Shown one piece after another: positions 1 to 64,000 of a stretch of 64,000 nucleotides of DNA. Within the stretch, counting starts at the first letter, position 1. The number at the start of each line of letters is the position of its first letter. Below the pieces are notes generated by a model that worked only from the letters and a program-made list of their open reading frames with translations, was not told the origin of the DNA and did no database searches. The translations under genes were made by a program, and so were the position numbers. Source of the DNA: a virus; the IMG/VR virus record IMGVR_UViG_3300045241_000083, positions 7,000 to 70,999 of that record, one strand, 5' to 3'.

Positions 1-923
1 GGGTCTACAAAGACCACGGGCAATCCTGCCGCTTGCGCCTTGTAGGATACGAATTGTCGAAGCTGATCGAATGCCCAACCGCCGAGTTGCCATCTGAACT
101 CGCGCCCGAAACCGTTGCCTCGCTCCCGTATCCCTTTAAGGTTTTCAAGAGCAAGTGCCTTACACGAGAGAATAGCGGATTCGACGATCTGCTTGCTGAC
201 GTTATGGTTCACCCATGCCTGGAACCGCCGATGCTTATGACGGATGCGACAAAGATGACGGTAAGCCGACTTGCTGTGATGTTTCTTCGCCTGATGTTGA
301 AGACCAGCACGAAGGCGGCGCATCTTACGGCGAAGTACCTTTACAGGTTCGCTGCTATGGATTGTTCCTTCGCTATCCGTGGCGATCTGTACGATGCCGA
401 GATCGACACCGAGCATTCCGCCAGATGTATCGGCATGCGGCGGGTCTGGAAGTTTCACAGAGATAGCGAGATAGTAGTTCCCGTCCCGAAAGAGCAGGTC
501 GGCTTCCCCTGTCGCACCTGCTGCTAGTTGATCGCGCTGCTTGCCTCCGTGCGCCAAAGAGAAGGTGAATCGTCCCTTTGTTGTTGTCAGGCTCGCAGAG
601 GAGACGCCCTTCATGGCGAAACAGCGAGCATCATAAACAACGGCCCCACGCGGCCCGAACTGGTGGGGGATGGAACGGTCGGTCTTATAACTGTCGGCGA
701 CCTTCGCGATGGCCCGGACGGTAAGCTGCGCGGGCAGTCCAAATTCCGCGCGGATGGCGTGATAGCATGCGTGGTGAAGATCATAGGTCCGAAACGTCTT
801 GGTCGCCCACGCGTTTTTCGATATGGCATTGCAGGCAAGGTTGAACCGTCGCATCGTATCCGCAAGCGCGGCGGATGAGGTATTATTCGTACGTAGTTTG
901 CAGGTTACCGTCTTCACGAGCAT
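1..923 (-). CDS. tnpB: TnpB-like RNA-guided endonuclease (IS200/IS605 family, solo copy; 3' end beyond window edge)
   Basis: Manual translation from ATG at 923: MLVKTVTCKL...FNLACN...LPAQLTVRAIAKV...YDAR...MLGVDLG (RuvC-I)...NHNVSKQIV...LALENLKGIR (RuvC-II)...YKAQAAGLPVVFVDP. Open to base 1; missing from the ORF track because it has no stop in the window. Confidence 0.9.
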   Translation of the reverse strand, partial: MLVKTVTCKLRTNNTSSAALADTMRRFNLACNAISKNAWATKTFRTYDLHHACYHAIRAEFGLPAQLTVRAIAKVADSYKTDRSIPHQFGPRGAVVYDARCFAMKGVSSASLTTTKGRFTFSLAHGGKQRDQLAAGATGEADLLFRDGNYYLAISVKLPDPPHADTSGGMLGVDLGIVQIATDSEGTIHSSEPVKVLRRKMRRLRAGLQHQAKKHHSKSAYRHLCRIRHKHRRFQAWVNHNVSKQIVESAILSCKALALENLKGIRERGNGFGREFRWQLGGWAFDQLRQFVSYKAQAAGLPVVFVD

Positions 924-953
924 ACATATATTATACCAGGAAGGGGTGGTGAT

Positions 954-1307
954 ATGACGCGAAATTATGAGTACGGCTCGGCGGCAGTTGACCCACCGGA
1001 CGAGCCTGATGACTGCGACGAGGAGCCGGATGAGAAGGCAATAGCAAGGACAGCTGACGAGTTTAAGGAGGCGGCGGAAGTTCAGGGGCACACGAAATGG
1101 CCGATACATAAGTGCAGCATGTGCGGCTACCAATGTGCCTTTCTCTTCAATGCCGGCGAAGTGTCCTATGACAACGGATGCAACTGCGTTACTTTCCGCA
1201 CTCCGCCGTCTCGCCGAACGTGGGATGATGTCGCCGCCCACTACAACAGGCAATCGGACGCAAAGGTAATCGAGAAGATGAACCGATTTTGGGGGTTTGA
1301 CGGATGA
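954..1307 (+). CDS. hypothetical protein with Cys-rich (CSMC/CNC) motif
   Basis: ORF with AGGAAGGGG upstream; stop overlaps next start (ATGA). Confidence 0.65.
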   Translation: MTRNYEYGSAAVDPPDEPDDCDEEPDEKAIARTADEFKEAAEVQGHTKWPIHKCSMCGYQCAFLFNAGEVSYDNGCNCVTFRTPPSRRTWDDVAAHYNRQSDAKVIEKMNRFWGFDG

Positions 1308-2713
1308 GTGATTACGATACATTCCTCCAGTCGAAGCAACTCGTCCTGCCGGATGCGGGCGTACAGGTTGACCGAAGCGCGTTGAACGCCTGCCTCTTCG
1401 ACTTCCAGGCGGCGTCCGTGCAATGGGCGCTCAGGAAGGGGCGCAGCGCCCTATGGCATGACACTGGGTTAGGCAAGACTCGGCAGGAGATCGAATGGAG
1501 TCGCATTGCGGCAGGAGAGACAAACGGCAGGGCGCTGATCGTCGCGCCGCTGGCCGTCGCATACCAAAGCGTCGAGGAAGGCGAGAAGATAGGCGTCACG
1601 TTGAAGTACGCGAAGACGCAGGACGAAGCCGCGTCAGTCGGACTGACAATCACAAACTACGAACGACTGCACAACTTCAATCCTGACTACTTCGGCGCTC
1701 TCTGCCTGGATGAAAGCGGAATCTTGAAGTCCTTCGATGGGGCCACGCGAACTGAACTTATTGCGTTCGGGAGGCAGATACAGTATCGTCTCGCCGGCAC
1801 AGCCACACCCGCGCCCAATGACCTAATTGAACTAGCAAATCATAGTGAATTTCTAGGAATCTCCACTCGCGGGCGTATGCTCAGTACCTTCTTCATCAAC
1901 GGGCAGGTAAATGGGCAGGAGAAGGCGGGATGGCGGCTGAAGGGGCACGCGCGCAAGGCGTTCTTCCGATGGCTTGCGTCGTGGGCCATGTCCATGAAAC
2001 GACCGTCTGATTTGGGATTCTCTGACGAGGGTTTCATCCTGCCGTCGCTCACTATCACGCCAGTCGTCGTCAAGACGGACATCCTGCCTACCGACCGGCT
2101 GCTGTGGGGCGGGCTGAAGGGAATACAGGATCGGAGCAAGGTACGACGCGCAACGCTCATGGATCACGTCTGCAACGCGGCGGACCTAATCGAGGCCGAA
2201 CCGGACGAACAGTGGCTCATTTGGTGCGGCATGAACGACGAGGCCGAGCAGATGCAGAAGGAGTTGGCGCGGCGCGGGCTGGCTTCGGATGAGGTCAAGG
2301 GTAGCGACGACCCGGAGCAGAAGGCTGTGAGGCTCATGGGCTTCGCGCATGGAGCGATACGCCGACTGGTCACAAAGCCGAAGATCGCAAGCCACGGCAT
2401 GAACTTCCAGTCCTGCGCCCGGATGGTGTTCGTCGGTATCGGCGATAGTTTTGAGCAGCACTATCAATGCCTGCGCCGATGCTGGCGGTACGGGCAGACG
2501 CGTCCTGTGAACGCATACCTGGTCTATACCGAGATTGAGGGCGACATCTACAACAACCTCTTGCGCAAGGAGGCGCAGGCCGAGGCGCTTTCCAGCGAGC
2601 TGATCGCGGCAGTTCGGGAGTTCGAGCGGGAAGAGATCGGCATGGCAGGTCCCGTATCGGACCTGTTCGCGCCAAGAGAAAGGATCGCGATACCATCATG
2701 GCTCGGAAGATGA
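1304..2713 (+). CDS. SNF2/SF2-type helicase
   Basis: Walker A DTGLGKT, DESG (motif II), GTATP (III), GMNFQ (V), QCLRRCWRYGQ (VI). Confidence 0.9.
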   Translation: MSDYDTFLQSKQLVLPDAGVQVDRSALNACLFDFQAASVQWALRKGRSALWHDTGLGKTRQEIEWSRIAAGETNGRALIVAPLAVAYQSVEEGEKIGVTLKYAKTQDEAASVGLTITNYERLHNFNPDYFGALCLDESGILKSFDGATRTELIAFGRQIQYRLAGTATPAPNDLIELANHSEFLGISTRGRMLSTFFINGQVNGQEKAGWRLKGHARKAFFRWLASWAMSMKRPSDLGFSDEGFILPSLTITPVVVKTDILPTDRLLWGGLKGIQDRSKVRRATLMDHVCNAADLIEAEPDEQWLIWCGMNDEAEQMQKELARRGLASDEVKGSDDPEQKAVRLMGFAHGAIRRLVTKPKIASHGMNFQSCARMVFVGIGDSFEQHYQCLRRCWRYGQTRPVNAYLVYTEIEGDIYNNLLRKEAQAEALSSELIAAVREFEREEIGMAGPVSDLFAPRERIAIPSWLGR

Positions 2714-3726
2714 GCAATAAGGATGAGCTGTACACCGAGGCGCCTTCGGTTATCGAGCAAGCATCTGGAGAAGGATGGACATTATATAATGGGGACTCAT
2801 GCGTGGTACTACCCCAAATTCCCGACCACTCGATACATCTCAGTATCTTCTCTATTCCATTCTTGGGGTTATACCTGTACTCAGACACGCCGCGCGACCT
2901 TGGCAACTGCCATGAGATAGGAGACTTCCTGAAGCACTTTCGCTTCATCTGCCAGGAACTTCTGCGCGTAGTCAAGCCGGGCCGCCTCGTGTGCTGCCAC
3001 ATACAGGACGTAATCAGCACACGAGCGTCGGACGGCGTGCGGGGCATCAAGGACTTCACCGGACCCGTCTCCGATCTATTCCAGGAAGTCGGCTTCGCCT
3101 ATCAGGGAAAGATCGTAGTCCGCAAGAACCCTCAACTCCAGGCTGCACGCGGAAAGGTGCATGAGTTGATGTTCGCGACCAAGTACCGGGACGCATGCGA
3201 CCTTGCGCCCGTTATGGTCGAGTACATCCAGCTATTCCGCGCTCCTGGCAAGAACGAGGTTCCCGTCGTCAATCCTATCGACAATGAGACGTGGATCGAC
3301 TGGGCGCACGGCGACTGGCCGGAAGACGGTAGGCCGTCCATTCCGAAGGCGAAGAACCCGCCGTACCCGTACGTGGGCGACTTCATCCCCGCCGTCCTGC
3401 CATTCGATAACATCCGAGAGACGGATGTGCTGAATTCGGGAGTGGCGCGTGACACGCCTGACGAAAGACATTGCTGCCCTTTGCAAATCGGACTCATCGA
3501 CAGACTGATTCGTCTCTACACAAATGAGGGCGAAGTGGTATTGGATCCGTTCAGTGGGATCGGATCAACGGCTTACCAAGCAATTCGATTAAATCGGCGC
3601 GCCGTCGGAATTGAGCTAAAGTCCTCTTACCACGCCGTGGCCGTCCGCAACGTCCAGAATGCCTGCGCGTCTAACCTGAAGCTCGATCTGTTCTCGGAAG
3701 ATACGCAAGAGGCTACGGCTATATGA
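2710..3726 (+). CDS. DNA amino-methyltransferase (N4-C/N6-A, beta-class order)
   Basis: Motif IV-like SIPF near the N-terminus, LLRVVKPG, HCCPLQ, VLDPFSGIGST (FxGxG), GIELK. Start placed at the ATGA overlap. Confidence 0.88.
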   Translation: MSNKDELYTEAPSVIEQASGEGWTLYNGDSCVVLPQIPDHSIHLSIFSIPFLGLYLYSDTPRDLGNCHEIGDFLKHFRFICQELLRVVKPGRLVCCHIQDVISTRASDGVRGIKDFTGPVSDLFQEVGFAYQGKIVVRKNPQLQAARGKVHELMFATKYRDACDLAPVMVEYIQLFRAPGKNEVPVVNPIDNETWIDWAHGDWPEDGRPSIPKAKNPPYPYVGDFIPAVLPFDNIRETDVLNSGVARDTPDERHCCPLQIGLIDRLIRLYTNEGEVVLDPFSGIGSTAYQAIRLNRRAVGIELKSSYHAVAVRNVQNACASNLKLDLFSEDTQEATAI

Positions 3727-4133
3727 ACCGCGCCGAGATCACCCGTCAGCAGAAGAACGAGGCCATTACAGCAGGAACAGGATGGATTTACGATACCACG
3801 CGGATGTCTCAAGGCGAGAACGGATTCAGGGATAGCTGGTGGCTCAGGGGCGGCAGAAGATACACCAATCCGCCCGACTACTTCGCGAAAACGCCAGATG
3901 GGGCGATGGCACGCGAGGAGGCGATGAGTTGGCTTATGGAGCGATCTTGTGAGATAGCCGGTATAAACACGTTCTGTTTGCCAGGAAGAGCAGGGTACAT
4001 GTACAACGTTGCATGGAACCTTGACCTGCCTGAAAATGTACTCGCGCAAGGTGACACACTCCCCGAAGCCATAGCCGAGTCGCTATATGCGGCGGTCGTC
4101 GCGATGGAGGCTGAGAATGCCAGTAGCAAGTAG
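3723..4133 (+). CDS. hypothetical protein
   Basis: ORF translationally coupled (ATGA) to the MTase. Confidence 0.6.
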   Translation: MNRAEITRQQKNEAITAGTGWIYDTTRMSQGENGFRDSWWLRGGRRYTNPPDYFAKTPDGAMAREEAMSWLMERSCEIAGINTFCLPGRAGYMYNVAWNLDLPENVLAQGDTLPEAIAESLYAAVVAMEAENASSK

Positions 4134-4566
4134 AGAGGAACTGAAGCGAAAAGCGCACAAAGCCCTAGGCAAGTCTGATAGTGTTGCGTATCGCCTGGAC
4201 ATGCCGGGCGATCTCATCATCCTGCGCGACTACATCGTAGAGCTTGAGGCCGAGCTAGACCGCCTGACCGTCGCCACGACAATGCAGGTTTGTCAGGGCT
4301 GCTCCGAGCAACACTTGCAGCGAGCAGGGTACATGGCGGATGGCCGGTGCGCGAAGTGGTGGCGGAAAAAATGCGCTGCAATGGAACGGTTCGTCCTGGC
4401 TTGCAAACGGATGCTGGATTATGAAGATGAGGCCAGCAGAAACGGAGCCGTGATGCTTGCCATCCCGTCCCCCGAGATGTATAGAAAGATGAGCCGCGAA
4501 ATTCGCTCGGCTCTTGCCGACCCAGCCATCGCCGATCTACTGAAGGAGGGAGGCGAGCATGCCTAG
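4117..4566 (+). CDS. hypothetical protein
   Basis: GGAGG upstream of ATG 4117; packed operon. Confidence 0.55.
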   Translation: MPVASREELKRKAHKALGKSDSVAYRLDMPGDLIILRDYIVELEAELDRLTVATTMQVCQGCSEQHLQRAGYMADGRCAKWWRKKCAAMERFVLACKRMLDYEDEASRNGAVMLAIPSPEMYRKMSREIRSALADPAIADLLKEGGEHA

Positions 4567-4927
4567 TACAACGACTGGACTACACTGCTCGAAATGCGGA
4601 AGCTTGCTCGCAGGATCATGGAGAATAGACGGCGCGCGATATCTATGCTCGGATTGCGCGCCGCCGTTCACGCTTGCGACTCCCGACCTTCAGGCTCAAC
4701 TCGTCGCGTCCGAAGCCCAACGACAGGGACTTGTACTCCAAATTCTTAAAGATACCGAGGAAACTGCGCTCCTGAAGGCTCGGTATCAGGCTCGCGTGAA
4801 GGAGCTGGAGGATGCACTGCGAGACATTGCAGACTATTACGGCCGTGAATACGTCGAGGGCGATAAGGCTTACCAGGCTCTCATCGTCGCACGGAAGGCC
4901 CTCGCCAGCACACAGGCGGAGGGTTAG
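4559..4927 (+). CDS. hypothetical protein, N-terminal CxxC...CxxC plus coiled coil
   Basis: CSKC...CSDC; GGAGG upstream. Confidence 0.6.
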   Translation: MPSTTTGLHCSKCGSLLAGSWRIDGARYLCSDCAPPFTLATPDLQAQLVASEAQRQGLVLQILKDTEETALLKARYQARVKELEDALRDIADYYGREYVEGDKAYQALIVARKALASTQAEG

Positions 4928-4953
4928 TTGCCGACAATCACCCCATCAGTAAG

Positions 4954-4994
4954 CGAGGCCCGGTTACTGTCACTAAAGCAGTAACCGGGCCTCG
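4954..4994. terminator. hairpin between convergent early and late transcription units (probable bidirectional terminator)
   Basis: 16-bp perfect inverted repeat CGAGGCCCGGTTACTG / CAGTAACCGGGCCTCG with a 9-nt loop; no long U-tract. Confidence 0.7.
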
Positions 4995-5016
4995 TTGTCA
5001 GTCAGACTGTCAGCAG

Positions 5017-5601
5017 CTACACCGTCGCACGAGCAAGCACCTGTCGCATGTCCCTCTGCTGCGCCTCCACAACCGCTGCCCGCTCCGTAACCGCTTGCTC
5101 CTTGAGTGTCAGCGCTGCTTCCCGCGACTCAAGGTCAGCCACAGTATGCGCTAGTGCAGCCTCACGGCTCGCTACAGCCCCTTCACGCGCTTTTAGGCTA
5201 TCTGATATGGCCTGAGCATCGGATTTCGCCTGTGCCTGTGCTGCGGCCAATTCAGCTAGTTTATTTTCGGCATCCGTACGAGCTGCGACAGACTGAGCCT
5301 CGGCTCGTTGTGCTACATCAATACGCTTCTGCATCTGGCTACTCAACTCATCGCACTTTGCCTGAGCGTTCGCCACCTCTTTCTGTGACTGAGCAATCTT
5401 GAGGTCGGCCTGACGGCGCTCTTCAGCCGCACTCGCTTGCGCCTTATCAGCAGCGGCCTTCGCGTCGGCGTACTCTTTAAGCTTCGTCTTCGTGCCTTCC
5501 GAATCGGCAACTATCGAAGCTATGATGTCGATGACGGCACTCGCCTGTTGGAGAGAGACTCCGCCCGGTATGATTGCAGATCCACCAGTTACTACGCTCA
5601 T
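5017..5601 (-). CDS. coiled-coil hypothetical protein
   Basis: Ala/Glu/Gln-rich heptads; GGAGG SD. Confidence 0.7.
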   Translation of the reverse strand: MSVVTGGSAIIPGGVSLQQASAVIDIIASIVADSEGTKTKLKEYADAKAAADKAQASAAEERRQADLKIAQSQKEVANAQAKCDELSSQMQKRIDVAQRAEAQSVAARTDAENKLAELAAAQAQAKSDAQAISDSLKAREGAVASREAALAHTVADLESREAALTLKEQAVTERAAVVEAQQRDMRQVLARATV

Positions 5602-5622
5602 ATCGATTGCCTCCGTGTGTTA

Positions 5623-5934
5623 TCAATAATGTATTATGCTGCGTCCCGCGTAGCAGCCGTGGTGGTGCGAACTAGACACGTAGACTATATCATTGTTCGC
5701 GCCTGCGACTGGGCCTGCACCAGGAACGCCGGCTCCGCCCATCCAGAACGCCAGCATACTTGAGAATCCGGGACTCGCTGGTGGAATAGCAGGAACACCA
5801 GCTCCGCCGAGCCAGAACGCCAGCAGGCTTATAGGACCTGCTATAGCGCGTGGGTCGCTTGCCGAATACGACCATTCCGGCTCTGATCCCTGAAGCGTGC
5901 CGGGCGGAGTATATTTGCCCTGATCTATTCTCAT
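5623..5934 (-). CDS. hypothetical protein with duplicated LAFWxGGAGVP motif
   Basis: ORF in the late operon with an internal repeat. Confidence 0.6.
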   Translation of the reverse strand: MRIDQGKYTPPGTLQGSEPEWSYSASDPRAIAGPISLLAFWLGGAGVPAIPPASPGFSSMLAFWMGGAGVPGAGPVAGANNDIVYVSSSHHHGCYAGRSIIHY

Positions 5935-5941
5935 AGCACGA

Positions 5942-7120
5942 CTAAGGCGTCGTCACGATGGCTATAAACCGGGTATCGGCTCCGGTCGATGAGAACTTCA
6001 ATAAGACGTCGTTTCCATTCAAGTCGGATGCAGCCAAGTCGATCTTGTACGCGCCCGCGCTTATTTCGGTCACGCTGTTCGCGCACGCTGCGAATGCACC
6101 TCCATCGAGACTGCGCTGCGCCGATACCGTAAGCCCTGGCTTTCCGCTGACGTGATCTATAGAGTCGACCATCACGAAGGTGAATCCGGCGAGTGACTGG
6201 TTCTTCTTGATATTGCTAGTGATCGTTACAAAACCGCCGGATGTTATCGACAACGCCGAGAAGTTAAGAGGTAAGGTGAACGTCGCCATCCGGCTTGTAA
6301 TGGCCGCGTCAAGATTATCTAGCTTGTCACCGCGCGCATTGGTATAGTGAGCAGGATCGGGAGGCGCAGAGTACACGAGCGTCGTTACAAAGTCCACAAT
6401 CCGTTTTCCAACGCTGCCAGCCGTTGTCAACGCACTCGTGAGCGCGTCCCATATCGCTTGTATCCCAGCAGATGAAAGCGAGTATCCGACCTTGTCGAAG
6501 TTTGTCAGGTTGGTCGTAGTGTCTGTAAGGGTCACGTTTGGAACGCGGATATTCGTCAACGTGTGCGCACCGCTAGCGTCGTGGATATTGTCGAAGTCCA
6601 GGCCAGCTTCCCCGGTGGTTGCGACATCGAGAGTGCGACCGGCAACGGTTGGCTGAAGAGACTTCGTGCTCGTTCCTGATAGGCTGACGGTTGTTGTGGG
6701 TGCGCCGATGTTCGCCCAGTCGATTCCAGCCTCGCCCGTGGTAGTTACGTCGAGCGTCCGCCCAACCGTCGTGGGAGCTAACCTTGTGTAGAGCGGCACG
6801 ATGTTGGCTCCGTCCCAATCGATACTCCCCCCACTGACTACGACGTCGCTCTCTGCCGGAGAGCCTCCAACGCGCTTGAAGACAGCCACTGCGTAGATGC
6901 CTGCGCCGATGGCAGAAGGGAAGGCGACGGTGTAATACCTGCTCGCGGTTCCTTGTTCCGTCATCGCGATTGCGTACTTCGTTGAGGTGAGATTCGCTGT
7001 GACGTATGCCTCGAAAACCTGCGTGTCGGCGCGGTAAGCTGCACCGCTAGCGTCGCGGATCACGCAGTAGATATTGACTGCTGTAACATCGTATTGGACC
7101 TGTATGAACCCTGTAGGCAT
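5942..7120 (-). CDS. putative virion/tail accessory protein
   Basis: Thr/Gly-rich beta-type sequence; internal repeat PTxxGRTLDVxTTGEAG; late operon. Confidence 0.65.
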   Translation of the reverse strand: MPTGFIQVQYDVTAVNIYCVIRDASGAAYRADTQVFEAYVTANLTSTKYAIAMTEQGTASRYYTVAFPSAIGAGIYAVAVFKRVGGSPAESDVVVSGGSIDWDGANIVPLYTRLAPTTVGRTLDVTTTGEAGIDWANIGAPTTTVSLSGTSTKSLQPTVAGRTLDVATTGEAGLDFDNIHDASGAHTLTNIRVPNVTLTDTTTNLTNFDKVGYSLSSAGIQAIWDALTSALTTAGSVGKRIVDFVTTLVYSAPPDPAHYTNARGDKLDNLDAAITSRMATFTLPLNFSALSITSGGFVTITSNIKKNQSLAGFTFVMVDSIDHVSGKPGLTVSAQRSLDGGAFAACANSVTEISAGAYKIDLAASDLNGNDVLLKFSSTGADTRFIAIVTTP

Positions 7121-7123
7121 GAA

Positions 7124-7591
7124 TCAGGCCACTCTCAGCGCGTGAATGCTCGCCTCGGTCGTGTCGAGGCTTCCCAGCGATGGGATCACTCCAACGGAAC
7201 CGAATATACTCAGGGTGTCTCCTGCGGCCGCTGTATACTCCACGTCGGGAAGCGCAACGACTGCCAGCGGACCAGTGAGCGCCGTGACGATGCCCGTGAG
7301 GAGCGCCGTGCTGCTGTTCGCTAGGTCTCCGGCGGTGTTGTTCGTACGTCTACACTTCAGCGTGATTGTCTGGTTGGCCGCAAAGGTCGCTCCGTTCAAC
7401 TTCAGCACTACTCGCGCACGAATACGGTAGGTTCCCGCCGCAACGATTGTGATTGATGGTTGCGTCGTCCCGAACACAAGCGCCGCAGCGGTCGCTGTCA
7501 GGCTATAGGCCGAGCCTGCTGAGTAGGCATCGTAGGACGTGTAAGGAAATATCCGCGCGTTGATCTGATCGAGTACAGACGTGCCAACCAT
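7124..7591 (-). CDS. putative virion protein
   Basis: Beta-rich Ala/Thr/Gly composition; coupled to the upstream gene. Confidence 0.6.
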   Translation of the reverse strand: MVGTSVLDQINARIFPYTSYDAYSAGSAYSLTATAAALVFGTTQPSITIVAAGTYRIRARVVLKLNGATFAANQTITLKCRRTNNTAGDLANSSTALLTGIVTALTGPLAVVALPDVEYTAAAGDTLSIFGSVGVIPSLGSLDTTEASIHALRVA

Positions 7592-8292
7592 CAGTCATGC
7601 ATTCCTATCGTGAATACCCCCGTCGTGCGTCCTGCATCGCCGTGCCCCATTGTGAAGAACGCGTTGGAGCTGACTCCGCCGGCAGGGATCATTGCAACAC
7701 CAGAAATAGCCCAAAGGTCGGTAGAACCTATTCCGGTCCACGTCATAGTCGTCGTGGCTGGCGGAGATATTGGTCCAGTGTCGCTGATGCCAATAGTTCC
7801 GTTTGTCCCGTTGTTTTGCGCACGTTGAGTCTGGGATGCTGTAACACCGGAAGTTGTCTGCGCTGAAACTACGTCGAATATCCAGTCGTTGTCTGATGTG
7901 CTTGTCACACCGACTGTTGCCGATGTAGCGAGCCCGCTGCGGACGTTTCCGTTACTTCCCTCTAGCGGGATTGCTGGGTCCACTCCAGCATAAGACGCCG
8001 CCAAAGCCGTGGACGCTAAGGACGCGGACAATGTGACCGTTATCGTACCTACGCCGGATGTTGGAGCAACGAGATACCAGATCTCGGACCTGTAGTTGCT
8101 CACGGCGTCCGCTCGCAGAAAAGTGAAATTCTGAGCGCCTAGTGTTACTCCCGATACCGTGCCTACCGCGAACAAAGCAACTCCGACGAATAGAATACGG
8201 TTCTGTCCGGCTCCAACTGTGTGCGACCAACTCAGTGTCGATCCTGCTAGATGATACGGTCCACCGGACGCTGCATCGAATGAGATCGCCAT
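7591..8292 (-). CDS. putative virion/tail fibre-associated protein
   Basis: MAISFDAAS...LSWSHTVGAG.NRILFVGV type beta-sandwich sequence. Confidence 0.65.
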   Translation of the reverse strand: MAISFDAASGGPYHLAGSTLSWSHTVGAGQNRILFVGVALFAVGTVSGVTLGAQNFTFLRADAVSNYRSEIWYLVAPTSGVGTITVTLSASLASTALAASYAGVDPAIPLEGSNGNVRSGLATSATVGVTSTSDNDWIFDVVSAQTTSGVTASQTQRAQNNGTNGTIGISDTGPISPPATTTMTWTGIGSTDLWAISGVAMIPAGGVSSNAFFTMGHGDAGRTTGVFTIGMHD

Positions 8293-8296
8293 TGGT

Positions 8297-9916
8297 TTAT
8301 GGGCCAGCCGGATTCATAGATGTCACAGGATCGGCGCCCGCAGTTCCGGTGACGACGCCCTGCCAACTCAACGTAGAGTCGTCCTCCTTGTAAACCGATA
8401 GTGTTCCAGCGATGATCGTCCAGAAGTTCCTAAGGAAGCGGAGTCCTTGTCGCACAGTCCGCACGGTCGGAGACCCGCTGTCTACCCCCACGCTCATGTC
8501 GCGGTCAAGCAACGCATCGGCAATAGCGTTTCGTTCCGTACTCGTGAGTGTTCCCTGCACGTTTCCGACGAGGTTGCCGCCTATATTTCCAGTCACTGAC
8601 CCCACAGCTCCGGTCACGCTTCCGACTGATCCGGTGACACTGGCAGTCGATCCGACCACGTTTCCTCCGACGTTGCCGGTGACTGAGCCAACCGCTCCTG
8701 TAACGCTGCCTACTGATCCAGTAACGGACCCAACGCTTCCGACAACGTTTCCGACAACGTTTCCGACAACGTTTCCATTGACGTTGCCGACGAGGTTCCC
8801 TCCCACATTTCCAGTGACCGACCCTACAGCGCCAGTAACACTTCCGACCGAGCCGACGACATTCCCTCCTACGTTACCTGTCACCGATCCTACAGATCCT
8901 GTGACAGACCCAGCCGACCCGGATAGATTGCCGGTCACATTACCAGTGATGTTCGCCCGAAGATCGACTCCGCCGGTCCCTGCGACAGCCTTCACGCCGT
9001 CGCTCGTACCAGCCGTACCACCGGTGAACAATGCTCCATGCTTACTTGTGCCGTTGCCTGTCGCAACGATCCCGTTCCCTGCGGTCGGTGTGATGGAAAG
9101 ACCGTCTCCACTCGTGGTCGTGATGTCTATGCCGTCTCCGCTTGTCGCTCCACCTACGAATTTAGCGCCAGGCCCGGTCGCTCCACCTTCGATCTGCATG
9201 CCAGGTCCGCTACCCTGGCCGAGTGCGTGGATGCCGAGAGAGTTTCCTGCCTGCGCTTCACCTCGGATACCCGCTCCGCTCGTTGCTCCTCCGAGTGCAT
9301 GGATGCCTCTACCCGTTGCGCCTCCTGTAGCCTTAATGCCATCCGCTGTCCCATTACCACTCGCGTTCAGCCCGTTTCCATTTGCACCGGAAGCGGAGAG
9401 CGTGAGTGCATCGCCTCCGCTGTTGCTGAACGTTACGCCACCGCTGACCGAGAGCGGGCCGGTGTTGGCTCCATTGATATGCAGCCCGTTCGCCGCACCG
9501 GGTGCTGCCATATAAGGATCGAGGCCGGACCAAAGAGGAACAATGGCGTCTGTCTCAACCACGTTCGTGGCACCTAAGATAGATATGAGCAGCGACTTCG
9601 CATTCGCCACAGCAAAGCGCGCATCGGCAATCTGTATCTCGTAAACGCCTTTATGGTTGGTGGCGTCTACTTCCTTGAATCTGCATTTGGTTGCTGTAGG
9701 AGCGGCGTAGGTGCCGAGCGTGGTGATCGACTCGATCGTGCTTCCAGCCTGTGTGTAGACCGTAGCAGTTGCTTCATTGTCGGCTATTGTCGAGATGATA
9801 AGGCCCGCAGAGGAAGACGTGAGGCCGGTTAGTCCCGCTCCAGTGGTTTTGGAGCTGTCGCGGATTTTCACGCGAAGGATGACCGAGCCTTGCCCTGATT
9901 TGACAATCTGCAACAT
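8297..9916 (-). CDS. Gly-rich repeat fibre-like virion protein
   Basis: Long GSVTG/GNVGGNVV and GGAT.G.G repeats consistent with a beta-solenoid fibre. Confidence 0.7.
   Translation of the reverse strand: MLQIVKSGQGSVILRVKIRDSSKTTGAGLTGLTSSSAGLIISTIADNEATATVYTQAGSTIESITTLGTYAAPTATKCRFKEVDATNHKGVYEIQIADARFAVANAKSLLISILGATNVVETDAIVPLWSGLDPYMAAPGAANGLHINGANTGPLSVSGGVTFSNSGGDALTLSASGANGNGLNASGNGTADGIKATGGATGRGIHALGGATSGAGIRGEAQAGNSLGIHALGQGSGPGMQIEGGATGPGAKFVGGATSGDGIDITTTSGDGLSITPTAGNGIVATGNGTSKHGALFTGGTAGTSDGVKAVAGTGGVDLRANITGNVTGNLSGSAGSVTGSVGSVTGNVGGNVVGSVGSVTGAVGSVTGNVGGNLVGNVNGNVVGNVVGNVVGSVGSVTGSVGSVTGAVGSVTGNVGGNVVGSTASVTGSVGSVTGAVGSVTGNIGGNLVGNVQGTLTSTERNAIADALLDRDMSVGVDSGSPTVRTVRQGLRFLRNFWTIIAGTLSVYKEDDSTLSWQGVVTGTAGADPVTSMNPAGP
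8555..8950 (-). repeat. coding degenerate tandem repeats (GSVTGxV / GNVVGNV)
   Basis: e.g. TTCCGACAACGT repeated three times near 8737-8772. Confidence 0.8.
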
Positions 9917-9919
9917 GGC

Positions 9920-11530
9920 TTATATCATGCCTCCGTTGAGAGACGCCGCTTCGAGGATACCACCACCGCCGCCCGCTGCACTTTCTACGGCTGCTGGGAA
10001 CGGTTCGCCGCGATTGAAGTAGTCCAGCCCCTGCGTGCCGTCCGCGCCGCCAGTCACCGTGTCGAAGTACGCCTTGCTACCGACACCGCCTGTGCAAGCG
10101 AGCCGGAGCCGCACCCATCCAGCTCGGCTTGGCGTGAACGTTGGAATAGTCAGCACCGTGAACGTTCCCTGCCCCGCGCTGCCTGTTTGGACGGCGGAAT
10201 CACTCACGCCGATCTCACTGTTTCCCATGACTTGAGCAGTCGGAACCACGCTTGCATCCGAGCGGTACTTGATCGTAATATTCGTTGCTACCGCGCCAAC
10301 AGGAATGAGAAGATCATGATCCCCTGGTGAAACCAGATTCAGCCCGACCCCTCCCGCGTCTACGATCGTCGTCTCTTTGGCTGCCGTGTCGTGACGCTCT
10401 AAAGCCCCAATTCCCACACTTGCTGAACCGCCGCCTGCCGGACGAGGACGGTTTAGCAGATCGACCGCGCTCGGCGCTCCCGCCTGATTGCCGAATCCCA
10501 ACAGCGGGCTCCCGGCATTAGGCTCCAAGAAATGGCGCGGCAACCGCCCCATGATCCACGCTTCACCGACTTCAACCAACAGGGCATACGTATTCGTCTT
10601 TGAACTGCCACCGATTGAAACATTCGTTCGTGCGGTCGCCGCCCAAATGTTATTGAAGTCCTCCACGATCTGCCCTGACGCATTGGCGTTAAGCGCTGTG
10701 TTCATGCTAATAATCAGGCAATTATAGACTTTGACCGGAATCGTGGTAGACAGCGCAGCCGAAGATGTTTGGATTGTTTGGTTGCCACCTATCAGCGTGC
10801 AGTTCCAAATGTATACCCCGCCGCCCTTAAATGAGAGCGCGCCGCTTGACGAAACTCTCACAAAACCAGACGTTCCGACAAAGCGGCACGAGTCGATGAC
10901 GAAATTCGCATCATAGTCCGCAACGGAACTTGTCGGGAGAATTATGTCGAAGAACCGTGAGTTCGGACTCGCAAAAAACGTGCATCTCTGAAACGTCCAG
11001 TTACTAGCTACGTCAGCCAACCCAATATACTGGATGCAAAGAGTATTACTGCCGTGGCCGCCCTTGAACACGCAATCTACAAGCTTGATGTTCACGGATT
11101 GCGTGGTGGACCCATCAATACTGCTGCCGGTCCCTCCTACCATAACGATGTACTGGAACGTCAGAAAATCTCGGCCAGCCAGAGTGAGCAGAGCAGAAGC
11201 GGACGGCGCAGTCGTGTCGTTGGTCGTGAAGGTCGTCCAAATCACATCGCCCGCCGCAACCAACACCCCGCCGCTCGTCTTGAAGCCCTGAGCGTTCGCA
11301 GGATCTCCGAGTATCTTCGTCTCAGCCACAGCCGACGTCATAGCAACGGTGACAATTTCACGGAACGGACCGGCAGGCGAAAGGTAGGCCGTATCGCCCG
11401 ACGCCATGCCCGACGCGCCCAATAATTTCGCGATGGTCTTCCACGGCTTGTTAGTACCGGCAGACGCGTCCGGGCCTAGACCGTTGTTCGCGTCTAGGCC
11501 GTTCACGAAATCAACGTAGTAGGTCGCCAC
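9920..11530 (-). CDS. putative tailspike/receptor-binding protein with parallel beta-helix
   Basis: N-terminal TYYVD..NG.D.NNG....KPWKTI typical of pectin-lyase-like proteins; repeated xxCxF/I rungs; LL.FG...DL..RPR...IGA.E C-terminal motif. Confidence 0.7.
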   Translation of the reverse strand: MATYYVDFVNGLDANNGLGPDASAGTNKPWKTIAKLLGASGMASGDTAYLSPAGPFREIVTVAMTSAVAETKILGDPANAQGFKTSGGVLVAAGDVIWTTFTTNDTTAPSASALLTLAGRDFLTFQYIVMVGGTGSSIDGSTTQSVNIKLVDCVFKGGHGSNTLCIQYIGLADVASNWTFQRCTFFASPNSRFFDIILPTSSVADYDANFVIDSCRFVGTSGFVRVSSSGALSFKGGGVYIWNCTLIGGNQTIQTSSAALSTTIPVKVYNCLIISMNTALNANASGQIVEDFNNIWAATARTNVSIGGSSKTNTYALLVEVGEAWIMGRLPRHFLEPNAGSPLLGFGNQAGAPSAVDLLNRPRPAGGGSASVGIGALERHDTAAKETTIVDAGGVGLNLVSPGDHDLLIPVGAVATNITIKYRSDASVVPTAQVMGNSEIGVSDSAVQTGSAGQGTFTVLTIPTFTPSRAGWVRLRLACTGGVGSKAYFDTVTGGADGTQGLDYFNRGEPFPAAVESAAGGGGGILEAASLNGGMI

Positions 11531-11847
11531 TAGACCAGCCCCGCTCTACGCTGGATAATCCAGTCAGCTATGCGCTCGGCCAAATCGGCGTGATCCTGCA
11601 CGCTGAAACCAGCGACACGGAAAGCGAAGTTGATGTCGTTCGCACCAGTGAAGTCGCTGGCAACCTGCGAATGGTCAGTGCTGCTCACGACCTTTCCAGC
11701 GACGCGAACGACCGGACACGAGAACACGGATGCCGCAGGAGCCGTGATCGTGGTCACGCCTGCATTCGTGCTCTGCGAAGTCGGAGGGACGACAATCACG
11801 ACACCGTTCGGGTTTACCGTGCGCTGGAAATTGAGAAGGTCAGGCAT
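11530..11847 (-). CDS. hypothetical protein, paralogue of 12148-12393
   Basis: Shared AGKxVxSxD...DFTGAN...RxAGL. Confidence 0.65.
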   Translation of the reverse strand: MPDLLNFQRTVNPNGVVIVVPPTSQSTNAGVTTITAPAASVFSCPVVRVAGKVVSSTDHSQVASDFTGANDINFAFRVAGFSVQDHADLAERIADWIIQRRAGLV

Positions 11848-11858
11848 GATATTAAAAT

Positions 11859-11945
11859 TGGTGGGAGCAAGGCAAGAATCGCACCTGCTACGGAATACAT
11901 ACCGTCACTCTCCGAGGAGAGTCCGCGCTTGCGGTCTAAGCTCCA
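11859..11945 (-). ncRNA. degenerate tRNA-like element
   Basis: Intergenic. GGAGC/GCTCC acceptor-like pairing ending in ACCA; CCGC/GCGG arm; ACTCTC/GAGAGT arm; ACGG/CCGT long variable arm; GCAGG-TGCGATT-CTTGC T-arm-like stem. Confidence 0.4.
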
Positions 11946-11951
11946 GTAAAC

Positions 11952-12155
11952 CTATTCCCTTGGCGCGCGCGCCTCGCCGTTCTGGATGCGCATGACTAGA
12001 ATCTCTACGGTGTCGATCTTTTTGCCGAGCACGTCCAGCGCGACGGCCGGATTCTGCGCGTTTACCTGCCCGGAGAGAGTATTCACAGACGACTGGAGCG
12101 CATTGACCGACTTCTGGAGCGCGTCCACGCTTGCTTGAGACGCAGGACTAGCCAT
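11952..12155 (-). CDS. small coiled-coil protein
   Basis: MASPASQASVDALQKSVNALQSSVNTL; overlaps the previous stop. Confidence 0.55.
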   Translation of the reverse strand: MASPASQASVDALQKSVNALQSSVNTLSGQVNAQNPAVALDVLGKKIDTVEILVMRIQNGEARAPRE

Positions 12156-12393
12156 TGAACAGCCCTGCCTTTCGGAGCAGAAGCTCCTGTGCGAGATTGC
12201 CAACGACCTCATCCTGGTCGGCAGGTGCCAACTGGCTGAGGCACCCCGGCCAGTCCAGCGAGTTCGCGCCCGTAAAGTCGGCGATCAAGTGACCGTCGGA
12301 GCTGTCCACGAGCTTGCCTGCGATGTTATGAGTCTGCGTGCTGATTACCGCAACGTTCTCGCGTGTGACGCCGAACTCTTGAAAGTCAGCCAT
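12148..12393 (-). CDS. hypothetical protein, paralogue of 11530-11847
   Basis: GGAGGA SD; shared DFTGAN motif. Confidence 0.65.
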   Translation of the reverse strand: MADFQEFGVTRENVAVISTQTHNIAGKLVDSSDGHLIADFTGANSLDWPGCLSQLAPADQDEVVGNLAQELLLRKAGLFNG

Positions 12394-12438
12394 TACCCAT
12401 CCTCCAATCAGTAGCTCAGAGAGAACAGTGCCTCACTG

Positions 12439-12759
12439 CTACGCCGCCGCCGTCGCCTGGAGTTCGAGCTTGCTGGTCGTGATCGTCTGAGTGCCGAGCT
12501 TCGGACTCGTTGCCGTCACGACGCCGTTAACGACCTTCATGTCGAAGTCATCGCCAGGGTTGTTCCAACCGCCGGTGGCTTTTGCCTCGGCGTTCTTGTC
12601 GTCGGTCACAGTGGCCGACTGAGGCACCCACGCCTTCGCTCCGGCCTTCTCGGTCGCGAACGCCATGTCTCCCGGTTGGTGCGTGGAATGCCCATGGTAG
12701 TAAAACTGGCACGCCTGACCGTCCTTCACATACCCGCCCTCAATCACTATGCTTGTCAT
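12439..12759 (-). CDS. hypothetical protein
   Basis: AAAGG SD; late operon. Confidence 0.6.
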   Translation of the reverse strand: MTSIVIEGGYVKDGQACQFYYHGHSTHQPGDMAFATEKAGAKAWVPQSATVTDDKNAEAKATGGWNNPGDDFDMKVVNGVVTATSPKLGTQTITTSKLELQATAAA

Positions 12760-12780
12760 TATCGTTTACCTTTCAGCCCA

Positions 12781-13152
12781 TCAGGGCTTGAACGTCACTC
12801 TAACGTTGTCTAGAAGCCCGTCTCCGCCGAGCGCGGCCATGATGACCGGAGACACATCAGCCACACGCATAAGACGTGCGGACGGCCCTTTATCGAGCAG
12901 TATACCAACGGCGCTCTTGCCGCCATGCTCGAAGCGCACAGCCATACCACATCGCAGTTTATACTTCTTCCAGACCGGGATCGGAAGAGCGCAATATGGG
13001 TAGTCGCTATGGTCTAGCGTCGAGAAACCACAAGCGGTTCCACCGCTATCCTGGCTATCTGAAGGACCACCAAAAGTCGTTAGCTGCCCCATAGCACCTA
13101 TGAAGCCAGGACCGTCGGAGACAGGATGATACAAGTCCTCAACTTTGCCCAT
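12781..13152 (-). CDS. putative double-psi beta-barrel (RlpA/3D-like) cell-wall enzyme, endolysin candidate
   Basis: TTFGG...GTACG...CALP...CG..VR....GKS....L.DKGP......DVS pattern. Confidence 0.5.
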   Translation of the reverse strand: MGKVEDLYHPVSDGPGFIGAMGQLTTFGGPSDSQDSGGTACGFSTLDHSDYPYCALPIPVWKKYKLRCGMAVRFEHGGKSAVGILLDKGPSARLMRVADVSPVIMAALGGDGLLDNVRVTFKP

Positions 13153-13472
13153 TAGCCGTCCCACTCTCCCGCCTGCCACTCGCCCCAATGTCCCCGTCTA
13201 CCGTCTCGCTCTGCGGAAAGCCACTCGCCCCAAGTCCCGGTGAGAGCTGCACGCTCGCCCTCCTGGTATCGCCTGTCGCGTTCCAATCTCTCCGTCCATA
13301 ACTGTGCTCGCACCCGCCGCTGCGCCCACACGTTGCCCCTGCGAGCCAGCCACGCTACCGGATGCGTCAGGCTGTCCAGGCAGAGCCAGACCGGGACACC
13401 GAAGCTCGGTGTGATGCTTGCCAGAAACCCTGCCGCGAATGCCGTTATCAGCCAGAGCCAGGATATCATCAT
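13152..13472 (-). CDS. membrane-anchored hypothetical protein
   Basis: Hydrophobic N-terminus; WGEW repeats. Confidence 0.5.
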   Translation of the reverse strand: MMISWLWLITAFAAGFLASITPSFGVPVWLCLDSLTHPVAWLARRGNVWAQRRVRAQLWTERLERDRRYQEGERAALTGTWGEWLSAERDGRRGHWGEWQAGEWDG

Positions 13473-13943
13473 TCAGTGCCTCATAAGTCCAAAGATCAGG
13501 CCGATAAGCCCGACAAGAGTGCTGATCGCCAATGCGATGTAGATACCTGCATCGTGCAACCCGGTGGACGCGCCCTGATGAGCGGACACGTACTCCGTCA
13601 GCGGCCTTATGAGCGTGTTCATTTCGCGTATCGCGCTCGTTAAGTCTTCCTTCGTTGCGTACAGCCCGCGCTCGCTATTGATCTGCTCGCGAAGCTCGTT
13701 GGCCTTCTCGTCCTTGTAGGTCTGCACGTCACGCTGAAGGCCGAGGGCAGTCTTGTCCGCCTCCTCTTTAATCTTGAGAGCCTTTTCCTCGGCGTTCTTG
13801 ACCTCGGTGTACCGGCGATCCCGCTCGTTATCGCACTCGCGCCGCAACCGCTCTATCTCGCGGTCCTGCGTCGCCCGCTCGTCCATGAGTTGCTTGAGCG
13901 TGGAGGTCGTCCATCCTTCGCGGTTTACCTTCCGCAGCGCCAT
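13473..13943 (-). CDS. coiled-coil protein with C-terminal TM helix (holin/lysis-associated candidate)
   Basis: Charged coiled coil followed by IYIALAISTLVGLIGLIFGL. Confidence 0.6.
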   Translation of the reverse strand: MALRKVNREGWTTSTLKQLMDERATQDREIERLRRECDNERDRRYTEVKNAEEKALKIKEEADKTALGLQRDVQTYKDEKANELREQINSERGLYATKEDLTSAIREMNTLIRPLTEYVSAHQGASTGLHDAGIYIALAISTLVGLIGLIFGLMRH

Positions 13944-13965
13944 TCCAAGCCCTCACGCCGCCGCC

Positions 13966-14310
13966 CTAGGTCCCAACCTTAGTTCGGTCATCTGTCCAGA
14001 TGAATTCGCCGTCTTCGCCGACCGGAAAGTGCGTGCCGCAGTTGCAGCAGAAGGTGCCACTATAGAACGACGGATCACGCGCGTAAGTCTCCGCGAGGCT
14101 CTGCCCCATCGTCGTAACGGACCCGCATTTCAGGTGAAGGTAGCTTGTCCTCACGGGCCGCACGAAGCCCTTCTCGCGCTCCGTCGTACAGAGAACGCGA
14201 TAGTCCTTCTGCTGTCCGACACGCGGGCCGCTTTCCAGTATCGAGATGTCGCCCTGTTCACCCGGCCGACCGTCTGTTGTGCAGACCTCCTGCCCTTTTG
14301 CGTCCTTCAT
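13966..14310 (-). CDS. Zn-binding hypothetical protein
   Basis: HLKCG...FCCNC; coupled start. Confidence 0.65.
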   Translation of the reverse strand: MKDAKGQEVCTTDGRPGEQGDISILESGPRVGQQKDYRVLCTTEREKGFVRPVRTSYLHLKCGSVTTMGQSLAETYARDPSFYSGTFCCNCGTHFPVGEDGEFIWTDDRTKVGT

Positions 14311-14543
14311 GGTTTCGGCCCCACCTTCACCGTGACAGTATTCGGAACCGGCCCTGGATGCTTGCTGATGACCTCAACGCCCGGAAACTTGGCAAGTAGC
14401 TTTCGTATGTACCTCTGCGACTTGCCGGGGTCGGCGTCGGTAATGAACGCCGCCGTCTTTCCGTGATCCTGCACAACATGGCCTATCTGGTCGATACGCT
14501 GGTCTTCTTCTAGTTCGTACAGGTCAACGTAGACCGGCTTCAT
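14307..14543 (-). CDS. hypothetical protein
   Basis: ATGA-coupled on both sides. Confidence 0.55.
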   Translation of the reverse strand: MKPVYVDLYELEEDQRIDQIGHVVQDHGKTAAFITDADPGKSQRYIRKLLAKFPGVEVISKHPGPVPNTVTVKVGPKP

Positions 14544-14803
14544 CGTGTTTCCGTAACCTTCACCGGGTCGCTGCCCCCGCCCGGCCCGCTAACCGGCACC
14601 GGCTCCTGAGACTGCCCTGTGTGCGTACTCACGAGAAGGGCAGTTAAGCCGCCGAGGGCCGCGCTGGTGATGTTGCCCAGCGTGTCCGGTACCGGTATAT
14701 TCTGCATGGATAGAAGGCCGATCAACGCAAGACACGCGATAACGGTCAGGCCGAGCAGAACCACCACCGCGCGAACCGCCCACTGGTCATTCGCCTGGTT
14801 CAT
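14540..14803 (-). CDS. two-TM membrane protein (holin candidate)
   Basis: AVVVLLGLTVIACLALIGLL and ITSAALGGLTALLV; start at the ATGA overlap. Confidence 0.6.
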   Translation of the reverse strand: MNQANDQWAVRAVVVLLGLTVIACLALIGLLSMQNIPVPDTLGNITSAALGGLTALLVSTHTGQSQEPVPVSGPGGGSDPVKVTETR

Positions 14804-15042
14804 CGTGCAGTCTTCTCCGTGCGCCGTTCGGCCAGCAAGACGCGGGAGATATGCGCCCGGTGAACGATGATGAGCGGGTCTTTCCGGTAGCACTTGACCA
14901 CGAGCATCTGCGCGGCTACCTTCAGCTTGGCAGTGTCCGCCTTCAGCGCGTCTGCCTGCTTGACCTCGGCCTTCACCTGGGCTATCTGCGCGCGAGCGGT
15001 CATGCAAAACGCCAGCAGAATTGCTACCAATCCGAGTTTCAT
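14800..15042 (-). CDS. small protein with signal peptide
   Basis: MKLGLVAILLAFCMTARA; coupled. Confidence 0.5.
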   Translation of the reverse strand: MKLGLVAILLAFCMTARAQIAQVKAEVKQADALKADTAKLKVAAQMLVVKCYRKDPLIIVHRAHISRVLLAERRTEKTAR

Positions 15043-15422
15043 AGGTTGCTCGTCCCTTCTACGCCGCGCGCCGTCCGCTCCCGTGTTCGGTGCAGGAGCC
15101 AGTGCATGGCATCTTCAACGTGCGTCAGTGCGATAGCGTTCTCGCGGCAAGAATACGGGCCTGACTGGAATCCCTGTAAGCGATGCCGTACGATGGCAAG
15201 CAACGCCTCATTCGACACACCGTTGACGCCCGCTTCGCTGATCGGCCCGTTCTGAAACGAAACAGTTCCATAGCGCATTCCGTCTGGCTTTCCGTCATGA
15301 ATCGCGTAGACGTGCGAGGCATTCCCGGCCCCTGGCGCATCTGCATCGATGAAGAGCGATTCGTTTAGTGCGTTCACCTCATGCCCGTGAACCGGTGTTG
15401 TGAAAATTGGCTGCGAGTTCAT
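15039..15422 (-). CDS. tad1: Tad1-like (Thoeris anti-defence 1) signalling-nucleotide sponge
   Basis: G.GNASHVY...FQNGP...GV.NEALLAIVRHRLQGFQSGPYSCRENAIALTHVEDAMHWL..RT..R.ARGVEGT matches the Tad1 family pattern; AAGGAG SD. Confidence 0.8.
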   Translation of the reverse strand: MNSQPIFTTPVHGHEVNALNESLFIDADAPGAGNASHVYAIHDGKPDGMRYGTVSFQNGPISEAGVNGVSNEALLAIVRHRLQGFQSGPYSCRENAIALTHVEDAMHWLLHRTRERTARGVEGTSNL

Positions 15423-15464
15423 ATACGATCTCCTTTTTGATTATGGGGACGTATGCCCCAGTTG

Positions 15465-15773
15465 TCACTTCCTCCCCAACGCTGTCTGCAAGAGCGTCAA
15501 CGCCGTCTGGCTGTTCGCCCGCGCCGCGCTGATGTCGGACGCATAGGCGGCACTTACCTTCCGGTCGGCGTCCCGGTCGGCCTGCAACTGGCTGATGTCC
15601 TTCTGAGCCTGCGTCACGCCGTCGCTGATCTTGGCAGTCCAGTACAGGCCCGTAACGATAGCCGTGAGAACCGGAATCGCGAAGATCGTGAACGCGGTCA
15701 CGGCGAACTTCCGCTTCCACGCGCGGTCATCCTGAACATCGCGCCGCCGCTCCTGCTGTTCGGTTTCGATCAT
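15465..15773 (-). CDS. single-TM coiled-coil protein
   Basis: KFAVTAFTIFAIPVLTAIVTGLYW followed by a coiled coil. Confidence 0.55.
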   Translation of the reverse strand: MIETEQQERRRDVQDDRAWKRKFAVTAFTIFAIPVLTAIVTGLYWTAKISDGVTQAQKDISQLQADRDADRKVSAAYASDISAARANSQTALTLLQTALGRK

Positions 15774-16057
15774 GGAGCTTTCCCTATGGCTAAAACTTCT
15801 TCTAACTGCGCAGCTCGTCTCGCAGCGTCCCTGCACTCGACGCAGACCGTCTCCCCGGTCTTCTCACTGAATATGCCCCACGGCTTTTCATACGCACATA
15901 CGAGGCACAGACGAGATTCTCCCAGTTCCGGGTGCTTGTGCCCGATGCGGAAGTCATGTACATCCGGTGTCGCGTCACGGAGCACATTTTCGAGCCTCTG
16001 GTACGCCTCACGCCATGTCTCCTGCGGCATATAGCAGGTTGCTACAAGTTCGATCAT
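15770..16057 (-). CDS. hypothetical protein with CxxC pairs
   Basis: CLVC...CVEC; coupled. Confidence 0.55.
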   Translation of the reverse strand: MIELVATCYMPQETWREAYQRLENVLRDATPDVHDFRIGHKHPELGESRLCLVCAYEKPWGIFSEKTGETVCVECRDAARRAAQLEEVLAIGKAP

Positions 16058-16686
16058 GGCTTCGCTACTCCAAATGCTAGAACTTCGTGCAGCTCCACGC
16101 CGTTCTTGGCTACTCCAGTTTGAGGCGTGCCGTGTTTCACATCGAAGAACAGCACACCCGTCACCGTCACCTTACCGGATAGCTTGCGCCATGCGGCCGG
16201 TTGCCCGAAGAGTTTCACGCACGCGGCCCGCGCTGCAGCCGCCTGCGGTCCCTTAATGCCCTTCGCGCTCTGTGACGGGTCCGGGAACTCCACGATCATA
16301 GTCGATCCGCTCGCGCCCTTGATGACGAAGTGGATGTCCTCGTCAGCCTCGTACTTGAAGCCGACTGCCTGCGCCGTAACCGAGTACACCTGCCGCTCGG
16401 CTGGATACCGCGTCGTATCGCTTAGCTTCGGGCGCGTTGTGAACGGAGCAGGCAACGCGGATAGCTGCTCAACTGTCGCGGTCTTCGGCGTGAAGTTGAT
16501 AAGGTGCGCGTCAGGGTCTCGAAGCACTTTGACCGACCAACGTTCTTTCCCACTGTCCGGCACCTGAGCCGCCTGCACGGTATCGGGCGTGTACTTGGCC
16601 GGCAGGAGCGTTAAGGCAACGGTTGTGCCTAGAGCCGCTGTGCCGCAGACGACTGCTGCGATAATGCGTTGACCGACTGCGCTCAT
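16054..16686 (-). CDS. secreted or anchored OB-fold-like protein
   Basis: N-terminal TM; ERWSVK...E.D.DIHFVI...MIVEFPDP...VTVTGVLFFD..HG...ELH.VL. Confidence 0.65.
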   Translation of the reverse strand: MSAVGQRIIAAVVCGTAALGTTVALTLLPAKYTPDTVQAAQVPDSGKERWSVKVLRDPDAHLINFTPKTATVEQLSALPAPFTTRPKLSDTTRYPAERQVYSVTAQAVGFKYEADEDIHFVIKGASGSTMIVEFPDPSQSAKGIKGPQAAAARAACVKLFGQPAAWRKLSGKVTVTGVLFFDVKHGTPQTGVAKNGVELHEVLAFGVAKP

Positions 16687-16688
16687 GT

Positions 16689-16925
16689 TCAATTCCAGTT
16701 TGTGACTGCCGGATCGGGCGCGGTATGCGCGACCGCCTGCGGCTCTACCTTTACGGCTTGGACGCTATGTGCTGGAGCCGCAACAGTGCGCGGGCCGGTC
16801 GTGATATCAACGCTAACGAAACCGAGTTTGCCCTGCCAGTGCTCGACGGGCAGGTCGATGCCGAGTTTGATGTGCAGAGTTCCGAGGGAAATCACACCAT
16901 AGAGCTTCGCGGAGAGAGTTATCAT
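16689..16925 (-). CDS. hypothetical protein
   Basis: AAAGGA SD before ATG 16925. Confidence 0.5.
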   Translation of the reverse strand: MITLSAKLYGVISLGTLHIKLGIDLPVEHWQGKLGFVSVDITTGPRTVAAPAHSVQAVKVEPQAVAHTAPDPAVTNWN

Positions 16926-16938
16926 GTTCGTTTTCCTT

Positions 16939-17106
16939 TCACTTGACAGCGTTGCCAAATACGGCCCAACCGAGTAGACCGAGCAGAATGAAGATCACGA
17001 GGCCCCACGCATTCCGATAAGGCCGATCCGCCGGAACATACCAGCAGACACCGTAAAAGATGAGCGAGACGATGAAAATTACCCAGAAAAGGCTCCCCTT
17101 TTCGAT
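16939..17106 (-). CDS. small two-TM membrane protein (possible ATC start)
   Basis: GSLFWVIFIVSLIFYG...GLVIFILLGLLGWAVFG; AAGGAAGGTG followed only by ATC codons in frame. Confidence 0.5.
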   Translation of the reverse strand: MEKGSLFWVIFIVSLIFYGVCWYVPADRPYRNAWGLVIFILLGLLGWAVFGNAVK

Positions 17107-17125
17107 GATACACCTTCCTTTCGCG

Positions 17126-17290
17126 TCAAGGCGGAGGACCAGGACCGTTCCACCTGCCGTAGCCCCAATACCCACCTCCGAATACAACCAGTAATACGAT
17201 TATTAGCAGGAGGGTATTTCCGCTAGAATAAGCGAACGCGCCGCCTCCGCACAAAAGCAAGACCAGCAGAATGAGAAGCAAAATTCCCAT
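17126..17290 (-). CDS. small two-TM membrane protein (54 aa)
   Basis: Manual translation MGILLLILLVLLLCGGGAFAYSSGNTLLLIIVLLVVFGGGYWGYGRWNGPGPPP; below the ORF-track cutoff. Confidence 0.6.
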   Translation of the reverse strand: MGILLLILLVLLLCGGGAFAYSSGNTLLLIIVLLVVFGGGYWGYGRWNGPGPPP

Positions 17291-17307
17291 GATTCACCGC
17301 CTATGAG

Positions 17308-17691
17308 TCAGTAGCGCCCGTCGCAGAAGAAACGATCTGACGCAGTATTTAGCCTGATCCACAGCACACGGAACGGACACGACACGGCGATCTGCTGATC
17401 GTTCGCCCCCACCTCGTTCTCCGCCTGCGCGTCCGTGGGAGCCGTGATGCGGTCACGCGCGAACAGAACCCAACTACCGGGACCGCCGCCCGTCGCCACG
17501 GTGCGGATGAGGCACGTACCGATAGTCATGCCTGGATCGAGGCCGGGGTAGGGATTCTTGCTCGCTGCCTGAAGCGCGGCGATGCTCGCGTAGTCGGTGC
17601 CGTCACTGGCAAGGACCCGCCACGTCGCCACGCCAGGAGCCCAACTCTGCGGGAGCGGGTTCGGCCATGATTCGTAGACCTGCGTCGCCAT
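17308..17691 (-). CDS. hypothetical protein
   Basis: GAGGAGGG upstream; first gene after a leader element. Confidence 0.6.
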   Translation of the reverse strand: MATQVYESWPNPLPQSWAPGVATWRVLASDGTDYASIAALQAASKNPYPGLDPGMTIGTCLIRTVATGGGPGSWVLFARDRITAPTDAQAENEVGANDQQIAVSCPFRVLWIRLNTASDRFFCDGRY

Positions 17692-17724
17692 CCTCTACCC
17701 TCCTCAACTGTCACGGCTATCCGA

Positions 17725-17835
17725 AACGAACAGAAGCCCGCTTTCGAGCCTATCCCTGCGGATGGGCCGAAAAACGGGCTTCGTCAATATCGGGCACGAG
17801 TCCCTTTGCCTAAGTTGTCATAGCCATTATACGCC
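17725..17835 (-). promoter_or_regulatory. late-block leader element 1 (promoter plus attenuator-like RNA)
   Basis: Minus strand: TATAAT-ACAACTT-GGGACTC-hairpin-GAAGCCCG...CGGGCTTC. Confidence 0.6.
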
Positions 17836-17856
17836 ACACGCGGGCGCTTTCCTCTT

Positions 17857-20800
17857 TTACTGACCTGCCTTGGCCTCTTCACGCATATCGCGCATATCTC
17901 GCCGTAAATCTCGTAGTTCGGGCGGGACCTTTGATTCAGCACGCTCAGGAGAACCTCTGACTATGCGCGAGTTGAACGGATCGAACAATTCGCTCGTTTG
18001 CGGGATACTCTTTGGCTTCAACTTCTGCCGCAATCTTGGAACGCGAGCCTTCACGTAATCCATGACCGTTTGCCGTCTGCGCTCCTTCTCGTCCATCTGC
18101 GCCGCGATGTCCGCGATGAACGTCGGGACGAAACTGCCGATAGAAGAGCCTGCCAGGAACTTCGCGCCCTGCGAGGAGCCTATCTCGCCCCAGTCCTGCG
18201 CCGCGTGCAGGTATGGCAGTTCCCGCAGCGATTCGGCCACGGGATGAAGCGGATCGGTCTTGCCTGTAACTGCATCCGACAGGCTCGCCCCAATCGCGAA
18301 GAGTGTGCCGATCGGGTTGATGGTCTGCGTCTCGTAACTTCGCCTTCCGACCTTGACGCCCGGAGCGGCCCACCCCTTACGCTTCAGGTTCTCGCGTTCC
18401 TTCCAGTCCTCGGGGTATCCGACGGCTTGTCCCTTGCTTCTCATATACGCGCCCAAAGCAATGATTCCCAGCCCGACCAATCCGCGTCCGAAGGTGCGTG
18501 AGAAGTTCCGCTGCTCCTCAAGGCTCATCGTTTCGCCGACCTGCTTACGGGCGTAGACCTTCGCCGCTTCGTATACCATACCAACCGGCGTGTACTCCAG
18601 CATCCGCGCCACTATATTGACTGGCACGGTCTGGACAGGGAAAACGAAGTCCAGCACGTTCGCCGCTATGTGTCCGGGAAGAGCCGCCGGCCCCTTGCGT
18701 TCCTTGCCTCTCATACTCGCCGTGAACGCCCGCATGCCCGTACTGAGCTTGTTCTTGTTCAGGAAGACCGCTGCCTCCGCTTCCGTAGCGGCCATTGCCG
18801 AGATAGCTTCAGCGTCCATGTGAGGATAGACGCGAGCCAATTCCTGTCTGGCCCGTTCGAATGCGGCGAGCTTAAAAGGCCGGTACGCGGCAGAGTGAGC
18901 GCGCGAAGCTGCTTCGACGTAAGCGTCACCGATAGCAGTCCCAGTGCTCGGCGCGAGATGCAGACCAGTTGAGGTAGAGCCGATCGGCTGCATTCCCGTT
19001 CGTTCCTGCGCCTTCGTCTCGCCATGTCGCGCGATAGCCGCCGCCTCCGATATCCCCTGTGTCGCCGCCTTATAACCCGCCTGAGCGACTTCTCCGAGTC
19101 TGGGCGCAAATGCCGCGCGCCGACCTGGAACCGATCCGACGATGCTCGATCCCGCCTTGGTAGCGACCAGCGCGTCCACTACTGCGCTTGGAATCTTCCG
19201 CACTTCCTCCGCGCCGAGGTATATCCCGTGGGAGACGAGAACCTTCGCGATGATCCGGGGAGCCGTAATCAGTCCAGCCCGACGGATAGCGAGGATCTTC
19301 TGTGTGAACGATACTGGCTGCATCATCAGGATTTCGGCGTTCACCTGATCGCGCAGCGCGTCCCGCTTGCTTCGCGCTTGGGCCAACTCTTCGTCAACCG
19401 GTCCCGGCGGGCGAGCCTTCTTCTGGAAATCGCGCTCGCGTAACTGTCGTTCGAGTTCAGCTATGGACTTGGCAGTCATCCTTTTCGCCTGCGCGAGCCT
19501 CTGTTCGTCAGTCATCTTGACCGGCTCGGCAGTAGCTTTACGCATCTCCTGCAACTGGCTCAACAGCGCGGCATGTTCCAGTTTCGCTTGACCGAGTTCT
19601 TTCGACCAGACCGCGACCGTCTGCTTCTTCCCTTCGATATCACCCACCTGGATACGGCGGTTTAGTTCGGCATTGGCCTTCACGGTCGCGCGCAGGCTCG
19701 ATTCGATCTTGCGTTGTTCGGGACTGCCCTTCACGGCATCGCGGGCCGTTTTTCGTAGGGCCGCCATCTGCTCTCGTAACTTGACCTGCTGCTGCTTCAG
19801 TTGGCCGAGTTCAGCGGACCACGGTGAGGATGCCGTCTTCGCCCCCTCGATGTCGCCTGACTGAATCCGCTTCTGTAGATCGGCGATGGATCGCTGAGTA
19901 GCGCCGATAGCCGTCCTGATCTTGCTTTGGTCGATGTCGCCCTTGTTTAGATTGTCATATACACCCTGGAGTCTGTCACGTTCGACCTTGAGCGCATTGG
20001 CCTCCGCGTCGTACGCGATCTTCGTCTGCTCCGGCTTCTTCGTCTTCGTGTCGATGTACCTGTTAAGGTCCGTGATCTGGTTCTTCAGCCGCGTCTTAAC
20101 AGCGTCCATTGCGCTCTTTAGCCCCTCCGCCGTGGAACGTGTATTGGCTATTCCCTGCTTGCGCATCGTCTCATTGACTTCAGCGGTCAGACGGCGCACC
20201 TCGGCGCTTTGGGCGTCGCGCTGGAAACCCGTCTTCAGCGGACGCTGTCCCTTCTGAGCGTCCTCCAACTGCTCTATCTTGAGCATCTGCGCTTTCATCT
20301 CGCGAAGCGTCGCGGCATTCTCTTCCGGGTTAGGCTTCGTCGTCTCTCCGTACCGGCTGATAGCGCGGCGGATGTCACTGTGGGTTATGCCCTCGATAAC
20401 ATCCTTGGCCGTCTCGTGGATTTCGCTGACCAGCGCGCCGATTTCCCGGACGCCATGCGAGATCAGGACCTTTGCCATCCTGACGACGATGCCAGCCTCT
20501 TCCGCTGGTAGCCTGACGGCGCCGGACTGTCGGCTGGTAGGCTTGCCCGGTCGGGAACGTAGCGCGCGCCACTCGTCCGCAAGGCCCTTGAGTTCGGCCT
20601 TGAACTCGCCTCGCGCCGCAGTACGGTTCAGTTTGCGGGTCGCCTTCTGGCCCTCGCGCGTCAATTCCTCGACAGCCGATTGCGCGCGCTGGTTCTCGTA
20701 TGCCGCGTCCGCCGCCTTCTTCTCCTGCTCCTTGGCTGCCCGGTCCTGTTCGGCCTTCTCGTATTCGGCGACCTTCGCCCGCAGGGATTCCACTTCCGCG

Positions 20801-23800
20801 CTATTGATCGAACTGCCCTTCGCCATTACCGCCCGCCCGACGACGGCCTTCAGGCTCATCTTGTCGTCAATTGTGAGCTTGCGCGACTCGAGCGCGCGGC
20901 CCTGCATCGTGCCCGACTTCTTGTCGATCTCGGCGATACTGGCAAACTCCTTCAGCAACCGCTCGCGCTCGGAGCCGGCGCGCAGTATCTCGCGGCTGCC
21001 GGTAAGCGTAGACGTGGCTTCTTCCAATGCAGGCAGGCGGTTCTTGATCTGCTGGAGCCGGATGTCAAGTCCAGCAGTCTCTTCGGCGCTCAGTCCGCGC
21101 GGACGAGATCGCATCTCGTCAATCGTGCCACGGATATGCTCCTCGGTATGAAGCCCCTGATCGAACGCCTTTGCGAGCGTTTCGATGTGTGATTGCGGAG
21201 TGTGCGGGTTCAGCGGAGGCAGGCCCAACCGCTCCAAGTCGCGGTTCACCGACGCGTTTCGAGAGGCCGTATCATCGCCTTCCGGTTTCGCCTCTCGTGT
21301 GATTTCCTCCGTGGGAACGCGCTTGCCGATCTCATTCCACGCGGCGTGAAGATTCTCGTCGCTGATCTCGTGTCCGAGGTCGGCGCGCATCCGCTTGGCC
21401 CATTCAGCGAACGTGCGGATACCCGCTTCGACGTGGTAGCCGCCGATCTCCACAAGGTCCTTGAGTATCGTCGGATCGATGCCCGCAGACAATCGGTTCA
21501 GCTTGTCCTTGAGTCGATTGACGGCTTCCTCGTACGCGTCTCTGGTGAAGACCTTGTTCTGCGCGCCGTACTCTTCGGCAGGCTTGGTCTTTGATTCCGC
21601 GCCCGCGCTCTCCGCCTTTTCACCAGTAGGACGAGGAGGCTCTGGCGCAGACTCAGCCTTCGGTGCCTCTCCCTGCTTCACAGGAGGCGTTTCTGCGGGC
21701 TTTGCGGCTGCGGGGGTAGGTGCGGGCGGCTCGGCGGGTTTGGGCGTGGGAGGCTCGCCAATATTCCAGTTGTTACCCTTTAACGACCAGCGACGACTTC
21801 CTGCAGGCCCCTTATTCAGCATGACGTAAGGTTCGGACGCCGATGCGGGATGGACAACTTTGCCTGCGTAGACTTGCCCCTTCTCGTCTTTCCACCAGAC
21901 CTTATCACCAACAACAGGAGCCCCACCGGATGGTTGACCTGCGGAAAGCCCCCCTTTCGCAGAATCCGGTGGGGTCGTTGTAGCTGCGGAGGACGGTGCA
22001 GCCACAGCGTTGACACGGTACTCCGATCCATCGGCGCGGCGGATGACATGCTCGCCGTCAACGATGCCCTCGTAGCGTGCGCCCTCCGGTACGGTGACGC
22101 CGGCAGGTGCAGGACGCGCTTCGGGGGCAGTTCCGCCGACGTGCACGTCAGGTTGTGCCGCCACCGCCCCCGAAGCCTTCTGATAGTCCCACTGCTGCCC
22201 ATCATGCGCGAGCCGGGACACGGTGCCCATATCCGGCGCGTCCTGCATGAACACATTCGGATCGAGCCGGATCGGGTTCATCGGCTCGCCCGCCGCCTTC
22301 CATGCCCGGATTGCACGCTGCACCGTCGAATTGGTCACGAGGACCGGCGTGCCGCCCTCAGCCCGCACCTTCTGGTAGGCCGGGATGATCTTGTCGATCC
22401 ACTGCTGAACCGACTCGCCGCCGGGGAACGCCTGGTCCGGGTTCTCGACGTGCTGGCGGATAATGGCTTTGTTCGCATCGTTATCCGGCTGCGTCCTGAG
22501 CGCATCACCGATGTCAAGCGGCTCGAACTCGTTGTTGACCACAACCGGCAGGCCACTGACGTGCGCCATGATCTTCGCGGCCTGCTGTGTACGCTGGAGC
22601 GGTCCCGAGACGATCCGGTCGGCCCCGCTGTCCTTCAGGCTCTCACCGGCCTGCGCCGATTGCTTCTTGCCGGCGGTCGTCATCGTAACGCCGCTCGGCG
22701 CGGAGAGTTTGCCCGCGCGATCCGGTATCTCGCCGTGGCGCGCGAACAGGACGCTCTCGGCTGTGCCGGGTGGAACGGTTAGCCCTTGCGATTGCGTGGG
22801 CGCTGAGGCTTGGACTGCGGCTTCGGCTGGACCCGCTCCGGCAGTCCCTTGAAGCCCCCCGGCTGCGACTTGGTTGCCTGCTCCCACTCCTTGATCTTGG
22901 GGAATTTGCCCTGGGACGCCAGTTCCTCCAGCTTGCGCTGCTGGGCCTTTGACTTGAACGGCACCTGTCATCACCTCCTCTGTTGGGGTTGGTACGACTG
23001 GCGGGGCGGTTTCGGCCATCTTCTCCGGTGCGCTGATAGCGCGTCTCCGAAGGTAGGTATCCGCCGTGTGACGGAGTGTGTCGGCCAGGTAGTTGAACGC
23101 CCACTGCCGGTTGTCGCCCTTCACGGACGCTGCGTGCTGTGACGCTACTTCCGCCGCGCCCCGCAACGCTTGAGCTTTGTCCAGTGATGGCTCCGACATG
23201 AAGCCTTCGACGATCTGCCCGACGCTCTTGCGGACGTTCTGTCGATCCGCCGCCGCGATCCCATGCTCCAGAATGGCCGGTGAAAGAGCCAGTAGGAAGT
23301 TGAACGACGCACCACCTGTGTCCCCTTCCCGCAGTTGGTTCATCGCGTTATTGGCGGCGTTGGCGGAGAAGCCAGCCATGATGCCACGAGCCAGCAACGG
23401 GGCGCGTGTCGCGATCGCGCCGACTCCCACACCGCTTAACTGCATCTCCGGGTCGGCGAGGCTGTAGAGAAACTTCTCCGCCTCCGGTGCGAAACCTCGC
23501 GCCTGCGCCAGTACCTTCGCCCCCTCCGGCCCGCGAATAAGGTTGGCAAGCACTTCTGACGGACGTAGGGTCGATATGTCGCCTGTCTCGTGGTTGATGA
23601 CCGCGCCAACACCAATCACGCCTTCCGGCCCTGTTTGCGGTGGAACGAACTCCTGTTTCGCCTGCTGCGCTAGTTCGTCGGCCTTCTCAAGGATCGCTTG
23701 CTGCGCGACCGGCTTCATCTTCTGCAGGCGCGGGAACCACGTTGGATCGGCAGGGTTCCTAGAAAGCGCGTCCGCCGCTCGCATAGGCACGTTGGCGCGC

Positions 23801-24906
23801 AGGTTGCCGGTGTTCATGAAGTCCATCTTGAACTTTTGAAGTTGGTCATCCGTGAAGAGCGTCGCGGGCGCACGCAGGCTCGTAGGCTTGCCCTGTGTCG
23901 ATGACGGGAAGATCACGTCAGACGCCGTGTAGCGCCCGTTTGAGGGAGGCGAGGCAGGAGACGGCCGCAGGTCCATCGGCGGCTGCATCGACGCCTTGAG
24001 AGCGGAGATAACAGGTTCAGCGGTTGCGCCGGAGACGGCTCCAGCCGCTGCGCCGAGGTCGCGTCCATAGAATCCGAACTGCTGCTTGGCGGCATCTGTC
24101 ACAGTACGCGCGATCGGCCCTGCCGCCGCTCCAGCAGCCGCGCCAATCTGCCCTCCAGCGGGTGTAGGTGTGGCGGACGGCGGCGTGCTGGAATATCCCG
24201 GTGGTAGCGGTGGAAGCGTTGGAGACGGAGCATTGCCCGCTTGGTCCATCTGAACAGCATCACTGAGCATCTGCGCCATGTAGCCAGGACCGGAGCTCGC
24301 GTACGATCCAGGCGGGACCTGAAAGCCTCTCGGCAGGCTGACGTGGATATGGTTGTAGTGGTCTCCACCGATATTCGTCTGCCACAGGTAGCCCTTGTTA
24401 GTGCCATGCTCGCCGAAGGAGTATCCTGCCTGCTCCAGGTGCGTCACCAGCAGGTCGCCGAGGTTCTTGCCCTGCTTGGAGGATAGCGGCACGCCGTTGA
24501 TTGTCGAGATGTCGAGCGCCAGCCCAGGGATATGCCGCGACCGGTTTCCACTCTGCGCTACCTGCAGGTTGTGTTCGAGGGTCCGCTGCGCCGAGCTGAT
24601 TCCGAGCTTGAATCCGAGGCCGTCCGCGATGTCGTTGATGTCATTCAGAAGTCCCGCATGAGCGCGGCCGCCTGACTGACCCATGAACTGCAGGCGCGGG
24701 AATCCGCTGATGGGAACGATTTTGCTCGGCGGAGCATCCGAGAAACCTGCTGGAAGAGGCGGCATGGAGGACGGCTGCGCGCCCTGGTAAGGGTTCGCAG
24801 GCACCGGCATCGGGGGCGCATCGGTGTAGCCGGCAGGTAGAGGCGGCAGCGTTGCGACTCCGCCGCCCTGGTCGCCTTGATTACCAGATTGAGGATCGTC
24901 CGGCAT
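17857..24906 (-). CDS. giant internal virion/ejection polyvalent protein (~2,350 aa) with M15-like peptidase and histidine-phosphatase-like domains
   Basis: SSAQRT...SRHIPGLALDI...HYNHIHV (M15 Zn-peptidase pattern); VLFARHGE...IVSGPLQRTQQAA...FPGGES (His-phosphatase pattern); long helical C-terminus; located after two smaller ejection-type genes. Confidence 0.8.
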   Translation of the reverse strand: MPDDPQSGNQGDQGGGVATLPPLPAGYTDAPPMPVPANPYQGAQPSSMPPLPAGFSDAPPSKIVPISGFPRLQFMGQSGGRAHAGLLNDINDIADGLGFKLGISSAQRTLEHNLQVAQSGNRSRHIPGLALDISTINGVPLSSKQGKNLGDLLVTHLEQAGYSFGEHGTNKGYLWQTNIGGDHYNHIHVSLPRGFQVPPGSYASSGPGYMAQMLSDAVQMDQAGNAPSPTLPPLPPGYSSTPPSATPTPAGGQIGAAAGAAAGPIARTVTDAAKQQFGFYGRDLGAAAGAVSGATAEPVISALKASMQPPMDLRPSPASPPSNGRYTASDVIFPSSTQGKPTSLRAPATLFTDDQLQKFKMDFMNTGNLRANVPMRAADALSRNPADPTWFPRLQKMKPVAQQAILEKADELAQQAKQEFVPPQTGPEGVIGVGAVINHETGDISTLRPSEVLANLIRGPEGAKVLAQARGFAPEAEKFLYSLADPEMQLSGVGVGAIATRAPLLARGIMAGFSANAANNAMNQLREGDTGGASFNFLLALSPAILEHGIAAADRQNVRKSVGQIVEGFMSEPSLDKAQALRGAAEVASQHAASVKGDNRQWAFNYLADTLRHTADTYLRRRAISAPEKMAETAPPVVPTPTEEVMTGAVQVKGPAAQAGGTGVPGQIPQDQGVGAGNQVAAGGLQGTAGAGPAEAAVQASAPTQSQGLTVPPGTAESVLFARHGEIPDRAGKLSAPSGVTMTTAGKKQSAQAGESLKDSGADRIVSGPLQRTQQAAKIMAHVSGLPVVVNNEFEPLDIGDALRTQPDNDANKAIIRQHVENPDQAFPGGESVQQWIDKIIPAYQKVRAEGGTPVLVTNSTVQRAIRAWKAAGEPMNPIRLDPNVFMQDAPDMGTVSRLAHDGQQWDYQKASGAVAAQPDVHVGGTAPEARPAPAGVTVPEGARYEGIVDGEHVIRRADGSEYRVNAVAAPSSAATTTPPDSAKGGLSAGQPSGGAPVVGDKVWWKDEKGQVYAGKVVHPASASEPYVMLNKGPAGSRRWSLKGNNWNIGEPPTPKPAEPPAPTPAAAKPAETPPVKQGEAPKAESAPEPPRPTGEKAESAGAESKTKPAEEYGAQNKVFTRDAYEEAVNRLKDKLNRLSAGIDPTILKDLVEIGGYHVEAGIRTFAEWAKRMRADLGHEISDENLHAAWNEIGKRVPTEEITREAKPEGDDTASRNASVNRDLERLGLPPLNPHTPQSHIETLAKAFDQGLHTEEHIRGTIDEMRSRPRGLSAEETAGLDIRLQQIKNRLPALEEATSTLTGSREILRAGSERERLLKEFASIAEIDKKSGTMQGRALESRKLTIDDKMSLKAVVGRAVMAKGSSINSAEVESLRAKVAEYEKAEQDRAAKEQEKKAADAAYENQRAQSAVEELTREGQKATRKLNRTAARGEFKAELKGLADEWRALRSRPGKPTSRQSGAVRLPAEEAGIVVRMAKVLISHGVREIGALVSEIHETAKDVIEGITHSDIRRAISRYGETTKPNPEENAATLREMKAQMLKIEQLEDAQKGQRPLKTGFQRDAQSAEVRRLTAEVNETMRKQGIANTRSTAEGLKSAMDAVKTRLKNQITDLNRYIDTKTKKPEQTKIAYDAEANALKVERDRLQGVYDNLNKGDIDQSKIRTAIGATQRSIADLQKRIQSGDIEGAKTASSPWSAELGQLKQQQVKLREQMAALRKTARDAVKGSPEQRKIESSLRATVKANAELNRRIQVGDIEGKKQTVAVWSKELGQAKLEHAALLSQLQEMRKATAEPVKMTDEQRLAQAKRMTAKSIAELERQLRERDFQKKARPPGPVDEELAQARSKRDALRDQVNAEILMMQPVSFTQKILAIRRAGLITAPRIIAKVLVSHGIYLGAEEVRKIPSAVVDALVATKAGSSIVGSVPGRRAAFAPRLGEVAQAGYKAATQGISEAAAIARHGETKAQERTGMQPIGSTSTGLHLAPSTGTAIGDAYVEAASRAHSAAYRPFKLAAFERARQELARVYPHMDAEAISAMAATEAEAAVFLNKNKLSTGMRAFTASMRGKERKGPAALPGHIAANVLDFVFPVQTVPVNIVARMLEYTPVGMVYEAAKVYARKQVGETMSLEEQRNFSRTFGRGLVGLGIIALGAYMRSKGQAVGYPEDWKERENLKRKGWAAPGVKVGRRSYETQTINPIGTLFAIGASLSDAVTGKTDPLHPVAESLRELPYLHAAQDWGEIGSSQGAKFLAGSSIGSFVPTFIADIAAQMDEKERRRQTVMDYVKARVPRLRQKLKPKSIPQTSELFDPFNSRIVRGSPERAESKVPPELRDLRRDMRDMREEAKAGQ
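22779..22964 (-). CDS. small basic protein nested out of frame in the giant gene
   Basis: AGGAGGT SD 8 nt before GTG; MPFKSKAQQR...KEWE..T......LPERV resembles a small phage protein family. Confidence 0.55.
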   Translation of the reverse strand: MPFKSKAQQRKLEELASQGKFPKIKEWEQATKSQPGGFKGLPERVQPKPQSKPQRPRNRKG

Positions 24907-24907
24907 A

Positions 24908-24937
24908 TTGCGTTGTACCTGCAAAACGTGCTACTAT
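24908..24937 (+). promoter_or_regulatory. promoter of the RAMP/pentamer-array cassette
   Basis: TTGCGT-18 bp-TACTAT with extended -10 TG; predicted start near 24944. Confidence 0.6.
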
Positions 24938-24943
24938 GTGAGC

Positions 24944-25049
24944 GTCACGGTCGCTGGAGTACAATTTCATAAAGAAGGCATGGCGCAAGCCATCCTCTCG
25001 ACGCCCGCTTTCCAGCGACCGTGACAAGTAGCTGAGATGGCGGGCGTCG
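24944..25049 (+). ncRNA. structured leader RNA of the RAMP cassette
   Basis: 15-bp IR (24944-24958/25011-25025); internal ATGGC-GCAA-GCCAT hairpin; competing 10-bp pairing 24999-25008/25040-25049. Confidence 0.55.
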
Positions 25050-25060
25050 TTGCGTGTGCC

Positions 25061-25280
25061 GATCAGCTTTGACCTGATGGGCCGCGCCAAGTCAGGACTA
25101 GCCGAGATACGTCTTGTTCAGATCAGTTAGGCTCCGATATGCCACGGCGAGATATGTTTTGCCCGGTTGCGATGCGCCCGGACGCGATTGGACTTGATGG
25201 GCCAAGCCGGGACAAGTTCCGAAAAGCTATGCCGAGCCACGCCTGGCTGTGACAAGTTCGGATGAGACGGGCCGAGTCTT
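25061..25280 (+). repeat. pentamer-periodic non-coding array 1 (44 x G-H-Y-N-N), candidate guide RNA
   Basis: G at position 1 in 44/44 units, pyrimidine at position 3 in 43/44, G at position 2 only once; positions 4-5 variable. Confidence 0.92.
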
Positions 25281-25304
25281 ACTCTCTCTCAGAAAGGAAC
25301 GAGA

Positions 25305-25970
25305 ATGTCCACTGCTACGAGAACGAAGGGAAACGGAAAGCCAGTTGCGATTGAGACGTTGGACACAAGCCAGACGACGAATGGCGGCGATTTTGTTGTC
25401 GACAAAGGCCGCCCCTACATCGCAACCGTGAAAATCGAGGGAGTCGCGACACTCCTGCTTCACGCATGGAACTGCGATTCGGTCGAAGCGAAGGCTGGAG
25501 CCGTGAAGGGCAGTTCGGCCAAGAAGACGGATGATGTAGAATCGTACGTCGTTCGGGCATCGAATGGCGAAATCGGCATTCCCGCATCGTACTTCCGCGG
25601 CATGATATGCGGGGCGCAGGGAGCCGCGAAGTATCGCCAGGACCCGCGCTCGCCGCGAAAGTCCGCGCTCGACCTGTACCGCGCTGGCGCGGTGATTATG
25701 ACGGAGATTGCATCGCTCGGCGTCAAGAAGTGGGACCTGCTCGACAAGCGGCGCGAGGTAGTCATGCGCGCTGGTATCACGAGAGTGCGTCCTGCTATGC
25801 TCGCCGGTTGGCGGTGCGAGTTCGATATTCAGTGCATCCTGCCTGAGTACATCAGCCCACACGATCTTCACTCGGTTCTCGTCGATTGCGGCCGTCTCTG
25901 CGGCCTAGGTGATCATCGTCCCACATATGGACGGTTCGCCATCGTCGGCTACGAGGTTCGGCAGCTTTGA
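25305..25970 (+). CDS. stand-alone RAMP/Cas7(Csm3)-like RNA-binding protein
   Basis: VKIEGVATLLLH (beta1), GEIGIPASYFRGMI (compare IPGSSLKG), GWRCEFDI, C-terminal Gly loop GRLCGLGDHRPTYGRF; AAAGGA SD. Confidence 0.8.
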   Translation: MSTATRTKGNGKPVAIETLDTSQTTNGGDFVVDKGRPYIATVKIEGVATLLLHAWNCDSVEAKAGAVKGSSAKKTDDVESYVVRASNGEIGIPASYFRGMICGAQGAAKYRQDPRSPRKSALDLYRAGAVIMTEIASLGVKKWDLLDKRREVVMRAGITRVRPAMLAGWRCEFDIQCILPEYISPHDLHSVLVDCGRLCGLGDHRPTYGRFAIVGYEVRQL

Positions 25971-26193
25971 CTCGCTCAGATGCGCTATGTCTCGCCCTGC
26001 CACGTCAGGACAGGTTGCGACTCGTCTTGTCGCGCTGTGGCAAGTCGCGCTGCGTTAGGACGTGCTACGCATAGCCGAGACAAGTTCCGCCAGGACAGGA
26101 TCAGATCGGATATGCTCAGTTCAGCCATGCTGTGTTGTGTTTGGTTTAGACAAGCCTAGACAAGCCAAGACTGGATTAGTCGTGCTTCGATTA
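25964..26193 (+). repeat. pentamer-periodic non-coding array 2 (46 x G-H-Y-N-N), candidate guide RNA
   Basis: G at position 1 in 46/46 units, pyrimidine at position 3 in 45/46, G at position 2 only once; starts at the last codons of the RAMP gene. Confidence 0.92.
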
Positions 26194-26197
26194 TCTC

Positions 26198-27697
26198 CTA
26201 CCGCTGCGGCACCCACTGGCCGTTCTGTAGGAGGAATGTCACCGGACGCCCCTGCGCATCGTAGGCGCGCCGCGTGACTGGCGCGCCTGTCGGTGCCTTT
26301 GGCGGTGCAGCAACTCCCGGAACTGCGGATTTGGCGCTCGACGCAAGAGCGTTGGCCGCTTGATTCGTTGCGGTAGGACTCGGATTGCCGGTAGCCGCTG
26401 AGCCAACCTGCATGTATCCGCCTTTCACAAGCGAGCCGTAGGCATCGTCACGCAGACCCTTCAGCGCGTCCAATGTCCCTTGAGCCTGCACCTTCTGCTG
26501 AGCCAACTGGTCCAGTTTCCTGACGGCGAATGGATTACCTATCGCGGCCATGTTTAGGAGCGCCGAAGGGATCTTCTCGTCAAATCCTGTCAGTTGTGCC
26601 TCCAACGCCGCCGTGTCCCGTTTCAGCCCGTTGTACGTCGCCCTGGCATTGGCTGCCGCTATCCTCCGGTCGCCTTGCGCGAGTTTCGCCCAGTCAATCT
26701 GTGAAAGCAGGGAGACCTTCTGGCTTGCGACCGTTTCCAGCGCGCGCCGATGCGTAATCAGTGACTGCTGCACCTGGCGCTTGAGAGCGTCATCTGCAGG
26801 AAACGCGGCTACCTGATCTTTGAGTAACGCCGAACGCTGGTCGGCAACCTCTTTGTACGCCTGCGCGCGCGTCTGTGCGGCCTGCGCCGTCATCGTCCTC
26901 GCGGCGGTCACCGCCGGTATCGCGCGCGCCTGAGCATCGTGCCACGCCTTGAGTGCGTCATCCTTACCGATCTTCGCCTGCTGTCCAGCCGTCAGTTGCC
27001 CGAAGAAGTCACGAGGCAAGCCAGGAACGTCGGGCGCGTGAGGAACTCCCTCCTGCTGTTGGGCTATCCCCGGCGCAGCTCCAGCGACAGAAGCCGCCGC
27101 GCCGATCGCCGGGGCCATCATGCCCATCATCCCGGCCGCGGGATTGAACGGCGACATCGCCATGCCGCCCATCATTCCCGGCATTCCCTGCTGTGCACCA
27201 AACTGCGCGGATTGAGGAAGCTGTTGCTGCATCGCCCTCTGCGTGTCCATCTGCTTGCCGCGAGCGACCGCCGCGACCTGCTGCTCCACCGGCGTCTCGT
27301 GCATCCAGCGCGCGAGAATTCCGTAGTTCAGGACCTGCTCCGGCGTCGCGCCAACACCCACGAGGCTTGTGACGAGACCCTTCGTGTCGTTGGGCCCCCA
27401 CTGCTTCTTCTCTCCTGTGTTGTCGGCGCGCGCCTGCGCTTCGGCAGTCATGGCCTTCGTGTAGTCCGGTCGCGCCTGTGCCTCCTTAAGCTGCGCGTCA
27501 CGAAGCCCCTGCCCCTGGTTCCATTCCAGCTGCCGCTGTGCGAACTCACGCGCCTGCTGGTCGCGGATGGCGTTCTGGTACGCCGCAGTCTGCGCCTGCT
27601 GCTGCTGAGCTAGGCCGTAGTTCTGCTGCGATTGCTGCTGTTGGTCGAACTGGTTTCGACCCTCGAACAACGCTTGCATGAAGGGAGAGAGACCCAC
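26198..27697 (-). CDS. putative internal virion/DNA ejection protein
   Basis: Gln/Ala/Met/Gly-rich helical protein between nozzle genes and the giant protein. Confidence 0.7.
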   Translation of the reverse strand: MGLSPFMQALFEGRNQFDQQQQSQQNYGLAQQQQAQTAAYQNAIRDQQAREFAQRQLEWNQGQGLRDAQLKEAQARPDYTKAMTAEAQARADNTGEKKQWGPNDTKGLVTSLVGVGATPEQVLNYGILARWMHETPVEQQVAAVARGKQMDTQRAMQQQLPQSAQFGAQQGMPGMMGGMAMSPFNPAAGMMGMMAPAIGAAASVAGAAPGIAQQQEGVPHAPDVPGLPRDFFGQLTAGQQAKIGKDDALKAWHDAQARAIPAVTAARTMTAQAAQTRAQAYKEVADQRSALLKDQVAAFPADDALKRQVQQSLITHRRALETVASQKVSLLSQIDWAKLAQGDRRIAAANARATYNGLKRDTAALEAQLTGFDEKIPSALLNMAAIGNPFAVRKLDQLAQQKVQAQGTLDALKGLRDDAYGSLVKGGYMQVGSAATGNPSPTATNQAANALASSAKSAVPGVAAPPKAPTGAPVTRRAYDAQGRPVTFLLQNGQWVPQR

Positions 27698-27707
27698 AAG
27701 CCTACTC

Positions 27708-28490
27708 CTATCCGAAGATGCCCGGAAGCGCCATCATCTGCTGACCGAACGCGGGATTCATGTATGGCGTTGGTCCCTGGTTGCCCTGCATCCACCATTG
27801 CGTATCCGAGGAAGAAGGCTGAACCGAACCGCCTGCCGGGTAACTGATGCCACCGCCTCCACCACCACCGCCCAACGGGTTCCAACCGAAAGAGCCGCCG
27901 AGCGCGCCGCCCAGGAGCGACTGCCAGAAGCTATCCGTGAGGCCGCTCTGCTGCTGGCTCATCTGGCCGAGTTGCTGATGCAGCCCCGCCTCTTGGTTGC
28001 CCATGTTGGCTTGCAGGTTCCCCTGGTTCTGGTAGAGGCTCGCAAGGAGGTTGTTCATCGCCATCTTCTGCGAGTTTGCTTCCTGGCCCAATCCAGCATA
28101 CGCGTTCGCGTTCTGTCCCTGCCGCGCCATGTTGAGGTATAGGTTCCCAGCCGTCGCCGCGTTGCTGTCGCCCAATCCACGGCCCGACAGGTTCGCCTGA
28201 AGGTGCTGCTGCTGCTGGCGGGCGGCGTCGGCGTTCAGTCCCGACATGTTGTTGTACATCGTGCCGTAGGTGCCCGCCAGATTACCGTTCGGATCGAAGA
28301 TCGATGCGTTCGCGTAGGGGCTGATCTGGTTGATCGCGTTTCCGTAGCTGCCCATCGCTTGCTGATACGCGGCTTTCTGTGCGGCGAGCGCCTGGTCGCC
28401 TTGACCCGCGTCGGGGTATGGTCCCCCTGGGAATAATTTCGCGTGAAAAACGCTGGTGATGGGATTGAACACGTCCCCGAAAAAGCCCAT
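27708..28490 (-). CDS. putative internal virion/pilot protein
   Basis: MGFFGDVF..., Q/N/G-rich, xxRGLGDS motif typical of podovirus ejection proteins. Confidence 0.7.
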   Translation of the reverse strand: MGFFGDVFNPITSVFHAKLFPGGPYPDAGQGDQALAAQKAAYQQAMGSYGNAINQISPYANASIFDPNGNLAGTYGTMYNNMSGLNADAARQQQQHLQANLSGRGLGDSNAATAGNLYLNMARQGQNANAYAGLGQEANSQKMAMNNLLASLYQNQGNLQANMGNQEAGLHQQLGQMSQQQSGLTDSFWQSLLGGALGGSFGWNPLGGGGGGGGISYPAGGSVQPSSSDTQWWMQGNQGPTPYMNPAFGQQMMALPGIFG

Positions 28491-28504
28491 ATCGCGCTCC
28501 CAAT

Positions 28505-28610
28505 GAAAACACCCGCCGTTCTCCTGTGGATTACCACGAGAGAGAAGGGCGGGTGTCGCAAGCGATTCTGCGTGCCCGGTCTATTCGGTTGAGATCACGG
28601 ACAGTCTACG
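28505..28610 (-). promoter_or_regulatory. late-block leader element 2
   Basis: Minus strand: TAGACT-AACCGAATA-GGGCACGC..GCGACACCCGCC...GGCGGGTGTTTT, then SD and ATG. Confidence 0.6.
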
Positions 28611-28642
28611 CTTTTTGAGGCCGTTCGTCAACCTTCGCCCGG

Positions 28643-29605
28643 TTACTCGACGTACGCGACGGCAATGGTCGCGCCGGCTCCGCCACCGCTTCCCAGCTTT
28701 CCACCGCCAAAGATGAAGTAGTAGGGGCCGATCGTATATGTGTCCGTCGGATGGAGTAGTGGGATATTCGCATAGAACACGTTGAACGACTTGTCCGAGC
28801 TTACCACCGGACTTCCCACGGTGGAGAAAGAACCCCCGTTGTCCTGATAGTAGTTTGCTGTGAGCGTAGGATCGGCGTTTGGGTCATTAAGCGCAGCGTT
28901 CCCTCGAAAGTTAATGCGTGTCCCTGTCTGACCGCTTCCAACAGCCCATTGACGCTGCAAATCGTTGAGAGCAGTTACTCCACCACCCATAAAACTATTG
29001 AGTGCCAGACCGGACGGCATCACGTCGTTGTAACTGGCATGGAACCCCAAGTTGTTCCCACCGACACTTGCCAGGAACGCAGGGCCTCCCTGATTCTGCC
29101 GTGGCGTGAACGTACGGAAGTAGAGGAAGTTGCCAATGTCTACAGACCCAACGTTGTGAAGCGTGACGGTGTGCTTGATAGCATGAACGTCGAAGTCGGT
29201 TAGAGCACCCACTCCAAGTAGTGTGTAGATGTGACGTATCTCTAAGTAGTTCGGCCCTCCAAGAGTCTCGTTCGCTCCAAACGTCAATGTCTGGTTTGTG
29301 TTCGAATAAGCAGGTGTCGTGAGAGTACCAGTGCCCGTATCCGGCAATCCATCCGTGACGACAATATCCTGCGGGGTGCCCGCAGGATCGTACGTGTAGT
29401 TGAGATACCAGTAATCGTTGCCGGAGTCTGGGTCCAACGGAAATATGAATATCTCATCCCAGATGTTCGTGAACTCGTCTGTAGACCCCGGAACGAATCG
29501 CAGTCCAGGCTGCGTGCGGTCACTGGAATTAAGACCTCCCCATTCGCCAGTATCATACTCAGCGTATATATAGTTGTTCTGTAGTGTATAAGGTGGGGGA
29601 GGCAT
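28643..29605 (-). CDS. putative virion protein
   Basis: Beta-rich, N/T/G/Y-rich ORF in the tail module; lower GC than neighbours. Confidence 0.6.
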   Translation of the reverse strand: MPPPPYTLQNNYIYAEYDTGEWGGLNSSDRTQPGLRFVPGSTDEFTNIWDEIFIFPLDPDSGNDYWYLNYTYDPAGTPQDIVVTDGLPDTGTGTLTTPAYSNTNQTLTFGANETLGGPNYLEIRHIYTLLGVGALTDFDVHAIKHTVTLHNVGSVDIGNFLYFRTFTPRQNQGGPAFLASVGGNNLGFHASYNDVMPSGLALNSFMGGGVTALNDLQRQWAVGSGQTGTRINFRGNAALNDPNADPTLTANYYQDNGGSFSTVGSPVVSSDKSFNVFYANIPLLHPTDTYTIGPYYFIFGGGKLGSGGGAGATIAVAYVE

Positions 29606-29612
29606 CGCTCAC

Positions 29613-30200
29613 CTAGTCAGTGGGAAACGAGTAACCCAACACCATGCAGAGGCGCGTGATCGTCGTTGCACTGTCCACATGGAACCGGATACAGTCGCCT
29701 TGCAGGACGGATAGCGTGGACCATCCAGCCAGAACTGTGTCCTGTGACTTGGCGGCGCTACTCAGTGTGGGCTTGTTGCTCCCGCAGATGCTATTCGCGG
29801 AAGTAGCCGGGTAGGTGGCGTACGGAACCTTCCAGATGTCCACAACGGCGCTGCCTGACTGGTCCGCGAGCATCGTAACGGACTCGATGTCGGCTGCGAA
29901 GCTCATGTAGAGATCGGCTATCGCACCAGCAACTATCGCGCTGCCATCCGCGGTGAAGACCTGTAGGACGATCTCTCCACCACCTGCGACTATGTTGATC
30001 TGCGCCGATTCGGTTGCAGGGTCGTCGGTGACGGTCGCGCCGCCAGTGAAGTTGAGAATCTTACCGCGGCGGGACTTTAGAACACCATTCTGACGAACAA
30101 GTATCTGTGGCGCGAGGTACGCAAGGCCAGCGCCTCCCACCTGCTCCGGCGAAGGACCGCCCGGTCCTACGTCCGTCAATACGATGGTTTCGCTCGCCAA
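29613..30200 (-). CDS. putative tail fibre-associated protein
   Basis: LNFTG..VT connector, then ADQSGSAVVDIWK...PT.ANSI...KPTLS...GD..RF.VDS. Confidence 0.65.
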   Translation of the reverse strand: MASETIVLTDVGPGGPSPEQVGGAGLAYLAPQILVRQNGVLKSRRGKILNFTGGATVTDDPATESAQINIVAGGGEIVLQVFTADGSAIVAGAIADLYMSFAADIESVTMLADQSGSAVVDIWKVPYATYPATSANSICGSNKPTLSSAAKSQDTVLAGWSTLSVLQGDCIRFHVDSATTITRLCMVLGYSFPTD

Positions 30201-30204
30201 TCAC

Positions 30205-30426
30205 TTATCCGTTCACCTTGCGGCCAACGTGCTTCGTGCGTATATGCTGGTGGAAGTACGATCCGATGCTCGGCGCGCCTTTCATGGCGAAGTGCTTCTC
30301 GGAGGGCACATCCTCGTAGTCCCACACGTCGCCGCTATTGAACCGGACCCGGAGCACGTTCTTATCCGGGTCGTGCGCTATCGCCGAGATGTTACTGCTC
30401 TTGACTGAGTGCATCTCCATCGTCAT
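30205..30426 (-). CDS. KTSC domain protein
   Basis: VKSSNISAIAHD.....LRVRF.SG.VWDY.DVP......M..APSIGSYF...IR. Confidence 0.88.
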   Translation of the reverse strand: MTMEMHSVKSSNISAIAHDPDKNVLRVRFNSGDVWDYEDVPSEKHFAMKGAPSIGSYFHQHIRTKHVGRKVNG

Positions 30427-30432
30427 CCTCCT

Positions 30433-31131
30433 TCACTTCACATTCCCGATCCATGATGCAGTCCCGACGTGCTTGACCGGAATGGCGGTCGTCGCACCGT
30501 AGCGGACACCATGCTCGTGGAGCCAATGGCTGAACATCCAGTCCTCTGGAATGACGCCCGCCTGATACTTCCCGTCATCGTCAAAATAGATCGCGTCCTG
30601 AATCGTGAAGCCAGGAAACTCGTCCACCCAGGGCGCGGTGAGCCTTACCGCCATCAGCCCGGTGTTCGTCAACAGTATCTCGCCGTCACGCTCGAAGAAC
30701 CACTGAGCGTTGAAGGTGCGCGGGAACTCCTCGATCTCGCTCTGCCTGAGTCTCCGCCGCGTCATGCCCTTCTCAGCCGCCGTAGAGGTTTCGTCGCTCC
30801 CGTCCTGCGTCTTGATTGGGACAACTGCCGAGAGCACGTCCAACCGATGATCGTCCATGATCTTGAGGAGCTTCGGCAGCCAATCGGGCAGGAGCGGCGC
30901 AACGTCGGCATGAAGCATCACGAAGCGGTCAACGTGCTCGGTCTGCCGCCGGTTCAGCGCGTCTACCCAGAAGGTATTGAAACCGTGGCACAGGAGGCTG
31001 TGGGCGCTCGTCATGTCCATCAGGTCGCGCTTGCCACGGTTCAGGTGGGCCGCGACTATGGCGCAGTGCGTCTCCATGTCGAGCTTGCGGTCGAATGTCG
31101 GAGTGCAGAGGTATGTCTTACCGGTCGGCAT
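30433..31131 (-). CDS. GT-A fold glycosyltransferase-like protein
   Basis: LCTPTF, FVMLHADV (DxD-like), NTGLMAV, EDWMFS, VKHVG. Confidence 0.72.
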   Translation of the reverse strand: MPTGKTYLCTPTFDRKLDMETHCAIVAAHLNRGKRDLMDMTSAHSLLCHGFNTFWVDALNRRQTEHVDRFVMLHADVAPLLPDWLPKLLKIMDDHRLDVLSAVVPIKTQDGSDETSTAAEKGMTRRRLRQSEIEEFPRTFNAQWFFERDGEILLTNTGLMAVRLTAPWVDEFPGFTIQDAIYFDDDGKYQAGVIPEDWMFSHWLHEHGVRYGATTAIPVKHVGTASWIGNVK

Positions 31132-31137
31132 GGCTAC

Positions 31138-33141
31138 TTAGCTCAGTCCCAGATACTCCAGCGTCATGTTCGAGATCGTCACGTCGGGCGCGGTGAACTG
31201 CATGTCGGGCCACAACAATCGCCCCTGGCACGCCCCTGTAAACCCCTGCTGGAACAGGATTCCCACCGGATAGATCGCCGACCCTTGCGCGTACACGTAG
31301 ATCGGATACGGTCCCTCCGAGTACCCCGCGTCTGTCATCATCGTCACGGTCCCGATCTTCTGCGGCTTGCCTGACAGCGCGGCTTCAGCCTGAGCGTACG
31401 GCGCGGAGCCGGTCACCTGCAGCAGCACGGCCTGCTTTCGCCGCGACCTCATCGCTTCCTGCCCGCTTGCACCCCCTCCATCGAATGGCCGCGCTACCAG
31501 CCTCGATGATACCACGGCTGGATAGTCGCTGTCGCCCGCCTTGTCCGTGGCGCAGAAGTACGCAAGCTGCCTACCGTACGCGCCCCACGTGCCGACCGAT
31601 AGGAAGACCGTCTCCGGGAACAGCGAGTTCTCCACATACGCCGCCGCCCGCACCAATCCCCATCCGGTGTCAGACCAGCCCTCGGTCGTCGTGTCGTAGC
31701 GCCAGGTCTTCGAGGCGATCGAGAGGTAGTAGCGGTTCGAGTGATACCACGCCTGCACCTTCCCGGAAGCCTTTCCCGCGACTTCGACGGATACAGCCGC
31801 GCCGGGGTCAGGAACCGCGTTGTTCTGATAGGCAAACCCTCGGAAGTAATCCTCCATCGGCAGCGAATCCTTCTGAATCTGCAGGATGCCGTATCCGGTC
31901 GCCATCGCTCCGAACGACCACACTCCGTCTTCTAGCAGGATGAAGACGCGCTCGTTCAACCTGACGATACTGTCGGCATTCACACACCCTCGCTCGTGAA
32001 CCGGACGCACGGCGAAGCTCGTGATGTCGTCGCCCCATACGGCGCTCACCGTCCGCAGTTTGAACACGAGCATCACAGACCCAAACGAGTGCATTCCGAC
32101 GATCTGATCCCCGAACGACGAGGCGACGCGCGTGCGGATGCCGTCCGCCACATTCGTAGGCAATGGCAGAGAACTGAACCGCGTCGGTGATCCTGCGTTG
32201 CTGATCTGCAGGAAGTCCTGATTCGTCGCGTCGTTTAGGACTAGCCGGTCCTTCCACACGCATAGCGCCGAGAAGTTGTTGGGCGGATCATTCTCGCCTG
32301 CCGTGCTCGACGGAGCGTGCCCGTCTACGATTGCGTCCGTGTTGCCGTCCACATAGGTGGTCGTACCGACAGGTACGTAAGCCACAAGGTTGTAGACGCT
32401 CGATCCAGGGTTCCTGCGGTAGATGCCCCATTGCGTCCTGCCGGTTGTCCCACCGGTGGTTCCAGACGGAATTGTGATCGTAAGCGCCTGGTTTCCCGCC
32501 GTAATTACAGGAGACGTTACGCTTGGCCCGACGCTCGATTCCCTGCCGCGCTCGTCTACCCACACTGGCACGTAGTCGTAGGTCGCGCCCACTGTGAGGC
32601 CGGGTGGACCAAATCCGCCTACGAGTGTCGGTGTGGAGAACGCGCCTGGAGCAACTAGTCCGAGCTGATAGAAGTGGAACCCCCCGCTGTCGATGTAGAT
32701 GCGGTATCCAGACCCACCGGACGATGGTACAACGATCAGTTCGTCCTTGTACTGGATCGCCCGAATCCCGGCGGTCGCAGTCGGGCCACTGGCTGTGGCA
32801 AGGGTGGGCGTGATGAAGTTGATTCGGCCCCTTGTCACTGCGCCGGTGTTGTAGATTTGGTAGGTCGATCCGGATAAGGCGATCTTGTAGATGTTTGTGC
32901 CGCTGAATAGGAGGAGCGCACTGTAGACGCTGGCCGGGTCGTTGTACGGCACGAGGGCGTCGATGTCGTACGTAAGCGGAATACCCCAGGACTTGAGCTG
33001 GTAGCCGAGGCGCAGAAGACCGGCGCGGGCGGAAGTGAAGTTTACGAGGTTCTGGCAGAGTTGCTCAGGCAGTTTGGCGGGGTCGGCATAGGAATCCATA
33101 CCGAGGGGTGGCGGAAGGGTTTGCTTTTCGCGGGTTGACAC
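31138..33141 (-). CDS. tail nozzle / DNA stabilisation protein (P22 gp10 / T7 gp12-like)
   Basis: GMDS...P..L....CQNLVNF start; WKDRL, GDQIVGM, VFK, GCVNADSI propeller blades; follows the adaptor gene. Confidence 0.72.
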   Translation of the reverse strand: MSTREKQTLPPPLGMDSYADPAKLPEQLCQNLVNFTSARAGLLRLGYQLKSWGIPLTYDIDALVPYNDPASVYSALLLFSGTNIYKIALSGSTYQIYNTGAVTRGRINFITPTLATASGPTATAGIRAIQYKDELIVVPSSGGSGYRIYIDSGGFHFYQLGLVAPGAFSTPTLVGGFGPPGLTVGATYDYVPVWVDERGRESSVGPSVTSPVITAGNQALTITIPSGTTGGTTGRTQWGIYRRNPGSSVYNLVAYVPVGTTTYVDGNTDAIVDGHAPSSTAGENDPPNNFSALCVWKDRLVLNDATNQDFLQISNAGSPTRFSSLPLPTNVADGIRTRVASSFGDQIVGMHSFGSVMLVFKLRTVSAVWGDDITSFAVRPVHERGCVNADSIVRLNERVFILLEDGVWSFGAMATGYGILQIQKDSLPMEDYFRGFAYQNNAVPDPGAAVSVEVAGKASGKVQAWYHSNRYYLSIASKTWRYDTTTEGWSDTGWGLVRAAAYVENSLFPETVFLSVGTWGAYGRQLAYFCATDKAGDSDYPAVVSSRLVARPFDGGGASGQEAMRSRRKQAVLLQVTGSAPYAQAEAALSGKPQKIGTVTMMTDAGYSEGPYPIYVYAQGSAIYPVGILFQQGFTGACQGRLLWPDMQFTAPDVTISNMTLEYLGLS

Positions 33142-33158
33142 ATGATCTTCCTATACCG

Positions 33159-33557
33159 TCAATCGAACCAGACTTGGATGTTCGCCAGTAGGCTCCCTCC
33201 GTTGTTGATGAGCAGGGAGGCCGGTGTCGAAACGGTGGGCACGCTCGCGTGGAAGAATCCTACCGGGTTCAGCGACCATCCAACCGTCTGCCCCGTGTGC
33301 CGCACTGTGATAGCGTTCGTGTTGCCAGCGGGCAGATAGATCGTCACCATGCTCGTGTTCGGCGGAATGGCGATGGTCGTGTCGCTGCTAGCTGCGAGGG
33401 TCACAGTTTGGCGGATGTTCGGGCTGTTCTGGTTGACGAACAGGTCCGACTGCTGCGCCTCGTTCGCCGCTACGGGAGCCGCCGAGAAGTCCTGCCGGGT
33501 GATCTGGTGCGTCACCGTCGCCACGCCTACCGCCGCGCCGTTCAGATAGGTGCTCAT
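33159..33557 (-). CDS. hypothetical virion protein
   Basis: ORF in the head-tail module. Confidence 0.6.
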   Translation of the reverse strand: MSTYLNGAAVGVATVTHQITRQDFSAAPVAANEAQQSDLFVNQNSPNIRQTVTLAASSDTTIAIPPNTSMVTIYLPAGNTNAITVRHTGQTVGWSLNPVGFFHASVPTVSTPASLLINNGGSLLANIQVWFD

Positions 33558-33560
33558 TGA

Positions 33561-34379
33561 CTAACGCCTCGCACGGTTGATTCGGCCCAAATCTACAGTC
33601 ACGGTAGGCTCGTACGCCTGATTCATCTCATTCATGGTCGTCGCGATGATCTTCACTGCGTTCTCGGCTTTCGGCGCGTAGTATTCGACGTACCCCTTGA
33701 GAACCGGGTCGTTCATCTGTGTCGCCGCTACAAGCTCCGTCGCTTTGTAAAGGAACTGCGGATATAGGTCGTATGGCAGTTGCTGCAGCGTATCGTTGTC
33801 GTGCTGCGGCGGGATAAGCCCCATGACCGCCGTCAGTGACACTAGGCCGGCACTCGATGCCGCAGGAATCAGCCACAGCTCGTACGCCTCGACCGCTAGA
33901 TAGATCGGGGGCGTGCTCGGTGTCGCCCCACGCCAGTCGTATCCGTTCCGGTCCAACTCCTGCAGGCTCGTCATCTTTAGCGGGTCGAACGATGTATTCC
34001 CGCTGGTCTGCCAGCGCGCCGACATTACGCGGTCGATCTGGCTGTTACTCGTGTTGAACCCGCTGTCGAGTTGAACGAACTGCGGGCCATTGGAGGCGGT
34101 TGTCGCCGGCACGTTAGCCGTGAGCGGCTTGTTCGCTCCGAAGTCCAACGTGCGCAGGTTAATCTCGGCGACCGCCTCGTCGATCTTCTGCTGCATCAGG
34201 TACGGCGTGAGCCACGAAACGGTTGACGGAGCCTTCCCACGCGCTCCCATGAGAGCCTGCGGGTCTATCGGTGTCCCGGAGAGTGCGGCCCCCTGCTGCA
34301 ATAGATCTGTTGCAGTCGGATACCCCAGGTTGCGAATTATCGACTCCTGCAAACCTAACCGGGTCTGATCGAGAGGCAT
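33561..34379 (-). CDS. head-tail adaptor (tail tubular protein A-like)
   Basis: IDEAVAEI...ELDR....WR...STP.......LWLIPA...LP......LYKA pattern; position. Confidence 0.65.
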   Translation of the reverse strand: MPLDQTRLGLQESIIRNLGYPTATDLLQQGAALSGTPIDPQALMGARGKAPSTVSWLTPYLMQQKIDEAVAEINLRTLDFGANKPLTANVPATTASNGPQFVQLDSGFNTSNSQIDRVMSARWQTSGNTSFDPLKMTSLQELDRNGYDWRGATPSTPPIYLAVEAYELWLIPAASSAGLVSLTAVMGLIPPQHDNDTLQQLPYDLYPQFLYKATELVAATQMNDPVLKGYVEYYAPKAENAVKIIATTMNEMNQAYEPTVTVDLGRINRARR

Positions 34380-34382
34380 CCG

Positions 34383-34631
34383 TTACCCCCTGCTAGAGAA
34401 GTCGTCGCGCGGCGTGCGCTCGATCACCTCGCCCACCTGAAACGCTTTGTCCATATCGACGCCAATACCGTCGGCAAGAGTGCGTTCGCCGTAATCGTTC
34501 AACATGGTCAGCGCGCCATACTCCGGGAACCCGGTCACCTCGTCCTGCACCTTCGGGCCGACGTAGAAACGGGCAGGCATGAGATTGGACCGATAGGGAA
34601 ATCGGGTGGTATAGTGACTGCCGCGCGCCAT
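34383..34631 (-). CDS. hypothetical protein
   Basis: GGAG SD; packed operon. Confidence 0.55.
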   Translation of the reverse strand: MARGSHYTTRFPYRSNLMPARFYVGPKVQDEVTGFPEYGALTMLNDYGERTLADGIGVDMDKAFQVGEVIERTPRDDFSSRG

Positions 34632-34632
34632 C

Positions 34633-35112
34633 TTACGCTCCCAACGCCCTACGCTTCACGAAGAACGGCTCGGCCCGCGCCTTCAGCGCCCGCGCCTCGA
34701 AGATGCTGGCTACGGGGATGGACGGCCCCATCTGCTTCGAGTTGCCGTGATCCACGAGGTTCGCCCATGCCGTTCCGTTACCGGCCATGCCTATCCTGAT
34801 CTCGTGATAGTCGGTCACGTCGATAGGATCGTTGGTCGCGGGATGGAAGACGAACTCCCGCCCGTAGATGACGGTGGTCCCCTTCTCGTTATCAGGCTTC
34901 ATCTCCGACCTGATGCCCCCAAGAACTGCCGGCATGGCCGTAGGATCGGCCTCCTGCTCTTTGAGGGCCTTGTCGGTCGTCTCGGCGTCGGCGACAGGCA
35001 AAGCCACTGCATCGAGGCCCTGCGCTGTCGCGTCCGCCGAATCCAGTTCCGTGCCCGCCGCCTTCACCTTCTCGTCAGGCGGTCTGTGAGTATGACCTGG
35101 TTTATGTAGCAT
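34633..35112 (-). CDS. hypothetical protein
   Basis: Start reassigned to ATG 35112 to avoid overlap with the upstream gene. Confidence 0.55.
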   Translation of the reverse strand: MLHKPGHTHRPPDEKVKAAGTELDSADATAQGLDAVALPVADAETTDKALKEQEADPTAMPAVLGGIRSEMKPDNEKGTTVIYGREFVFHPATNDPIDVTDYHEIRIGMAGNGTAWANLVDHGNSKQMGPSIPVASIFEARALKARAEPFFVKRRALGA

Positions 35113-35117
35113 GGTCC

Positions 35118-35771
35118 CTACCTTATGCTGGTGAAGTGGTCGAATGGTACGAGCACGACCTGTACGACGAGCGAGGTGATCGAACTGTTCGAGCTGCCAG
35201 TCACCACACGTATGCTGAATATCTGGCCTTCCTTCATAACCACCGGGATACTGCGGGTGCCGGCTGTATAGTTCGCGGCGTACCATGCGCCCGTCGCGAT
35301 CTCCGTGTCGTTGAACAGCGGCTCGAAGATGCGTGAGAGCTTGGCCGCTCCAGTAATCGGAAAGCGTGCGGATCCGCCCTGCGACCCCGTAGCAGCAAGC
35401 GTGAACGGCGAGATGAGGTAGCTGTTCGCCGCTGCCGAACCCGCGGCGTCGGTATCGAACACGTCCACGGTGGGAGCTGTGCCGCTGATGACCGCCGCCT
35501 GGCAGTTGAACACTATGTTGTACAGGTAGGCGTACGGGAACGGATTGACGATGCTGCCGCCTACGATGAGGCTGGTGGCGGCTTGCGACGTGGAGATGTT
35601 GCCAACATCGAGAACCAGTGAAACGGGCGATCCCCACGCTCGCGTGTGATGGGTGTCCGGTGAGGACTGGACGCGGTAGTCGCTTGTAACGGCTATCGTG
35701 CCCAGCCCATCGGACGCGGTATTGCCTAGCCCCGGCCCTGTTGCGTTAAAGCCGGCTGCGACTGTACTCAT
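35118..35771 (-). CDS. putative capsid accessory/decoration protein
   Basis: AGGAGG SD; directly after the major capsid gene; beta-rich. Confidence 0.6.
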   Translation of the reverse strand: MSTVAAGFNATGPGLGNTASDGLGTIAVTSDYRVQSSPDTHHTRAWGSPVSLVLDVGNISTSQAATSLIVGGSIVNPFPYAYLYNIVFNCQAAVISGTAPTVDVFDTDAAGSAAANSYLISPFTLAATGSQGGSARFPITGAAKLSRIFEPLFNDTEIATGAWYAANYTAGTRSIPVVMKEGQIFSIRVVTGSSNSSITSLVVQVVLVPFDHFTSIR

Positions 35772-35786
35772 AGTTTCCGGCCTCCT

Positions 35787-36743
35787 CTAAGTTCCCGGGC
35801 TGGCATATATGCCACGTCCGTCCGAAGCACCCCACGCGAAGCGCTCGGTGGCGACGTATAGATAGGACTGCACGTTGAGAATCCAGTCGCTATCGACCAC
35901 CACGTCGCTGCGCTTGTACCATTCGAGGTGATGCTTCTTGCCGAGGATCATCCAGCCGTTGTAGGCAGGTGTGGTGTACGTACCGCCCACGGAGCCGCTG
36001 ACCTGCCAGTATGGCCACTCGATGATCGACACGCCGTCCCTAGCAGCGGTGTTGGACTGATTGTCCGCCGTCCCTCGCTCCTTCGGGTCGTTGAATATCT
36101 GGTACGCGACCTGATGAAGGTTCGGGTTGATTACGCACACGTCCGGCGCGTTGTCCATGTAGGCGTAGTTGTTCGGCGCGGGCTGCTGAACGAGGTTAGC
36201 CCTGGCCGCCTGGTACGCCGCGATGGAGAGGTCAATGTCCACCGACGGGCGGTTCGAGTACGTATACGCGGCATTCTGCTTGGAGATCGGGTGTGCCGTG
36301 TTCGCAAGCGAAAGGCCGTCGATCATGCCTGGCACCTGCGTGGCGCTGGTGAAGCCGTAGAGCTTGAACCAGTTGGCCGCGAGCCGCTCCTTCAGCGTGC
36401 GGAAGGATTCGGCGAGAGCCCCGCCGCGCTGTGGGAGAACGCGGTGGATGATCCCGTACAGGTCGTCATCCACGTCCTCTTTAAAGATCGTGTCTCCGAG
36501 GGCGTAGTTGGCGACCACGTACTGCTTGCTGTACGAGTCGATGAAGGTCCCGAGCTGGACAGGCTCGCCGCCCAGCCGGTGGGCCGGAGCGCCGTACGTC
36601 TGCCACTGCTGGACCTGAATGTAACGCATATCCGTGTCCTGGACACGGAATATCTGGTCGTACTTCGAAGGCACCGCGTCGATTTCAACGTAGAGGTGCT
36701 CCTTGATTCCCTTTATGAATAAAGGTATGAGCTGAGCAGAGAT
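35787..36743 (-). CDS. major capsid protein (HK97 fold), probable ATC start
   Basis: YDQIF...YALG..I..ED.DDDLY...LAESFR.LKE..AAN...DGLSLANTAHP...I.PNL...A.QI......GTADN..N...ERFA.G.SD.RGIYASPG; the frame stays open upstream to a strong SD. Confidence 0.8.
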   Translation of the reverse strand: MSAQLIPLFIKGIKEHLYVEIDAVPSKYDQIFRVQDTDMRYIQVQQWQTYGAPAHRLGGEPVQLGTFIDSYSKQYVVANYALGDTIFKEDVDDDLYGIIHRVLPQRGGALAESFRTLKERLAANWFKLYGFTSATQVPGMIDGLSLANTAHPISKQNAAYTYSNRPSVDIDLSIAAYQAARANLVQQPAPNNYAYMDNAPDVCVINPNLHQVAYQIFNDPKERGTADNQSNTAARDGVSIIEWPYWQVSGSVGGTYTTPAYNGWMILGKKHHLEWYKRSDVVVDSDWILNVQSYLYVATERFAWGASDGRGIYASPGT

Positions 36744-36761
36744 GACTTTACCCTCCTTCCT

Positions 36762-37850
36762 CTAGTTGGCCGAATACGGTATGCCGGTTGAGAATTGATC
36801 GTAACCCGGCAGGAACTTGAAGTAGACCTTCTGGTTCAGCGGGTCCGTCTCATCGAGAGCAGTAATCTCCAGACACGCCGCCCCGCCTGTCAACGAGGTA
36901 TCGACAAGGTAGGTGTTGGAGTAGGGCACAGCGCCCGTGTTGTTTACGACGATGCCTGCCTGCGCACCGATGAGGCCGAGAACTCCCACGTGCGCGCCGC
37001 CGCCGGATTGGTTGAGCCGCCCCTTGAACAGGTTCGCGTTGCCGGCCAGCGCCACATTGAGACGACTGTGGACGATGGAGTTGGTCACGGGGTCCACCAG
37101 AGGAGGATAGCTCGTCGCCACGGATGGGAGCGAGTAGATGGCTGGCGTAATGGGCGACACGCCTGCCGGAACAACCCGGATGACCGCAAGCCCATTCACG
37201 TCAGTCGCCGCGTCCCAGATAGATACGCCGAGGACGCCCGCGATGCCGCCGGTCGTGTTGCCGGTCGGAGGAGTCGGCTCGGTGTTGAGCGGTACGTCCT
37301 GGATGACGAAGTTGACGCCGCCGCCGATAGTTCCGGAAACGAGGTAGAACGGCCCGGTGTTAGCGCCGTCCGGCAGCCCCGCATAGACCTTGTAGCCGAT
37401 CGCGCCCGCGGGAATGGTCGGAGCGGTGACCACGATGGAGTCCGTGGCCGAGGCCGTGGTGACCTGGTTCGAGACGGCACTTGCAACCGTTTCACCCGTC
37501 GGAGAGACGAATGTCACGACCGCGTAGTACGTGTGACCGGATGGCAGCACGCCGCCAGTAGCCACCTTTGTGATCGTTGGAGCGGACGGCGCGGCGAGCG
37601 CGGCGCTACCGTAGAGGGCCGTCGCGTCAGCCTGAAGCAGCGGGCGGACGTTCTTGACAAGCGGAGAGACTGACGGGTCGTTAGGCCCGCGATAGGTGGA
37701 GTTCGTGGTCTGAACCACGAAGTCACCCGCGAATATCATCGGTTTCGTAGAAGCCGATCCGTCCAGGTTCGCGCCCAGAGGGAAGTTGCTCCCTTGAATG
37801 ACCGGATTGCCGCGGGTGACAAGGTTTCCTACGACTTCGATCCCTGGCAT
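36762..37850 (-). CDS. capsid decoration/cement-like protein with Ig/FN3-like insertion
   Basis: IFAGDFV...GVLGV core split by LAAPSAPT...GG.L....YY..VT.....GET..S......GA.GYKVY module. Confidence 0.6.
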   Translation of the reverse strand: MPGIEVVGNLVTRGNPVIQGSNFPLGANLDGSASTKPMIFAGDFVVQTTNSTYRGPNDPSVSPLVKNVRPLLQADATALYGSAALAAPSAPTITKVATGGVLPSGHTYYAVVTFVSPTGETVASAVSNQVTTASATDSIVVTAPTIPAGAIGYKVYAGLPDGANTGPFYLVSGTIGGGVNFVIQDVPLNTEPTPPTGNTTGGIAGVLGVSIWDAATDVNGLAVIRVVPAGVSPITPAIYSLPSVATSYPPLVDPVTNSIVHSRLNVALAGNANLFKGRLNQSGGGAHVGVLGLIGAQAGIVVNNTGAVPYSNTYLVDTSLTGGAACLEITALDETDPLNQKVYFKFLPGYDQFSTGIPYSAN

Positions 37851-38011
37851 GAATTACAACCTCCGGGTTAGGGATGGGCGTTGGCCCGTTGGATCGCCTG
37901 CACCGCACGGTTGCGGGTCAGAGGCCCTCCGGCTGTTACTTATGATCTAAGCCGGAGCAGGCAACCCGTCTTCCTGATCGAAGGTTGGCGGGAACGAAAG
38001 AAAGTTATGTG
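37851..38011 (-). promoter_or_regulatory. structured leader upstream of capsid genes
   Basis: 160-bp intergenic region; ATAACTT box then nested stems (CTCCGGCT/AGCCGGAG, GCCTGC/GCAGGC). Confidence 0.4.
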
Positions 38012-38887
38012 TTACTCGCGCCGTCCGGCGTCCGCGACGCTTCTGGCGGCTTCCTGCCGGATCGCGGCGGTCTGCGCGGTGCGATTCTCGTAGAGCCTGC
38101 CGTTGGCGTCGCGTGGCATGTTAGCTCCAGTTCCGGCGAAGACTCGGCGCTGCTTCTCGATGGCGAGCCTTGTGGTCTTGCCACTTGCGATGGCACGAGC
38201 ATCTGTTATCTTCTGCTGGTACTCCTCGGTCATCCTGACGACCTGGCCAGGACGCCGGTACTGCGCCTCCATCAGATCGACTTCGGGAGTTCCCTTGCGC
38301 CCGTAGAGCGATGCGGCGGCTTCGTACGCCATTCCGTGCGTAGGCGAACCTGGCCCGATCATGCCTGACTGTTCGAGGTCCTGGCGGGTCCGCTCGCTGT
38401 TCTCGTACATCGCGTCGTTGGACGCCTGCACGCCACGGAAGTCGCCCATCTTCTCACCGGTCAGCTCGCGCAGGGCGTCGGCTTCCTGTCGCTTCCGCGC
38501 CGCGTCAGCCGCCTCTTTGGGCACCGCTGCAAGGATGAGGTCCTCGGCGCAGTGAACGAACGAGCCGTCTTCGTTCTTGATAATTCGACCACCCCGGTTG
38601 TTAGTGAGGAACGAGCGGACAGGATCACCCGCCGCCTTGTTCGCCCAGAAGTGCGGGCTGCGAATCCACTTCATCTCTTCGTCGGGACCGATCTTGTACG
38701 TCTCGCGGTCCTCGTCGCGAATGGTGAAGCAGTCGTCGCCAGGGGGCCTGCGCTCGTTGGTGTCGCCGTCAGCCAGGAGCGGAACGTCGCTGTGCGCTGG
38801 CCGATGCCCCTCAGCCAGGTATTCCTTTGCGGCTTCCGTGTCCTTGTGGAGCGGCTGGCCCTTCACTTCTTCGCGTACGGTCGGCAT
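38012..38887 (-). CDS. hypothetical head-module protein
   Basis: AGGAG SD; between scaffold and capsid genes. Confidence 0.65.
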   Translation of the reverse strand: MPTVREEVKGQPLHKDTEAAKEYLAEGHRPAHSDVPLLADGDTNERRPPGDDCFTIRDEDRETYKIGPDEEMKWIRSPHFWANKAAGDPVRSFLTNNRGGRIIKNEDGSFVHCAEDLILAAVPKEAADAARKRQEADALRELTGEKMGDFRGVQASNDAMYENSERTRQDLEQSGMIGPGSPTHGMAYEAAASLYGRKGTPEVDLMEAQYRRPGQVVRMTEEYQQKITDARAIASGKTTRLAIEKQRRVFAGTGANMPRDANGRLYENRTAQTAAIRQEAARSVADAGRRE

Positions 38888-38904
38888 TGCTATCTCCTGC
38901 TAAC

Positions 38905-39008
38905 GCAAAAAGCCCGGCTCCGACCGGTATCCGTAATGGATGCCAGTGAGAACCGGGCTTCATTGATGCTTCGATGAGTCCCGAAAGATTCGGTTATTTG
39001 ATGGCTAC
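38905..39008 (-). promoter_or_regulatory. late-block leader element 3
   Basis: Minus strand: ATAACCGAAT-GGGACTC-hairpin-GAAGCCCGG...CCGGGCTTTTT. Confidence 0.65.
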
Positions 39009-39015
39009 TTGACGG

Positions 39016-39210
39016 CTATCTCGTTATGCGCTCTCCGCAGTGCGGGCAGTTCTTGTGCGACGGCCGGCCAGCGTACTTGTCGATCCCCGCGCTCATGTGC
39101 CCTAACCCCGCCTTAAAGCTGTCGAGCAACTGTAAGAGTTGCGGGTCAATCGGCGTCGTAGACGATGCTGGCAGAGACGGCAGCCGCTCTGATGGACCAT
39201 TCTTGCTCAT
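39016..39210 (-). CDS. small protein with C-terminal CPHCG
   Basis: ORF directly before the leader element. Confidence 0.45.
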   Translation of the reverse strand: MSKNGPSERLPSLPASSTTPIDPQLLQLLDSFKAGLGHMSAGIDKYAGRPSHKNCPHCGERITR

Positions 39211-39233
39211 CGCTACTTCAGCAGCCACGCCAC

Positions 39234-39458
39234 CTACCCCTTCAGGCCCTTCCACGCTACATCTCCTGCCTTGCGCTGAGCGGGTCCGTAGTTCGTGTTC
39301 ATCGTCGGCGGCGCGGCTCCGGGCGTACCGAGATCGGGCGTCATCATCGTATTCGGCGGTGTCGATGGCGTCGGAGGAGCAGCCGGGCCTCTCGGCGCTT
39401 GCGGCGCGGGCTGCTTCGTCGGCTTCCCGTGGCTCATTCTAGCGGGCGGCTTGCGCAT
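39234..39458 (-). CDS. small Pro-rich protein
   Basis: AGGAG SD. Confidence 0.5.
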   Translation of the reverse strand: MRKPPARMSHGKPTKQPAPQAPRGPAAPPTPSTPPNTMMTPDLGTPGAAPPTMNTNYGPAQRKAGDVAWKGLKG

Positions 39459-39467
39459 TGTCAACTC

Positions 39468-40301
39468 CTACCCTTCCCGATCAGGAATCGATCCAGCCGG
39501 GATACCGTACATCTTCTCCAAGTCGTTGAGCGCGGAACCGTTCCCCTGGGTCCGTCCGGCAGGCACCGCGCGTGTCGCCGCGCCCCTCGGATTCACCGAT
39601 CCAGCGCCGGGCATTCGCTGCGCCGGAGGAACCACTGCGGGCGCTGCTGCGGGCGCGAAGGTCCCATCGGCGTTACGAACGCGCGTATCCGCTGGAGCGG
39701 GCGGCTCTGCCGGTGCGTCGCCGCGTGCTGCCTTGAGGCGTGCGAGCTGCTTCTCCATCGCGGACACCGGGTCGTCGCTCTCGGCGATCTCAGCGGCGAT
39801 AGCGGCCTTGCGCGCCCACTGCGCGGCCTGCTGGTTGCCTCGATGCTCCGGCGCGAGGTTGGCGAGCAGTACACGTTCACGTGCGGCCATACGCTGATCG
39901 TCGTTCTCGGCACGGTAGAAGTCTTCCTGCGCGCGAGTCCGCTCGAAACGCTGCTGAATCTGGACCTGCATGTTCACAAACCGGTCGATTGCGGCTTCCG
40001 GGTTCGTGATAAGCTCGTCGGCGATGGCGCGCTTCTCGTCGTCCGTGATGTACTGGACGGGCGCGGGCGGCTGGTAGGGCTGCTGAGTGCGCTGCTCTGG
40101 CTGAGGCTGCTGTGGCTGGTCTTGGCGGGCCTGCGGCTGCGGAGCCTGCTGAGGCGCGGGAGGTGCTGGCGCGGCGGGAGGCGCCTGTGCGGGTTCGCCT
40201 GTACCTTCATCCACCGCGGGTTGCTCGATAAGGTTGCCCCACTCGTCGTACTGGTCTTCGGATGTTTCGCCTGTCGTGGGGTCTACGAACTCTTGAGACA
40301 T
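39468..40301 (-). CDS. putative scaffolding protein
   Basis: Acidic, Pro/Gln-rich N-terminus, NPEAAI helical core, low-complexity tail; between portal and capsid. Confidence 0.6.
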   Translation of the reverse strand: MSQEFVDPTTGETSEDQYDEWGNLIEQPAVDEGTGEPAQAPPAAPAPPAPQQAPQPQARQDQPQQPQPEQRTQQPYQPPAPVQYITDDEKRAIADELITNPEAAIDRFVNMQVQIQQRFERTRAQEDFYRAENDDQRMAARERVLLANLAPEHRGNQQAAQWARKAAIAAEIAESDDPVSAMEKQLARLKAARGDAPAEPPAPADTRVRNADGTFAPAAAPAVVPPAQRMPGAGSVNPRGAATRAVPAGRTQGNGSALNDLEKMYGIPAGSIPDREG

Positions 40302-40305
40302 TCGG

Positions 40306-40662
40306 TTAGCTCCTACTCTCGCTCGGCCTGTTGCCCATCATGCGGGATACGATGTTCCGATATGCCGCTTCCAACACGTTCACGCCTCTGCCCTGGCTAA
40401 GATCGGTCGCGACATCCTCATCGCCGGCTTCGAGGTGATTCTGCACAGTGCGCTGCATCTCCTCTATCGCGTCCATCGGGCGCTCGATAAGATCGGTGAA
40501 CCACGCGGCCCGGTCAAGGGCTTCGTCGCGGATCGCGGGGTTCTTACGGTGCTTCTCGGCAACCTCGCGCCACTGGTCCCGCAGGACCGTCATGAAGCGA
40601 GTATACTCCTGAAACGCGGGCGATGCAACAAACGCCGAATATCGCGGTTCTTCATTCAGCAT
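40306..40662 (-). CDS. small helical protein downstream of the portal
   Basis: Packed ORF. Confidence 0.6.
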   Translation of the reverse strand: MLNEEPRYSAFVASPAFQEYTRFMTVLRDQWREVAEKHRKNPAIRDEALDRAAWFTDLIERPMDAIEEMQRTVQNHLEAGDEDVATDLSQGRGVNVLEAAYRNIVSRMMGNRPSESRS

Positions 40663-41044
40663 TCACGTCCTCGTCCTTGTCCTCTGTCACGTATCCATCC
40701 ACGACCTTGACGTGTTGCGGGAAGACGTACTCCCAGTCCACCATTGAGGTGTTTGGGCGTCTCTCATCGGATAGCAGCCATCCGAAACCTGCGCGGCCCT
40801 CCAGAGTAGAATCGGAGCATAAACTGACAGGACACGCTTTGTATCCGCGAGCCACGGAAAAAGCATACAGGATGCGCTTGGCGGTTTCCACAGTCAAAGG
40901 GCTGACGTAGAGATACTTCGCTGTCGCGCCCTCCTCCTTCAGCCGGGCGAACCCGTAGCTGAGGGCAGAGTCCGAGAGATCGACCGCCACGCTCAGGCCG
41001 TGCACGGGTCCGCCTTGCCAGCCGCGTTCAACTCCCACAGTCAT
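40652..41044 (-). CDS. hypothetical protein
   Basis: Coupled ORF. Confidence 0.5.
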   Translation of the reverse strand: MTVGVERGWQGGPVHGLSVAVDLSDSALSYGFARLKEEGATAKYLYVSPLTVETAKRILYAFSVARGYKACPVSLCSDSTLEGRAGFGWLLSDERRPNTSMVDWEYVFPQHVKVVDGYVTEDKDEDVNAE

Positions 41045-41649
41045 TTGACTCGCTTCCCCGCCATGATCTTCTTCGCGATTGCAGCATCCGCGCGCTTGTC
41101 TGCTGGAGTTCCCTCACCGAGCCGCTTATCGTGCCGAGCGTCCGCCTGAGTGGTTTCGACCTTCTTCAGCGCCGCCTTCATGCTCATCTTCGGAGCAGTC
41201 TTCTTCGCTGCCATCTCTTTCGCCTCCCTCCTTGCCATCGCTCTTGTCCACAGGAACGCTTTGGTTAATGTCGTCACTACTCGTTCTTCAGCGTTTCTGC
41301 CGACCGCGATCCGTTCCTGCGATACATCCTCCGGCGACCACTCTCGCATCTCACGAACCAGGATGTGCATCAACTCGTGAATGATTGTGCTTTCGAGCTT
41401 TTCGTCTGAGAAGTCCATCAGCACCGGCATGTTGAACGTCACAGTGGCTGTCATGTATTGCCATTGGGCCGACGCACAAGCCGCACAGTCCCATGTTGCG
41501 CCATTCTCCTCCCGGGGTGGGTTTACGTCCTTACCGTCTCGTGAGTAGTCCAGGTTGACAGTCCACCACTTCAGCCCAAGACATTCCAACCACGGCAACG
41601 CTATACTACGGATGCGCTTGCGGAGCTTGTTGAACTCCTTACCGGTCAC
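41041..41649 (-). CDS. HExxH zinc-metallopeptidase-like protein
   Basis: LESTIIHELMHILV...EERVV. Confidence 0.65.
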   Translation of the reverse strand: MTGKEFNKLRKRIRSIALPWLECLGLKWWTVNLDYSRDGKDVNPPREENGATWDCAACASAQWQYMTATVTFNMPVLMDFSDEKLESTIIHELMHILVREMREWSPEDVSQERIAVGRNAEERVVTTLTKAFLWTRAMARREAKEMAAKKTAPKMSMKAALKKVETTQADARHDKRLGEGTPADKRADAAIAKKIMAGKRVK

Positions 41650-43838
41650 TGACCGACCCCGTTCATCAGTCCTCCTGGCGCGCCGCTCGATGTCTGATTC
41701 AGGCTCCTGAACGGCGACGCGATGAATCCGCTTGGGCCGACATTTACACTTAACATATCGTGAGGATTGGCCGCGATACCGAATGGCAGACCGCCTCCGC
41801 CCGCTCCGTTGCCCATACCACCGCCCATACCGTTCGCTTGCTGGTCCTGATTTCCCTGCTGCGCCGCCGCTTGCTGGCCTTCCTGCATAGCGTTCTGGAC
41901 GATCTGCGTCAACGCCTGCGCGATCTGAGCGGCCATCGGGTTCGCCTGCGCCTGCTTCTGAAGGGTCTGGATGAGCTGGCCGATAGCCTGCACCGCCTTC
42001 TGCATGATGAACGCGGGATCGGGTCCGGGCGGCGGCTCCGGACCAATCGTGCCCGTGACGTTACGCTCGTTGTTCACTTCGAGGAACCGGCGCAAGAGGT
42101 TCCATGCCATCGTCATGTCGCCCGCCTGCACCTGCTGTGCGAAGAGCGGCGAACTCATCACAGCCTGCATGATCGCCTGCCACTTCGCGATTCGGACGGT
42201 CGGGTTCCCGTTCTCGCTGTTGGCGTGCGGGATGTACCTATACCGCCTTCGCAGGTCCTGCGGTGTGACCTTGACGGCGTTCGCCTCGCCAACCCTGACT
42301 AGCGTGCCATTCTCGTCGGCGTGTTGCGCGGCAATGCTCATCGTGAGGACGGCCAAATCCTCCAGCCCTTGCGTGAAGTTACTGAAGTACAGATCGAACT
42401 TGCTGCTGATGTTCTGCTGGTCGGCCTGTATCTCACCGGTTTTGCGGACCTTCGGCTGCAACTGCAGGCTCTGACCGGCGACCATGTTCGCCGCGCGGGT
42501 GTTAAGCGCGTTACCGAGCTCTAGCGAGGTTCCCATCGCCGCCACGTCGTTCGGGATCGGTTCCGGCTTCAGTCCGCCGGCCATGTCGATGTCGATGACG
42601 CAGCCTGGATACCGCTTCAGCCGCCCAAAGTCGCGCTTCTGCGTCTTATCGACGAACCAGCCCGGCGTCGCGCCCCACGTAGCGGAGTTGATTCCCCATC
42701 GCATCAGCACCGTCAGTTCTTCCTGGATAGGCTTCAGGAGCGACGGTACGCACTCACCCTGCTGTCTCCGCGGCGTCTTGAGCATGTGGAACGGCACGTA
42801 CGGACGCATCTCGTAGGGGAGCTGCGCGAACTTGAACACGCAACCCTGGCCGTTCTTGCCCTTGGCGCGCGGGCAGACCATCCACACGAAATCGACGTTC
42901 CACAGGTGCGGCGGCACGCGGAACTCGCCTGTCACCGGATCGAGCAGCACAGGGAGTTTGCCGATGTACTGATAGCACTCCCAATAGTCGTCCTGGTCGG
43001 GCTTCACGCCCTCGCGCTCGTCGAGATCGGTCAGCCAGTCGGCCCCGCCGTGCGAGGTCGCCCCGCCGTCGAGCATGTCCGTAATGGCGTCGTAGTCGTA
43101 GCCGTACGCCTCGATGCCCAAGAGCAGGTCGTGCGATGTTTGATTCATCCGCTCGATCATGCCAGCCGATTCCTGGTGGCTCGGCGCGTTCGGCGGATCG
43201 AGGTACACGTCGCGGGGGTCCGGCACGCGGTACTCGATGCCCTCGTAGACGACCGACTCGGTAAGCAGTGTCACCTGCTTCTCGTTGCCGAGGCGCTCGT
43301 AGTCGGCGACGGGCTTCCCCTTAGCATCCACCCAACCAGTCGAAAACTCGGTTGTGTACTCCTGCTTCCACCGCGCGGCCATCCACGCGACGGGGAACCG
43401 TACGGCATCGTACGCCGCGTCGTAGATGTGCTTCGGCAGCCCCCACTCGTACGGCTTGACGGTGAGATACGCCTCGACCGCCATCGCGCCCTCTTCGTCC
43501 TGTGGGTCCGTCGCCTCGACCTGCCAGTATTTGTCACCCGATCGGATGTTGGAATTGAACCCGGCGGTCACGGTCGTGTGATGCTCGCGAGTGATCGGGT
43601 CTTCGGCGAGGGATGACTGGCCGAACGGCTGGCGAGTGGCGCTGTAGCCTCTGCCGCGAAGCTGGTTGTCCATCTCTGTGAACCAGTCGTTGCGGTCCCG
43701 GCAGGCTTCGACGCAAGCGCGTACGCGGTTCAGGATGTACTTCTCAACATCTTCGCGTATGTCGGCTGGGAGTGTGACCTTCGGATCAGCGAGGGCGGCG
43801 CGGGTATTGGAGGCGGTTGGCAGCGCGGTTAGTGGCAA
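41646..43838 (-). CDS. portal protein (P22/T7-like)
   Basis: 730 aa; VPDPRDVYLDP, RPYVPF......G.....LKPIQEELT, KTGEIQ; Gln-rich C-terminus; position after terminase. Confidence 0.85.
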   Translation of the reverse strand: MPLTALPTASNTRAALADPKVTLPADIREDVEKYILNRVRACVEACRDRNDWFTEMDNQLRGRGYSATRQPFGQSSLAEDPITREHHTTVTAGFNSNIRSGDKYWQVEATDPQDEEGAMAVEAYLTVKPYEWGLPKHIYDAAYDAVRFPVAWMAARWKQEYTTEFSTGWVDAKGKPVADYERLGNEKQVTLLTESVVYEGIEYRVPDPRDVYLDPPNAPSHQESAGMIERMNQTSHDLLLGIEAYGYDYDAITDMLDGGATSHGGADWLTDLDEREGVKPDQDDYWECYQYIGKLPVLLDPVTGEFRVPPHLWNVDFVWMVCPRAKGKNGQGCVFKFAQLPYEMRPYVPFHMLKTPRRQQGECVPSLLKPIQEELTVLMRWGINSATWGATPGWFVDKTQKRDFGRLKRYPGCVIDIDMAGGLKPEPIPNDVAAMGTSLELGNALNTRAANMVAGQSLQLQPKVRKTGEIQADQQNISSKFDLYFSNFTQGLEDLAVLTMSIAAQHADENGTLVRVGEANAVKVTPQDLRRRYRYIPHANSENGNPTVRIAKWQAIMQAVMSSPLFAQQVQAGDMTMAWNLLRRFLEVNNERNVTGTIGPEPPPGPDPAFIMQKAVQAIGQLIQTLQKQAQANPMAAQIAQALTQIVQNAMQEGQQAAAQQGNQDQQANGMGGGMGNGAGGGGLPFGIAANPHDMLSVNVGPSGFIASPFRSLNQTSSGAPGGLMNGVGQ

Positions 43839-43847
43839 GATGGTTGC

Positions 43848-44030
43848 CTAGTCGGAGGGTACAGGAGCATCAGAAGGCCAATTACAGTTCGGGCAGTGAT
43901 TGAACGAATACCCGTTCTCGTTCATCTGGAAGAAGAACGTGGCGCATCGCGGGCATGACTGTTGTGTCTCGAACATGCCAGGGCGCAGTTCGCGCGTCTG
44001 TGGCTCGGCAGGTGTTTCGGTGGTTGGCAT
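43848..44030 (-). CDS. small Zn-ribbon protein
   Basis: CPRC...CPNC; GAGG SD. Confidence 0.55.
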   Translation of the reverse strand: MPTTETPAEPQTRELRPGMFETQQSCPRCATFFFQMNENGYSFNHCPNCNWPSDAPVPSD

Positions 44031-44040
44031 GGATACCTCT

Positions 44041-44158
44041 AAAGAGAGAAAGCCCGACCCAAGCGACGGTCGGTTGACAATCGCGCGGATCGGGCTTCAC
44101 TTGGACGGGCGCGGACAGTGAGTCCCAGACTATGAAGTTATGAATACGCTCGTGTCAA
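44041..44158 (-). promoter_or_regulatory. late-block leader element 4
   Basis: Minus strand: ATAACTT-GGGACTC-hairpin-GAAGCCCG...CGGGCTTTCTCTCTTT. Confidence 0.65.
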
Positions 44159-44281
44159 TCATACACCTTCTGCGGCGTTGTCGTCAACGGTACTCCAACA
44201 GACCAAATCGCGCGCGCTCGTCACCCGCAGTTTGGTTGGTAGGCTCGACGGTCGTCAACGGTGTAGGTCGGCATAGGGTTA

Positions 44282-44725
44282 TCAATCAGGCAAACGACGC
44301 TTCAACTCGGCGACCATCGCGTCCGCCTTCTTCTTCCAGCCATCTGGTTCCGTTCCGGGCTCCCAACCAAACACAACGTGTTCTTCCTGCGTCGGGGGAC
44401 CGATCACGATGCGCGTGCCATGCAACCACATCGTTCCGTCGGCTCGATGCTCCATTCCGGATTCTAGCAATCTATCCGCGAGGGCCAGGAGAAACACGCG
44501 TGGCACGGCAACCAGCACGTTCATATTGGCATCTGCGGCGATCTTACAAGCTTCCAGGAGTACTTCGCCTAACAGGAGTGCTTCGCCTTGTGTAATCCAC
44601 TGATTTCGGCTCGCCGTGATCGCATCTACGACCTCCTGCGGCGCTCCGTCGCCACGGAGGAAGGATTGCACGTGACCCTCAAACTCCTCGCGTGTATAAC
44701 CGTACCTGCGCTCTACTTGGCTCAA
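44282..44725 (-). CDS. hypothetical protein
   Basis: TTG start overlapping the upstream stop, GGAG SD. Confidence 0.5.
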   Translation of the reverse strand: MSQVERRYGYTREEFEGHVQSFLRGDGAPQEVVDAITASRNQWITQGEALLLGEVLLEACKIAADANMNVLVAVPRVFLLALADRLLESGMEHRADGTMWLHGTRIVIGPPTQEEHVVFGWEPGTEPDGWKKKADAMVAELKRRLPD

Positions 44726-45021
44726 TTCTCCATCCCCGCAGTCTTCAGCGCGGCGGCGCTCAGCATCGATACCTGCGCCTTCAGCCGGGCGTTCTCGGAC
44801 AGCAAGCGTGGTATCAGTACGCTCGTCGCGATGGTCAGCAGCACGGCCGCGAACTCCTCCTCCGGGATATCGCGCGCCGTCTCCTGCGATACCTTCCACC
44901 CTCCCGGCGACGGAGGTTGACCGGGGATGAGCACGGAGGACCTGATGACCTCCTCGATCACGATACGGCGCGGGCCGTCGTGCTTCACGGATTCGTCGGG
45001 CGGTAGGTCGGTGTCAGTCAT
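44722..45021 (-). CDS. hypothetical protein
   Basis: Packed ORF. Confidence 0.5.
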   Translation of the reverse strand: MTDTDLPPDESVKHDGPRRIVIEEVIRSSVLIPGQPPSPGGWKVSQETARDIPEEEFAAVLLTIATSVLIPRLLSENARLKAQVSMLSAAALKTAGMEN

Positions 45022-45190
45022 TGCACGCTCTCACAATCTGCCTCAACAGCGCGCCCAGCCTTGCCCTTCGTCTCGTGGAGGTAGTAAATCGAGGTCGGCT
45101 CTGCCCTGAGTAGCGTCATAAGGGCAGCGATAAGTTGCTTGCCTCGGAGATAGACCAGATTGTCCAGGAGCGACTGTCTGTAGTCTTCGG

Positions 45191-45382
45191 TCATCGCTTC
45201 TCACCTTTCGGAGTCATGTCGCGCTTCCGCTCCCAATACTTACAGGTGTCCGACCGCCTGATGACGCCTCGAACTAATTGGCAGGCACCCTGCTCGCCGT
45301 TGTCCCGGAACATCGAGCATGTGCCGCATGTGCGGGTGCTACCGGCGGCGTACATGTACTCGGCGGCCTGTTTGGATATCAC
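45191..45382 (-). CDS. small HiPIP-like four-Cys protein
   Basis: CGTCSMF...GACQLVRGVI....TCKYW spacing resembles high-potential iron-sulfur proteins. Confidence 0.5.
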   Translation of the reverse strand: MISKQAAEYMYAAGSTRTCGTCSMFRDNGEQGACQLVRGVIRRSDTCKYWERKRDMTPKGEKR

Positions 45383-45576
45383 GCCTTCCCCGCCTTCCCC
45401 GCCTTCCAGTTCTCGTCCGCGTGCTTACGCAGCAACTCGAACACGAAGCAGGGAGAGCGGAATCGGTGGAGGATAGTGCATCCCCTGTTCGTGCAGTGAG
45501 GACAATAGTAGCAATCGGGCATAGGCTGGTCGGATTCACGCGGGGCGCTCTCCGGGCGGGTGTCGGGTTTGGTCAT
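45379..45576 (-). CDS. small Cys-rich protein
   Basis: CYYCPHC...C; coupled to the next gene. Confidence 0.4.
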   Translation of the reverse strand: MTKPDTRPESAPRESDQPMPDCYYCPHCTNRGCTILHRFRSPCFVFELLRKHADENWKAGKAGKA

Positions 45577-45751
45577 GGCACTACTCGCGGTTTGGCAAGA
45601 TGCGACACGACACAGGAGGCGATCAACCCTACGCTACCCAGAATGAGAGGCACCCAACTCCACGCGTAACGGTATACCTCAATCACATACGAGAGGATTG
45701 CCCGTCTCGACCACATAGACCGTCATACTTTTGGCCTCTCTGCGATAGCCT

Positions 45752-46399
45752 TCATTCCTTCACCCTGCGGTACACGGGCCACCGACTCCCGTCCAGGGCG
45801 GTCCATACCTCATCTGTCTTTACCTTTACGCCGAAGTGCCTATCCATCCACTGCTCATCCGGGCATTGCGCGCCTTCTACCGGTATCCTCAAAGGCTTGA
45901 CCTTCTTCGGCACGGAAGGCTGACCGTTGAGGCACCGCTTGCAGGACCATCCCGACTTCCCGCATCCACACACCCATTCCAAACGCGCCAACCACTCTGA
46001 CTCGGTAACCATCATGCACTTGTACGGGAGAGTGACCTTATCGCCCTCCGGCAGAAGCGGCGTTCCACTCCAATGGATCAGGACCATCGCGCCGCCCTTG
46101 CCATCCACCGGCACCCCGCGTCCCCTCCCCTCGAATCGGCCATCGTCGGGCAGCGGATTACAGGGCGGCGCGTGTCCCGTAACGTGTCCCGTAACGTGTC
46201 CCGTAACCTCGGGATGTCCCGCTACCTGTCCCGCTACCTGTCCCGGTACATCTATTTGTCCCGCTACGACAGGTTTCGGGACATTTACCTGTCCCGGTAC
46301 ATCGTTACGGGACATCCTCTGATGCTTCTTCTTTGCCGCCTCGTACGACATCCCGTCCGCCATTAGATTTGCAATCCCTGCGTTCATCTCCCGTGGCAT
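45752..46399 (-). CDS. hypothetical protein with internal repeat region and Zn motif
   Basis: AGGAG SD before ATG 46399; GHVT/GQVA repeats; CGCG....CKRC. Confidence 0.55.
   Translation of the reverse strand: MPREMNAGIANLMADGMSYEAAKKKHQRMSRNDVPGQVNVPKPVVAGQIDVPGQVAGQVAGHPEVTGHVTGHVTGHAPPCNPLPDDGRFEGRGRGVPVDGKGGAMVLIHWSGTPLLPEGDKVTLPYKCMMVTESEWLARLEWVCGCGKSGWSCKRCLNGQPSVPKKVKPLRIPVEGAQCPDEQWMDRHFGVKVKTDEVWTALDGSRWPVYRRVKE
46173..46314. repeat. cluster of TGTCCCG heptamers (8 direct, 2 inverted)
   Basis: Direct at 46173, 46185, 46197, 46215, 46227, 46239, 46257, 46290; inverted at 46277, 46308. Confidence 0.85.
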
Positions 46400-46493
46400 A
46401 GATTCTCCTCTGAGCGGCCTCCCACTCAGCATCCGTCATGTAGAGTACACGCCGACGCTTCTTCTGTTCTTCGGGCAACCTCTTGCGTCCCAT
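46305..46493 (-). CDS. small ribbon-helix-helix-like regulator
   Basis: MGRKRLPEEQKKRRRVLYMTDAEWE; TGCTATACT just upstream (leaderless). Confidence 0.5.
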   Translation of the reverse strand: MGRKRLPEEQKKRRRVLYMTDAEWEAAQRRIYATGDERRDCKSNGGRDVVRGGKEEASEDVP

Positions 46494-46585
46494 GCCATAG
46501 TATAGCATCTTTTACGGCACATCTACTCTATCCGCGCCGAAGTCCATGTCTCGGCTGGTTTGCCATCGGGCGGCGTCACTTCGAA

Positions 46586-48361
46586 CTACGCCACCCTACC
46601 ACCATGCGAGCGCAGGAGCAGGTGCGCCAGACCGTGGGCGGTCGTTTCATCGTCATGGCCTCGGCTCGCACCGCGTACGCCATCCTTCTCGACATACGCC
46701 AGCATCTCCCGGATCGCGCGCTCGTCCACGATCTCGATACCCTCCAGCCCCGCCGCCCGGTCGTTGATCGCCGTCTGCAAGAGGCTGTCCCGCCTTAGCT
46801 GGCCCTTCTCGGAGACCATGTAGCCCCACCGGGCCTTCTCTGGAGGAGTAATCCGCGTCAACGGTTGGCCGGGGTTGTAATGGCGCAGGTTGGGATAGAC
46901 CGGATCCAGATCGCGCATCTGCTCCATCGCCTGCAACCCGTAGCCCCTCGGATCGTTCTCCACCAGGATTTCAGCGTCGTTGTAAAGGTTTCCTATCACC
47001 GCCATGTCGCGTCCAAAATCCCTCGGAGTGGGCCGGCCAAAGTACGCGGCTACCTGACGCCACGTGTCAGCGCGGTAGATGGCGAATGTGGACCAGTCGT
47101 GCGGATTGCCCTCTGCCAGCCCTCCCACTCCGCTACAGGCGTCCGCGCCGGCCACGTAACGGATGAGCGGGTCCTTCTCTCGTCCACACTCAGGGCAGAT
47201 CGCCACGCCGTCGCGGAGGTATCGCGCGAGGCAGTCGTAGCTGGCCCCGCACGCGCACTCGATGTATCGCACGTCCTCCAGATCCAGCGGCGGATCGTAG
47301 ATTTTGAGGATGCCGTGGAGCTGGTGATCGTCGAAGGCGTGGGAAGGGTCGAATCGCTGCGTCGGCTTCGGCAGGCCGGGGAGCTGCGCCATAAGCCATT
47401 CGACGTTGAAATATGCGTTGGTGCCGCTGCTGATAAAAGCCTCTTCCGCGGTCCAGGGGTACTCCTGCGATACCAGCCCCTTCTGATCGATGGTCTCACG
47501 GCGATACCACGCGAGCTGCGCATCATCCAGACTGTGGGCCTCCGCTCGCTTCTGCTCCTCCTCGGTGCGCGTAAATCCGTCAGGCACGGGCAGCGTACAG
47601 CGTGGGTCCAGGTACCAGGGAACGAACAGCTGGTCGTAGTCCGTCAACCCGTCCTGGCCCTCTATCCAATCGTCGTAGAAGAAATTGAGGCCGTTGGCGG
47701 TGGTCTCCTCGGCGATGTTGCCCCACCGGGCGGCGGTCTTCAGCGACGCATCAAGCTCACGTATGAACTCTGCGTCACCGGGCCACTTACTGCGCTCGCT
47801 GAGGTGGAGGTTTGCGATCTGGGCACCTGAGAACAGGTTGGCGACTCCAGCAGTCGCGGCCACGAGCCTGCTGTTGGTCTGCGGCCAGAACAGTTCTCGC
47901 GTGTTGGCGCGGCCGGCCGGTAGCTTCTTGTCAGATGGGAGGTGACGGTAGAACCGGTCCACGATCTGGAATATCGCCTCGGCGCTGCGCTGGTCGTGCG
48001 CTACGGACGCGGTGAACCGCTCTGCGTTGTTGTACGTGTCGAGGAACATCAGGGCGAGGATGAGCGTGGAGAACCCGGCGCGGCGCGATTTGAGGAGCCG
48101 TTTGCGCCAGCGGAGGTTGGCTATTTTGGGTGATGGGTCGTCAGGGTCGAGGCCCAGCCATTCCATCAGGATGCGCTGCGGCGGGTTGAGGATGAGATCT
48201 ACGATATTGCCGTCCGCGTCGAGGATCCTCAGGTCGCGGAGGGTGATGGGATTGGGTTTGGCAGACTCGTAGTCAGGAGGCAACCACCGGCTTAATGTCG
48301 TCAACAACTCCTCGGAGAACTGTTGTACGTTGTACCGCTTCGGCGATTCGACGAGCAACAT
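46586..48361 (-). CDS. terL: terminase large subunit
   Basis: KSRRAGFST (Walker A), VAHDQ, LHLSE (Walker B), ETTANG, FVPW, QEYP...EAF, GADAC, ILVEND, HDDETTA; exact start uncertain. Confidence 0.92.
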   Translation of the reverse strand: MLLVESPKRYNVQQFSEELLTTLSRWLPPDYESAKPNPITLRDLRILDADGNIVDLILNPPQRILMEWLGLDPDDPSPKIANLRWRKRLLKSRRAGFSTLILALMFLDTYNNAERFTASVAHDQRSAEAIFQIVDRFYRHLPSDKKLPAGRANTRELFWPQTNSRLVAATAGVANLFSGAQIANLHLSERSKWPGDAEFIRELDASLKTAARWGNIAEETTANGLNFFYDDWIEGQDGLTDYDQLFVPWYLDPRCTLPVPDGFTRTEEEQKRAEAHSLDDAQLAWYRRETIDQKGLVSQEYPWTAEEAFISSGTNAYFNVEWLMAQLPGLPKPTQRFDPSHAFDDHQLHGILKIYDPPLDLEDVRYIECACGASYDCLARYLRDGVAICPECGREKDPLIRYVAGADACSGVGGLAEGNPHDWSTFAIYRADTWRQVAAYFGRPTPRDFGRDMAVIGNLYNDAEILVENDPRGYGLQAMEQMRDLDPVYPNLRHYNPGQPLTRITPPEKARWGYMVSEKGQLRRDSLLQTAINDRAAGLEGIEIVDERAIREMLAYVEKDGVRGASRGHDDETTAHGLAHLLLRSHGGRVA

Positions 48362-48983
48362 CCTGATCCACCTGGGAAATAGCAGCCAAGAGGGCCTCGC
48401 GGAACGCGATCATCGCTTTCATGTCCGCCAGCGATCGCGCCAGGTCGGCCGCAGTCTGGATCGTCGCCCGCGTCTCCTGCGCTGTGTCGAGAATAAGCTG
48501 GCGGGGGTCCTTGTGTTTGAACTCGCCGCGCAGGCTGTTGCACACGATACGGGCGCCGTCCTCATCGTGCTCTAGCACATCGAGAAGTTCCGGCAACGGC
48601 TTGACACGACGCTCGGTGCGGAACTTTCCATCCGGCAGCGAAACCTCGACGTCGTACCTAACCTTGATGTCGTGCGCGTGAGGCCCCACGTCGTACCGCT
48701 CGGGATCGTTCGGATCGGTCAGATAGCCGTCGCAGGCGTCCTGGAGCTTGTTGACCCGGCTCAGCGATCGCGTGAGTTGCGCCATCGCGTTTAGTGAGCC
48801 CTGAACGAAGCGCTCGGTTTCCGCCGGGGCCGTCACCATCGCCGCCTTCGCCAAACCCATGCGCTGCAGCCGCTCATGCACGCTCTGAGGAGCGACACCG
48901 TACTTTCTCGCGATCTCGGCTCCGCTCAGGCCGGCCCGCACATCCTGCCGCAGTTGCTCGTCGGTGAATCTAGGTACGCCCAT
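48273..48983 (-). CDS. terminase small subunit candidate
   Basis: N-terminal HTH (GLSGAEIARKYGVAPQSVHERL) plus helical C-terminus, directly upstream of terL. Confidence 0.7.
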   Translation of the reverse strand: MGVPRFTDEQLRQDVRAGLSGAEIARKYGVAPQSVHERLQRMGLAKAAMVTAPAETERFVQGSLNAMAQLTRSLSRVNKLQDACDGYLTDPNDPERYDVGPHAHDIKVRYDVEVSLPDGKFRTERRVKPLPELLDVLEHDEDGARIVCNSLRGEFKHKDPRQLILDTAQETRATIQTAADLARSLADMKAMIAFREALLAAISQVDQDVARRIAEAVQRTTVLRGVVDDIKPVVAS

Positions 48984-49095
48984 CAGGGAATCTCAGGAGC
49001 CATAATGCTCCCATCATACACCCCCAACAACGGTTTACGCAATGGGCGCTATCATCTTCTCCCGGCCTGCCCCGGCTATATCTGCCTCTGTCGGT

Positions 49096-49125
49096 TTGAC
49101 TGACAATAGTCACCTGTGATATACT
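49096..49125 (+). promoter_or_regulatory. early promoter
   Basis: TTGACT-18 bp-TATACT with extended TG; ATG 7 nt downstream (leaderless). Confidence 0.65.
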
Positions 49126-49132
49126 CTCTACC

Positions 49133-49330
49133 ATGCCACAGACTGAGTATACCGCTCGTGAGTTCGCGATGCGTAAGGGCGTTTCCTACTCCTGCGTACG
49201 CTCGTGGCTCGCACATGACCGCATACCTGGTCAACGCAAGCATGGCCGCGACTGGCTCATACCTGCCTCTGCGTTGCCTCTCATCGATAGACATCCTCGA
49301 AAAACCGGCAGACCTCCACTCCGAAAATAA
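49133..49330 (+). CDS. excisionase/MerR-like HTH DNA-binding protein
   Basis: YTAREFA.RKGVS...VR.WL...RIPG.RK.GRDWLIP...GRP. Confidence 0.8.
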   Translation: MPQTEYTAREFAMRKGVSYSCVRSWLAHDRIPGQRKHGRDWLIPASALPLIDRHPRKTGRPPLRK

Positions 49331-49400
49331 ATCGAAAATAGTTGGAACACGTAGACAAACGGTTGTTATCTACTTTGTCACATGCGCCTATAATCTAGGT

Positions 49401-49658
49401 ATGAAGATAACCAAAAACTACTCGGTCATTATCCCTGGCGCCAAGCCTGTTACCATTAGGCAGACAACGACTGTCCAGCACGCGCTGAAACATGCCTGCT
49501 ATGCCTCACAGCTGCGCATCAGGGTATCCGTGATAGATAACCGAACACAGGTTACCATAACCGAGCTGCCGCCTATCGACAAGGCGCATGCCGAGAAACC
49601 TCACTGCAAGCGCGACAGGCAGTATCTCAAGGCCGCTCGCAAAGGAGAATCGAAATGA
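49401..49658 (+). CDS. hypothetical protein
   Basis: TATAAT at 49389-49394, 6 nt before ATG. Confidence 0.55.
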   Translation: MKITKNYSVIIPGAKPVTIRQTTTVQHALKHACYASQLRIRVSVIDNRTQVTITELPPIDKAHAEKPHCKRDRQYLKAARKGESK

Positions 49659-49921
49659 CCGTACGAGAACTCATCGCACACTTGCAAGACATTGACGGCA
49701 ACCTCCCCGTTACTATCGTCACCGGACTGAGAACGGATGACGATGAGCCATATTGCCTCGAAGATCGCGAGGAACTGACCGAGCTGTCATGTGTCTATTG
49801 CGGCGAAACTCCGACATTCCCGGAATCGCTCGTCATCGAATGCATTCGCACAAGCAATCAAGATGCAGCCGCCGAATCATGGTCCTACGATATAGACGCT
49901 ATGTTCGCCGCACATAACTAG
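49655..49921 (+). CDS. hypothetical protein (MTVRELIAHLQ type)
   Basis: AAGGAG SD; common phage N-terminus. Confidence 0.65.
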   Translation: MTVRELIAHLQDIDGNLPVTIVTGLRTDDDEPYCLEDREELTELSCVYCGETPTFPESLVIECIRTSNQDAAAESWSYDIDAMFAAHN

Positions 49922-49950
49922 ATTCACACCCATACAAGGAGAACACCGTA

Positions 49951-50547
49951 ATGGCACGCACGAAATCACAACCGAATACGCTCGCACCGGACACAACACC
50001 CGTAGAGGACACTCAGACCGCCGTACGGACGCCGGAGGACGCTCCGCCGGCAATGGCAGTGCCTACCGTCAATCAGGTCGTAGAGACTTACGTCAAACTC
50101 GCGGGAAACCTCACGAAGATCGACGCGAACGCTAAGTACAATTGGGCAGCGAAACTCTCCGGCCTGCTCGACTCCCTCGCCGATGACAGGGCGAGAACCG
50201 CAACCTCTACCGAGATCGGCAAAAGCATCGCCGAAGGACTCGGACGCGAAAAAGCATATTCCGGCTCATGGGTAAGACAGCACGCGGCAGCATACGCGAA
50301 GTTCCCCGAAGGACTTCATTCGCCGGAAGAGTTCAAAGCGTTCCTCGATGCCGTGAACGGCAACACGGCACGCACAGCCAAAGCAGACGCGCCTGACACC
50401 GATACCGAAGAGCCGAACGGCGACGGCGCGAATGCCAACACTCCTGACCCGCTCGCACGCCTTGACAGACTCGTCAAGCGACTCCTCTCAGATGGTTTCG
50501 CGCCGCAGGATATCATCGCGCGAGTAAAGTCCGCGTGTAAATCGTGA
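49951..50547 (+). CDS. hypothetical protein
   Basis: AAGGAG SD. Confidence 0.65.
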   Translation: MARTKSQPNTLAPDTTPVEDTQTAVRTPEDAPPAMAVPTVNQVVETYVKLAGNLTKIDANAKYNWAAKLSGLLDSLADDRARTATSTEIGKSIAEGLGREKAYSGSWVRQHAAAYAKFPEGLHSPEEFKAFLDAVNGNTARTAKADAPDTDTEEPNGDGANANTPDPLARLDRLVKRLLSDGFAPQDIIARVKSACKS

Positions 50548-51473
50548 ATACCCTCAATCTCACTGACGAGGACCTCGAACTCCTCGGGCTGACCCGCGAA
50601 TCCCTGCCGGAGGTACTCAATCCGGCAGGGCAGCCACAGGAGAATGCGCCGCAAGCCGCACAGGACGCGCGTACAGGCACGGCGGGCTTTATCGCCCCGT
50701 CCTGGTATCCTCTGCTCTCGTTCGCGCTTGTGAGTGATAGTGAACGCGGAGCTATGCTCTTCGGCCCGCGCGGGTGCGGCAAGTCAACAACCGTCCGGGA
50801 ACTCGCACGAACGCACGACGCGCCGACAGTGACCATGCAGTGCGCGGCGAATATGCAGATAGACGCGCTCATAGGCTGCTGGACCGCCGAGAACGGGCAG
50901 ACCATCTGGGTAGACGGCCCGCTGACTATCGCCGTCCGTACCGGCGCATGGCTGCTCGCCGAAGAAGCGAACACAATTCATCCCGGCGTATGGTCGGCGG
51001 TAAATACTCTCACGGATAAGACGGGCGATGGACTGCGCCTGCCGACCGGGGAAGTCATACCCAATTCACCCGCATTCCGCCTCTGCCTGCTCTATAACGA
51101 AGGCAGTCAGTACACCGGGACTCGCGACGTGAACGCCGCTCTCAAACGCAGACTCGTGCCGATCTACGCCGACTATCCCGATGCGGCAAGCGAGCTCGCC
51201 ATAGTCGCGAACCTGACGGGCGGGAATTGTAGCTCGGCTACATACGAGCGCGTGATAAAGTGCGCAGCCATGATACGTGCCGCTAACCTGCGATTCGATC
51301 TCTCGCCGGATATCCTAGCGCGCTGGATCAACGTAACTATGCACGGCGTAGCCTCATGGCAGGACGCGTTCCGAATGTGCGTGATGGACCTGGTAGGCGC
51401 ACCGGAACAGACACAGGCGCAACGCACCGTGCTCGCCGAGATCGCACGCAATTGCGGAATGGAGACATGGTAA
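50544..51473 (+). CDS. MoxR/CbbQ/CobS-like AAA+ ATPase
   Basis: GPRGCGKST, WVDGPLTIAVRTG, LLAEEAN, FRL....N...Y.GT...NAALKRR. Confidence 0.9.
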   Translation: MNTLNLTDEDLELLGLTRESLPEVLNPAGQPQENAPQAAQDARTGTAGFIAPSWYPLLSFALVSDSERGAMLFGPRGCGKSTTVRELARTHDAPTVTMQCAANMQIDALIGCWTAENGQTIWVDGPLTIAVRTGAWLLAEEANTIHPGVWSAVNTLTDKTGDGLRLPTGEVIPNSPAFRLCLLYNEGSQYTGTRDVNAALKRRLVPIYADYPDAASELAIVANLTGGNCSSATYERVIKCAAMIRAANLRFDLSPDILARWINVTMHGVASWQDAFRMCVMDLVGAPEQTQAQRTVLAEIARNCGMETW

Positions 51474-53038
51474 TGGCACAACCTATCTACTACTCTCAAG
51501 CCGCATTGGAAGGATTCGCCAAAGCGTTCGCAAGCCGCCCCGAGATCGGCGTAACAGTCCGAGTCGGCGGGAACGGGGCTGCAAGCGTCGATAGCAACGG
51601 CACGATAAACCTGCCCGGCATGAACACCTATCAAACACAGGCGCAGTTCGAGGATACCTGCGCGACCATCATCCACGAGATCGCACATGTCAAGCTCGGT
51701 TCGCACGAAGAGTTCGCCAAATACGCAAAATGGCACACCAAACGCCTGTTCATGGACTGCCTGAACGCAGTCATGGACGTAGCAGACGAAACCGAGATCG
51801 GACGCATGGAACTCGCCAACGGCAATCCGCGCGCCGAAAAGCTCATGCTCGGCGCGAACGTGCGGACCATGAACAAGAACCGGGCGAAGATGACGAAACC
51901 GGGCGAAGCTCCGCTCCACTGGCAGATACTCGCGACCGGAATAATCAAGGCGCGCTGCATGGCGCGCGGGAACAATATCCGATACAAGACAACCATCGGC
52001 CGAACGCTTGCGGCAACGCACACGAACATAGACATAGCGGCAGCCTATCGCATACTCGCCGCCGCTCGCAAGCCCTTCCCGCGACCGCCGCACCGCCCTG
52101 CAAACATGCATCGCCCGCTTATCAGAATGGCCGACCGACTCGCCACGATTCTACGCGACTGCGCTCCGCCCGATAACAGCGACGAAACGCCTATGCCAGG
52201 AGGAGCGGGACTCGGCGAAGCTCTTGCGGCAGGCAATGCCACAATCCCCGCAAATGGCGTTCTCGCAGGCGTACAGGCAGGCGAAGCTCTTGCGGGTACT
52301 GGAGCAGGGCCAGCGCAGCAGAGTGGCACAGGCGCGGGCGGAGGCGGGTATGCCGATGATGGAGTAACTGCATGCGAGGAGACTCGGCGAATGTTGGAAC
52401 CGGTCATACGACGCATGGCCGAACGCATGGCTACAGATGGAGACAGCCTCACCAGGGACGGCGGCTACTACCAGGGCAGCGGAGTCCGTGACGCGTATCG
52501 CGTGCTCACTGACGGAGCATGTATGGGACGCTGGCAGCTCGACCCGCACGCGGACGGCATGGCCGTAGCAGTAGTTCTCGACATATCGCAGAGTATGGAC
52601 CCACGCATGGCCGAAACTGCGGGACTGGCCGAAGCCTTCGCCGCGGGCATGGCCGACTGCGCCGACGTGCGGCGATTCACGTTCGGCCTGCAAGTCTACA
52701 CGGTCGACTCGTTTACCGCGCCGATAATCACAGAAGGATGGACAGAGACGCACTTGGCGATTCACGAAGCGCGGGAATGGCTTATGACGCGCGAAGCCGG
52801 AAAGAAGGTCATGGTCGTACTCACAGACGGCAGACCCGATAACTTAAGCGATACGCAGACCGAATGCGGCAGGACACATGACGCGGGAATCTCCCTAATC
52901 GGAATCGCCCTCGGCATCGAAGCGGACAGTATACGCGACAGTATGCCGAGAGCGGCCATAGCGCAGGCCGATGACGCGCCGAGACTGGCGATCGAGCTCG
53001 AACACTTAACTGCTCAGATGGAAGCCCTGACAGTCTGA
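51473..53038 (+). CDS. CobT-like vWA protein with N-terminal HExxH
   Basis: IIHEIAH; MIDAS DISQSM...T...VLTDGRP. Confidence 0.88.
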   Translation: MAQPIYYSQAALEGFAKAFASRPEIGVTVRVGGNGAASVDSNGTINLPGMNTYQTQAQFEDTCATIIHEIAHVKLGSHEEFAKYAKWHTKRLFMDCLNAVMDVADETEIGRMELANGNPRAEKLMLGANVRTMNKNRAKMTKPGEAPLHWQILATGIIKARCMARGNNIRYKTTIGRTLAATHTNIDIAAAYRILAAARKPFPRPPHRPANMHRPLIRMADRLATILRDCAPPDNSDETPMPGGAGLGEALAAGNATIPANGVLAGVQAGEALAGTGAGPAQQSGTGAGGGGYADDGVTACEETRRMLEPVIRRMAERMATDGDSLTRDGGYYQGSGVRDAYRVLTDGACMGRWQLDPHADGMAVAVVLDISQSMDPRMAETAGLAEAFAAGMADCADVRRFTFGLQVYTVDSFTAPIITEGWTETHLAIHEAREWLMTREAGKKVMVVLTDGRPDNLSDTQTECGRTHDAGISLIGIALGIEADSIRDSMPRAAIAQADDAPRLAIELEHLTAQMEALTV

Positions 53039-53073
53039 CAGTTGACTGACACATTCGAAAAAGGAGAACGACC

Positions 53074-53457
53074 ATGCCCTCAATGACACAAGCCGAACGC
53101 AACACCGAGAAGCGACTCACCTGCGCCGAATCCTCCGTCGCACGATGGGTGAACGAGAACGCGGACGAGATAACAACCGCGCTCCGCCATGCCGGTGAGC
53201 TGGACCTGTGCGACGAGCTGCGCGGCTTGCTGCACGAATGGCGCAACGCATCCCAGGCGTACCTGATGAACCAATGCGAGCAGGAGGAGTCGGCCCCGGG
53301 ACCGCACAAATGCGATGCCGAAGCGGAGAGTGAAACCGGTGATGCTCTATGCTCCGTGTGCGGCGGCCGCTGGTACTTGCCCGTAACACCGCCCGTGCCA
53401 CTCAACTACGATGGCAAACCCTGCGACCTGACGCGAGAGGTTACGCAACGTATCTGA
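53074..53457 (+). CDS. hypothetical protein
   Basis: AAGGAG SD. Confidence 0.6.
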   Translation: MPSMTQAERNTEKRLTCAESSVARWVNENADEITTALRHAGELDLCDELRGLLHEWRNASQAYLMNQCEQEESAPGPHKCDAEAESETGDALCSVCGGRWYLPVTPPVPLNYDGKPCDLTREVTQRI

Positions 53458-53470
53458 CAGGCCGAATCGC

Positions 53471-53677
53471 GTGACTCCCACCGAAATAGCCTGCGACGGC
53501 TGCAATGGCTGTACGGACGCCGTGGGGCCGCTGGCGCTCATCCTGCAAGACCCGCCGAGCGTATGGTTGTGCCGCGCCTGCTGGCAACGCGAAATGACAT
53601 GGCGCGGCAACCATAACCGGCTACACCCGAAACGCACGCCGTACCCGGTCCTAGAGTGGCCGAAAGGAAAAACGTAA
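53471..53677 (+). CDS. small Cys-rich protein
   Basis: CDG...LCRACW..E..WR...N. Confidence 0.5.
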   Translation: MTPTEIACDGCNGCTDAVGPLALILQDPPSVWLCRACWQREMTWRGNHNRLHPKRTPYPVLEWPKGKT

Positions 53678-53895
53678 TGCGCGACCTCGACTCTTTCGGC
53701 CCATATCTCAACAAGGCGCTGGACATATTGCCGCCGCTGCATAAGCCCTTTGAAGACGAGCTCGCGGAGGCGCTGGAACAGACGGAACCGAGTTTTCACT
53801 CCGGGCTTTTCACTGGACTTTACTTCGCACATCACTTCGGGGCCTATCAGGTTGAACAGTTCTTTCGCAAATACAAGACACAAGGAGGAAAATGA
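53677..53895 (+). CDS. hypothetical protein
   Basis: TAATG coupling, AAAGGA SD. Confidence 0.5.
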   Translation: MRDLDSFGPYLNKALDILPPLHKPFEDELAEALEQTEPSFHSGLFTGLYFAHHFGAYQVEQFFRKYKTQGGK

Positions 53896-54356
53896 CGATG
53901 CACAACACTGAGGCAGCAAAGGCCGCGTACGCCAATCACGCGATCAAGATTCCCCCGTCCATGTCCTATGACATCGACGACTTCATAGGCGCAAGGACCG
54001 GAAAGACTGAATCGCTCGTCATCAAGGTCCACTGCTACACGCAGGATAAAGTGCGCGAACTCAGGCGCGCCTTCCCTGGCATCGTGTGGCGTAAGACTCG
54101 CAGGGATTCTATCGGATGGTGGGAGTACAAGGCGCAACTCGATGACACGACAACCATCAAAGTTGTCGGCTGCACCGAAGCGCCGCCGACATGCCGTCAG
54201 GTTACTGAGGAAGTTGAAGTCACCGAGAAGGTTCCGGTCGAGTTCACCGAGGAGATGCAGCCGGTCAAGGTCCCCACGCGCTACGAAGACCGCACCGTCA
54301 CGAAGACCGTCACGCGTTGGGTGTGCGATGAGAGCAAGGAGACGATACCAGCATGA
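53892..54356 (+). CDS. hypothetical protein
   Basis: AAGGAGG SD; PPTCR.V.EEVEV...TRWVC. Confidence 0.65.
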   Translation: MTMHNTEAAKAAYANHAIKIPPSMSYDIDDFIGARTGKTESLVIKVHCYTQDKVRELRRAFPGIVWRKTRRDSIGWWEYKAQLDDTTTIKVVGCTEAPPTCRQVTEEVEVTEKVPVEFTEEMQPVKVPTRYEDRTVTKTVTRWVCDESKETIPA

Positions 54357-54604
54357 GCATTGAACCTATCCGGGCGATCATCGGCCAAATCGCCCCGACA
54401 CATCCTGAAGGCCGTACACGCCCCGTACAGACGCAGGAGAGCGAAATTCGCACGGGAAGGCGCAGGCTCGAGGAGAGGCGCACAGCGCGGGCGACTATAC
54501 TTGCCGCCGTGTGGTTCGTCGCCATCTGGTGCGCCATGCCGTACAGGAGTATGGCGCACAACCTAGCCGTGCCGCCCATAGTGATGGAGGTGTTAGGCAG
54601 ATGA
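54353..54604 (+). CDS. small single-TM protein
   Basis: Coupled; ILAAVWFVAIW. Confidence 0.5.
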   Translation: MSIEPIRAIIGQIAPTHPEGRTRPVQTQESEIRTGRRRLEERRTARATILAAVWFVAIWCAMPYRSMAHNLAVPPIVMEVLGR

Positions 54605-54837
54605 AAACACCATACATAGGGTTCAGCAACGAAACACTGAGCAAGCTCCCACGAGCGAAAACAGGCGACACATTCACCTGTAAGCGGTGCGGTGAGATTC
54701 ACGATCTGCGCGCCTGCGATGACGGATCGACCATCATTCTATGGTACAAGTGCCGAGAAGACACGATGCTGGGCGCAGTAGACGGCAGATGGACTATCGA
54801 CGTGCCATGCGACCACCACGGGGAGGTCGAGCTATGA
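54601..54837 (+). CDS. small Zn-ribbon protein
   Basis: GGAGG SD; CKRCGEIH. Confidence 0.6.
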   Translation: MKTPYIGFSNETLSKLPRAKTGDTFTCKRCGEIHDLRACDDGSTIILWYKCREDTMLGAVDGRWTIDVPCDHHGEVEL

Positions 54838-55088
54838 AGATCACAGTCCGCAAGCTCTGCCCAGTCTGCCGCAGCAAGGTCAAGAGCTACCTGTACGCCA
54901 GTCACGTGCGGCAGTGTCAGTTGACTGACAGAGATGACCTGCTCTTCCCGCCGAATGCCACAGAGGGAGAGCTGCGTTGCAAGGCGGAGCGCATGGGCCT
55001 GTCGTACGGCACAAGCCGGGGCCGCATAGGGCTGGATACGCCCTGCGACGGGATCGAGTACCAACTACCGAGAAAGGACCGGACATGA
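54834..55088 (+). CDS. small Zn-finger protein
   Basis: GGAGG SD; CPVC...HVRQC. Confidence 0.55.
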   Translation: MKITVRKLCPVCRSKVKSYLYASHVRQCQLTDRDDLLFPPNATEGELRCKAERMGLSYGTSRGRIGLDTPCDGIEYQLPRKDRT

Positions 55089-55300
55089 CTGAGACGCGAC
55101 CGCCTATAGGCACGAAGGTGAGCGTACAGATTGCCGGCAGTGGCGGCAGCAATAAGGCCAACCGCATCACTTACACCACTGGCAAGGTCGTCAGGCACGT
55201 GGGCCGCGTGCTGCTGGAGGTCAAGACTGCGAACGGCGACCTGCGCATGTACGATCCGTGGGGAGTGACGGTGCTGGAAGAGAAGGAGAAAACACGATGA
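55085..55300 (+). CDS. hypothetical protein
   Basis: Coupled ORF. Confidence 0.5.
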   Translation: MTETRPPIGTKVSVQIAGSGGSNKANRITYTTGKVVRHVGRVLLEVKTANGDLRMYDPWGVTVLEEKEKTR

Positions 55301-55965
55301 ACGAAACACTTACACCACTCAGAAATGGTATGCCGCCACTGCCACGCGGCATGAAGAACCTGCCGGTTGACGACCGGGGTTACCCTATCCCCTACTTCGC
55401 CGCCTTCATAGACGGCAAGCCGGACTTCCGGGTCATGGACGGGGATAAGTTCGTCAAGTGCTGGCGCGAACAGCGATGCTGGTTATGCGGCGAATACCTG
55501 CCGACCATCGTAGCCGCCGTGATCGGGCCGATGTGCACCATCTCCCGTACGACCGCCGAGCCGTTCTCGCACCTAGAGTGCGCCGAGTTCGCCGTGCGTG
55601 TCTGCCCGTTCCTTACACTGCCAAAGGCACACAGGCGAGATGCGCTGCTGCCTGGGCCAGACGTAGTACAGGATGCGGCTGGAATTAGCATCGACAGGAA
55701 CCCAAGAGCCTCGGCAGTCTGGATCACAACTATCAGCCGGGTTACTCCGTTCAGGGATGGTAATGGCGGCATTCTGTTCAACGTAGGCGAACCGTTGGAG
55801 GTGCATTGGTACTACGAGGGCCGCAAGGCGACACGCGCCGAGGTGGAGGAATCCATCCGCACAGGGATAGGCGCACTGGAGAGTATGGCAGAGGAGGATG
55901 GCCCGGACGCTGTTGCCGAACTCGCGCAGATGAGAAAGGCGGCGGAGAAATTTCTGCCAGAGTGA
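55297..55965 (+). CDS. Zn-binding hypothetical phage protein
   Basis: RGYPIPYF...PDFR...CWLCG...P.SH.ECA.FA...CPFL. Confidence 0.7.
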   Translation: MNETLTPLRNGMPPLPRGMKNLPVDDRGYPIPYFAAFIDGKPDFRVMDGDKFVKCWREQRCWLCGEYLPTIVAAVIGPMCTISRTTAEPFSHLECAEFAVRVCPFLTLPKAHRRDALLPGPDVVQDAAGISIDRNPRASAVWITTISRVTPFRDGNGGILFNVGEPLEVHWYYEGRKATRAEVEESIRTGIGALESMAEEDGPDAVAELAQMRKAAEKFLPE

Positions 55966-55978
55966 AAATAGCGGAACC

Positions 55979-56168
55979 TTGACTTCCGTGGAACCGTCTG
56001 CTAGAATGACGGTGTTGGAGTGACAGACTACAATTGAACCGGAGTGGCTCCCGGACGGAGAGTGTTTCCCCTGCACCACGGCCCTTCGATAGGGGCCTGT
56101 TCGCCGAACCACGTGGTGCACGTGCAGAGCCAACAGGCAACAGGTTCCTATCGAGGGGCTTTTCGTTT
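55979..56168 (+). promoter_or_regulatory. promoter plus attenuator-like leader
   Basis: TTGACT-17 bp-TAGAAT (extended TG); ACAATTGAA box; long stem GCCCTTCGATAGG/CCTATCGAGGGGC followed by TTTTCGTTT. Confidence 0.65.
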
Positions 56169-56655
56169 GTCACCGGGGAGTGGAGCGTTCCGCTTAGGAC
56201 GGACCCACAACGCATAGAGAGGGCGACCCTCCCCGGTTAGTATCTCCATGATCGAAGCCGCTACCAAACATCCTCCTCCCTGAAAGTCTCCTGTGACGGA
56301 GACATGCGCCTTCATGGTTCCACGAACCCGGCTAGGCCGGGGCACTCCGAGCGGAACTTGTGGAAGACGCGACACTGCCCAACCGTACACCTGTGACACC
56401 TGCACCGTAAGGAGACCGCCGAAGGACTGGATACGTTGACTGGAATAGTGGGCACGGCTCGTGGGATACCACCGATACCGACACCTACCTATCTACCAAT
56501 CACGAGGACAGACTGGGGTTGGACACCATACGGGACAGGGGGAAACTGGGAACGGGAGGCAGGTGGGCCTTTCTGCCTTTGTGCGCCGCAGGCATTCCGG
56601 GAACCGGTGGGTCTAGGGAGGGTTGAGTGTCAACGAAACAGGGTAGAATTTAGGC

Positions 56656-56895
56656 ATGAAAAGCAGACTAAGAGATTTCATGGCGGCTCATGAAGCGTAC
56701 CAAGTAGCCAAAGAGAATATCCGGCGCGACGGAGGGCCTATGCTGAGAGAGTGGCGAAAAGGCAAAGGCGTCTCGCTAAGAGCTATCGCCAGAAGGTTGT
56801 GCGTAAGCCCTTCGTATCTGTCGAAGGTCGAGCGAGGAATCGAGTTCATCACGCCGGAACTGACCTTGCGCATCTTGGAGGAGATGGAGAAGTGA
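56656..56895 (+). CDS. XRE-family HTH regulator
   Basis: LREWR...GVSLRAIARRL.VSPSYLSKVERG. Confidence 0.88.
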   Translation: MKSRLRDFMAAHEAYQVAKENIRRDGGPMLREWRKGKGVSLRAIARRLCVSPSYLSKVERGIEFITPELTLRILEEMEK

Positions 56896-57290
56896 GATAC
56901 CGCTATTCCCCAAACGTAGGCCCATCCAGCCCGAACAGAAAGTCTCGCGTCAGTCAGGAAAAGTGCGACTTTGCGACCCATCTGCGCAAGAACATGACAG
57001 AGTCCGAGACTTTGCTTTGGGAAAGGCTTCGCGGCAATAAGCTGGGCGTTCGGTTCAGACGACAAGCCATCGTGTTAGGGTATATCGCGGATTTCTGGTG
57101 TCCCACTTTTCGGCTAGTAGTTGAGCTGGACGGAGCTTGCCACGCTGAGCGCGTAGCATACGATGCGGAGCGAGACAGAAACCTTGCTAAGCACGGCATC
57201 CACACGCTACGCATTCCTTCGCGGCAGGTGTTTTCAGACATGGCCGGAGTTATCCGCCGCATCAAGCAATCATTCGATCAAGCAGACTAG
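56892..57290 (+). CDS. DUF559 / Vsr-like endonuclease
   Basis: LRKNMTESE.LLW..LR...LG.RFRRQ...YIADF.C...LVVELDG..H......D..RD..L...G...LR. Confidence 0.9.
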   Translation: MRYRYSPNVGPSSPNRKSRVSQEKCDFATHLRKNMTESETLLWERLRGNKLGVRFRRQAIVLGYIADFWCPTFRLVVELDGACHAERVAYDAERDRNLAKHGIHTLRIPSRQVFSDMAGVIRRIKQSFDQAD

Positions 57291-57424
57291 CACTAACCAG
57301 TCCCAAACAGGCCAAGCTGGAACTCAGCATGGACGCCGCCTTACGAGGCAATCGGAGCTAACGAAGTGGTACTAAAGCACAATCATTGCATAGCTAGGAG
57401 AAACATTCTCCAGAAGAAAGGGGC

Positions 57425-58354
57425 ATGAGGTTGAGCACAGATTTGACCGTATTCGCCGGGTCGGAGCCGCTTGAAGAGACAGGGATAGCGCGCGCCGTCC
57501 TATCCGTCAACAGGAAGCAGATAGAGGCGCGGCTGGCCGAACTCAAAGGAGAGGCATCGACCATACGGCAGCGGGCGCACGCTTTGCGGCATCATATCCT
57601 ATGGCTATACGATGCGAATGCCTGCGAGAAAATGGGTTACGGGCAGGATTGGGAAAAGTTGCTAGAGGAGTTCACCGGACTCGACATCCCGATCAAGACA
57701 TTCTATTGGATGATGCGTTGGGCGGAAGGCGAAGACATCCTAAGCGCAAACGGGAAACCTGCTCAGTTGACGGCAGCCGACGTGCGAGTCGCGCTCAAGT
57801 ACACGAAGATATACGGCCCGGAATTGGTAGCCGACGCGCACCGATCAGTCGAGCAGATGCGCAACGATCCTGGCAGCCGTATCAGCCTGGACAAGACATA
57901 CGACAGCAACCTCAGTAAGTCCATCGAACTTACTCTCTCCGCCCTTCCGGCCGCCGACCCGCGCCGCAAGCTCATAGGCAGCGCTTCGCCCAAGAAGCAG
58001 GAGAAGAAGCAGGCCGATTCGACCACTCCAGCCGAACCTGCGGGAGCAGCAGCAGCGCCGGAAGTAGACCCGGTTACGGTTGGCCGAGGAGTGCCTCCGA
58101 AACCTATGGCCCTGCCAGTCACGACTGACAGCGAGGAGCCAGAGGCAATGCCGAGCGAGACGCATCAGGCAGAGGAAACTCGGGAGGAGCATGTGCCGGA
58201 TGTGCAGCAGATCGACTTCCCTGCATTCGAGGAGGCGCTAAAGACGGCCCTCACGTGGGCAGAGAACCAGAATATCGACGGCGACTTGCAGGTTAGGTTG
58301 CAGGTATCCAGCGTCCTCTGCGAAGTCGCGGGATGGATCGAGTGGAGCACATAG
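57425..58354 (+). CDS. hypothetical protein
   Basis: 309-aa ORF, AAAGGGG upstream. Confidence 0.65.
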   Translation: MRLSTDLTVFAGSEPLEETGIARAVLSVNRKQIEARLAELKGEASTIRQRAHALRHHILWLYDANACEKMGYGQDWEKLLEEFTGLDIPIKTFYWMMRWAEGEDILSANGKPAQLTAADVRVALKYTKIYGPELVADAHRSVEQMRNDPGSRISLDKTYDSNLSKSIELTLSALPAADPRRKLIGSASPKKQEKKQADSTTPAEPAGAAAAPEVDPVTVGRGVPPKPMALPVTTDSEEPEAMPSETHQAEETREEHVPDVQQIDFPAFEEALKTALTWAENQNIDGDLQVRLQVSSVLCEVAGWIEWST

Positions 58355-58356
58355 CC

Positions 58357-61287
58357 ATGAGCGCCAAGATTCTGCGCCCATATCAGGCAGAATGCACGGA
58401 GTCCGTCCTGGACGCCATAGAGCTGGACGGTCTGAACAGGATTCTCTACACCGCGCCGACAGCGAGCGGCAAGAGCGTCATATTCGCGGAATTGACGCGC
58501 CGCCTGCTTATCAAAGGGCATCGAGTCCTGATCCTGGCGCACCGAATCGAGTTGGTGAATCAGGCGATAAGCCATATTCGCAGGCATTGCGGGCTTCGCG
58601 AATACGAAGTGGAAGGTGAGGCAAACGTTTGGCGGGCATCGTCCTCCGCGCGCGTGGTCGTGGGAATGGTGCAGACATGCTGCCGCCCTAACCGGCCCGC
58701 GCCGCCGTGGGAGCCGACAGTCATCATCACGGATGAAAGTCACAGAGCGGCTGCCAAGCTCCAGTACCAGAGCATCTACAAGAAGCACGGCGTACCCGAT
58801 GGCAGGTGTATCCTCATCGGATGTACGGCCACCGCACGCAGGACGGATCGGCAGAGCCTCTATGCGCTGAAGCCGGATAATACGCCTGTCATGCTAGAGC
58901 AGAAGAAGGGCAAACCGCCAATCCCCGCAAACCCGGATACCTCCGTATTCCAGAAGCTCGTCTACGACTACGATATCCTGAGTGCCGTGGAGGACGGATG
59001 GATCGTCGAGCCGCACGTCTACCGCGTCGAGAGCGACACCGATATCAGCAAAGTCCGCACCGTGGCTGGTGAGTTCGTCGAGAAGGACCTCGCCGAAGCG
59101 GTAGATACCGACCGGCGCACCTTGCAGGCTATCAGCCGGTGGAAGGAGATCGCGGCAGATAGGTCTACGCTGGTCTTCTGCGTGACGTGCGAACACGCTC
59201 GCCATGCCGCCGCACTCTGGCGCGACGCGGGTTACAACGCCGTGGACATCAACGGAGAGACGGACCCCGCCGAACGGCATGAAGCGTTCGAGTCCTTCAA
59301 ATCTGGCAAGTTGCAAGTGATATGTAATGTCGGGATAGCTACCGAAGGCACCGACCTGCCGATATGCTCGTGCATCACCATGTTAGCGCCAACGAAAAGT
59401 TGGACTAAGTACGTCCAGTGTCTATCATCGGACACCGAAATCCTCACATCGCACGGCTGGAAAGGAATGGGCGAAATCTCGGAAGGAGACTGCGTTCCTT
59501 CGCTCGACATGCAGACCGGGAAAGGCCGGTGGGTCCGTGTAATTGGAACGACTGAACGCGACATGGGAGCCGAGGAAAAGTGGATCGAGCATGAAGCCCC
59601 GCGAGCGAATTTTCGCGTGACAGACGGGCATAACATGCTTTGCTCCACCGGGGGGACAGCGCGGCAAGAGCACCGCACCGAATGGTACATGACCGAAGCA
59701 CGTAATTTGCGCGATCTTGAGAAAGCTCGGCTGAGGATGCCGGCCGCCGTTCAGATAGACCAGCCCGGCGTACCGCTGACTGATGCCGAACTGTACTTCA
59801 TCGGCATCATGATGACAGATGGTACGTGGACAGAGGTGCAAGCCAGCATATCCCAATCATCACGATACCCTGACGTAATGAATCGGATCGAGTCGTGCCT
59901 CACTACCTTAAATATGACGTGGCGGAAAACTCGGCATAAGGGAGATACCCAATTCAAGGAGCGACACGATCGATGGGTCTACACTATCAGCGCGGGCAAA
60001 ACACGGTCAGGAAATCGTAACACTCCACCTTATCTTCGAGGGGAGATGCGCGAGCGCGAAGCCGGAGAGCACTGGCACAATGGAGAAACCGGCTTCCGTC
60101 ACCTAATGCCCTACCTGGACAAGGATTTTGCGCCCGCGTTAATGGCACTTTCCAAATCTCAGTTCCTAACACTCGTCCTGGCGCTGCATGATGGCGATGG
60201 TATGAAGCTGAAGGACGCTGATTACACTCCGCAAGGTTGGCGAATCTGCTCGGCACGAAAACTGTTCATCGACCGAATGCAGGCACTTGCAGCTATCAAT
60301 GGCTGCACTGCGACATATTCGACTGAACAGGGACCGCGAACCAATCCGATCTACTGGATTACAGTCACTCCGAAGGACTGGAGAAGCATCGGAGGGTATG
60401 GCGAGAGGCGTCCGCACGTCGAAAACAATCCCGGCACAAAAGAGCGTGTCTGGTGTATCGAAACCGAGACCGGTACGATCATCACTCGGCGGCGCGGAAA
60501 AGTCACCGTCATGGGGAATTGTATCGGAAGAGGCAGTCGTACGCTCGATGGGCTCTTGGACGGCATGGAGAGGGCGACGCCACAAGAACGGCGCGACAAG
60601 ATAGCCGCCAGCGCGAAGGTAAACAACCTCGTAATTGACGTAGTGGACGCCTGCGACAACATTGGCGATCTATGCACCGGCCCGGCGATCCTCGATCTTC
60701 CGGTAGGACTGGACCTCGAAGGGCATGGGGTAGCGGAAGTCAAGCGAATGTTGGACGAACACGAGGAAGACACCGCTATCGTCGCGTCTTCCTCGCCCGC
60801 GTCCTTCACGGAAGTTCAGGGGCGACTGGTCGCCGTCAACATCCTACGACGGAGCCATGCCGAGAGTGTGAAGGACTGGCGTATAGGCGACGGCGCAACC
60901 TACAGGTACGTCAAGCTACCGCCCGGCTATCACGCCGAGATGACACAATCAGGCGACAGGTACAGGTTCCACGTCAAGCACGCTGGACAGTCCATCTACG
61001 ACAAGACCGGCAAGCCGATCAGCGCGGCAGGGGAGGACGAGCCGCAGGCCATGCAACGGTACTTCGACTACGCCGCCAGGCACGCTCAGACCGCCATAGA
61101 CGCGCACAAGGCGTCACTGCCTCCCTCCAGCCGTGGAACGCTCGCGAGGCTCTCTGAGAAGCAGGTGAACGTCCTCCTGCGCGACGGGATGAGCAGGGAA
61201 CAGATTGACGCGATGCCGTGGGGGTATGCGCGGAAGCGGATCGGCGAGATACTTGCAACCTGGTACGGAGGGAGGGTGAAGGTATGA
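58357..61287 (+). CDS. SF2 DExH helicase (ResIII/UvsW-like) containing an intein
   Basis: LRPYQ, PTASGKS, ILAHR.EL, DESH, TAT..R.D, TEGTD.P, Q|CIGRGSR. Confidence 0.92.
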   Translation: MSAKILRPYQAECTESVLDAIELDGLNRILYTAPTASGKSVIFAELTRRLLIKGHRVLILAHRIELVNQAISHIRRHCGLREYEVEGEANVWRASSSARVVVGMVQTCCRPNRPAPPWEPTVIITDESHRAAAKLQYQSIYKKHGVPDGRCILIGCTATARRTDRQSLYALKPDNTPVMLEQKKGKPPIPANPDTSVFQKLVYDYDILSAVEDGWIVEPHVYRVESDTDISKVRTVAGEFVEKDLAEAVDTDRRTLQAISRWKEIAADRSTLVFCVTCEHARHAAALWRDAGYNAVDINGETDPAERHEAFESFKSGKLQVICNVGIATEGTDLPICSCITMLAPTKSWTKYVQCLSSDTEILTSHGWKGMGEISEGDCVPSLDMQTGKGRWVRVIGTTERDMGAEEKWIEHEAPRANFRVTDGHNMLCSTGGTARQEHRTEWYMTEARNLRDLEKARLRMPAAVQIDQPGVPLTDAELYFIGIMMTDGTWTEVQASISQSSRYPDVMNRIESCLTTLNMTWRKTRHKGDTQFKERHDRWVYTISAGKTRSGNRNTPPYLRGEMREREAGEHWHNGETGFRHLMPYLDKDFAPALMALSKSQFLTLVLALHDGDGMKLKDADYTPQGWRICSARKLFIDRMQALAAINGCTATYSTEQGPRTNPIYWITVTPKDWRSIGGYGERRPHVENNPGTKERVWCIETETGTIITRRRGKVTVMGNCIGRGSRTLDGLLDGMERATPQERRDKIAASAKVNNLVIDVVDACDNIGDLCTGPAILDLPVGLDLEGHGVAEVKRMLDEHEEDTAIVASSSPASFTEVQGRLVAVNILRRSHAESVKDWRIGDGATYRYVKLPPGYHAEMTQSGDRYRFHVKHAGQSIYDKTGKPISAAGEDEPQAMQRYFDYAARHAQTAIDAHKASLPPSSRGTLARLSEKQVNVLLRDGMSREQIDAMPWGYARKRIGEILATWYGGRVKV
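59419..60519 (+). mobile_element. intein (367 aa) with LAGLIDADG-type homing endonuclease
   Basis: Starts CLSSDTEILTSHGW; VTDGHNM (block B); FIGIMMTDG and LALHDGDG; ends VWCIET...VMGN followed by Cys. Confidence 0.9.
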
Positions 61288-61392
61288 CCAACCAAGACGA
61301 GTTTCGGCAAGCCGTGAAGGATATGCGCCAGTGGCAGAAACGCTACTTCTCCGCAGCCGCGCACACAAACGAGAAAACCGCTGCGCTGAATG

Positions 61393-62574
61393 TCAGATAC
61401 CCCCGCCTGAAGGCTGGGGGCTTGCGCCTAACCCGGTTCCGGTCCCGAACAGAGAGACCGGGGGCTGACACGATGGGCCGTCTGACAGCGGCCTTGCCAG
61501 CAGAGCGATGCCCTTCTGGCGGAGATTGGTAGCGGCTACGAAGTCGGCATTGGCCGTGTAGCCGCAAGACTGACAGCAGAACACGCTCTGTTGCTTCCGG
61601 TTCGCCTTGTCGCAGTGGGAGCAGCGGGGGCAGGTCCGGGAGGTGTTCCTGGGGTCCACGGCCAGCACCCGGATACCGCGCTGCTCGGCCTTGTAGGCGA
61701 GGAAGCTGCGGAGTTGGTGGAACGACCAGCGGTGGAACAAGCCCCGTTGCCCCTTGCGATGGCGGCAGCGGTCCCGGATACCGGTCAGTTCTTCGAGAAC
61801 GAGCGTGTCGCCGGGTGCGAGACCGGCGAGGATGGAGTTGGCGATCAGATGGTTGGCGGAGCGCATAAACCGAGACCAGGCACGGCGCATCTTCTTCAGA
61901 TGGCGCTTGGCGCTCCTGGTGCCTTTGCGCTGGAGGCACCCCTTCAGGTGCTCGAAGTGGCGGGCCTTCTGGTGCAGCGGCCCGGAGGAGAAGAACTTCG
62001 CCGTGGAGGTGACGGCAACCCGCCGAACGCCCAGATCGCAGCCGACCACTGTTTCGGTCGGCTCGACAACGGGGGCTTCGGCTTCGACAACGACGTGGAG
62101 GAAGAACTGACCCCCATCCTGGCACAGATCGGCGGAGGTGACGGTCCAACCGAGATACCGGCGGTAGTAGTCCGGCAGCCGGAAAGAGATCAGCTTCCTG
62201 CCGTTCGTGGTGGCGAGACTGGCCTGCCCCTCGGACAGCTTGACCCAGTAGGACCGGGCATCGTATCGGATCGGACAGTTTGCAGACTGTGGGCAGGAGA
62301 CCTTCTTGCCGCGCTTCCTTCGCGCTTCTACCGAGCGCAGCGTCTCCGTCGCCTTCACTCGGGCGGCACAGACCAACTGCGAGGGAAGAGAAGGCTGCTC
62401 GGCCCGCAGCGTGGCGTAGGTGGCCTGGTGCAGTCGGACGCTGTTGCGCTCTCCATGCTGCCAGCCATAGGAGCAGACGGAATTGAAGCAGGTCGTGTAG
62501 GCCGTCAGTGTCTCGCTGAGGACGGCAGCGACTTCAGGGGTGGGAGCCAGCTTCAGTTTCAGGGTGGCACGCAT
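61393..62574 (-). CDS. tnpB: TnpB RNA-guided endonuclease
   Basis: GCDLG, LEEL, NADFVAA (RuvC D-E-D); CPRC/CQSC zinc finger. Confidence 0.95.
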   Translation of the reverse strand: MRATLKLKLAPTPEVAAVLSETLTAYTTCFNSVCSYGWQHGERNSVRLHQATYATLRAEQPSLPSQLVCAARVKATETLRSVEARRKRGKKVSCPQSANCPIRYDARSYWVKLSEGQASLATTNGRKLISFRLPDYYRRYLGWTVTSADLCQDGGQFFLHVVVEAEAPVVEPTETVVGCDLGVRRVAVTSTAKFFSSGPLHQKARHFEHLKGCLQRKGTRSAKRHLKKMRRAWSRFMRSANHLIANSILAGLAPGDTLVLEELTGIRDRCRHRKGQRGLFHRWSFHQLRSFLAYKAEQRGIRVLAVDPRNTSRTCPRCSHCDKANRKQQSVFCCQSCGYTANADFVAATNLRQKGIALLARPLSDGPSCQPPVSLFGTGTGLGASPQPSGGGI

Positions 62575-62973
62575 CTACATCCCCTTCTGGTTTTCGATGT
62601 AGGCGCGAACCACGCTGTCCGAGACGTGGCCGACCGTGGAGACGAAGTAGCTTCGGGTCCAGAGCGACGGCATCTTCAGCAGATGCGGGAAATCCTGGCG
62701 GCAGATGCGGGAGGTCACTCCCTTGACCTGGGCGACGATCTGATTGGGAGCGAGGTCCGGCGTCATCGCAACGAAAAGGTGAACGTGGTCCGGCATCACC
62801 TCCAGCGCGACCGTTTCGCCGCCGAGGTCCGTGACCTTCTGCCGGATCAGCGCTTCAACCCGATCCTTGACCGGGCCGACCAGGCACTTCCGCCGATACT
62901 TGGGGCAGAACACCAAGTGGTAATTCACGGTATATACCCGGTTGCCGGTTCTTCGATGCATTGTGCTCATCAA
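62575..62973 (-). CDS. tnpA: Y1 HUH transposase TnpA
   Basis: YHLVFCPKYRR, MPDHVHL, LWTRSYFVSTVG, YIENQ. Confidence 0.96.
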   Translation of the reverse strand: MMSTMHRRTGNRVYTVNYHLVFCPKYRRKCLVGPVKDRVEALIRQKVTDLGGETVALEVMPDHVHLFVAMTPDLAPNQIVAQVKGVTSRICRQDFPHLLKMPSLWTRSYFVSTVGHVSDSVVRAYIENQKGM

Positions 62974-63158
62974 GAAGATTATAGCACAAAGCGTGCCTAT
63001 CTGTCGAAGGGCGACTTCCTCCCCAGCCCTTTAGGGCTGGGGTCTCCGTCGCGACGAGCAAGGGAGCCTTTTCTTATGAGCAAAGCAGCCGAAAAACGCG
63101 TGGACGCGATGCTGTCTGAGGAATCTCAGCCTAGTCTGGAATACACCTAAAAGAATCC

Positions 63159-63187
63159 TTGACAGCAGACCGCTATCAGAGTATAAT
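63159..63187 (+). promoter_or_regulatory. consensus sigma70 promoter
   Basis: TTGACA-17 bp-TATAAT; ATG 5 nt downstream (leaderless). Confidence 0.85.
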
Positions 63188-63192
63188 CAGCT

Positions 63193-63396
63193 ATGGATCA
63201 CGAAATCGTACTTACCAAGCTCCGCGCATTCTGTGCGGATAGGACACAGCGGGCGGCTGCAACCGAACTGGGTATCAGCCAGGCGTACCTGAGCGACATC
63301 CTGACCGGCAGGCGTGCAATCAACGATCATGTCGGACTGCAATTCGGCTACAAGCGCGTATGGACGAAATCAAACAAGGAGAACCAGGATGAATGA
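63193..63396 (+). CDS. Cro/XRE-like HTH protein
   Basis: TQRAAATELGISQAYLSDILTGRR. Confidence 0.85.
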   Translation: MDHEIVLTKLRAFCADRTQRAAATELGISQAYLSDILTGRRAINDHVGLQFGYKRVWTKSNKENQDE

Positions 63397-63673
63397 GCAA
63401 GTTCCGATGGTGGTGACGACTGAGAAGGGTGTGTTTTTCGGATACGGCGTGCCGAGCTTGGACGCACAGCACATCAGGATCGAGCGTGCGCGAATGGTCG
63501 TCTACTGGAGCGCAGATTGCCGTTCCGTCGTGGGATTAGCAGCCACCGGGCCGAGTAGCGGTTGTAAGATCGGTCCTGCCGCGCCGAGCATCATCATACG
63601 TAACGTGACGGCAATCATCGAGTGCAGCGACAGCGCGGCCAAGAAGTTCGAGGATTCAAAGTGGAGCATGTGA
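63389..63673 (+). CDS. DUF6948-like phage protein
   Basis: VVTT.KGVFFG......I..AR....WS......LA..GP...IIECS..A; AAGGAG SD. Confidence 0.7.
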   Translation: MNEQVPMVVTTEKGVFFGYGVPSLDAQHIRIERARMVVYWSADCRSVVGLAATGPSSGCKIGPAAPSIIIRNVTAIIECSDSAAKKFEDSKWSM

Positions 63674-64000
63674 TGGAAACCACGATTGCGTTTGAGGGGA
63701 GTGGTCGTTCCGGTTCCGGTTACGGTTCCGGTTCCGGTTACGGTTACGGTTCCGGTTCCGGTTACGGTTCCGGTTCCGGTTACGGTTACGGTTCCGGTTA
63801 CGGTTCCGGTTACGGTTCCGGTTACGGTGACGGTTACGGTTACGGTTCCGGTTACGGTGACGGTTACGGTTACGGTTCCGGTTACGGTTCCGGTTACGGT
63901 GACGGTTACGGTTACGGTTCCGGTTACGGTGACGGTTACGGTTACGGTTACGGTTCCGGTGACGGTTACGGTTACGGTTACGGTTCCGGGTCCGGTTCGG
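63673..64000 (+). CDS. Gly-Ser/Tyr/Asp repeat protein (runs off the window)
   Basis: METTIAFEGSGRSGSGYGSG...; TGATG coupling. Confidence 0.6.
   Translation, partial: METTIAFEGSGRSGSGYGSGSGYGYGSGSGYGSGSGYGYGSGYGSGYGSGYGDGYGYGSGYGDGYGYGSGYGSGYGDGYGYGSGYGDGYGYGYGSGDGYGYGYGSGSGS
63709..64000 (+). repeat. hexamer tandem repeat GGTTCC/GGTTAC/GGTGAC
   Basis: Continuous 6-nt periodicity to the window end. Confidence 0.95.

Follow-up and report, generated by a model that had tools for sequence, protein, structure and literature searches.

A probable VIPR system with a GHY-type scaffold in a soil phage

The window, by which we mean the whole stretch of 64,000 nucleotides analysed here, contains a locus that is very probably a VIPR system of a soil phage of about 71 kb, composed of one vipr gene, two flanking guide-RNA arrays and no accessory gene, with a way of working that we deduce from its homology to SUSP1. 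VIPR (Viral Interference Programmable Repeat) is a CRISPR-like RNA-guided DNA silencer described in 2026 preprints (10.64898/2026.04.26.720920, 10.64898/2026.04.26.720927). Its type II is reported from Escherichia phage SUSP1 and a Pseudomonas fulva prophage (10.64898/2026.04.26.720920), with structures in 10.64898/2026.04.26.720927 (PDB 36pp). This discovery is only months old and has a published rule, GGY/NN. The window locus is a divergent GHY-scaffold VIPR, in which a G is followed by a base other than G and then by a pyrimidine, as against the published GGY. The initial annotation had suspected both a non-CRISPR RNA-guided (VIPR) system and a divergent GHY/NN variant of it; the former agrees with the homology to the SUSP1 Vipr, the Csm3/Cmr4-like fold and the arrays at 95 of 99 relatives' loci, and the latter with the G at position 2, present in 2 of 90 units versus 50-100% of the units in 94 of 95 relatives.

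The cassette and its pentamer arrays

The locus has the following features:

24944..25025, plus strand: leader hairpin, with a perfect 15-bp stem (24944-24958/25011-25025) and a 52-nt interior
25061..25280, plus strand: vrRNA array 1, 44 G-H-Y-N-N pentamers in a single register, reaching up to the vipr ribosome-binding site
25064..25073, plus strand: the 10-nt word CAGCTTTGAC, which stands at the opening of array 1 and, in a second copy at 25962-25971, at that of array 2
25293..25299, plus strand: ribosome-binding site AAAGGAA, read from the sequence, 5 nt ahead of the vipr ATG
25305..25970, plus strand: vipr, coding for the Vipr (ancestral RAMP/Cas7-like) protein of 221 aa
25964..26193, plus strand: vrRNA array 2, 46 G-H-Y-N-N pentamers in a single register

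Array 2 overlaps the last 7 nt of vipr, stop codon included, and its far end is separated by 4 nt from the stop (26198) of a convergent minus-strand gene. Our recount of the arrays was identical to the initial annotation in coordinates and numbers (44 and 46 in-phase pentamers on the plus strand), in the G that opens all the units (90/90) and in the pyrimidine at position 3 of 88 of them (C46/T42/A2). The claim that positions 4 and 5 are free also holds, as their entropies are 1.97 and 1.98 bits, which is near-random, and all 16 NN pairs are present, with a pair entropy of 3.90 of 4 bits; the 90 pentamers comprise 56 different sequences. Position 2 was A33/C33/T22/G2, with an entropy of 1.68 bits, near the maximum for three letters. 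In array 1 the rule is broken by units 18 (GGCGA) and 33 (GAAAA), and in array 2 by units 16 (GGCAA) and 22 (GCATA). These four units, or the word CAGCTTTGAC, could be the boundaries of guides. Given the composition of the window, the probability of finding G at position 1 in 90 of 90 units is ~1e-48 and that of at least 88 pyrimidines in 90 at position 3 is 2e-23, which excludes a chance origin of the arrays.

There is no register break or shift within either array, and the longest other period-5 run of a single base in the window, on either strand, has 9 units. An extra G-phased unit, GTGCC (25056-25060, with G at position 3), stands ahead of array 1, and a third array is absent from the whole record of 70,999 nt, which is estimated to be 83% complete. 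The word CAGCTTTGAC may be a shared start signal, a processing signal or the trace of a duplication. As RNA, the two arrays fold no better than their shuffles (z +0.38 and +0.52 respectively), which is what would be expected of protein-bound single strands. An independent assembly (a Logan contig of 70,653 nt, depth 15.7) of the sequencing run from which this DNA probably comes matches 24700-26400 with 0 differences.

Regarding the surroundings, the leader, which lies between the start of a giant minus-strand gene and array 1, has a strong predicted fold over 141 nt (-61.4 kcal/mol, z -4.4), which none of 200 shuffles equalled. The structured leader of the initial annotation is supported as a fold; the hairpin is just upstream of the start of the giant gene and may belong to either transcript. 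We found no conservation of the leader among the fetched relatives. No Rfam family scored above chance at the locus (the only match with E <= 1 was a chance mir-284 on the minus strand of the leader), and none, hammerhead included, reached its gathering score there or in the loci of 19 relatives. The cassette had also been credited with its own promoter, but a consensus scan gave 0 sigma-70-like promoters in 24600-26600, and the same kind of scan gave no plus-strand terminator. As for the 44-kb minus-strand operon that it was said to interrupt, there is actually a mostly minus-strand structural block of around 43 kb, with a few other plus-strand ORFs inside it. We found no conserved 3' tail (a hairpin follows array 2 but does not stand out from shuffles, with z -0.78), and at the locus we recognised no pseudoknot or other punctuation to set off guides of 9-16 units, the published length; a hypothetical RNA of 44-46 units would specify 132-138 bp. 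In the window vipr has no same-strand neighbour that could be a vap or other accessory gene. The window was also said to be without cas genes or a repeat-spacer array, and this is what we observed: none of 60 ORFs in it belongs to a Cas family (Pfam, E <= 1e-4) and the pentamers are the only arrays. The neighbouring 499-aa gene, whose relatives were sought for an insertion polymorphism, has none in IMG/VR, and the only sequencing run listed as containing the stretch is the probable source of the DNA, with no RNA run listed.

The Vipr protein and its relatives

The only sequence match of the 221-aa protein in the PDB was the SUSP1 Vipr (chain 36pp_D, E 7e-6), and with a family profile of 31 sequences the same match reached E 4.4e-11. 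It spans the region from the thumb to the G-loop, and outside the C-terminal third the similarity to SUSP1 is not significant. No Cas7 family model of Pfam, NCBIfam or PADLOC matched the protein at E <= 10. The RAMP/Cas7-Csm3 reading of the initial annotation was checked on the predicted fold, where the AlphaFold2 model (pLDDT 81.3, pTM 0.73) does superpose on Csm3/Cmr4-like proteins. Foldseek gave 83 matches at E <= 0.001, with Csm3 (9ash_F, E 4.6e-6) at the top, and VIA-align gave Z 11.8 to 6s6b_I (Cmr4-like) and Z 11.6 to 6ae2_B (Csm3; rmsd 3.0 over 147 residues), all of its 20 best rows being CRISPR RAMPs.

The G-loop of the window Vipr, GLGDHRPTYGRF, aligns to GVGDWRPRFGRF in SUSP1. By HMMER alignments, R162, C199, D203, H204 and R205 of the window protein correspond to R138, C173, D177, W178 and R179 of SUSP1, whose roles are given in 10.64898/2026.04.26.720927, whereas H53 could be mapped to SUSP1 H17 only within a low-scoring stretch. 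Transferred by alignment, these roles suggest that H53 and D203 contact G1, that R162 and H204 form the G2 pocket and that C199 and R205 form the Y3 pocket. The window Vipr thus keeps the thumb Arg (R162), and His204 replaces the stacking Trp178 of SUSP1. The vipr ORF is intact, and the family-invariant residues are all invariant in the alignment that includes the window. Three thumb changes are unique to the window (Y145L, V151E and Q154M), and we regard them only as leads.

The family is very large, with 4,820 proteins at E <= 1e-3. At the DNA level we compared 100 distinct loci, the window and 99 relatives taken from IMG/VR, JGI metagenomes and GTDB MAGs, with identities of 44-60%. The proteins nearest to the window Vipr, P0002-P0014, which are 62-75% identical to it, are outside this comparison, and none closer than 60% was found in IMG/VR, JGI metagenomes or GTDB genomes. 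Counting as an array at least 8 G.Y.. pentamers on the gene strand within 1.5 kb of the gene, we found arrays at 95 of the 99 relatives' loci (96/100 with the window). This is the 5-nt periodicity in the flanks of homologues for which the initial annotation proposed to look, and arrays lying beside the gene at so many loci identify the window locus as a VIPR system. The relatives have 286 arrays and 5,955 units in total, with a median of 14 units and a maximum of 138. Some of them have tails, namely a hairpin in L013 and a U-tract in L017 and L018. The largest real family of neighbouring genes occurs at 12 of the 100 loci, so there is no conserved neighbour, which fits a type without vap. The window locus shows, in addition, that very long, unpunctuated arrays without an accessory gene are the normal form in this very large Vipr family.

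Comparing the locus with SUSP1, both have a small, phage-encoded RAMP with thumb and G-loop, homologous in sequence (the profile match given above), and non-coding arrays of 5-nt units on both sides of the gene, with a fixed part of 3 nt and a hypervariable NN; the residues that contact G1 and Y3 are conserved, and self-targets were found in neither. The window differs in its position 2, which is not G, in the His that stands for the stacking Trp178, in having no vap gene and in its uninterrupted arrays of 44 and 46 units with no recognisable tail or pseudoknot, since the guides of SUSP1 have 9-16 units and each one is capped by a tail.

The arrays do not follow the canonical GGY consensus (G1 90/90, Y3 88/90, G2 2/90), but this does not exclude them from VIPR, because the preprint allows "a related consensus" (10.64898/2026.04.26.720920). 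The same preprint reports alternative repeats (NNNGG, YNNNG and NNNNG), staggered and ribozyme-interspersed arrays, and seven types with six vap genes. The window shares with the alternative-repeat systems a non-canonical scaffold and long arrays. Its unit, however, is YNNGH in the register of that paper: the first G and the Y remain, and it is only the second G that is excluded. The Methods name three patterns and YNNGH is not one of them, although "NNNNG" may cover it. Unlike the staggered or ribozyme-interspersed arrays, those of the window have neither register shifts nor a ribozyme. Since the main text assigns vap genes to types II-VII, with seven types against six vaps, we infer that the window system may be of type I, without vap; the comparison is with the main text, the types being defined in the figures and supplements. 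No VIPR paper was among the best 10 of 337 matches of a full-text search for vrRNA with a GHY-type scaffold; the supplements and two October 2026 preprints may already describe such a scaffold.

With Csm3 and Cmr4, which form the Cas7 backbone of class 1 CRISPR effectors, the window Vipr shares the fold and probably also the principle, in which each subunit takes up a constant step of the guide RNA and its thumb interrupts the duplex of guide and target. It differs from class 1 CRISPR-Cas in that there are no other cas genes, no repeat-spacer array and no match to a Cas7 family model. The Cas7 step is of 6 nt with 5 paired, whereas that of Vipr, to judge from SUSP1, would be of 5 nt with 2 paired bases.

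A second scaffold position without G

G at position 2 was observed in 2 of 90 units against around 26 expected (~29%; P = 2e-11), which means that at the window locus this G is selected against, beyond a mere release from constraint. We found only four other loci with a G-free position 2, in three Vipr lineages, and each of them is without one of the two residues that hold G2 in SUSP1:

i) L053, with G in 0 of 11 units and Trp instead of the thumb Arg.

ii) L178, with G in 0 of 90 units and Ser instead of the thumb Arg; position 2 is mostly C here (55/90).

iii) L272, with G in 1 of 50 units and Phe instead of the thumb Arg.

iv) L271, with G in 2 of 52 units and Lys as the equivalent of Trp178.

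The window differs from three of these four in that its thumb Arg is retained, as it is in 89 of the 90 aligned array-bearing members of the family, the exception being L053. In P0014, one of the nearest relatives, Cys stands for the thumb Arg and Leu for the G-loop aromatic, from which a G-free position 2 would be predicted. Among the contacts predicted for the window Vipr, those of G1 (H53, D203) and Y3 (C199, R205) appear to be kept and the G2 pocket is altered by His204, which may have a part in the exclusion of G.

A generic scan of IMG/VR for (GHYNN)x14 gave at least 135 loci. Among the matches listed, a crude classification gave 62 GCC-NN (canonical GGC-NN arrays read from the opposite strand), 48 simple repeats, 16 GAC/GTC-NN and 9 mixed, so most of the listed matches are unlike the arrays of the window.

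Two candidate explanations at the residue level were set aside. His204 is not the full cause of the missing G, as position 2 is G in 72-100% of the units of the 17 other relatives that have this His. Ser71 and Cys177 are common to the window and L053 and seldom occur in other family members, but a sample of two loci is too small to take them for determinants of the G-H-Y pattern.

The window and the four other loci together show natural variation in the scaffold half of the code. The second G can be excluded, not just relaxed, and the change at position 2 accompanies substitutions at the two residues by which base 2 is held in the solved structure. Comparing GHY with GGY scaffolds is therefore a direct and cheap route to how Vipr reads its scaffold. 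If the two scaffold codes were orthogonal, a single cell could use both as programmable repressors that act independently of each other. We mention tentatively, as something that we think rather unlikely, that the not-G rule is a second scaffold code, incompatible with GGY, by which guide loading is insulated. The window Vipr would then reject GGY RNAs, just as GHY RNAs would be rejected by Viprs of the GGY type, so that the GGY vrRNAs brought in by rival phages or satellites could not hijack the protein, nor could rival proteins capture the guides of the phage. The repeated, independent loss of G2 contacts (four loci, three lineages) would in that case reflect an arms race over guide identity and not over targets.

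It is far less probable that position 2 has joined the guide, so that its A, C or U would read the otherwise skipped base of the target and each unit would present three bases. Such a use would suit the entropy of position 2 and the G2-contact residues, which are altered in all five G-H-Y-type Viprs. However, in SUSP1 none of the three scaffold bases faces the target, all being flipped out, with base 2 lying between thumb and G-loop (10.64898/2026.04.26.720927), the window Vipr retains its thumb Arg, a letter that is never G has no obvious use, and the prevalence of C in L178 is that of a loose scaffold letter and not of information.

Proposed working and targets

In the VIPR reading that we prefer, and following SUSP1, the arrays would be transcribed together with vipr, and Vipr protomers would polymerise on the RNA, one per pentamer. 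Each pair of protomers would lock away G1, base 2 and Y3 and present N4-N5. The string of NN would pair with double-stranded DNA bearing NN-x-NN-x, one base being skipped per unit, and the resulting filament would block the transcription of a rival mobile element.

That the system is instead a timing switch on the phage's own genes, and not an attack on rivals, seems very improbable to us. The cassette is indeed antisense within the late structural block and has no accessory nuclease. Nevertheless, with guides of 12 units, a threshold of at least 80% and skips of 0, 1 or 2 bases, no self-target was found in the 70,999 nt (best 18/24), and the main text of the preprint presents the published systems as likewise without self-targets (10.64898/2026.04.26.720920). 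As the record is ~83% complete, a self-site could lie in the missing part. The least probable reading is that the arrays are decaying, non-working relics of canonical GGY/NN arrays, for although 88 of 90 units have a non-canonical position 2 and neither tail nor promoter was found, decay would also have eroded G1 and Y3 (90/90 and 88/90) and pushed position 2 towards ~29% G (2% observed), the ORF is intact with its family-invariant residues preserved, and four other loci, with 11 to 90 units each, obey this rule too.

Returning to the VIPR reading and its guides, those of 10, 12 and 14 units, with skips of 0-3 and on both strands, gave no match above the shuffled-guide controls in the phage's own genome or in 0.69 Mb and 1.04 Mb of fetched loci; the scores of real and shuffled guides were alike, with no match of at least 80% in the own genome and the 1.04 Mb. 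We also analysed the codon phase of the NN letters. In 74 relatives (5,233 units) no model rose above background and only the phases with the wobble base first were clearly disfavoured, and in the window "sense codon positions 1-2" was the best of six models, with +3.2 bits versus -9.5 +/- 5.6 for random dinucleotides.

The array-gene-array cassette and its protein

The cassette occupies a 1.27-kb gap between two minus-strand genes, in the opposite orientation. The features concerned are:

25061-25280 (+): array 1, 44 pentamers in a single register, extending to the ribosome-binding site of vipr
25305-25970 (+): vipr, a 221-aa ORF between the arrays, preceded by AAAGGAA
25964-26193 (+): array 2, 46 pentamers in a single register, starting within the final codons of vipr
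17857-24924 (-): 2,355-aa virion-module protein with a histidine-phosphatase domain and a DarB-like antirestriction stretch

The two G-H-Y-N-N arrays described in the initial annotation were confirmed. Position 1 is G in all 90 units, a pyrimidine stands at position 3 in 88 of them, and the 16 possible NN pairs are all present (entropy of 1.97 and 1.98 bits at positions 4 and 5). Position 2 is A in 33 units, C in 33, T in 22 and G in 2, and the 90 pentamers comprise 56 different sequences. Given the composition of the window, the G column would arise by chance with a probability around 1e-48, and the G deficit at position 2 has P = 2e-11; the other period-5 single-base runs in the window are at most 9 units long. 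There are only two arrays, with no third one in the whole 70,999-nt record. A second assembly, from the probable source run, is identical over 1,701 bases of the locus (0 differences).

Regarding the protein, Pfam, NCBIfam and PADLOC gave no matches at E <= 10, and the only PHROGs match was phrog_4652, of unknown function (1.4e-10). Among all PDB sequences the sole match of the single-protein query was 36pp_D, 'SUSP1 Vipr protein' (E 7e-6), which reached E 4.4e-11 with a profile of 31 family members; the aligned part comprises the thumb, the last helix and the glycine-rich loop. Foldseek ranked Csm3 (9ash_F, E 4.6e-6, TM 0.52) first for the AlphaFold model (pLDDT 81.3, pTM 0.73), with 83 matches at E <= 0.001. 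When the model was aligned by VIA-align to 48,161 representative chains, the best 20 rows were all CRISPR RAMPs, the first being 6s6b_I (Z 11.8, rmsd 3.8, 149 aligned) and the second the Csm3 6ae2_B (Z 11.6, rmsd 3.0, 147 aligned). Vipr chains appeared neither in the Foldseek list (library to April 2026) nor in that of VIA-align. The RAMP/Cas7-like character first proposed from sequence motifs is thus borne out by both sequence and predicted structure, and the 221-aa protein is a Vipr.

The record is linear, with a CheckV completeness of 83%, and the window covers its bases 7000-70999. The minus strand around the cassette encodes the terminase, an SU10-like portal, a capsid protein and internal virion proteins. 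The 2,355-aa protein carries the histidine-phosphatase domain at residues 725-876 (E 2.7e-18) and the DarB-like stretch at residues 1095-1436 (E 1.7e-19), and is probably an ejected multi-domain internal protein. As the initial annotation had stated, cas genes and repeat-spacer arrays are lacking: the 60 window ORFs gave no match to Cas families and no repeat-spacer array was found in the record. Elsewhere, a 126-aa ORF at 15039-15419 (-) matches the Acb2/Tad1 hairpin domain weakly (E 5e-5, 23.9 bits, under the 27-bit cut-off) and may be an anti-defence sponge, and a DUF559 endonuclease-like protein at 56751-57287 (+) (E 6.6e-29) lies among phage replication genes.

Pentamer arrays across the Vipr family

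VIPR systems, as described in the available text of two preprints, occur mainly in phages. They include a Vipr protein and vrRNAs in which 9-16 YNNGG repeats precede a tail, and often a vap gene as well. Double-stranded DNA is bound through pairing with N4-N5, each third base being skipped, and its transcription is thereby repressed; the elements targeted in nature are satellites, prophages and other VIPR systems (bioRxiv 10.64898/2026.04.26.720920, 10.64898/2026.04.26.720927). Seven types and six vap genes are named (bioRxiv 10.64898/2026.04.26.720920).

The family of the window Vipr comprises 4,820 proteins at E <= 1e-3, out of 5,099 candidates. We compared the best 80 of 340 IMG/VR stretches, 30 loci from JGI metagenomes and 19 from GTDB genomes (mostly Phycisphaerales and Acidimicrobiia MAGs), which after duplicate removal gave 100 distinct loci including the window. 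At least 8 G.Y.. pentamers lie on the gene strand within 1.5 kb in 96 of these 100 loci, so that pentamer-flanked homologues are the rule. The remaining four are L031, L045, L090 and L128; two of them have almost no flank, and in L045 looser units are visible by eye. Among the relatives, 5,955 units are distributed over 286 arrays, with a median of 14 and a maximum of 138 units per in-register run; therefore arrays of 44-46 units are normal in the family.

There is no conserved neighbour gene: the largest real neighbour family is found in 12 of the 100 loci, and clusters larger than that consist of pseudo-ORFs, either antisense or derived from arrays. The family is therefore solo-vipr, and we infer that it is a vap-less VIPR type because the published text, in the part available, assigns vap genes to types II-VII.

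The pentamer arrays translate as long open frames, as at 1387-2334 (-) of locus L271 and in 18 loci; consequently, ORF callers run Vipr genes into arrays or call spurious proteins there. In INPHARED the window Vipr has a relative in a single phage, Phage DSL-LC04 (OR003939.1, 22438-23019, 52.8% identity), where the gene is labelled 'helix-turn-helix transcriptional regulator', probably a misannotation.

A scaffold without G at position 2

The window locus differs from its family at position 2: of the 95 array-bearing relatives, 94 have G there in 50-100% of their units, versus 2 of 90 units in the window. This agrees with the earlier suggestion of a divergent GHY/NN variant of VIPR. Among these relatives only L053 departs from the rule. 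This phage, complete at 58.6 kb, has a Vipr with 53% identity to that of the window, and its 11 units, none with G at position 2, are followed by a terminator-like hairpin and a T run. A generic pattern scan found at least 135 IMG/VR loci with 14 consecutive G-H-Y-N-N units. The 135 matches listed fall into crude classes of 62 GCC-NN (canonical GGC-NN arrays read on the reverse strand), 48 simple repeats, 16 GAC-/GTC-NN and 9 mixed. Among these matches, three mixed loci have window-like arrays on the Vipr gene strand: L178 (90 units, none with G at position 2; Vipr on the contig 46% identical over 99 residues), L272 (50 units from the stop codon of a 187-aa Vipr-like ORF, 36pp_D E 1.8e-3; 1 G) and L271 (52 units upstream of a Vipr-like ORF, 36pp_D E 1.1e-5; 2 G). 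As these three came from a not-G pattern, their seed units are biased; the not-G rule persists across the extended arrays.

In the published register the window unit is YNNGH, whereas the alternatives listed are NNNGG, YNNNG and NNNNG, besides staggered or ribozyme-interspersed arrays (bioRxiv 10.64898/2026.04.26.720920); NNNNG may cover YNNGH. The available VIPR text does not name a G, not-G, pyrimidine scaffold, and the best 10 of 337 full-text matches for GHY, GNY, YNNGN, YNNGH and GHYNN include no VIPR paper. VIPR as a kind is already in print, and what the window locus adds is a clear and large (90 units) example of this scaffold.

Fixed GAC (GTC on the other strand) with variable NN in every unit was seen in L150, L166, L202, L203, L215, L216, L226, L237, L252, L253 and L263 (IMG/VR). 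Several of these arrays adjoin ORFs with a weak family profile match (E 1e-5 to 1e-6), and the loci may form one more VIPR scaffold class, in which position 2 is always A.

All the reasoning on the G2 pocket derives from alignment to a single solved structure. In SUSP1 each protomer takes one repeat, H17 and D177 read G1, G2 lies between the thumb R138 and the G-loop W178, and the residues lining the Y3 pocket include C173 and R179, from the next protomer, according to the text available (10.64898/2026.04.26.720920, 10.64898/2026.04.26.720927). R138, C173, D177, W178 and R179 align with R162, C199, D203, H204 and R205 of the window, and H17 with H53, in a stretch without significance alone. 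The G1 and Y3 contacts thus appear to be retained, in agreement with a G1 that never varies and with pyrimidine in 98% of units at position 3. The residue stacking under G2 is His (H204) in the window. The four other G-H-Y loci each lack one of the two G2 contacts (the Arg is Trp in L053, Ser in L178 and Phe in L272; the Trp is Lys in L271), and the thumb Arg is kept in 89 of the 90 aligned array-bearing family members, L053 being the lone exception. We infer from this alignment that the scaffold variant may be tied to the G2 pocket.

The window is the sole case in which Arg is retained yet G is excluded. If the pocket had simply let go of the base, about 29% G would be expected, versus the 2% found; therefore either remodelling makes the pocket reject G or something else disfavours GG. 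Candidates behind the exclusion are Y145L, V151E and Q154M, thumb changes at otherwise conserved positions. Insulation, with two scaffold codes that do not cross-load amid rival phages and satellites with their own vrRNAs, seems to us a rather unlikely explanation. His204 as sufficient cause was rejected, since position 2 is still G in 72-100% of units of the 17 other relatives with His. A relative protein 63% identical to the window Vipr, P0014, has Cys for the thumb Arg and Leu for the G-loop aromatic; as both SUSP1 G2 contacts are absent, it is predicted to use a G-free position 2.

Proposed action and guide boundaries

By homology, the array-gene-array unit would be transcribed from the plus strand, and Vipr would coat the arrays with one pentamer per protomer, burying G1, base 2 and Y3 and displaying NN. 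The NN string would then locate NN-x-NN-x DNA (two paired bases, one skipped) in a rival element and block transcription there. The RNA-guided, VIPR-like reading of the initial annotation is supported by the homology to SUSP1 Vipr and the family-wide arrays. In favour of the proposed action, the arrays do not fold better than their shuffled versions (z +0.38 and +0.52), a behaviour that coated single strands should show, and no self-target was found in the record (best 18/24 with 0-2 target bases skipped per pentamer). The 1.04 Mb of loci searched, far too small to argue absence, held no targets at >=80% match, and real guides scored there like shuffled ones. The NN letters of the window fit codon positions 1-2 in sense better than the five other phases, a weak support; across 74 relatives (5,233 units) no phase model exceeded background.

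The cassette had been credited with its own promoter and a structured leader. A consensus promoter scan of the locus gave 0 sites, so the former was not confirmed, and no RNA runs holding the window stretch were listed. As to the leader, the hairpin at 24944-25025 is strong (z -4.4); it is not conserved among the relatives' loci compared and could be part of the minus-strand mRNA.

No guide tail or clear boundary mark was found in the window arrays, both of which start with CAGCTTTGAC. Array 1 has the rule-breaking units GGCGA and GAAAA, and cutting there leaves 17, 14 and 11 units; in array 2 the rule-breakers are GGCAA and GCATA, which would leave 15, 5 and 24. Our guess is that these four units delimit guides, most pieces being near the published 9-16.

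Some relatives have clear punctuation without counterpart in the window: L013 shows ATGGTCG and then a hairpin tail, and L017 and L018 have GGCATGGATTTTTT. L013 (IMGVR_UViG_3300013121_000002) has five separate arrays upstream of its Vipr gene, of 13-28 GGY-NN units each, ending in ATGGTCG or ATGGTGG and then a hairpin, common to four of the five (GGGGAGGC GAAA GCCTCCCC). This hairpin is a clear guide tail, absent from the window. In the AT-rich relatives L017, L018 and L045 each guide stands apart as a short unit, about 11-18 pentamers long, and most end in GGCATGGA and then in T-rich sequence (TTTTTT or TACTTT). Each guide of L017 is followed by A/T-rich, promoter-like sequence and therefore looks like its own transcription unit.

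Follow-up and report, generated by a model that had tools for sequence, protein, structure and literature searches.

The window analysed here is a stretch of 64,000 nucleotides from a 71-kb soil phage (positions 7,000 to 70,999 of IMG/VR record IMGVR_UViG_3300045241_000083, the full 70,999 bases of which are called the phage genome below). It carries a compact cassette of 1.27 kb in which vipr, a gene for a protein of 221 amino acids, is flanked by two arrays of five-base units that lie on the same strand as the gene. The cassette and its surroundings contain the following features.

17857-24924, minus strand: 2355-aa open reading frame with a DarB-like antirestriction match (phrog_10089, residues 1096-1437)
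24944..25027, plus strand: strong hairpin, a 16-bp perfect stem around a small inner GC hairpin
25061..25280, plus strand: putative vrRNA array 1, 44 pentamers G-H-Y-N-N in one unbroken register
25064..25073, plus strand: motif CAGCTTTGAC at the 5' edge of array 1
25305..25970, plus strand: vipr gene, 221 aa, predicted Cas7-like RAMP protein with the G-loop GLGDHRPTYGRF; AGGAA 8 nt ahead of the ATG
25962-25971, plus strand: second copy of motif CAGCTTTGAC, at the 5' edge of array 2, containing the vipr stop codon
25964..26193, plus strand: putative vrRNA array 2, 46 pentamers G-H-Y-N-N
26198-27697, minus strand: 499-aa gene, convergent with vipr and neighbour of array 2

The first position of the pentamer is G in all 44 units of array 1 and in all 46 units of array 2 (90/90 together). 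The third position is C or T in 43/44 and 45/46 units, respectively (88/90 together), the exception in array 1 being GAAAA at 25221. The second position is A in 33, C in 33, T in 22 and G in 2 of the 90 units; G occurs there in GGCGA (25146) and in GGCAA (26039), and the count of 2 in 90, given in the initial annotation as an avoidance of G, is exact. The string of NN dinucleotides listed there for array 1 is letter-for-letter identical to that obtained on re-reading 25061-25280. Of the 16 dinucleotides, 15 occur at the NN positions of each array, with an entropy of 3.74 bits in array 1 and 3.68 bits in array 2 out of a possible 4, and the description of the string as high in complexity and unlike a slippage microsatellite is borne out.

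A scan of the whole window for a period of 5 in any base finds array 1 and array 2 only. Uninterrupted runs of at least seven G-N-Y units in the 70,999-base genome are confined to the two arrays on the plus strand and to one 7-unit run on the minus strand; shuffled genomes contain 0.2 such runs per strand. Tandem Repeats Finder, applied to the window, reports neither array, which is expected because the units have just two positions in common.

The start of array 2 overlaps the final codons of vipr, and 4 nt separate its end from the stop codon of the 499-aa gene, with which vipr is convergent. The 3' end of array 2 runs directly into TCTCC and the end of that gene, and the 3' end of array 1 runs directly into ACTCTCTC and a ribosome-binding site. 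The sole feature common to both array ends is a last unit with a T-rich NN, followed by pyrimidines. Neither array contains phase breaks or guide-separating hairpins. The motif CAGCTTTGAC at the two 5' edges may be a start or processing signal; no sigma-70-like promoter is called within 24800-26400.

The neighbours of the cassette are virion genes on the opposite strand, encoding the 2355-aa DarB-like protein and the 499-aa protein. The translation of the former contains linkers rich in proline and alanine, and this protein is probably a component of the virion that is injected. The hairpin lies between array 1 and the start of the 2355-aa gene, which diverge from this intergenic region. The fold of 24925-25065 has a minimum free energy of -61.4 kcal/mol (z -4.36), and none of 200 shuffled sequences is equally stable. 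The hairpin may be a leader, an operator or a terminator. Rfam has no family for any part of 24000-27000, where the only match is a sub-threshold chance one to mir-284 (26 bits, where the gathering score is 60).

A hexamer repeat, GGTTAC / GGTTCC / GGTGAC, is present at both ends of the genome, at window positions 63707-63998 and at genome bases 1-120. Read as codons, it encodes Gly-Tyr / Gly-Ser / Gly-Asp. The break in the record is probably internal to one long repeat, perhaps a coding repeat rich in glycine, so the molecule may be circular or permuted and these ends need not be real termini.

The protein between the arrays and its relation to VIPR

Pfam has no family for the 221-aa protein, and in PHROGs it belongs to phrog_4652, of unknown function. 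It has 4820 metagenome homologs at E<=0.001. A profile of 64 homologs matches a single PDB sequence at E<=10, which is 36pp_D, 'SUSP1 Vipr protein'; the match has an E-value of 2.8e-11 and covers the part from the thumb to the G-loop. The significant alignment between SUSP1 Vipr and the 221-aa protein is limited to the C-terminal 74 residues. An AlphaFold model made on the homolog alignment has a pLDDT of 81 (the single-sequence fold, with a pLDDT of 41, is unusable), and its best Foldseek matches are chains of Csm3/Cas7, Cas7-11 and type VII Cas7, with E-values of about 1e-5, among 86 matches at E<=0.001. By its sequence profile and its predicted structure, the gene product is homologous to Vipr and has the RAMP fold of Cas7-like proteins.

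The relation to the class 1 Cas7 backbone (Csm3 of type III-A, Cas7-11, type VII Cas7) is one of a common fold, with a TM-score of 0.5 and sequence identity of 10-16%. Published structures indicate that the logic is also common, as a thumb interrupts the guide-target duplex at fixed intervals. The Cas7 effectors have a 6-nt period with 5 nucleotides paired, whereas VIPR has a 5-nt period with 2 paired and reads double-stranded DNA discontinuously. With class 1 CRISPR-Cas systems only the fold is shared: the window contains no CRISPR array and no repeats of CRISPR size, and none of the 11 of its 72 open reading frames that match PHROGs matches a Cas family.

VIPR (Viral Interference Programmable Repeat) systems are described in preprints of 2026 as consisting of a phage-borne RAMP protein, Vipr, and of vrRNAs built from 9-16 pentamers with a fixed GGY and a free NN (10.64898/2026.04.26.720920). 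One Vipr protomer binds each repeat and holds its fixed trinucleotide (10.64898/2026.04.26.720920; 10.64898/2026.04.26.720927). The NN dinucleotides pair with double-stranded DNA, where every third base, usually the wobble position, is skipped; binding silences rival phages or satellites, and silencing was abolished when the NN pairing was disturbed (10.64898/2026.04.26.720920). The target calls of that discovery paper use a cut-off of 80% of NN matched, and its text reports no self matches above threshold in the systems studied there. It distinguishes seven VIPR types and describes staggered arrays, ribozyme arrays and the consensus variants NNNGG, YNNNG and NNNNG; a vap gene beside vipr is called 'typical', not universal (10.64898/2026.04.26.720920). 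Solo vrRNAs of satellites redirect the Vipr of another element, according to 10.64898/2026.10.15.759431. A further preprint applies entropy periodicity and reports 21 clusters (6,318 sequences) of arrays with a 5-nt period beside Vipr-like folds, in which the fixed trinucleotide is not GGY; examples are GAC, CAC, WGT and TGH (10.64898/2026.10.21.760802).

The type II VIPR of the Escherichia phage SUSP1 (PDB 36pp), as described in the text of 10.64898/2026.04.26.720920, resembles the locus in that a small stand-alone RAMP protein of about 20 kDa is carried by a phage and is flanked on the same strand by pentanucleotide repeats with a fixed trinucleotide and a free NN. The residues that contact the RNA can be compared by means of the profile alignment to SUSP1 Vipr and the contacts given in 10.64898/2026.04.26.720927. 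The G-loop GDxRPxxGRF is kept, and its D, R, P, G, R and F are invariant in 64/64 homologs. H17 and D177, which contact G1 in SUSP1, align with H53 and D203, both also invariant in 64/64 homologs, and R138 aligns with R162. W178, which stacks on G2, is replaced by H204, the corresponding residue being F in most relatives with GGY arrays, and the fixed part of the repeat is G-G-Y in SUSP1 and G-H-Y here.

The two systems differ further in the layout of their RNAs. In SUSP1 the vrRNAs are separate, comprise 9-16 repeats and end in a conserved tail with a pseudoknot, whereas the 44 and 46 units of the window run in one register, and no 3' tail or pseudoknot of the SUSP1 vrRNA kind is found after either array. 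The absence of a tail does not exclude membership of the VIPR family, because tail-less types are described in the same preprint: in its long or staggered types the arrays have no separate tails, and one vrRNA ends where the next begins (10.64898/2026.04.26.720920). Among relatives of the Vipr of the window, tails, phase shifts of 1-6 nt and hairpins after each array are all seen, and the arrays of the window have none of these. No vap gene adjoins vipr, in contrast to SUSP1, and a check of open reading frames and neighbours finds no small gene on the vipr strand there. Three features of the locus are thus unusual: the second position that is not G, the unbroken arrays without tails, and the lack of an adjacent accessory gene.

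Because the flanked gene is identified as a Vipr by the profile match and by the Cas7/Csm3 RAMP fold, the locus is taken to be a phage-borne VIPR system and 25061-25280 to be the upstream of its two vrRNA arrays, with a probability of about 0.87. The suggestion of the initial annotation that NN forms a gapped guide is the published VIPR mechanism, and the locus falls into the family by protein sequence, fold and layout.

If the SUSP1 work is a guide to this phage, the arrays would be transcribed and one Vipr protomer would bind each pentamer, which would therefore give a helical Vipr filament along the RNA. G1, position 2 and Y3 would each be turned outward into a pocket of the protein, and the N4N5 dinucleotides of consecutive units would be presented together and would pair with one strand of double-stranded DNA in the reading NNxNNx..., the unread base therefore usually being the third position of a codon. 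Binding would repress transcription of a rival mobile element.

The pairing rule in related phages

The loci of relatives comprise 80 from IMG/VR, 80 from metagenomes and 6 from genomes. The relatives compared have a Vipr that is 50-60% identical to that of the window; the close clade P0002-P0013 (64-75%) is left out. Nearly all of 82 related loci have GGYNN arrays, the longest with 119 units, directly before and/or after the gene and on its strand. At the locus L015 (980-2675) each array of 14-28 units closes with the same GC hairpin (agcggggaggcgaaagcctcc...), unlike the arrays of the window. At L002 (Phage DSL-LC04, OR003939.1, 2974-3591) the Vipr homolog is annotated as a 'helix-turn-helix transcriptional regulator'; a GGYNN region of 320 nt lies ahead of it, and an overlapping 147-aa open reading frame after it is a possible vap gene.

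The pairing rule was tested with 253 arrays of the relatives (5323 units) against 877,036 positions, comprising the loci and the phage genome with arrays masked, a match being a 10-unit window with at least 18/20 NN bases identical. A skip of one base gives 178 matches, as compared with 3 for no skip, 4 for a skip of two and 19 for a skip of three bases. When the order of the units is shuffled, three runs with a skip of one base give 10, 10 and 6 matches. An enrichment of this kind over shuffled units had been proposed in the initial annotation as a check on the guide reading, and it is found in the arrays of relatives, for a gap of one base only. The matched segments are 8-14 units long, with a median of 10, and are often the first or last units of an array. 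Because matched segments in relatives have this length, each array of 44 or 46 units in the window probably supplies about four guides.

Of 65 guide-target diagonals in loci with full flanks, 20 have their target within the vipr gene of another locus (8 plus-strand, 12 minus-strand), and in all 20 the skip falls at codon position 3, as the annotation had suspected of the gaps. Guides in L042 (1841-1990), L016 (2643-2942), L077 (4135-4219) and others match conserved parts of the vipr genes of other phages, on both strands. The arrays of relatives are thus shown to follow a match with a 1-nt skip, in phase with the wobble position, to genes of other phages. The rule is the same as that of SUSP1, in which one base is skipped, at the wobble position, on either strand.

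In the arrays of relatives, the remaining positions of the unit carry no sign of target information. In 710 matched units, positions 1, 2 and 3 are unrelated to the skipped base, which leaves the idea that position 2 might also be informative without support. A tie between Y3 and the skipped base, suggested by a hand count of 6/10 at each of two sites, disappears in the 710 units (observed 0.307, expected 0.287) and was rejected.

Identical NN strings in distant loci, which would have spoken for a structural rather than a programmable array, are not seen in the relatives compared. The best 8-unit window of the phage's own strings against 251 arrays of relatives (with Viprs 50-60% identical) reaches 12/16. 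In the other direction, guides in L016 (2643-2942) and L012 (2738-2942) match the window at about 55799-55833 and about 35920-35950, with 18/20 and a skip of 1 nt. Altogether 429 arrays of relatives give 3 such windows in the phage genome under a skip of one base and none under skips of 0, 2 or 3. The relatives possibly cross-target this genome, the similarity being borderline.

Targets of the phage's own arrays

For the arrays of the window themselves, sequence searches have established no convincing natural target. It is because of this that support for the gapped-guide reading consists of family membership and family-level statistics. A search of the phage's own 70,999-base genome with 8-14 units and skips of 0-2 gives nothing above shuffles, and two weak candidate sites are noted.

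2654..2679, minus strand: weak candidate site for array 1 units 2-10, 16/18, 1-nt skip
26784..26809, plus strand: weak candidate site for array 2 units 10-18, 16/18, inside the 499-aa gene, skips at codon position 3

The first site falls in the helicase gene of the phage itself (1304-2713), read on the antisense strand and again with skips at codon position 3; on the same diagonal, three bases past the listed end, array 1 units 1-10 match in 17/20. For 9-unit windows with at least 16/18, these two self near-matches compare with 0.18 expected, and two or more occur in 5/150 shuffles; there are none for skips of 0 or 2. The genes concerned may be copies that have escaped, their counterparts in rival relatives being the targets; alternatively, the sites may serve self-regulation, or the matches may arise by chance.

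Helicase homologs at 31 loci, 39-50% identical, contain no match to the guides, and for the 499-aa protein one marginal relative was found. Over 162 related loci (1.39 million positions) there is no match of the phage's own arrays at 18/20 or better. A 20/24 site under a skip of 0 (in L138 and L165, which are copies of one sequence) is at about chance level by estimate and was set aside, and a peptide-level search for the arrays on 120 Vipr proteins gives nothing.

The two self near-matches bear on an alternative in which the arrays are functional vrRNAs with some guides directed at the phage's own genes, so as to control when, or at what dosage, the helicase and the 499-aa virion gene are expressed, instead of or besides acting on rivals. 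Both sites, at 17/20 and 16/18, are above the 80% NN cut-off of 10.64898/2026.04.26.720920, and the codon phase of their skips and the excess over expectation fit such a role. The signal is weak, however, with P about 0.03 before the coincidence of phase is counted, and each site contains 2-3 mismatches, whereas the published silencing did not survive disturbed NN pairing and the systems studied in that preprint have no self matches above threshold. The same data fit guides against the copies of rival relatives, with the phage's own copies escaping. The helicase homologs found do not match the guides. Self-regulation is considered improbable.

A wider search in IMG/VR used exact seeds of 8 units with a 1-nt skip. 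Units 4-11 and 37-44 of array 1 give 5 and 9 matches, and units 3-10 and 39-46 of array 2 give 5 and 94 (80 of these 94 stretches were checked); for all four seeds the numbers are at chance level. One match of array 1 extends over units 34-44 with 21/22 and lies in an Amidase_2 endolysin gene (L178; PF01510 checked). Other extensions at the last units of array 1 are 21/24 in L176 and L181, which are related to L178, and 20/22 in an unrelated open reading frame in L174. The amidase contigs have 45-48% GC, as compared with 59.6% for the phage. No second guide converges on the same element in four whole contigs, and no Amidase_2 gene is found in the phage itself. The odds of such an extension in 9 seeds are ~0.04 by estimate, before correction for four seeds, and Amidase_2 as a target is unproven. 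A match of array 2 units 36-46 in L260, although 22/22, lies in an A-rich stretch of 24% GC and off the wobble frame, and was rejected as chance.

The lack of a target for these long, unbroken and tail-less arrays could also mean that they are not guides at all, and that they act as decoy or sponge RNAs for the phage's own or a rival's Vipr, or as a structural scaffold for the Vipr filament. The solo vrRNAs of satellites, which redirect the Vipr of another element (10.64898/2026.10.15.759431), offer a precedent of sorts. The published decoys are, however, themselves guides that pair with DNA sites, and the near-maximal entropy of NN would be needless in a scaffold. Moreover, the arrays adjoin an intact vipr gene in the same way as the guide arrays that have demonstrable targets in relatives. 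A decoy or scaffold is very unlikely.

The simplest explanations of the periodicity, as a slippage microsatellite, a coding repeat or a DNA-level array of protein-binding sites, have nothing in their favour besides the 5-base period and can hardly be credited, given that a period of 5 is out of codon phase and no long frame runs over array 1, that the units have only two positions in common and so do not look like slippage copies, and that arrays of the same kind with different NN lie beside Vipr genes in nearly all of 82 loci. The microsatellite and the coding repeat, as well as an RNA bound by a TRAP-like or CsrA-like protein, were dropped on the grounds that the neighbouring gene is vipr and that the same arrays occur in relatives.

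With a VIPR system as the preferred reading, the locus is a clean and intact example from a 71-kb soil phage. The arrays of its relatives provide independent computational confirmation of the rule of a 1-nt skip, in wobble phase and on either strand, outside the published SUSP1 and P. fulva clades. Apart from the handle, that is, the fixed part of the repeat, the finding is explained by the existing preprints.

The second position of the repeat

In the notation of 10.64898/2026.04.26.720920 the unit of the window is YNNGN, the first G being kept and the second lost, and it falls outside the three variants named in the text of that preprint. Nor is G-H-Y, in which two of the three positions are degenerate, one of the examples given in the text of 10.64898/2026.10.21.760802. 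As position 2 is not G, the published contacts to GGY cannot all apply here.

In relatives, the frequency of G at position 2 is 77% of 6587 units when the G-loop residue at the place of SUSP1 W178 is F, 83% when it is Y, 70% for M and 71% for N. The same array detector applied to the region of the window finds G at position 2 in 5/100 units, as compared with the 2/90 of the hand-defined arrays. H204 is present in the 11 closest of the 64 proteins, together with C199, C171, E151, A94, A104, N105 and R126. The corresponding changes, F204H, V199C, A171C, V151E, G94A, P104A, A105N and K126R, are each found in 10-11 of the 11 members of this subclade and in at most 5 of the 53 others. In this alignment H204 fits, and does not prove, a position-2 pocket that is relaxed or that excludes G. 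It was rejected as the sole cause of the change in the arrays, being contradicted by L045, a more distant relative that also has H at the position of W178 and yet has G at position 2 in 28/33 units. Since L045 keeps GGY despite this residue, H204 alone is insufficient for the change of handle.

A functional switch of the handle, as opposed to drift, is put forward tentatively, and we regard it as rather doubtful. The subclade would read G-H-Y and reject G-G-Y, so that only its own vrRNAs would be loaded, with no cross-loading by the GGY Viprs, solo vrRNAs or decoys of rivals; the orthogonality would have arisen from phage-phage conflict, and the unbroken arrays would be used, uncut, as long multi-guide filaments. 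If the change at position 2 does represent an altered RNA specificity, the locus would provide a second, orthogonal pair of Vipr and handle for programmable DNA binding, and it would bear on how rival VIPR systems escape cross-loading.

Follow-up and report, generated by a model that had tools for sequence, protein, structure and literature searches.

The locus lies in a phage represented by one contig of 70,999 bp, which encodes portal, capsid and terminase proteins together with a 2355-aa virion-type protein. Bases 7000 to 70999 of this contig were analysed; we call this stretch of 64,000 nucleotides the window, and all positions are counted from its first base. At the centre of the locus is a gene of 221 aa on the + strand (25305–25970; product P0001), which we term vipr, flanked on the same strand and in perfect phase by two arrays of pentamers arranged head to tail. 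A non-coding leader (24925–25055, +), evident from the ORF map and the sequence, separates array 1 from the start of the divergent gene for the 2355-aa protein, and is presumed to be the promoter region for array 1, vipr and array 2. Array 1 (25056–25280, +) comprises 45 uninterrupted units by repeat count, and is followed by a 24-nt spacer (25281–25304, +) in which the purine-rich ribosome-binding stretch AAAGGAA precedes the ATG of vipr. Array 2 (25964–26193, +), the presumed downstream guide array, comprises 46 uninterrupted units. It starts 7 bases before the end of vipr, within the last two codons and the stop, and it ends 4 bases short of the stop codon (26198–26200) of a convergent 499-aa ORF (26198–27697, –) taken from the ORF list, which we regard as the boundary of the locus and as lying outside the system. 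Array 2 thus occupies the entire intergenic gap. A reading of the locus made earlier from the sequence alone, hereafter the sequence-only reading, had placed the array between the stop region of a RAMP gene and a point 4 bases before the convergent stop, exactly as we find it, and its string of 46 dinucleotides is identical to ours. It had also called the convergent ORF an ejection gene, a label for which we find no backing in Pfam or PHROG, neither of which gives a match to the 499-aa product.

The repeat unit of both arrays can be written G-H-Y-N-N, where H is any base other than G. All 91 units begin with G, which occurs at each fifth base from 25056 to 25276 in array 1 and from 25964 to 26189 in array 2, whose last unit ends at 26193. 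Elsewhere in the 64 kb no period-5 run of any base exceeds 9 units. Position 2 is A in 33 units, C in 33, T in 23 and G in only 2, while position 3 is a pyrimidine in 88/91 and all four bases are present at both positions 4 and 5. The two arrays are twins in this respect. In array 2 there is G at position 1 of 46/46 units, C, A, T and G at position 2 in 17, 15, 13 and 1 units, and C, T and A at position 3 in 23, 22 and 1; in array 1 position 2 is A 18, C 16, T 10 and G 1, and position 3 is C 23, T 20, A 1 and G 1. No phase shift, ribozyme, tail or punctuation was seen within the 46 units of array 2, and no tail common to the two arrays was found. Tandem Repeats Finder misses the 5-nt arrays, and in array 2 it reports only a 10-nt repeat, TAGACAAGCC, present in 2.5 copies at 26147–26171 (+). 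This duplication lies inside an AT-rich 3′ part of the array formed by units 33–46 (26124–26193, +).

The protein encoded between the arrays is a RAMP with a Cas7/Csm3-like fold, as judged from its predicted structure and its homology. The AlphaFold model of P0001 (pLDDT 81, pTM 0.73) was compared by Foldseek with a fold library that ends in April 2026, in which Vipr entries are apparently not included. The best matching folds are Csm3/Cas7 chains of type III, VII and IV CRISPR systems, with a probability of 1.00 and a TM score of about 0.5; the gene had already been labelled a RAMP from the letters alone, and the Foldseek result bears this out. In sequence the only match in the PDB is the Vipr protein of SUSP1 (36pp_D), with an E value of 7e-6 for the single sequence and 5.6e-11 when a profile of 33 sequences is used. 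The fold matches and the match to SUSP1 Vipr together identify the product of 25305–25970 as a RAMP, and the RAMP fold taken with this sole PDB sequence match identifies the locus as a VIPR system. No Pfam family was found for P0001, and among PHROGs it matches only phrog_4652, of unknown function. In a large protein collection there are 4820 homologues at E ≤ 0.001, nearly all of them without names.

VIPR systems are the subject of three preprints of 2026 (bioRxiv 10.64898/2026.04.26.720920, 10.64898/2026.04.26.720927 and 10.64898/2026.10.15.759431). Vipr is described there as a phage-encoded minimal RAMP, comprising an RRM core, a G-loop and a thumb, that polymerises on a guide RNA, the vrRNA, made of 9–16 YNNGG repeats and a 3′ tail. 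According to the same three preprints two neighbouring protomers hold G1, G2 and Y3, while the NN bases pair with double-stranded DNA, one base being skipped, and the type that has been studied silences competing phages and satellites at the level of transcription. They distinguish seven types, with the ‘related’ consensus sequences NNNGG, YNNNG and NNNNG, and describe staggered, ribozyme-separated and single-guide architectures in addition. They also report that solo guides of satellites and rivals hijack Vipr, and that an accessory gene, vap, next to vipr is typical but not universal. In the solved SUSP1 complex W178 stacks on G2, H17 and D177 read G1, and R179 reads Y3. A fourth preprint (bioRxiv 10.64898/2026.10.21.760802) reports 21 clusters of Vipr-linked period-5 arrays with a triplet other than GGY, and the non-canonical units that it names include GAC/NN, CAC/NN, WGT/NN and TGH/NN. 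Our search of the literature on such arrays found nothing beyond these four preprints.

P0001 has direct counterparts of the residues by which SUSP1 Vipr reads G1 and Y3. Its G-loop CGLGDHRPTYGRF, GDHRPTYGRF, aligns with GDWRPRFGRF of SUSP1 Vipr, and H17, D177 and R179 of the latter correspond to H53, D203 and R205, all three of which are invariant in the P0001 family; the thumb arginine R138 aligns with R162, and the ORF is intact. The G2-stacking residue is the one that differs: P0001 has histidine where SUSP1 has W178, and most relatives in the clade have phenylalanine. The closest relatives of P0001 (P0003–P0014), which are 64–75% identical to it, all have a GDH G-loop.

We conclude, with a probability of about 0.85, that the phage encodes a VIPR system organised as array 1 – vipr – array 2, in which array 2 serves as the downstream vrRNA array. 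The genes around it are consistent with a system that acts by repression. Both neighbours of vipr, the 2355-aa virion-type protein and the 499-aa ORF, lie on the opposite strand, and neither the ORF list nor Pfam nor PHROG reveals an accessory or nuclease gene beside vipr on its own strand; no vap gene adjoins it. The sequence-only reading had proposed a nuclease-free repressor, and the neighbourhood of vipr agrees with this, as does the published mode of action, while a partner may be encoded elsewhere than beside vipr. The window lacks CRISPR-like repeats, and a scan of 17 proteins brought up no cas family.

Signals for transcription are sparse. No sigma-70-type promoter was called in 24700–26500, nor any terminator on the + strand, and we infer that the promoter lies in the leader, 24925–25055. 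Rfam gives nothing above threshold, and a single miRNA-like match below threshold that we ascribe to chance. Array 2 with its flank folds no better than shuffled sequences (z = –1.13). Immediately downstream is a candidate stem-loop (26194–26234, +) in the predicted fold, in which TCTCCTAC (26194–26201) would pair with GTAGGAGG (26227–26234). It shares sequence with the 3′ end of the convergent ORF and has no T-run after it, and a role as 3′ cap or terminator of array 2 would be a guess. Given these results on promoter, terminator, Rfam and folding, it is from homology that transcription of the arrays, its strand and the processing of the RNA are deduced.

How general is this arrangement among the relatives of P0001? 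We collected 241 loci encoding proteins 38–61% identical to P0001 from viral, genome and metagenome collections, in which P0003–P0014 have no entry. Arrays of G with a period of 5 are present in 157 of 162 sequences (161 homologous loci and the window), so the linkage of array and vipr is a property of the whole family. In the relatives' loci inspected as examples, arrays and vipr share a strand, and the downstream arrays begin at the vipr stop codon, as they do here. Unbroken arrays of 24–141 units are common, with 108 non-identical arrays of relatives having at least 24 units, so that array 2 is of ordinary length for the clade. No single flanking gene is common to the whole clade; a ResIII/DEAD helicase, present at 31 loci, forms the largest real cluster of neighbours. 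Other neighbours of vipr in the relatives resemble phage replication genes.

The clade also provides a direct test of the published reading rule. The arrays of the relatives and the two of the window, 395 non-redundant arrays with 9702 units, were compared with 1.1 Mb of loci and with the phage itself using gapped seeds of six units followed by extension, and matches scoring at least 18 were counted. When one base is skipped between dinucleotides there are 87 matches, arising from 12 arrays, and their targets are the VIPR loci of other relatives. The controls give 1 match with no skip, 0 with a skip of two bases, and 1 with a one-base skip when the order of units is shuffled. The matched segments are 9–16 units long, lie in the vipr ORFs of other relatives or in their flanks, and occur on either strand. 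Wherever a match falls within a vipr ORF (39 of 39 cases), the skip coincides with the third codon position, i.e. the wobble base. Thus the published one-base-skip rule holds in the clade of P0001, which constitutes an independent confirmation of it, and VIPR-against-VIPR targeting is common also outside the systems examined to date, which are those of enterobacteria and Pseudomonas. We also compared repeat positions 2 and 3 with the skipped target base in the relatives. This gave a low chi-square p value with no visible pairing pattern, and as the 59 guide–target pairs are not independent we draw nothing from it. When the relatives' arrays were compared with the phage of the window there was no significant targeting, the best score being 16, which was also reached by shuffled arrays.

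Taken with the published structure, these results suggest how the locus would work. Array 1, vipr and array 2 are probably co-transcribed from the + strand. Each Vipr protomer would occupy one pentamer, holding G1, position 2 and Y3 and leaving the two N bases exposed, so that the string of dinucleotides could pair with double-stranded DNA read as NN-x-NN-x, one base being skipped at each step. Binding would silence the transcription of a competing mobile element. Vipr has no nuclease gene next to it. The 46 units of array 2 would most likely represent three or four consecutive guides of about 9–16 units each rather than one guide, and the variant repeat, G-(not G)-pyrimidine in place of GGY, would go with the histidine that replaces the aromatic residue of the G-loop. 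For the window locus itself we infer the transcription and processing of the arrays, the binding of P0001 to GHY repeats, the repressive outcome and the identity of the target from these parallels.

What might array 2 be directed against? We searched for targets of array 2, and of array 1, with skips of 0–3 bases, taking as search space the genome of the phage itself and the related loci and using shuffled units for comparison. In the 71-kb genome no match rises above 30 shuffles, and a skip of three bases simply recovers the arrays themselves. Over the 241 related loci (1.12 Mb) the top score is 12, compared with a mean of 13.1 for the shuffles. Comparison at the level of codons with 121 proteins (P0001 and 120 homologues), in both orientations, likewise gives nothing above shuffles. 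IMG/VR was examined in five scans with exact NN-x seeds of 8 units covering units 1–40 of array 2, which found 14, at least 120, 19, 6 and 9 seed loci, respectively. None of these seeds (at least 168) extends. Among the matches listed, the flanks agree at 1136 of 3854 bases (29.5%), which is the level expected by chance, and the best flank of any single seed agrees at 58%. The at least 120 seeds are those of units 33–40; they fall in AT-rich viral contigs and are chance matches that do not extend. A best match no better than those of shuffled strings had been named beforehand as a result that would tell against independent guides in array 2, and that is what is found in the phage's own genome and the 241 related loci, while the exact seeds in IMG/VR fail to extend. 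This counts against a demonstrable target but falls short of refutation, the search having been a narrow one confined in IMG/VR to exact seeds. As a whole the sequence-only reading therefore stands in part: the RAMP, the guides coded in dinucleotides and the lack of an adjacent nuclease are upheld, while its target does not emerge above the level of shuffles.

The 3′ end of array 2 has a character of its own. The last dozen dinucleotides had been described as AT-rich, and this is real: 19 of their 24 bases are A or T, compared with 40% A/T in the window, and there is a single C among the dinucleotides of units 33–46. On shuffling the units within the array, the A/T value of the last 12 is reached there in 231 of 20 000 trials, and it is attained by some 12-unit window in 3269 of 20 000, so that the tail is by itself only moderately unusual. 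The relatives set it apart more clearly. None of their 108 arrays of at least 24 units has an A/T excess of 0.2 or more in the last 12 units, nor is there any trend towards the 3′ end, and none of 6074 ten-unit windows has as many as four TA units, the number present in units 37–46 here. Over the relatives as a whole the NN positions are about 49–51% A/T, in agreement with codon positions 1 and 2 of GC-rich targets. The tail is thus a peculiarity of array 2 and not a structural feature of the family. One possibility is that it would guide Vipr to a target that is AT-rich and probably non-coding. The sequence-only reading had suggested that the last dinucleotides might be aimed at a promoter or operator, an idea to which none of our results lends support. 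The tail could also be read as an extended –10 box (TGnTAnAAn), a notion that arose post hoc.

The most substantial alternative concerns this part of the array, and it is one that we consider possible but doubtful. The AT-rich last third could be young filler of low complexity, produced by slippage through duplication of two units, with its target absent or lost, and would then not be a guide to a promoter. Part of the tail does stem from a tandem duplication, the two-unit repeat of 10 nt at 26147–26171 supplying two of the four TA units, and the failure of units 33–40 to find a target, with all their seeds in AT-rich viral contigs unextended, is what filler would give. When the NN string of the tail is read as codons it is moreover unusually rich in tyrosine on either strand. 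Against this, none of the last 14 units deviates at G1 or Y3 and G continues to be avoided at position 2, so that these units should remain loadable; and since 0 of 108 arrays of relatives have a tail of this kind, arrays do not ordinarily acquire one as they grow.

The length of the array raises a second alternative, that all 230 nt form one very long guide or scaffold, on which a filament of 46 protomers would read some 137 bp of a single target. The 46 units run on without punctuation, tail, ribozyme or phase shift, as such a guide would, and the unbroken runs of relatives are longer still, at up to 141 units. Yet the clade argues otherwise. The parts of the relatives' arrays that match targets are segments of 9–16 units embedded in arrays of 12–61 units, the remaining units being unmatched at the same place, and published vrRNAs have 9–16 repeats. 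Long arrays in this clade thus contain segments of the size of a guide without visible punctuation, and we consider a single guide quite improbable here. Because segments of 9–16 units match phage sequences under the one-base skip, several guides per array are likely, and on this point the earlier suggestion of independent guides in array 2 gains ground.

The second position of the repeat is where the arrays of the window depart from the canonical consensus GGY/NN, which fails there; they fit the ‘related’ consensus admitted in the VIPR preprints. Our survey of position 2 took in 136 non-identical loci, each having 20 repeat units or more. In the 124 loci where the G-loop dipeptide is DF, the fraction of G at position 2 ranges from 0.43 to 1.00 with a median of 0.79. 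It is low in only three loci, and all three have an altered dipeptide: the window (DH, 2/91 units), L455 (QY, 0.01 of 106 units) and L222 (DD, 0.26 of 23 units). There are exceptions in the other direction, for L062 has the same DH dipeptide as the window and yet has GGY repeats (0.85 G), and loci with N, M or Y at the position of the histidine retain GGY as well. Two of the 12 non-DF loci fall below 0.2 G at position 2 (Fisher p = 0.007, calculated on few and related loci). The sequences thus offer a suggestive but weak indication that the G-loop dipeptide is linked to the base at position 2. A scan for 14 consecutive GHYNN units returned mostly the reverse strand of GGC-type arrays, and only L455 is a true GHY array of the same clade. 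Among more distant homologues of Vipr there are GAC arrays at L480, L503 and L529, and a GTC array at L427.

Within the window position 2 varies independently of positions 3, 4 and 5 (p = 0.41, 0.71 and 0.38), and on these statistics it is unlike an extra guide base. Base composition is also informative. The window is 29% G, and at position 2 A, C and T are all accepted while G is nearly absent, which argues against a simple loss of constraint. This bears on a further alternative, that the VIPR system is decaying, its GGY code having degenerated at position 2 and its arrays having become non-functional. The departure from the canonical G would agree with this, as would the failure to find a target and the lack of an accessory gene. 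Neutral drift predicts about 29% G at position 2 and erosion of G1 and Y3, however, whereas the observed values of 91/91 for G1, 88/91 for Y3 and 2/91 for G at position 2 have the appearance of active exclusion. Furthermore the ORF is intact and the invariant residues of the family are retained, and L455 provides a second locus with the same pattern over 106 units. We therefore think decay very unlikely.

One way to explain an excluded G would be an orthogonalised VIPR code, in which G is actively kept out of position 2, the G2-stacking residue has changed with it, and the pair of protein and guide is insulated from cross-loading with GGY systems. We put this forward as speculation, and hold it improbable as it stands. 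If it were true, the GGY-reading Viprs of rival phages would be unable to load the guides of this phage, and solo guides of the GGY type from satellites or rivals would be unable to commandeer P0001. Switching of the repeat code would then be a counter-measure in the VIPR arms race, and such loci would be a natural source of mutually insulated Vipr/guide pairs. That the periodicity is instead a feature of the DNA, for instance an origin, curvature or a series of phased sites for protein binding, is scarcely credible: five bases are close to half a helical turn, but among the sequences that bear arrays (157 of 162) these keep to the strand and stop codon of a RAMP gene, only positions 4 and 5 vary, and in the relatives it is these two positions that agree with foreign coding sequence, the skipped base being the wobble base in 39 of 39 cases, a result that a structural repeat in the DNA would leave unexplained.

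Our analysis shows that the locus is a VIPR system, and thus of a kind already described in the preprints of 2026. Its features that are new are modest ones, namely the G-H-Y repeat, the altered G-loop residue, the long arrays without a tail and the lack of an accessory gene. It adds a system from a soil phage that departs from GGY in a defined way, having a base other than G at position 2. Should the pairing of protein variant and repeat variant prove real, it would point to the residues that set the specificity for the repeat, provide naturally insulated Vipr/guide pairs that could be useful where several programmable repressors are required in one cell, and suggest that guide hijacking acts as an evolutionary pressure on repeat codes.

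The resemblance to the known VIPR systems is close. Like them the locus is encoded by a phage and has a stand-alone RAMP of about 20 kDa with a G-loop and a thumb, and vipr is flanked on its own strand by tandem pentamers in which three positions are constrained and two are free. The clade of P0001 shares with them the one-base skip at the codon wobble position, and targets that are often the vipr genes of rivals. The differences lie in the repeat, which is G-H-Y and not the canonical GGY, only 2 of 91 units having G as their second base; in the arrays, which have 45–46 unbroken units where the SUSP1 type has 9–16 repeats and an invariant pseudoknot tail; and in the lack of a vap gene beside vipr, which sets it apart from those VIPR systems that have one. 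The named examples of non-GGY arrays in 10.64898/2026.10.21.760802 fix or relax other positions, G-H-Y, in which two positions are degenerate and G in particular is shut out, not being among those named, and compared with what is reported there the variant in the window arises within a clade that otherwise uses GGY. P0001 also shares its RAMP fold with the Cas7/Csm3 backbone of class 1 CRISPR effectors, and by homology it would likewise place one protomer at each fixed step along the guide RNA, with bases flipped by the thumb. In contrast to class 1 CRISPR systems the neighbourhood of the locus in the window has no repeat–spacer array and no other cas gene. Its period is 5 nt, against 6 in those systems; each step sequesters three guide bases, and the information in the guide is non-contiguous.

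The repeat arrays found beside homologues of the window's Vipr are often directed against the VIPR loci of other relatives. A comparison that allowed for the one-base skip gave 87 matches of this kind from 12 arrays, and in every match located inside vipr the skipped base falls on the wobble position of the codon. Units 1–15 of the array of locus L205 match vipr codons ~41–55 in >20 other loci. The targeting arrays include those at 735–844 of L205, 2311–2450 of L106 and 2341–2490 of L057, and there are others besides.

The composition of the repeat is not uniform along some of these arrays. In the target-matching segments of some relatives (735–809 of L205 and 3096–3150 of L182) units that depart from the canonical GGY triplet are abundant, including GTT, GCC, GCA and even TGC; the rest of the same arrays, where there is no target match, is canonical GGY. 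The arrays also differ between close relatives. L040 and the loci L041–L045 share 97.5% identity across vipr and the beginning of the downstream array; further on, a block several hundred bases long within the array region sets them apart, and beyond it identity returns. This looks like the gain or loss of guide segments as modules.

Further non-canonical repeat codes adjoin Vipr homologues in IMG/VR. L455, which belongs to the same family as the window's Vipr, has arrays of 106 units on the vipr strand with the G-H-Y repeat found in the window, and the dipeptide of its G-loop is Q-Y. A GAC repeat is present in three loci of a distant family (L480, L503 and L529), and a GTC repeat in one locus, L427.

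The window contains other features of note. A giant ORF of 2355 aa (17857–24924, − strand) is oriented divergently from the VIPR unit, and includes a Peptidase_M15-like stretch, a histidine-phosphatase domain and a region resembling DarB-like antirestriction proteins. Two 12-nt tandem repeats lie side by side at 46171–46249, CGTGTCCCGTAA (×3.1) and TGTCCCGCTACC (×2.9). The gene for the terminase large subunit (46586–48361) is only some hundreds of bases away, and the repeats may serve as iterons bound by a protein or as a packaging signal. At 63707–63998 a hexamer, GTTACG/GTTCCG, is repeated about 48 times up to the extreme end of the contig; this run might represent either a terminal repeat or an end effect of assembly.

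A Vipr homologue is also present in a deposited phage, DSL-LC04 (OR003939.1; L376), where it carries the annotation 'helix-turn-helix transcriptional regulator'. The repeat arrays of this phage occupy the unannotated gap immediately upstream of the gene, the region of arrays plus homologue having coordinates 3700–3937 and 3974–4591.
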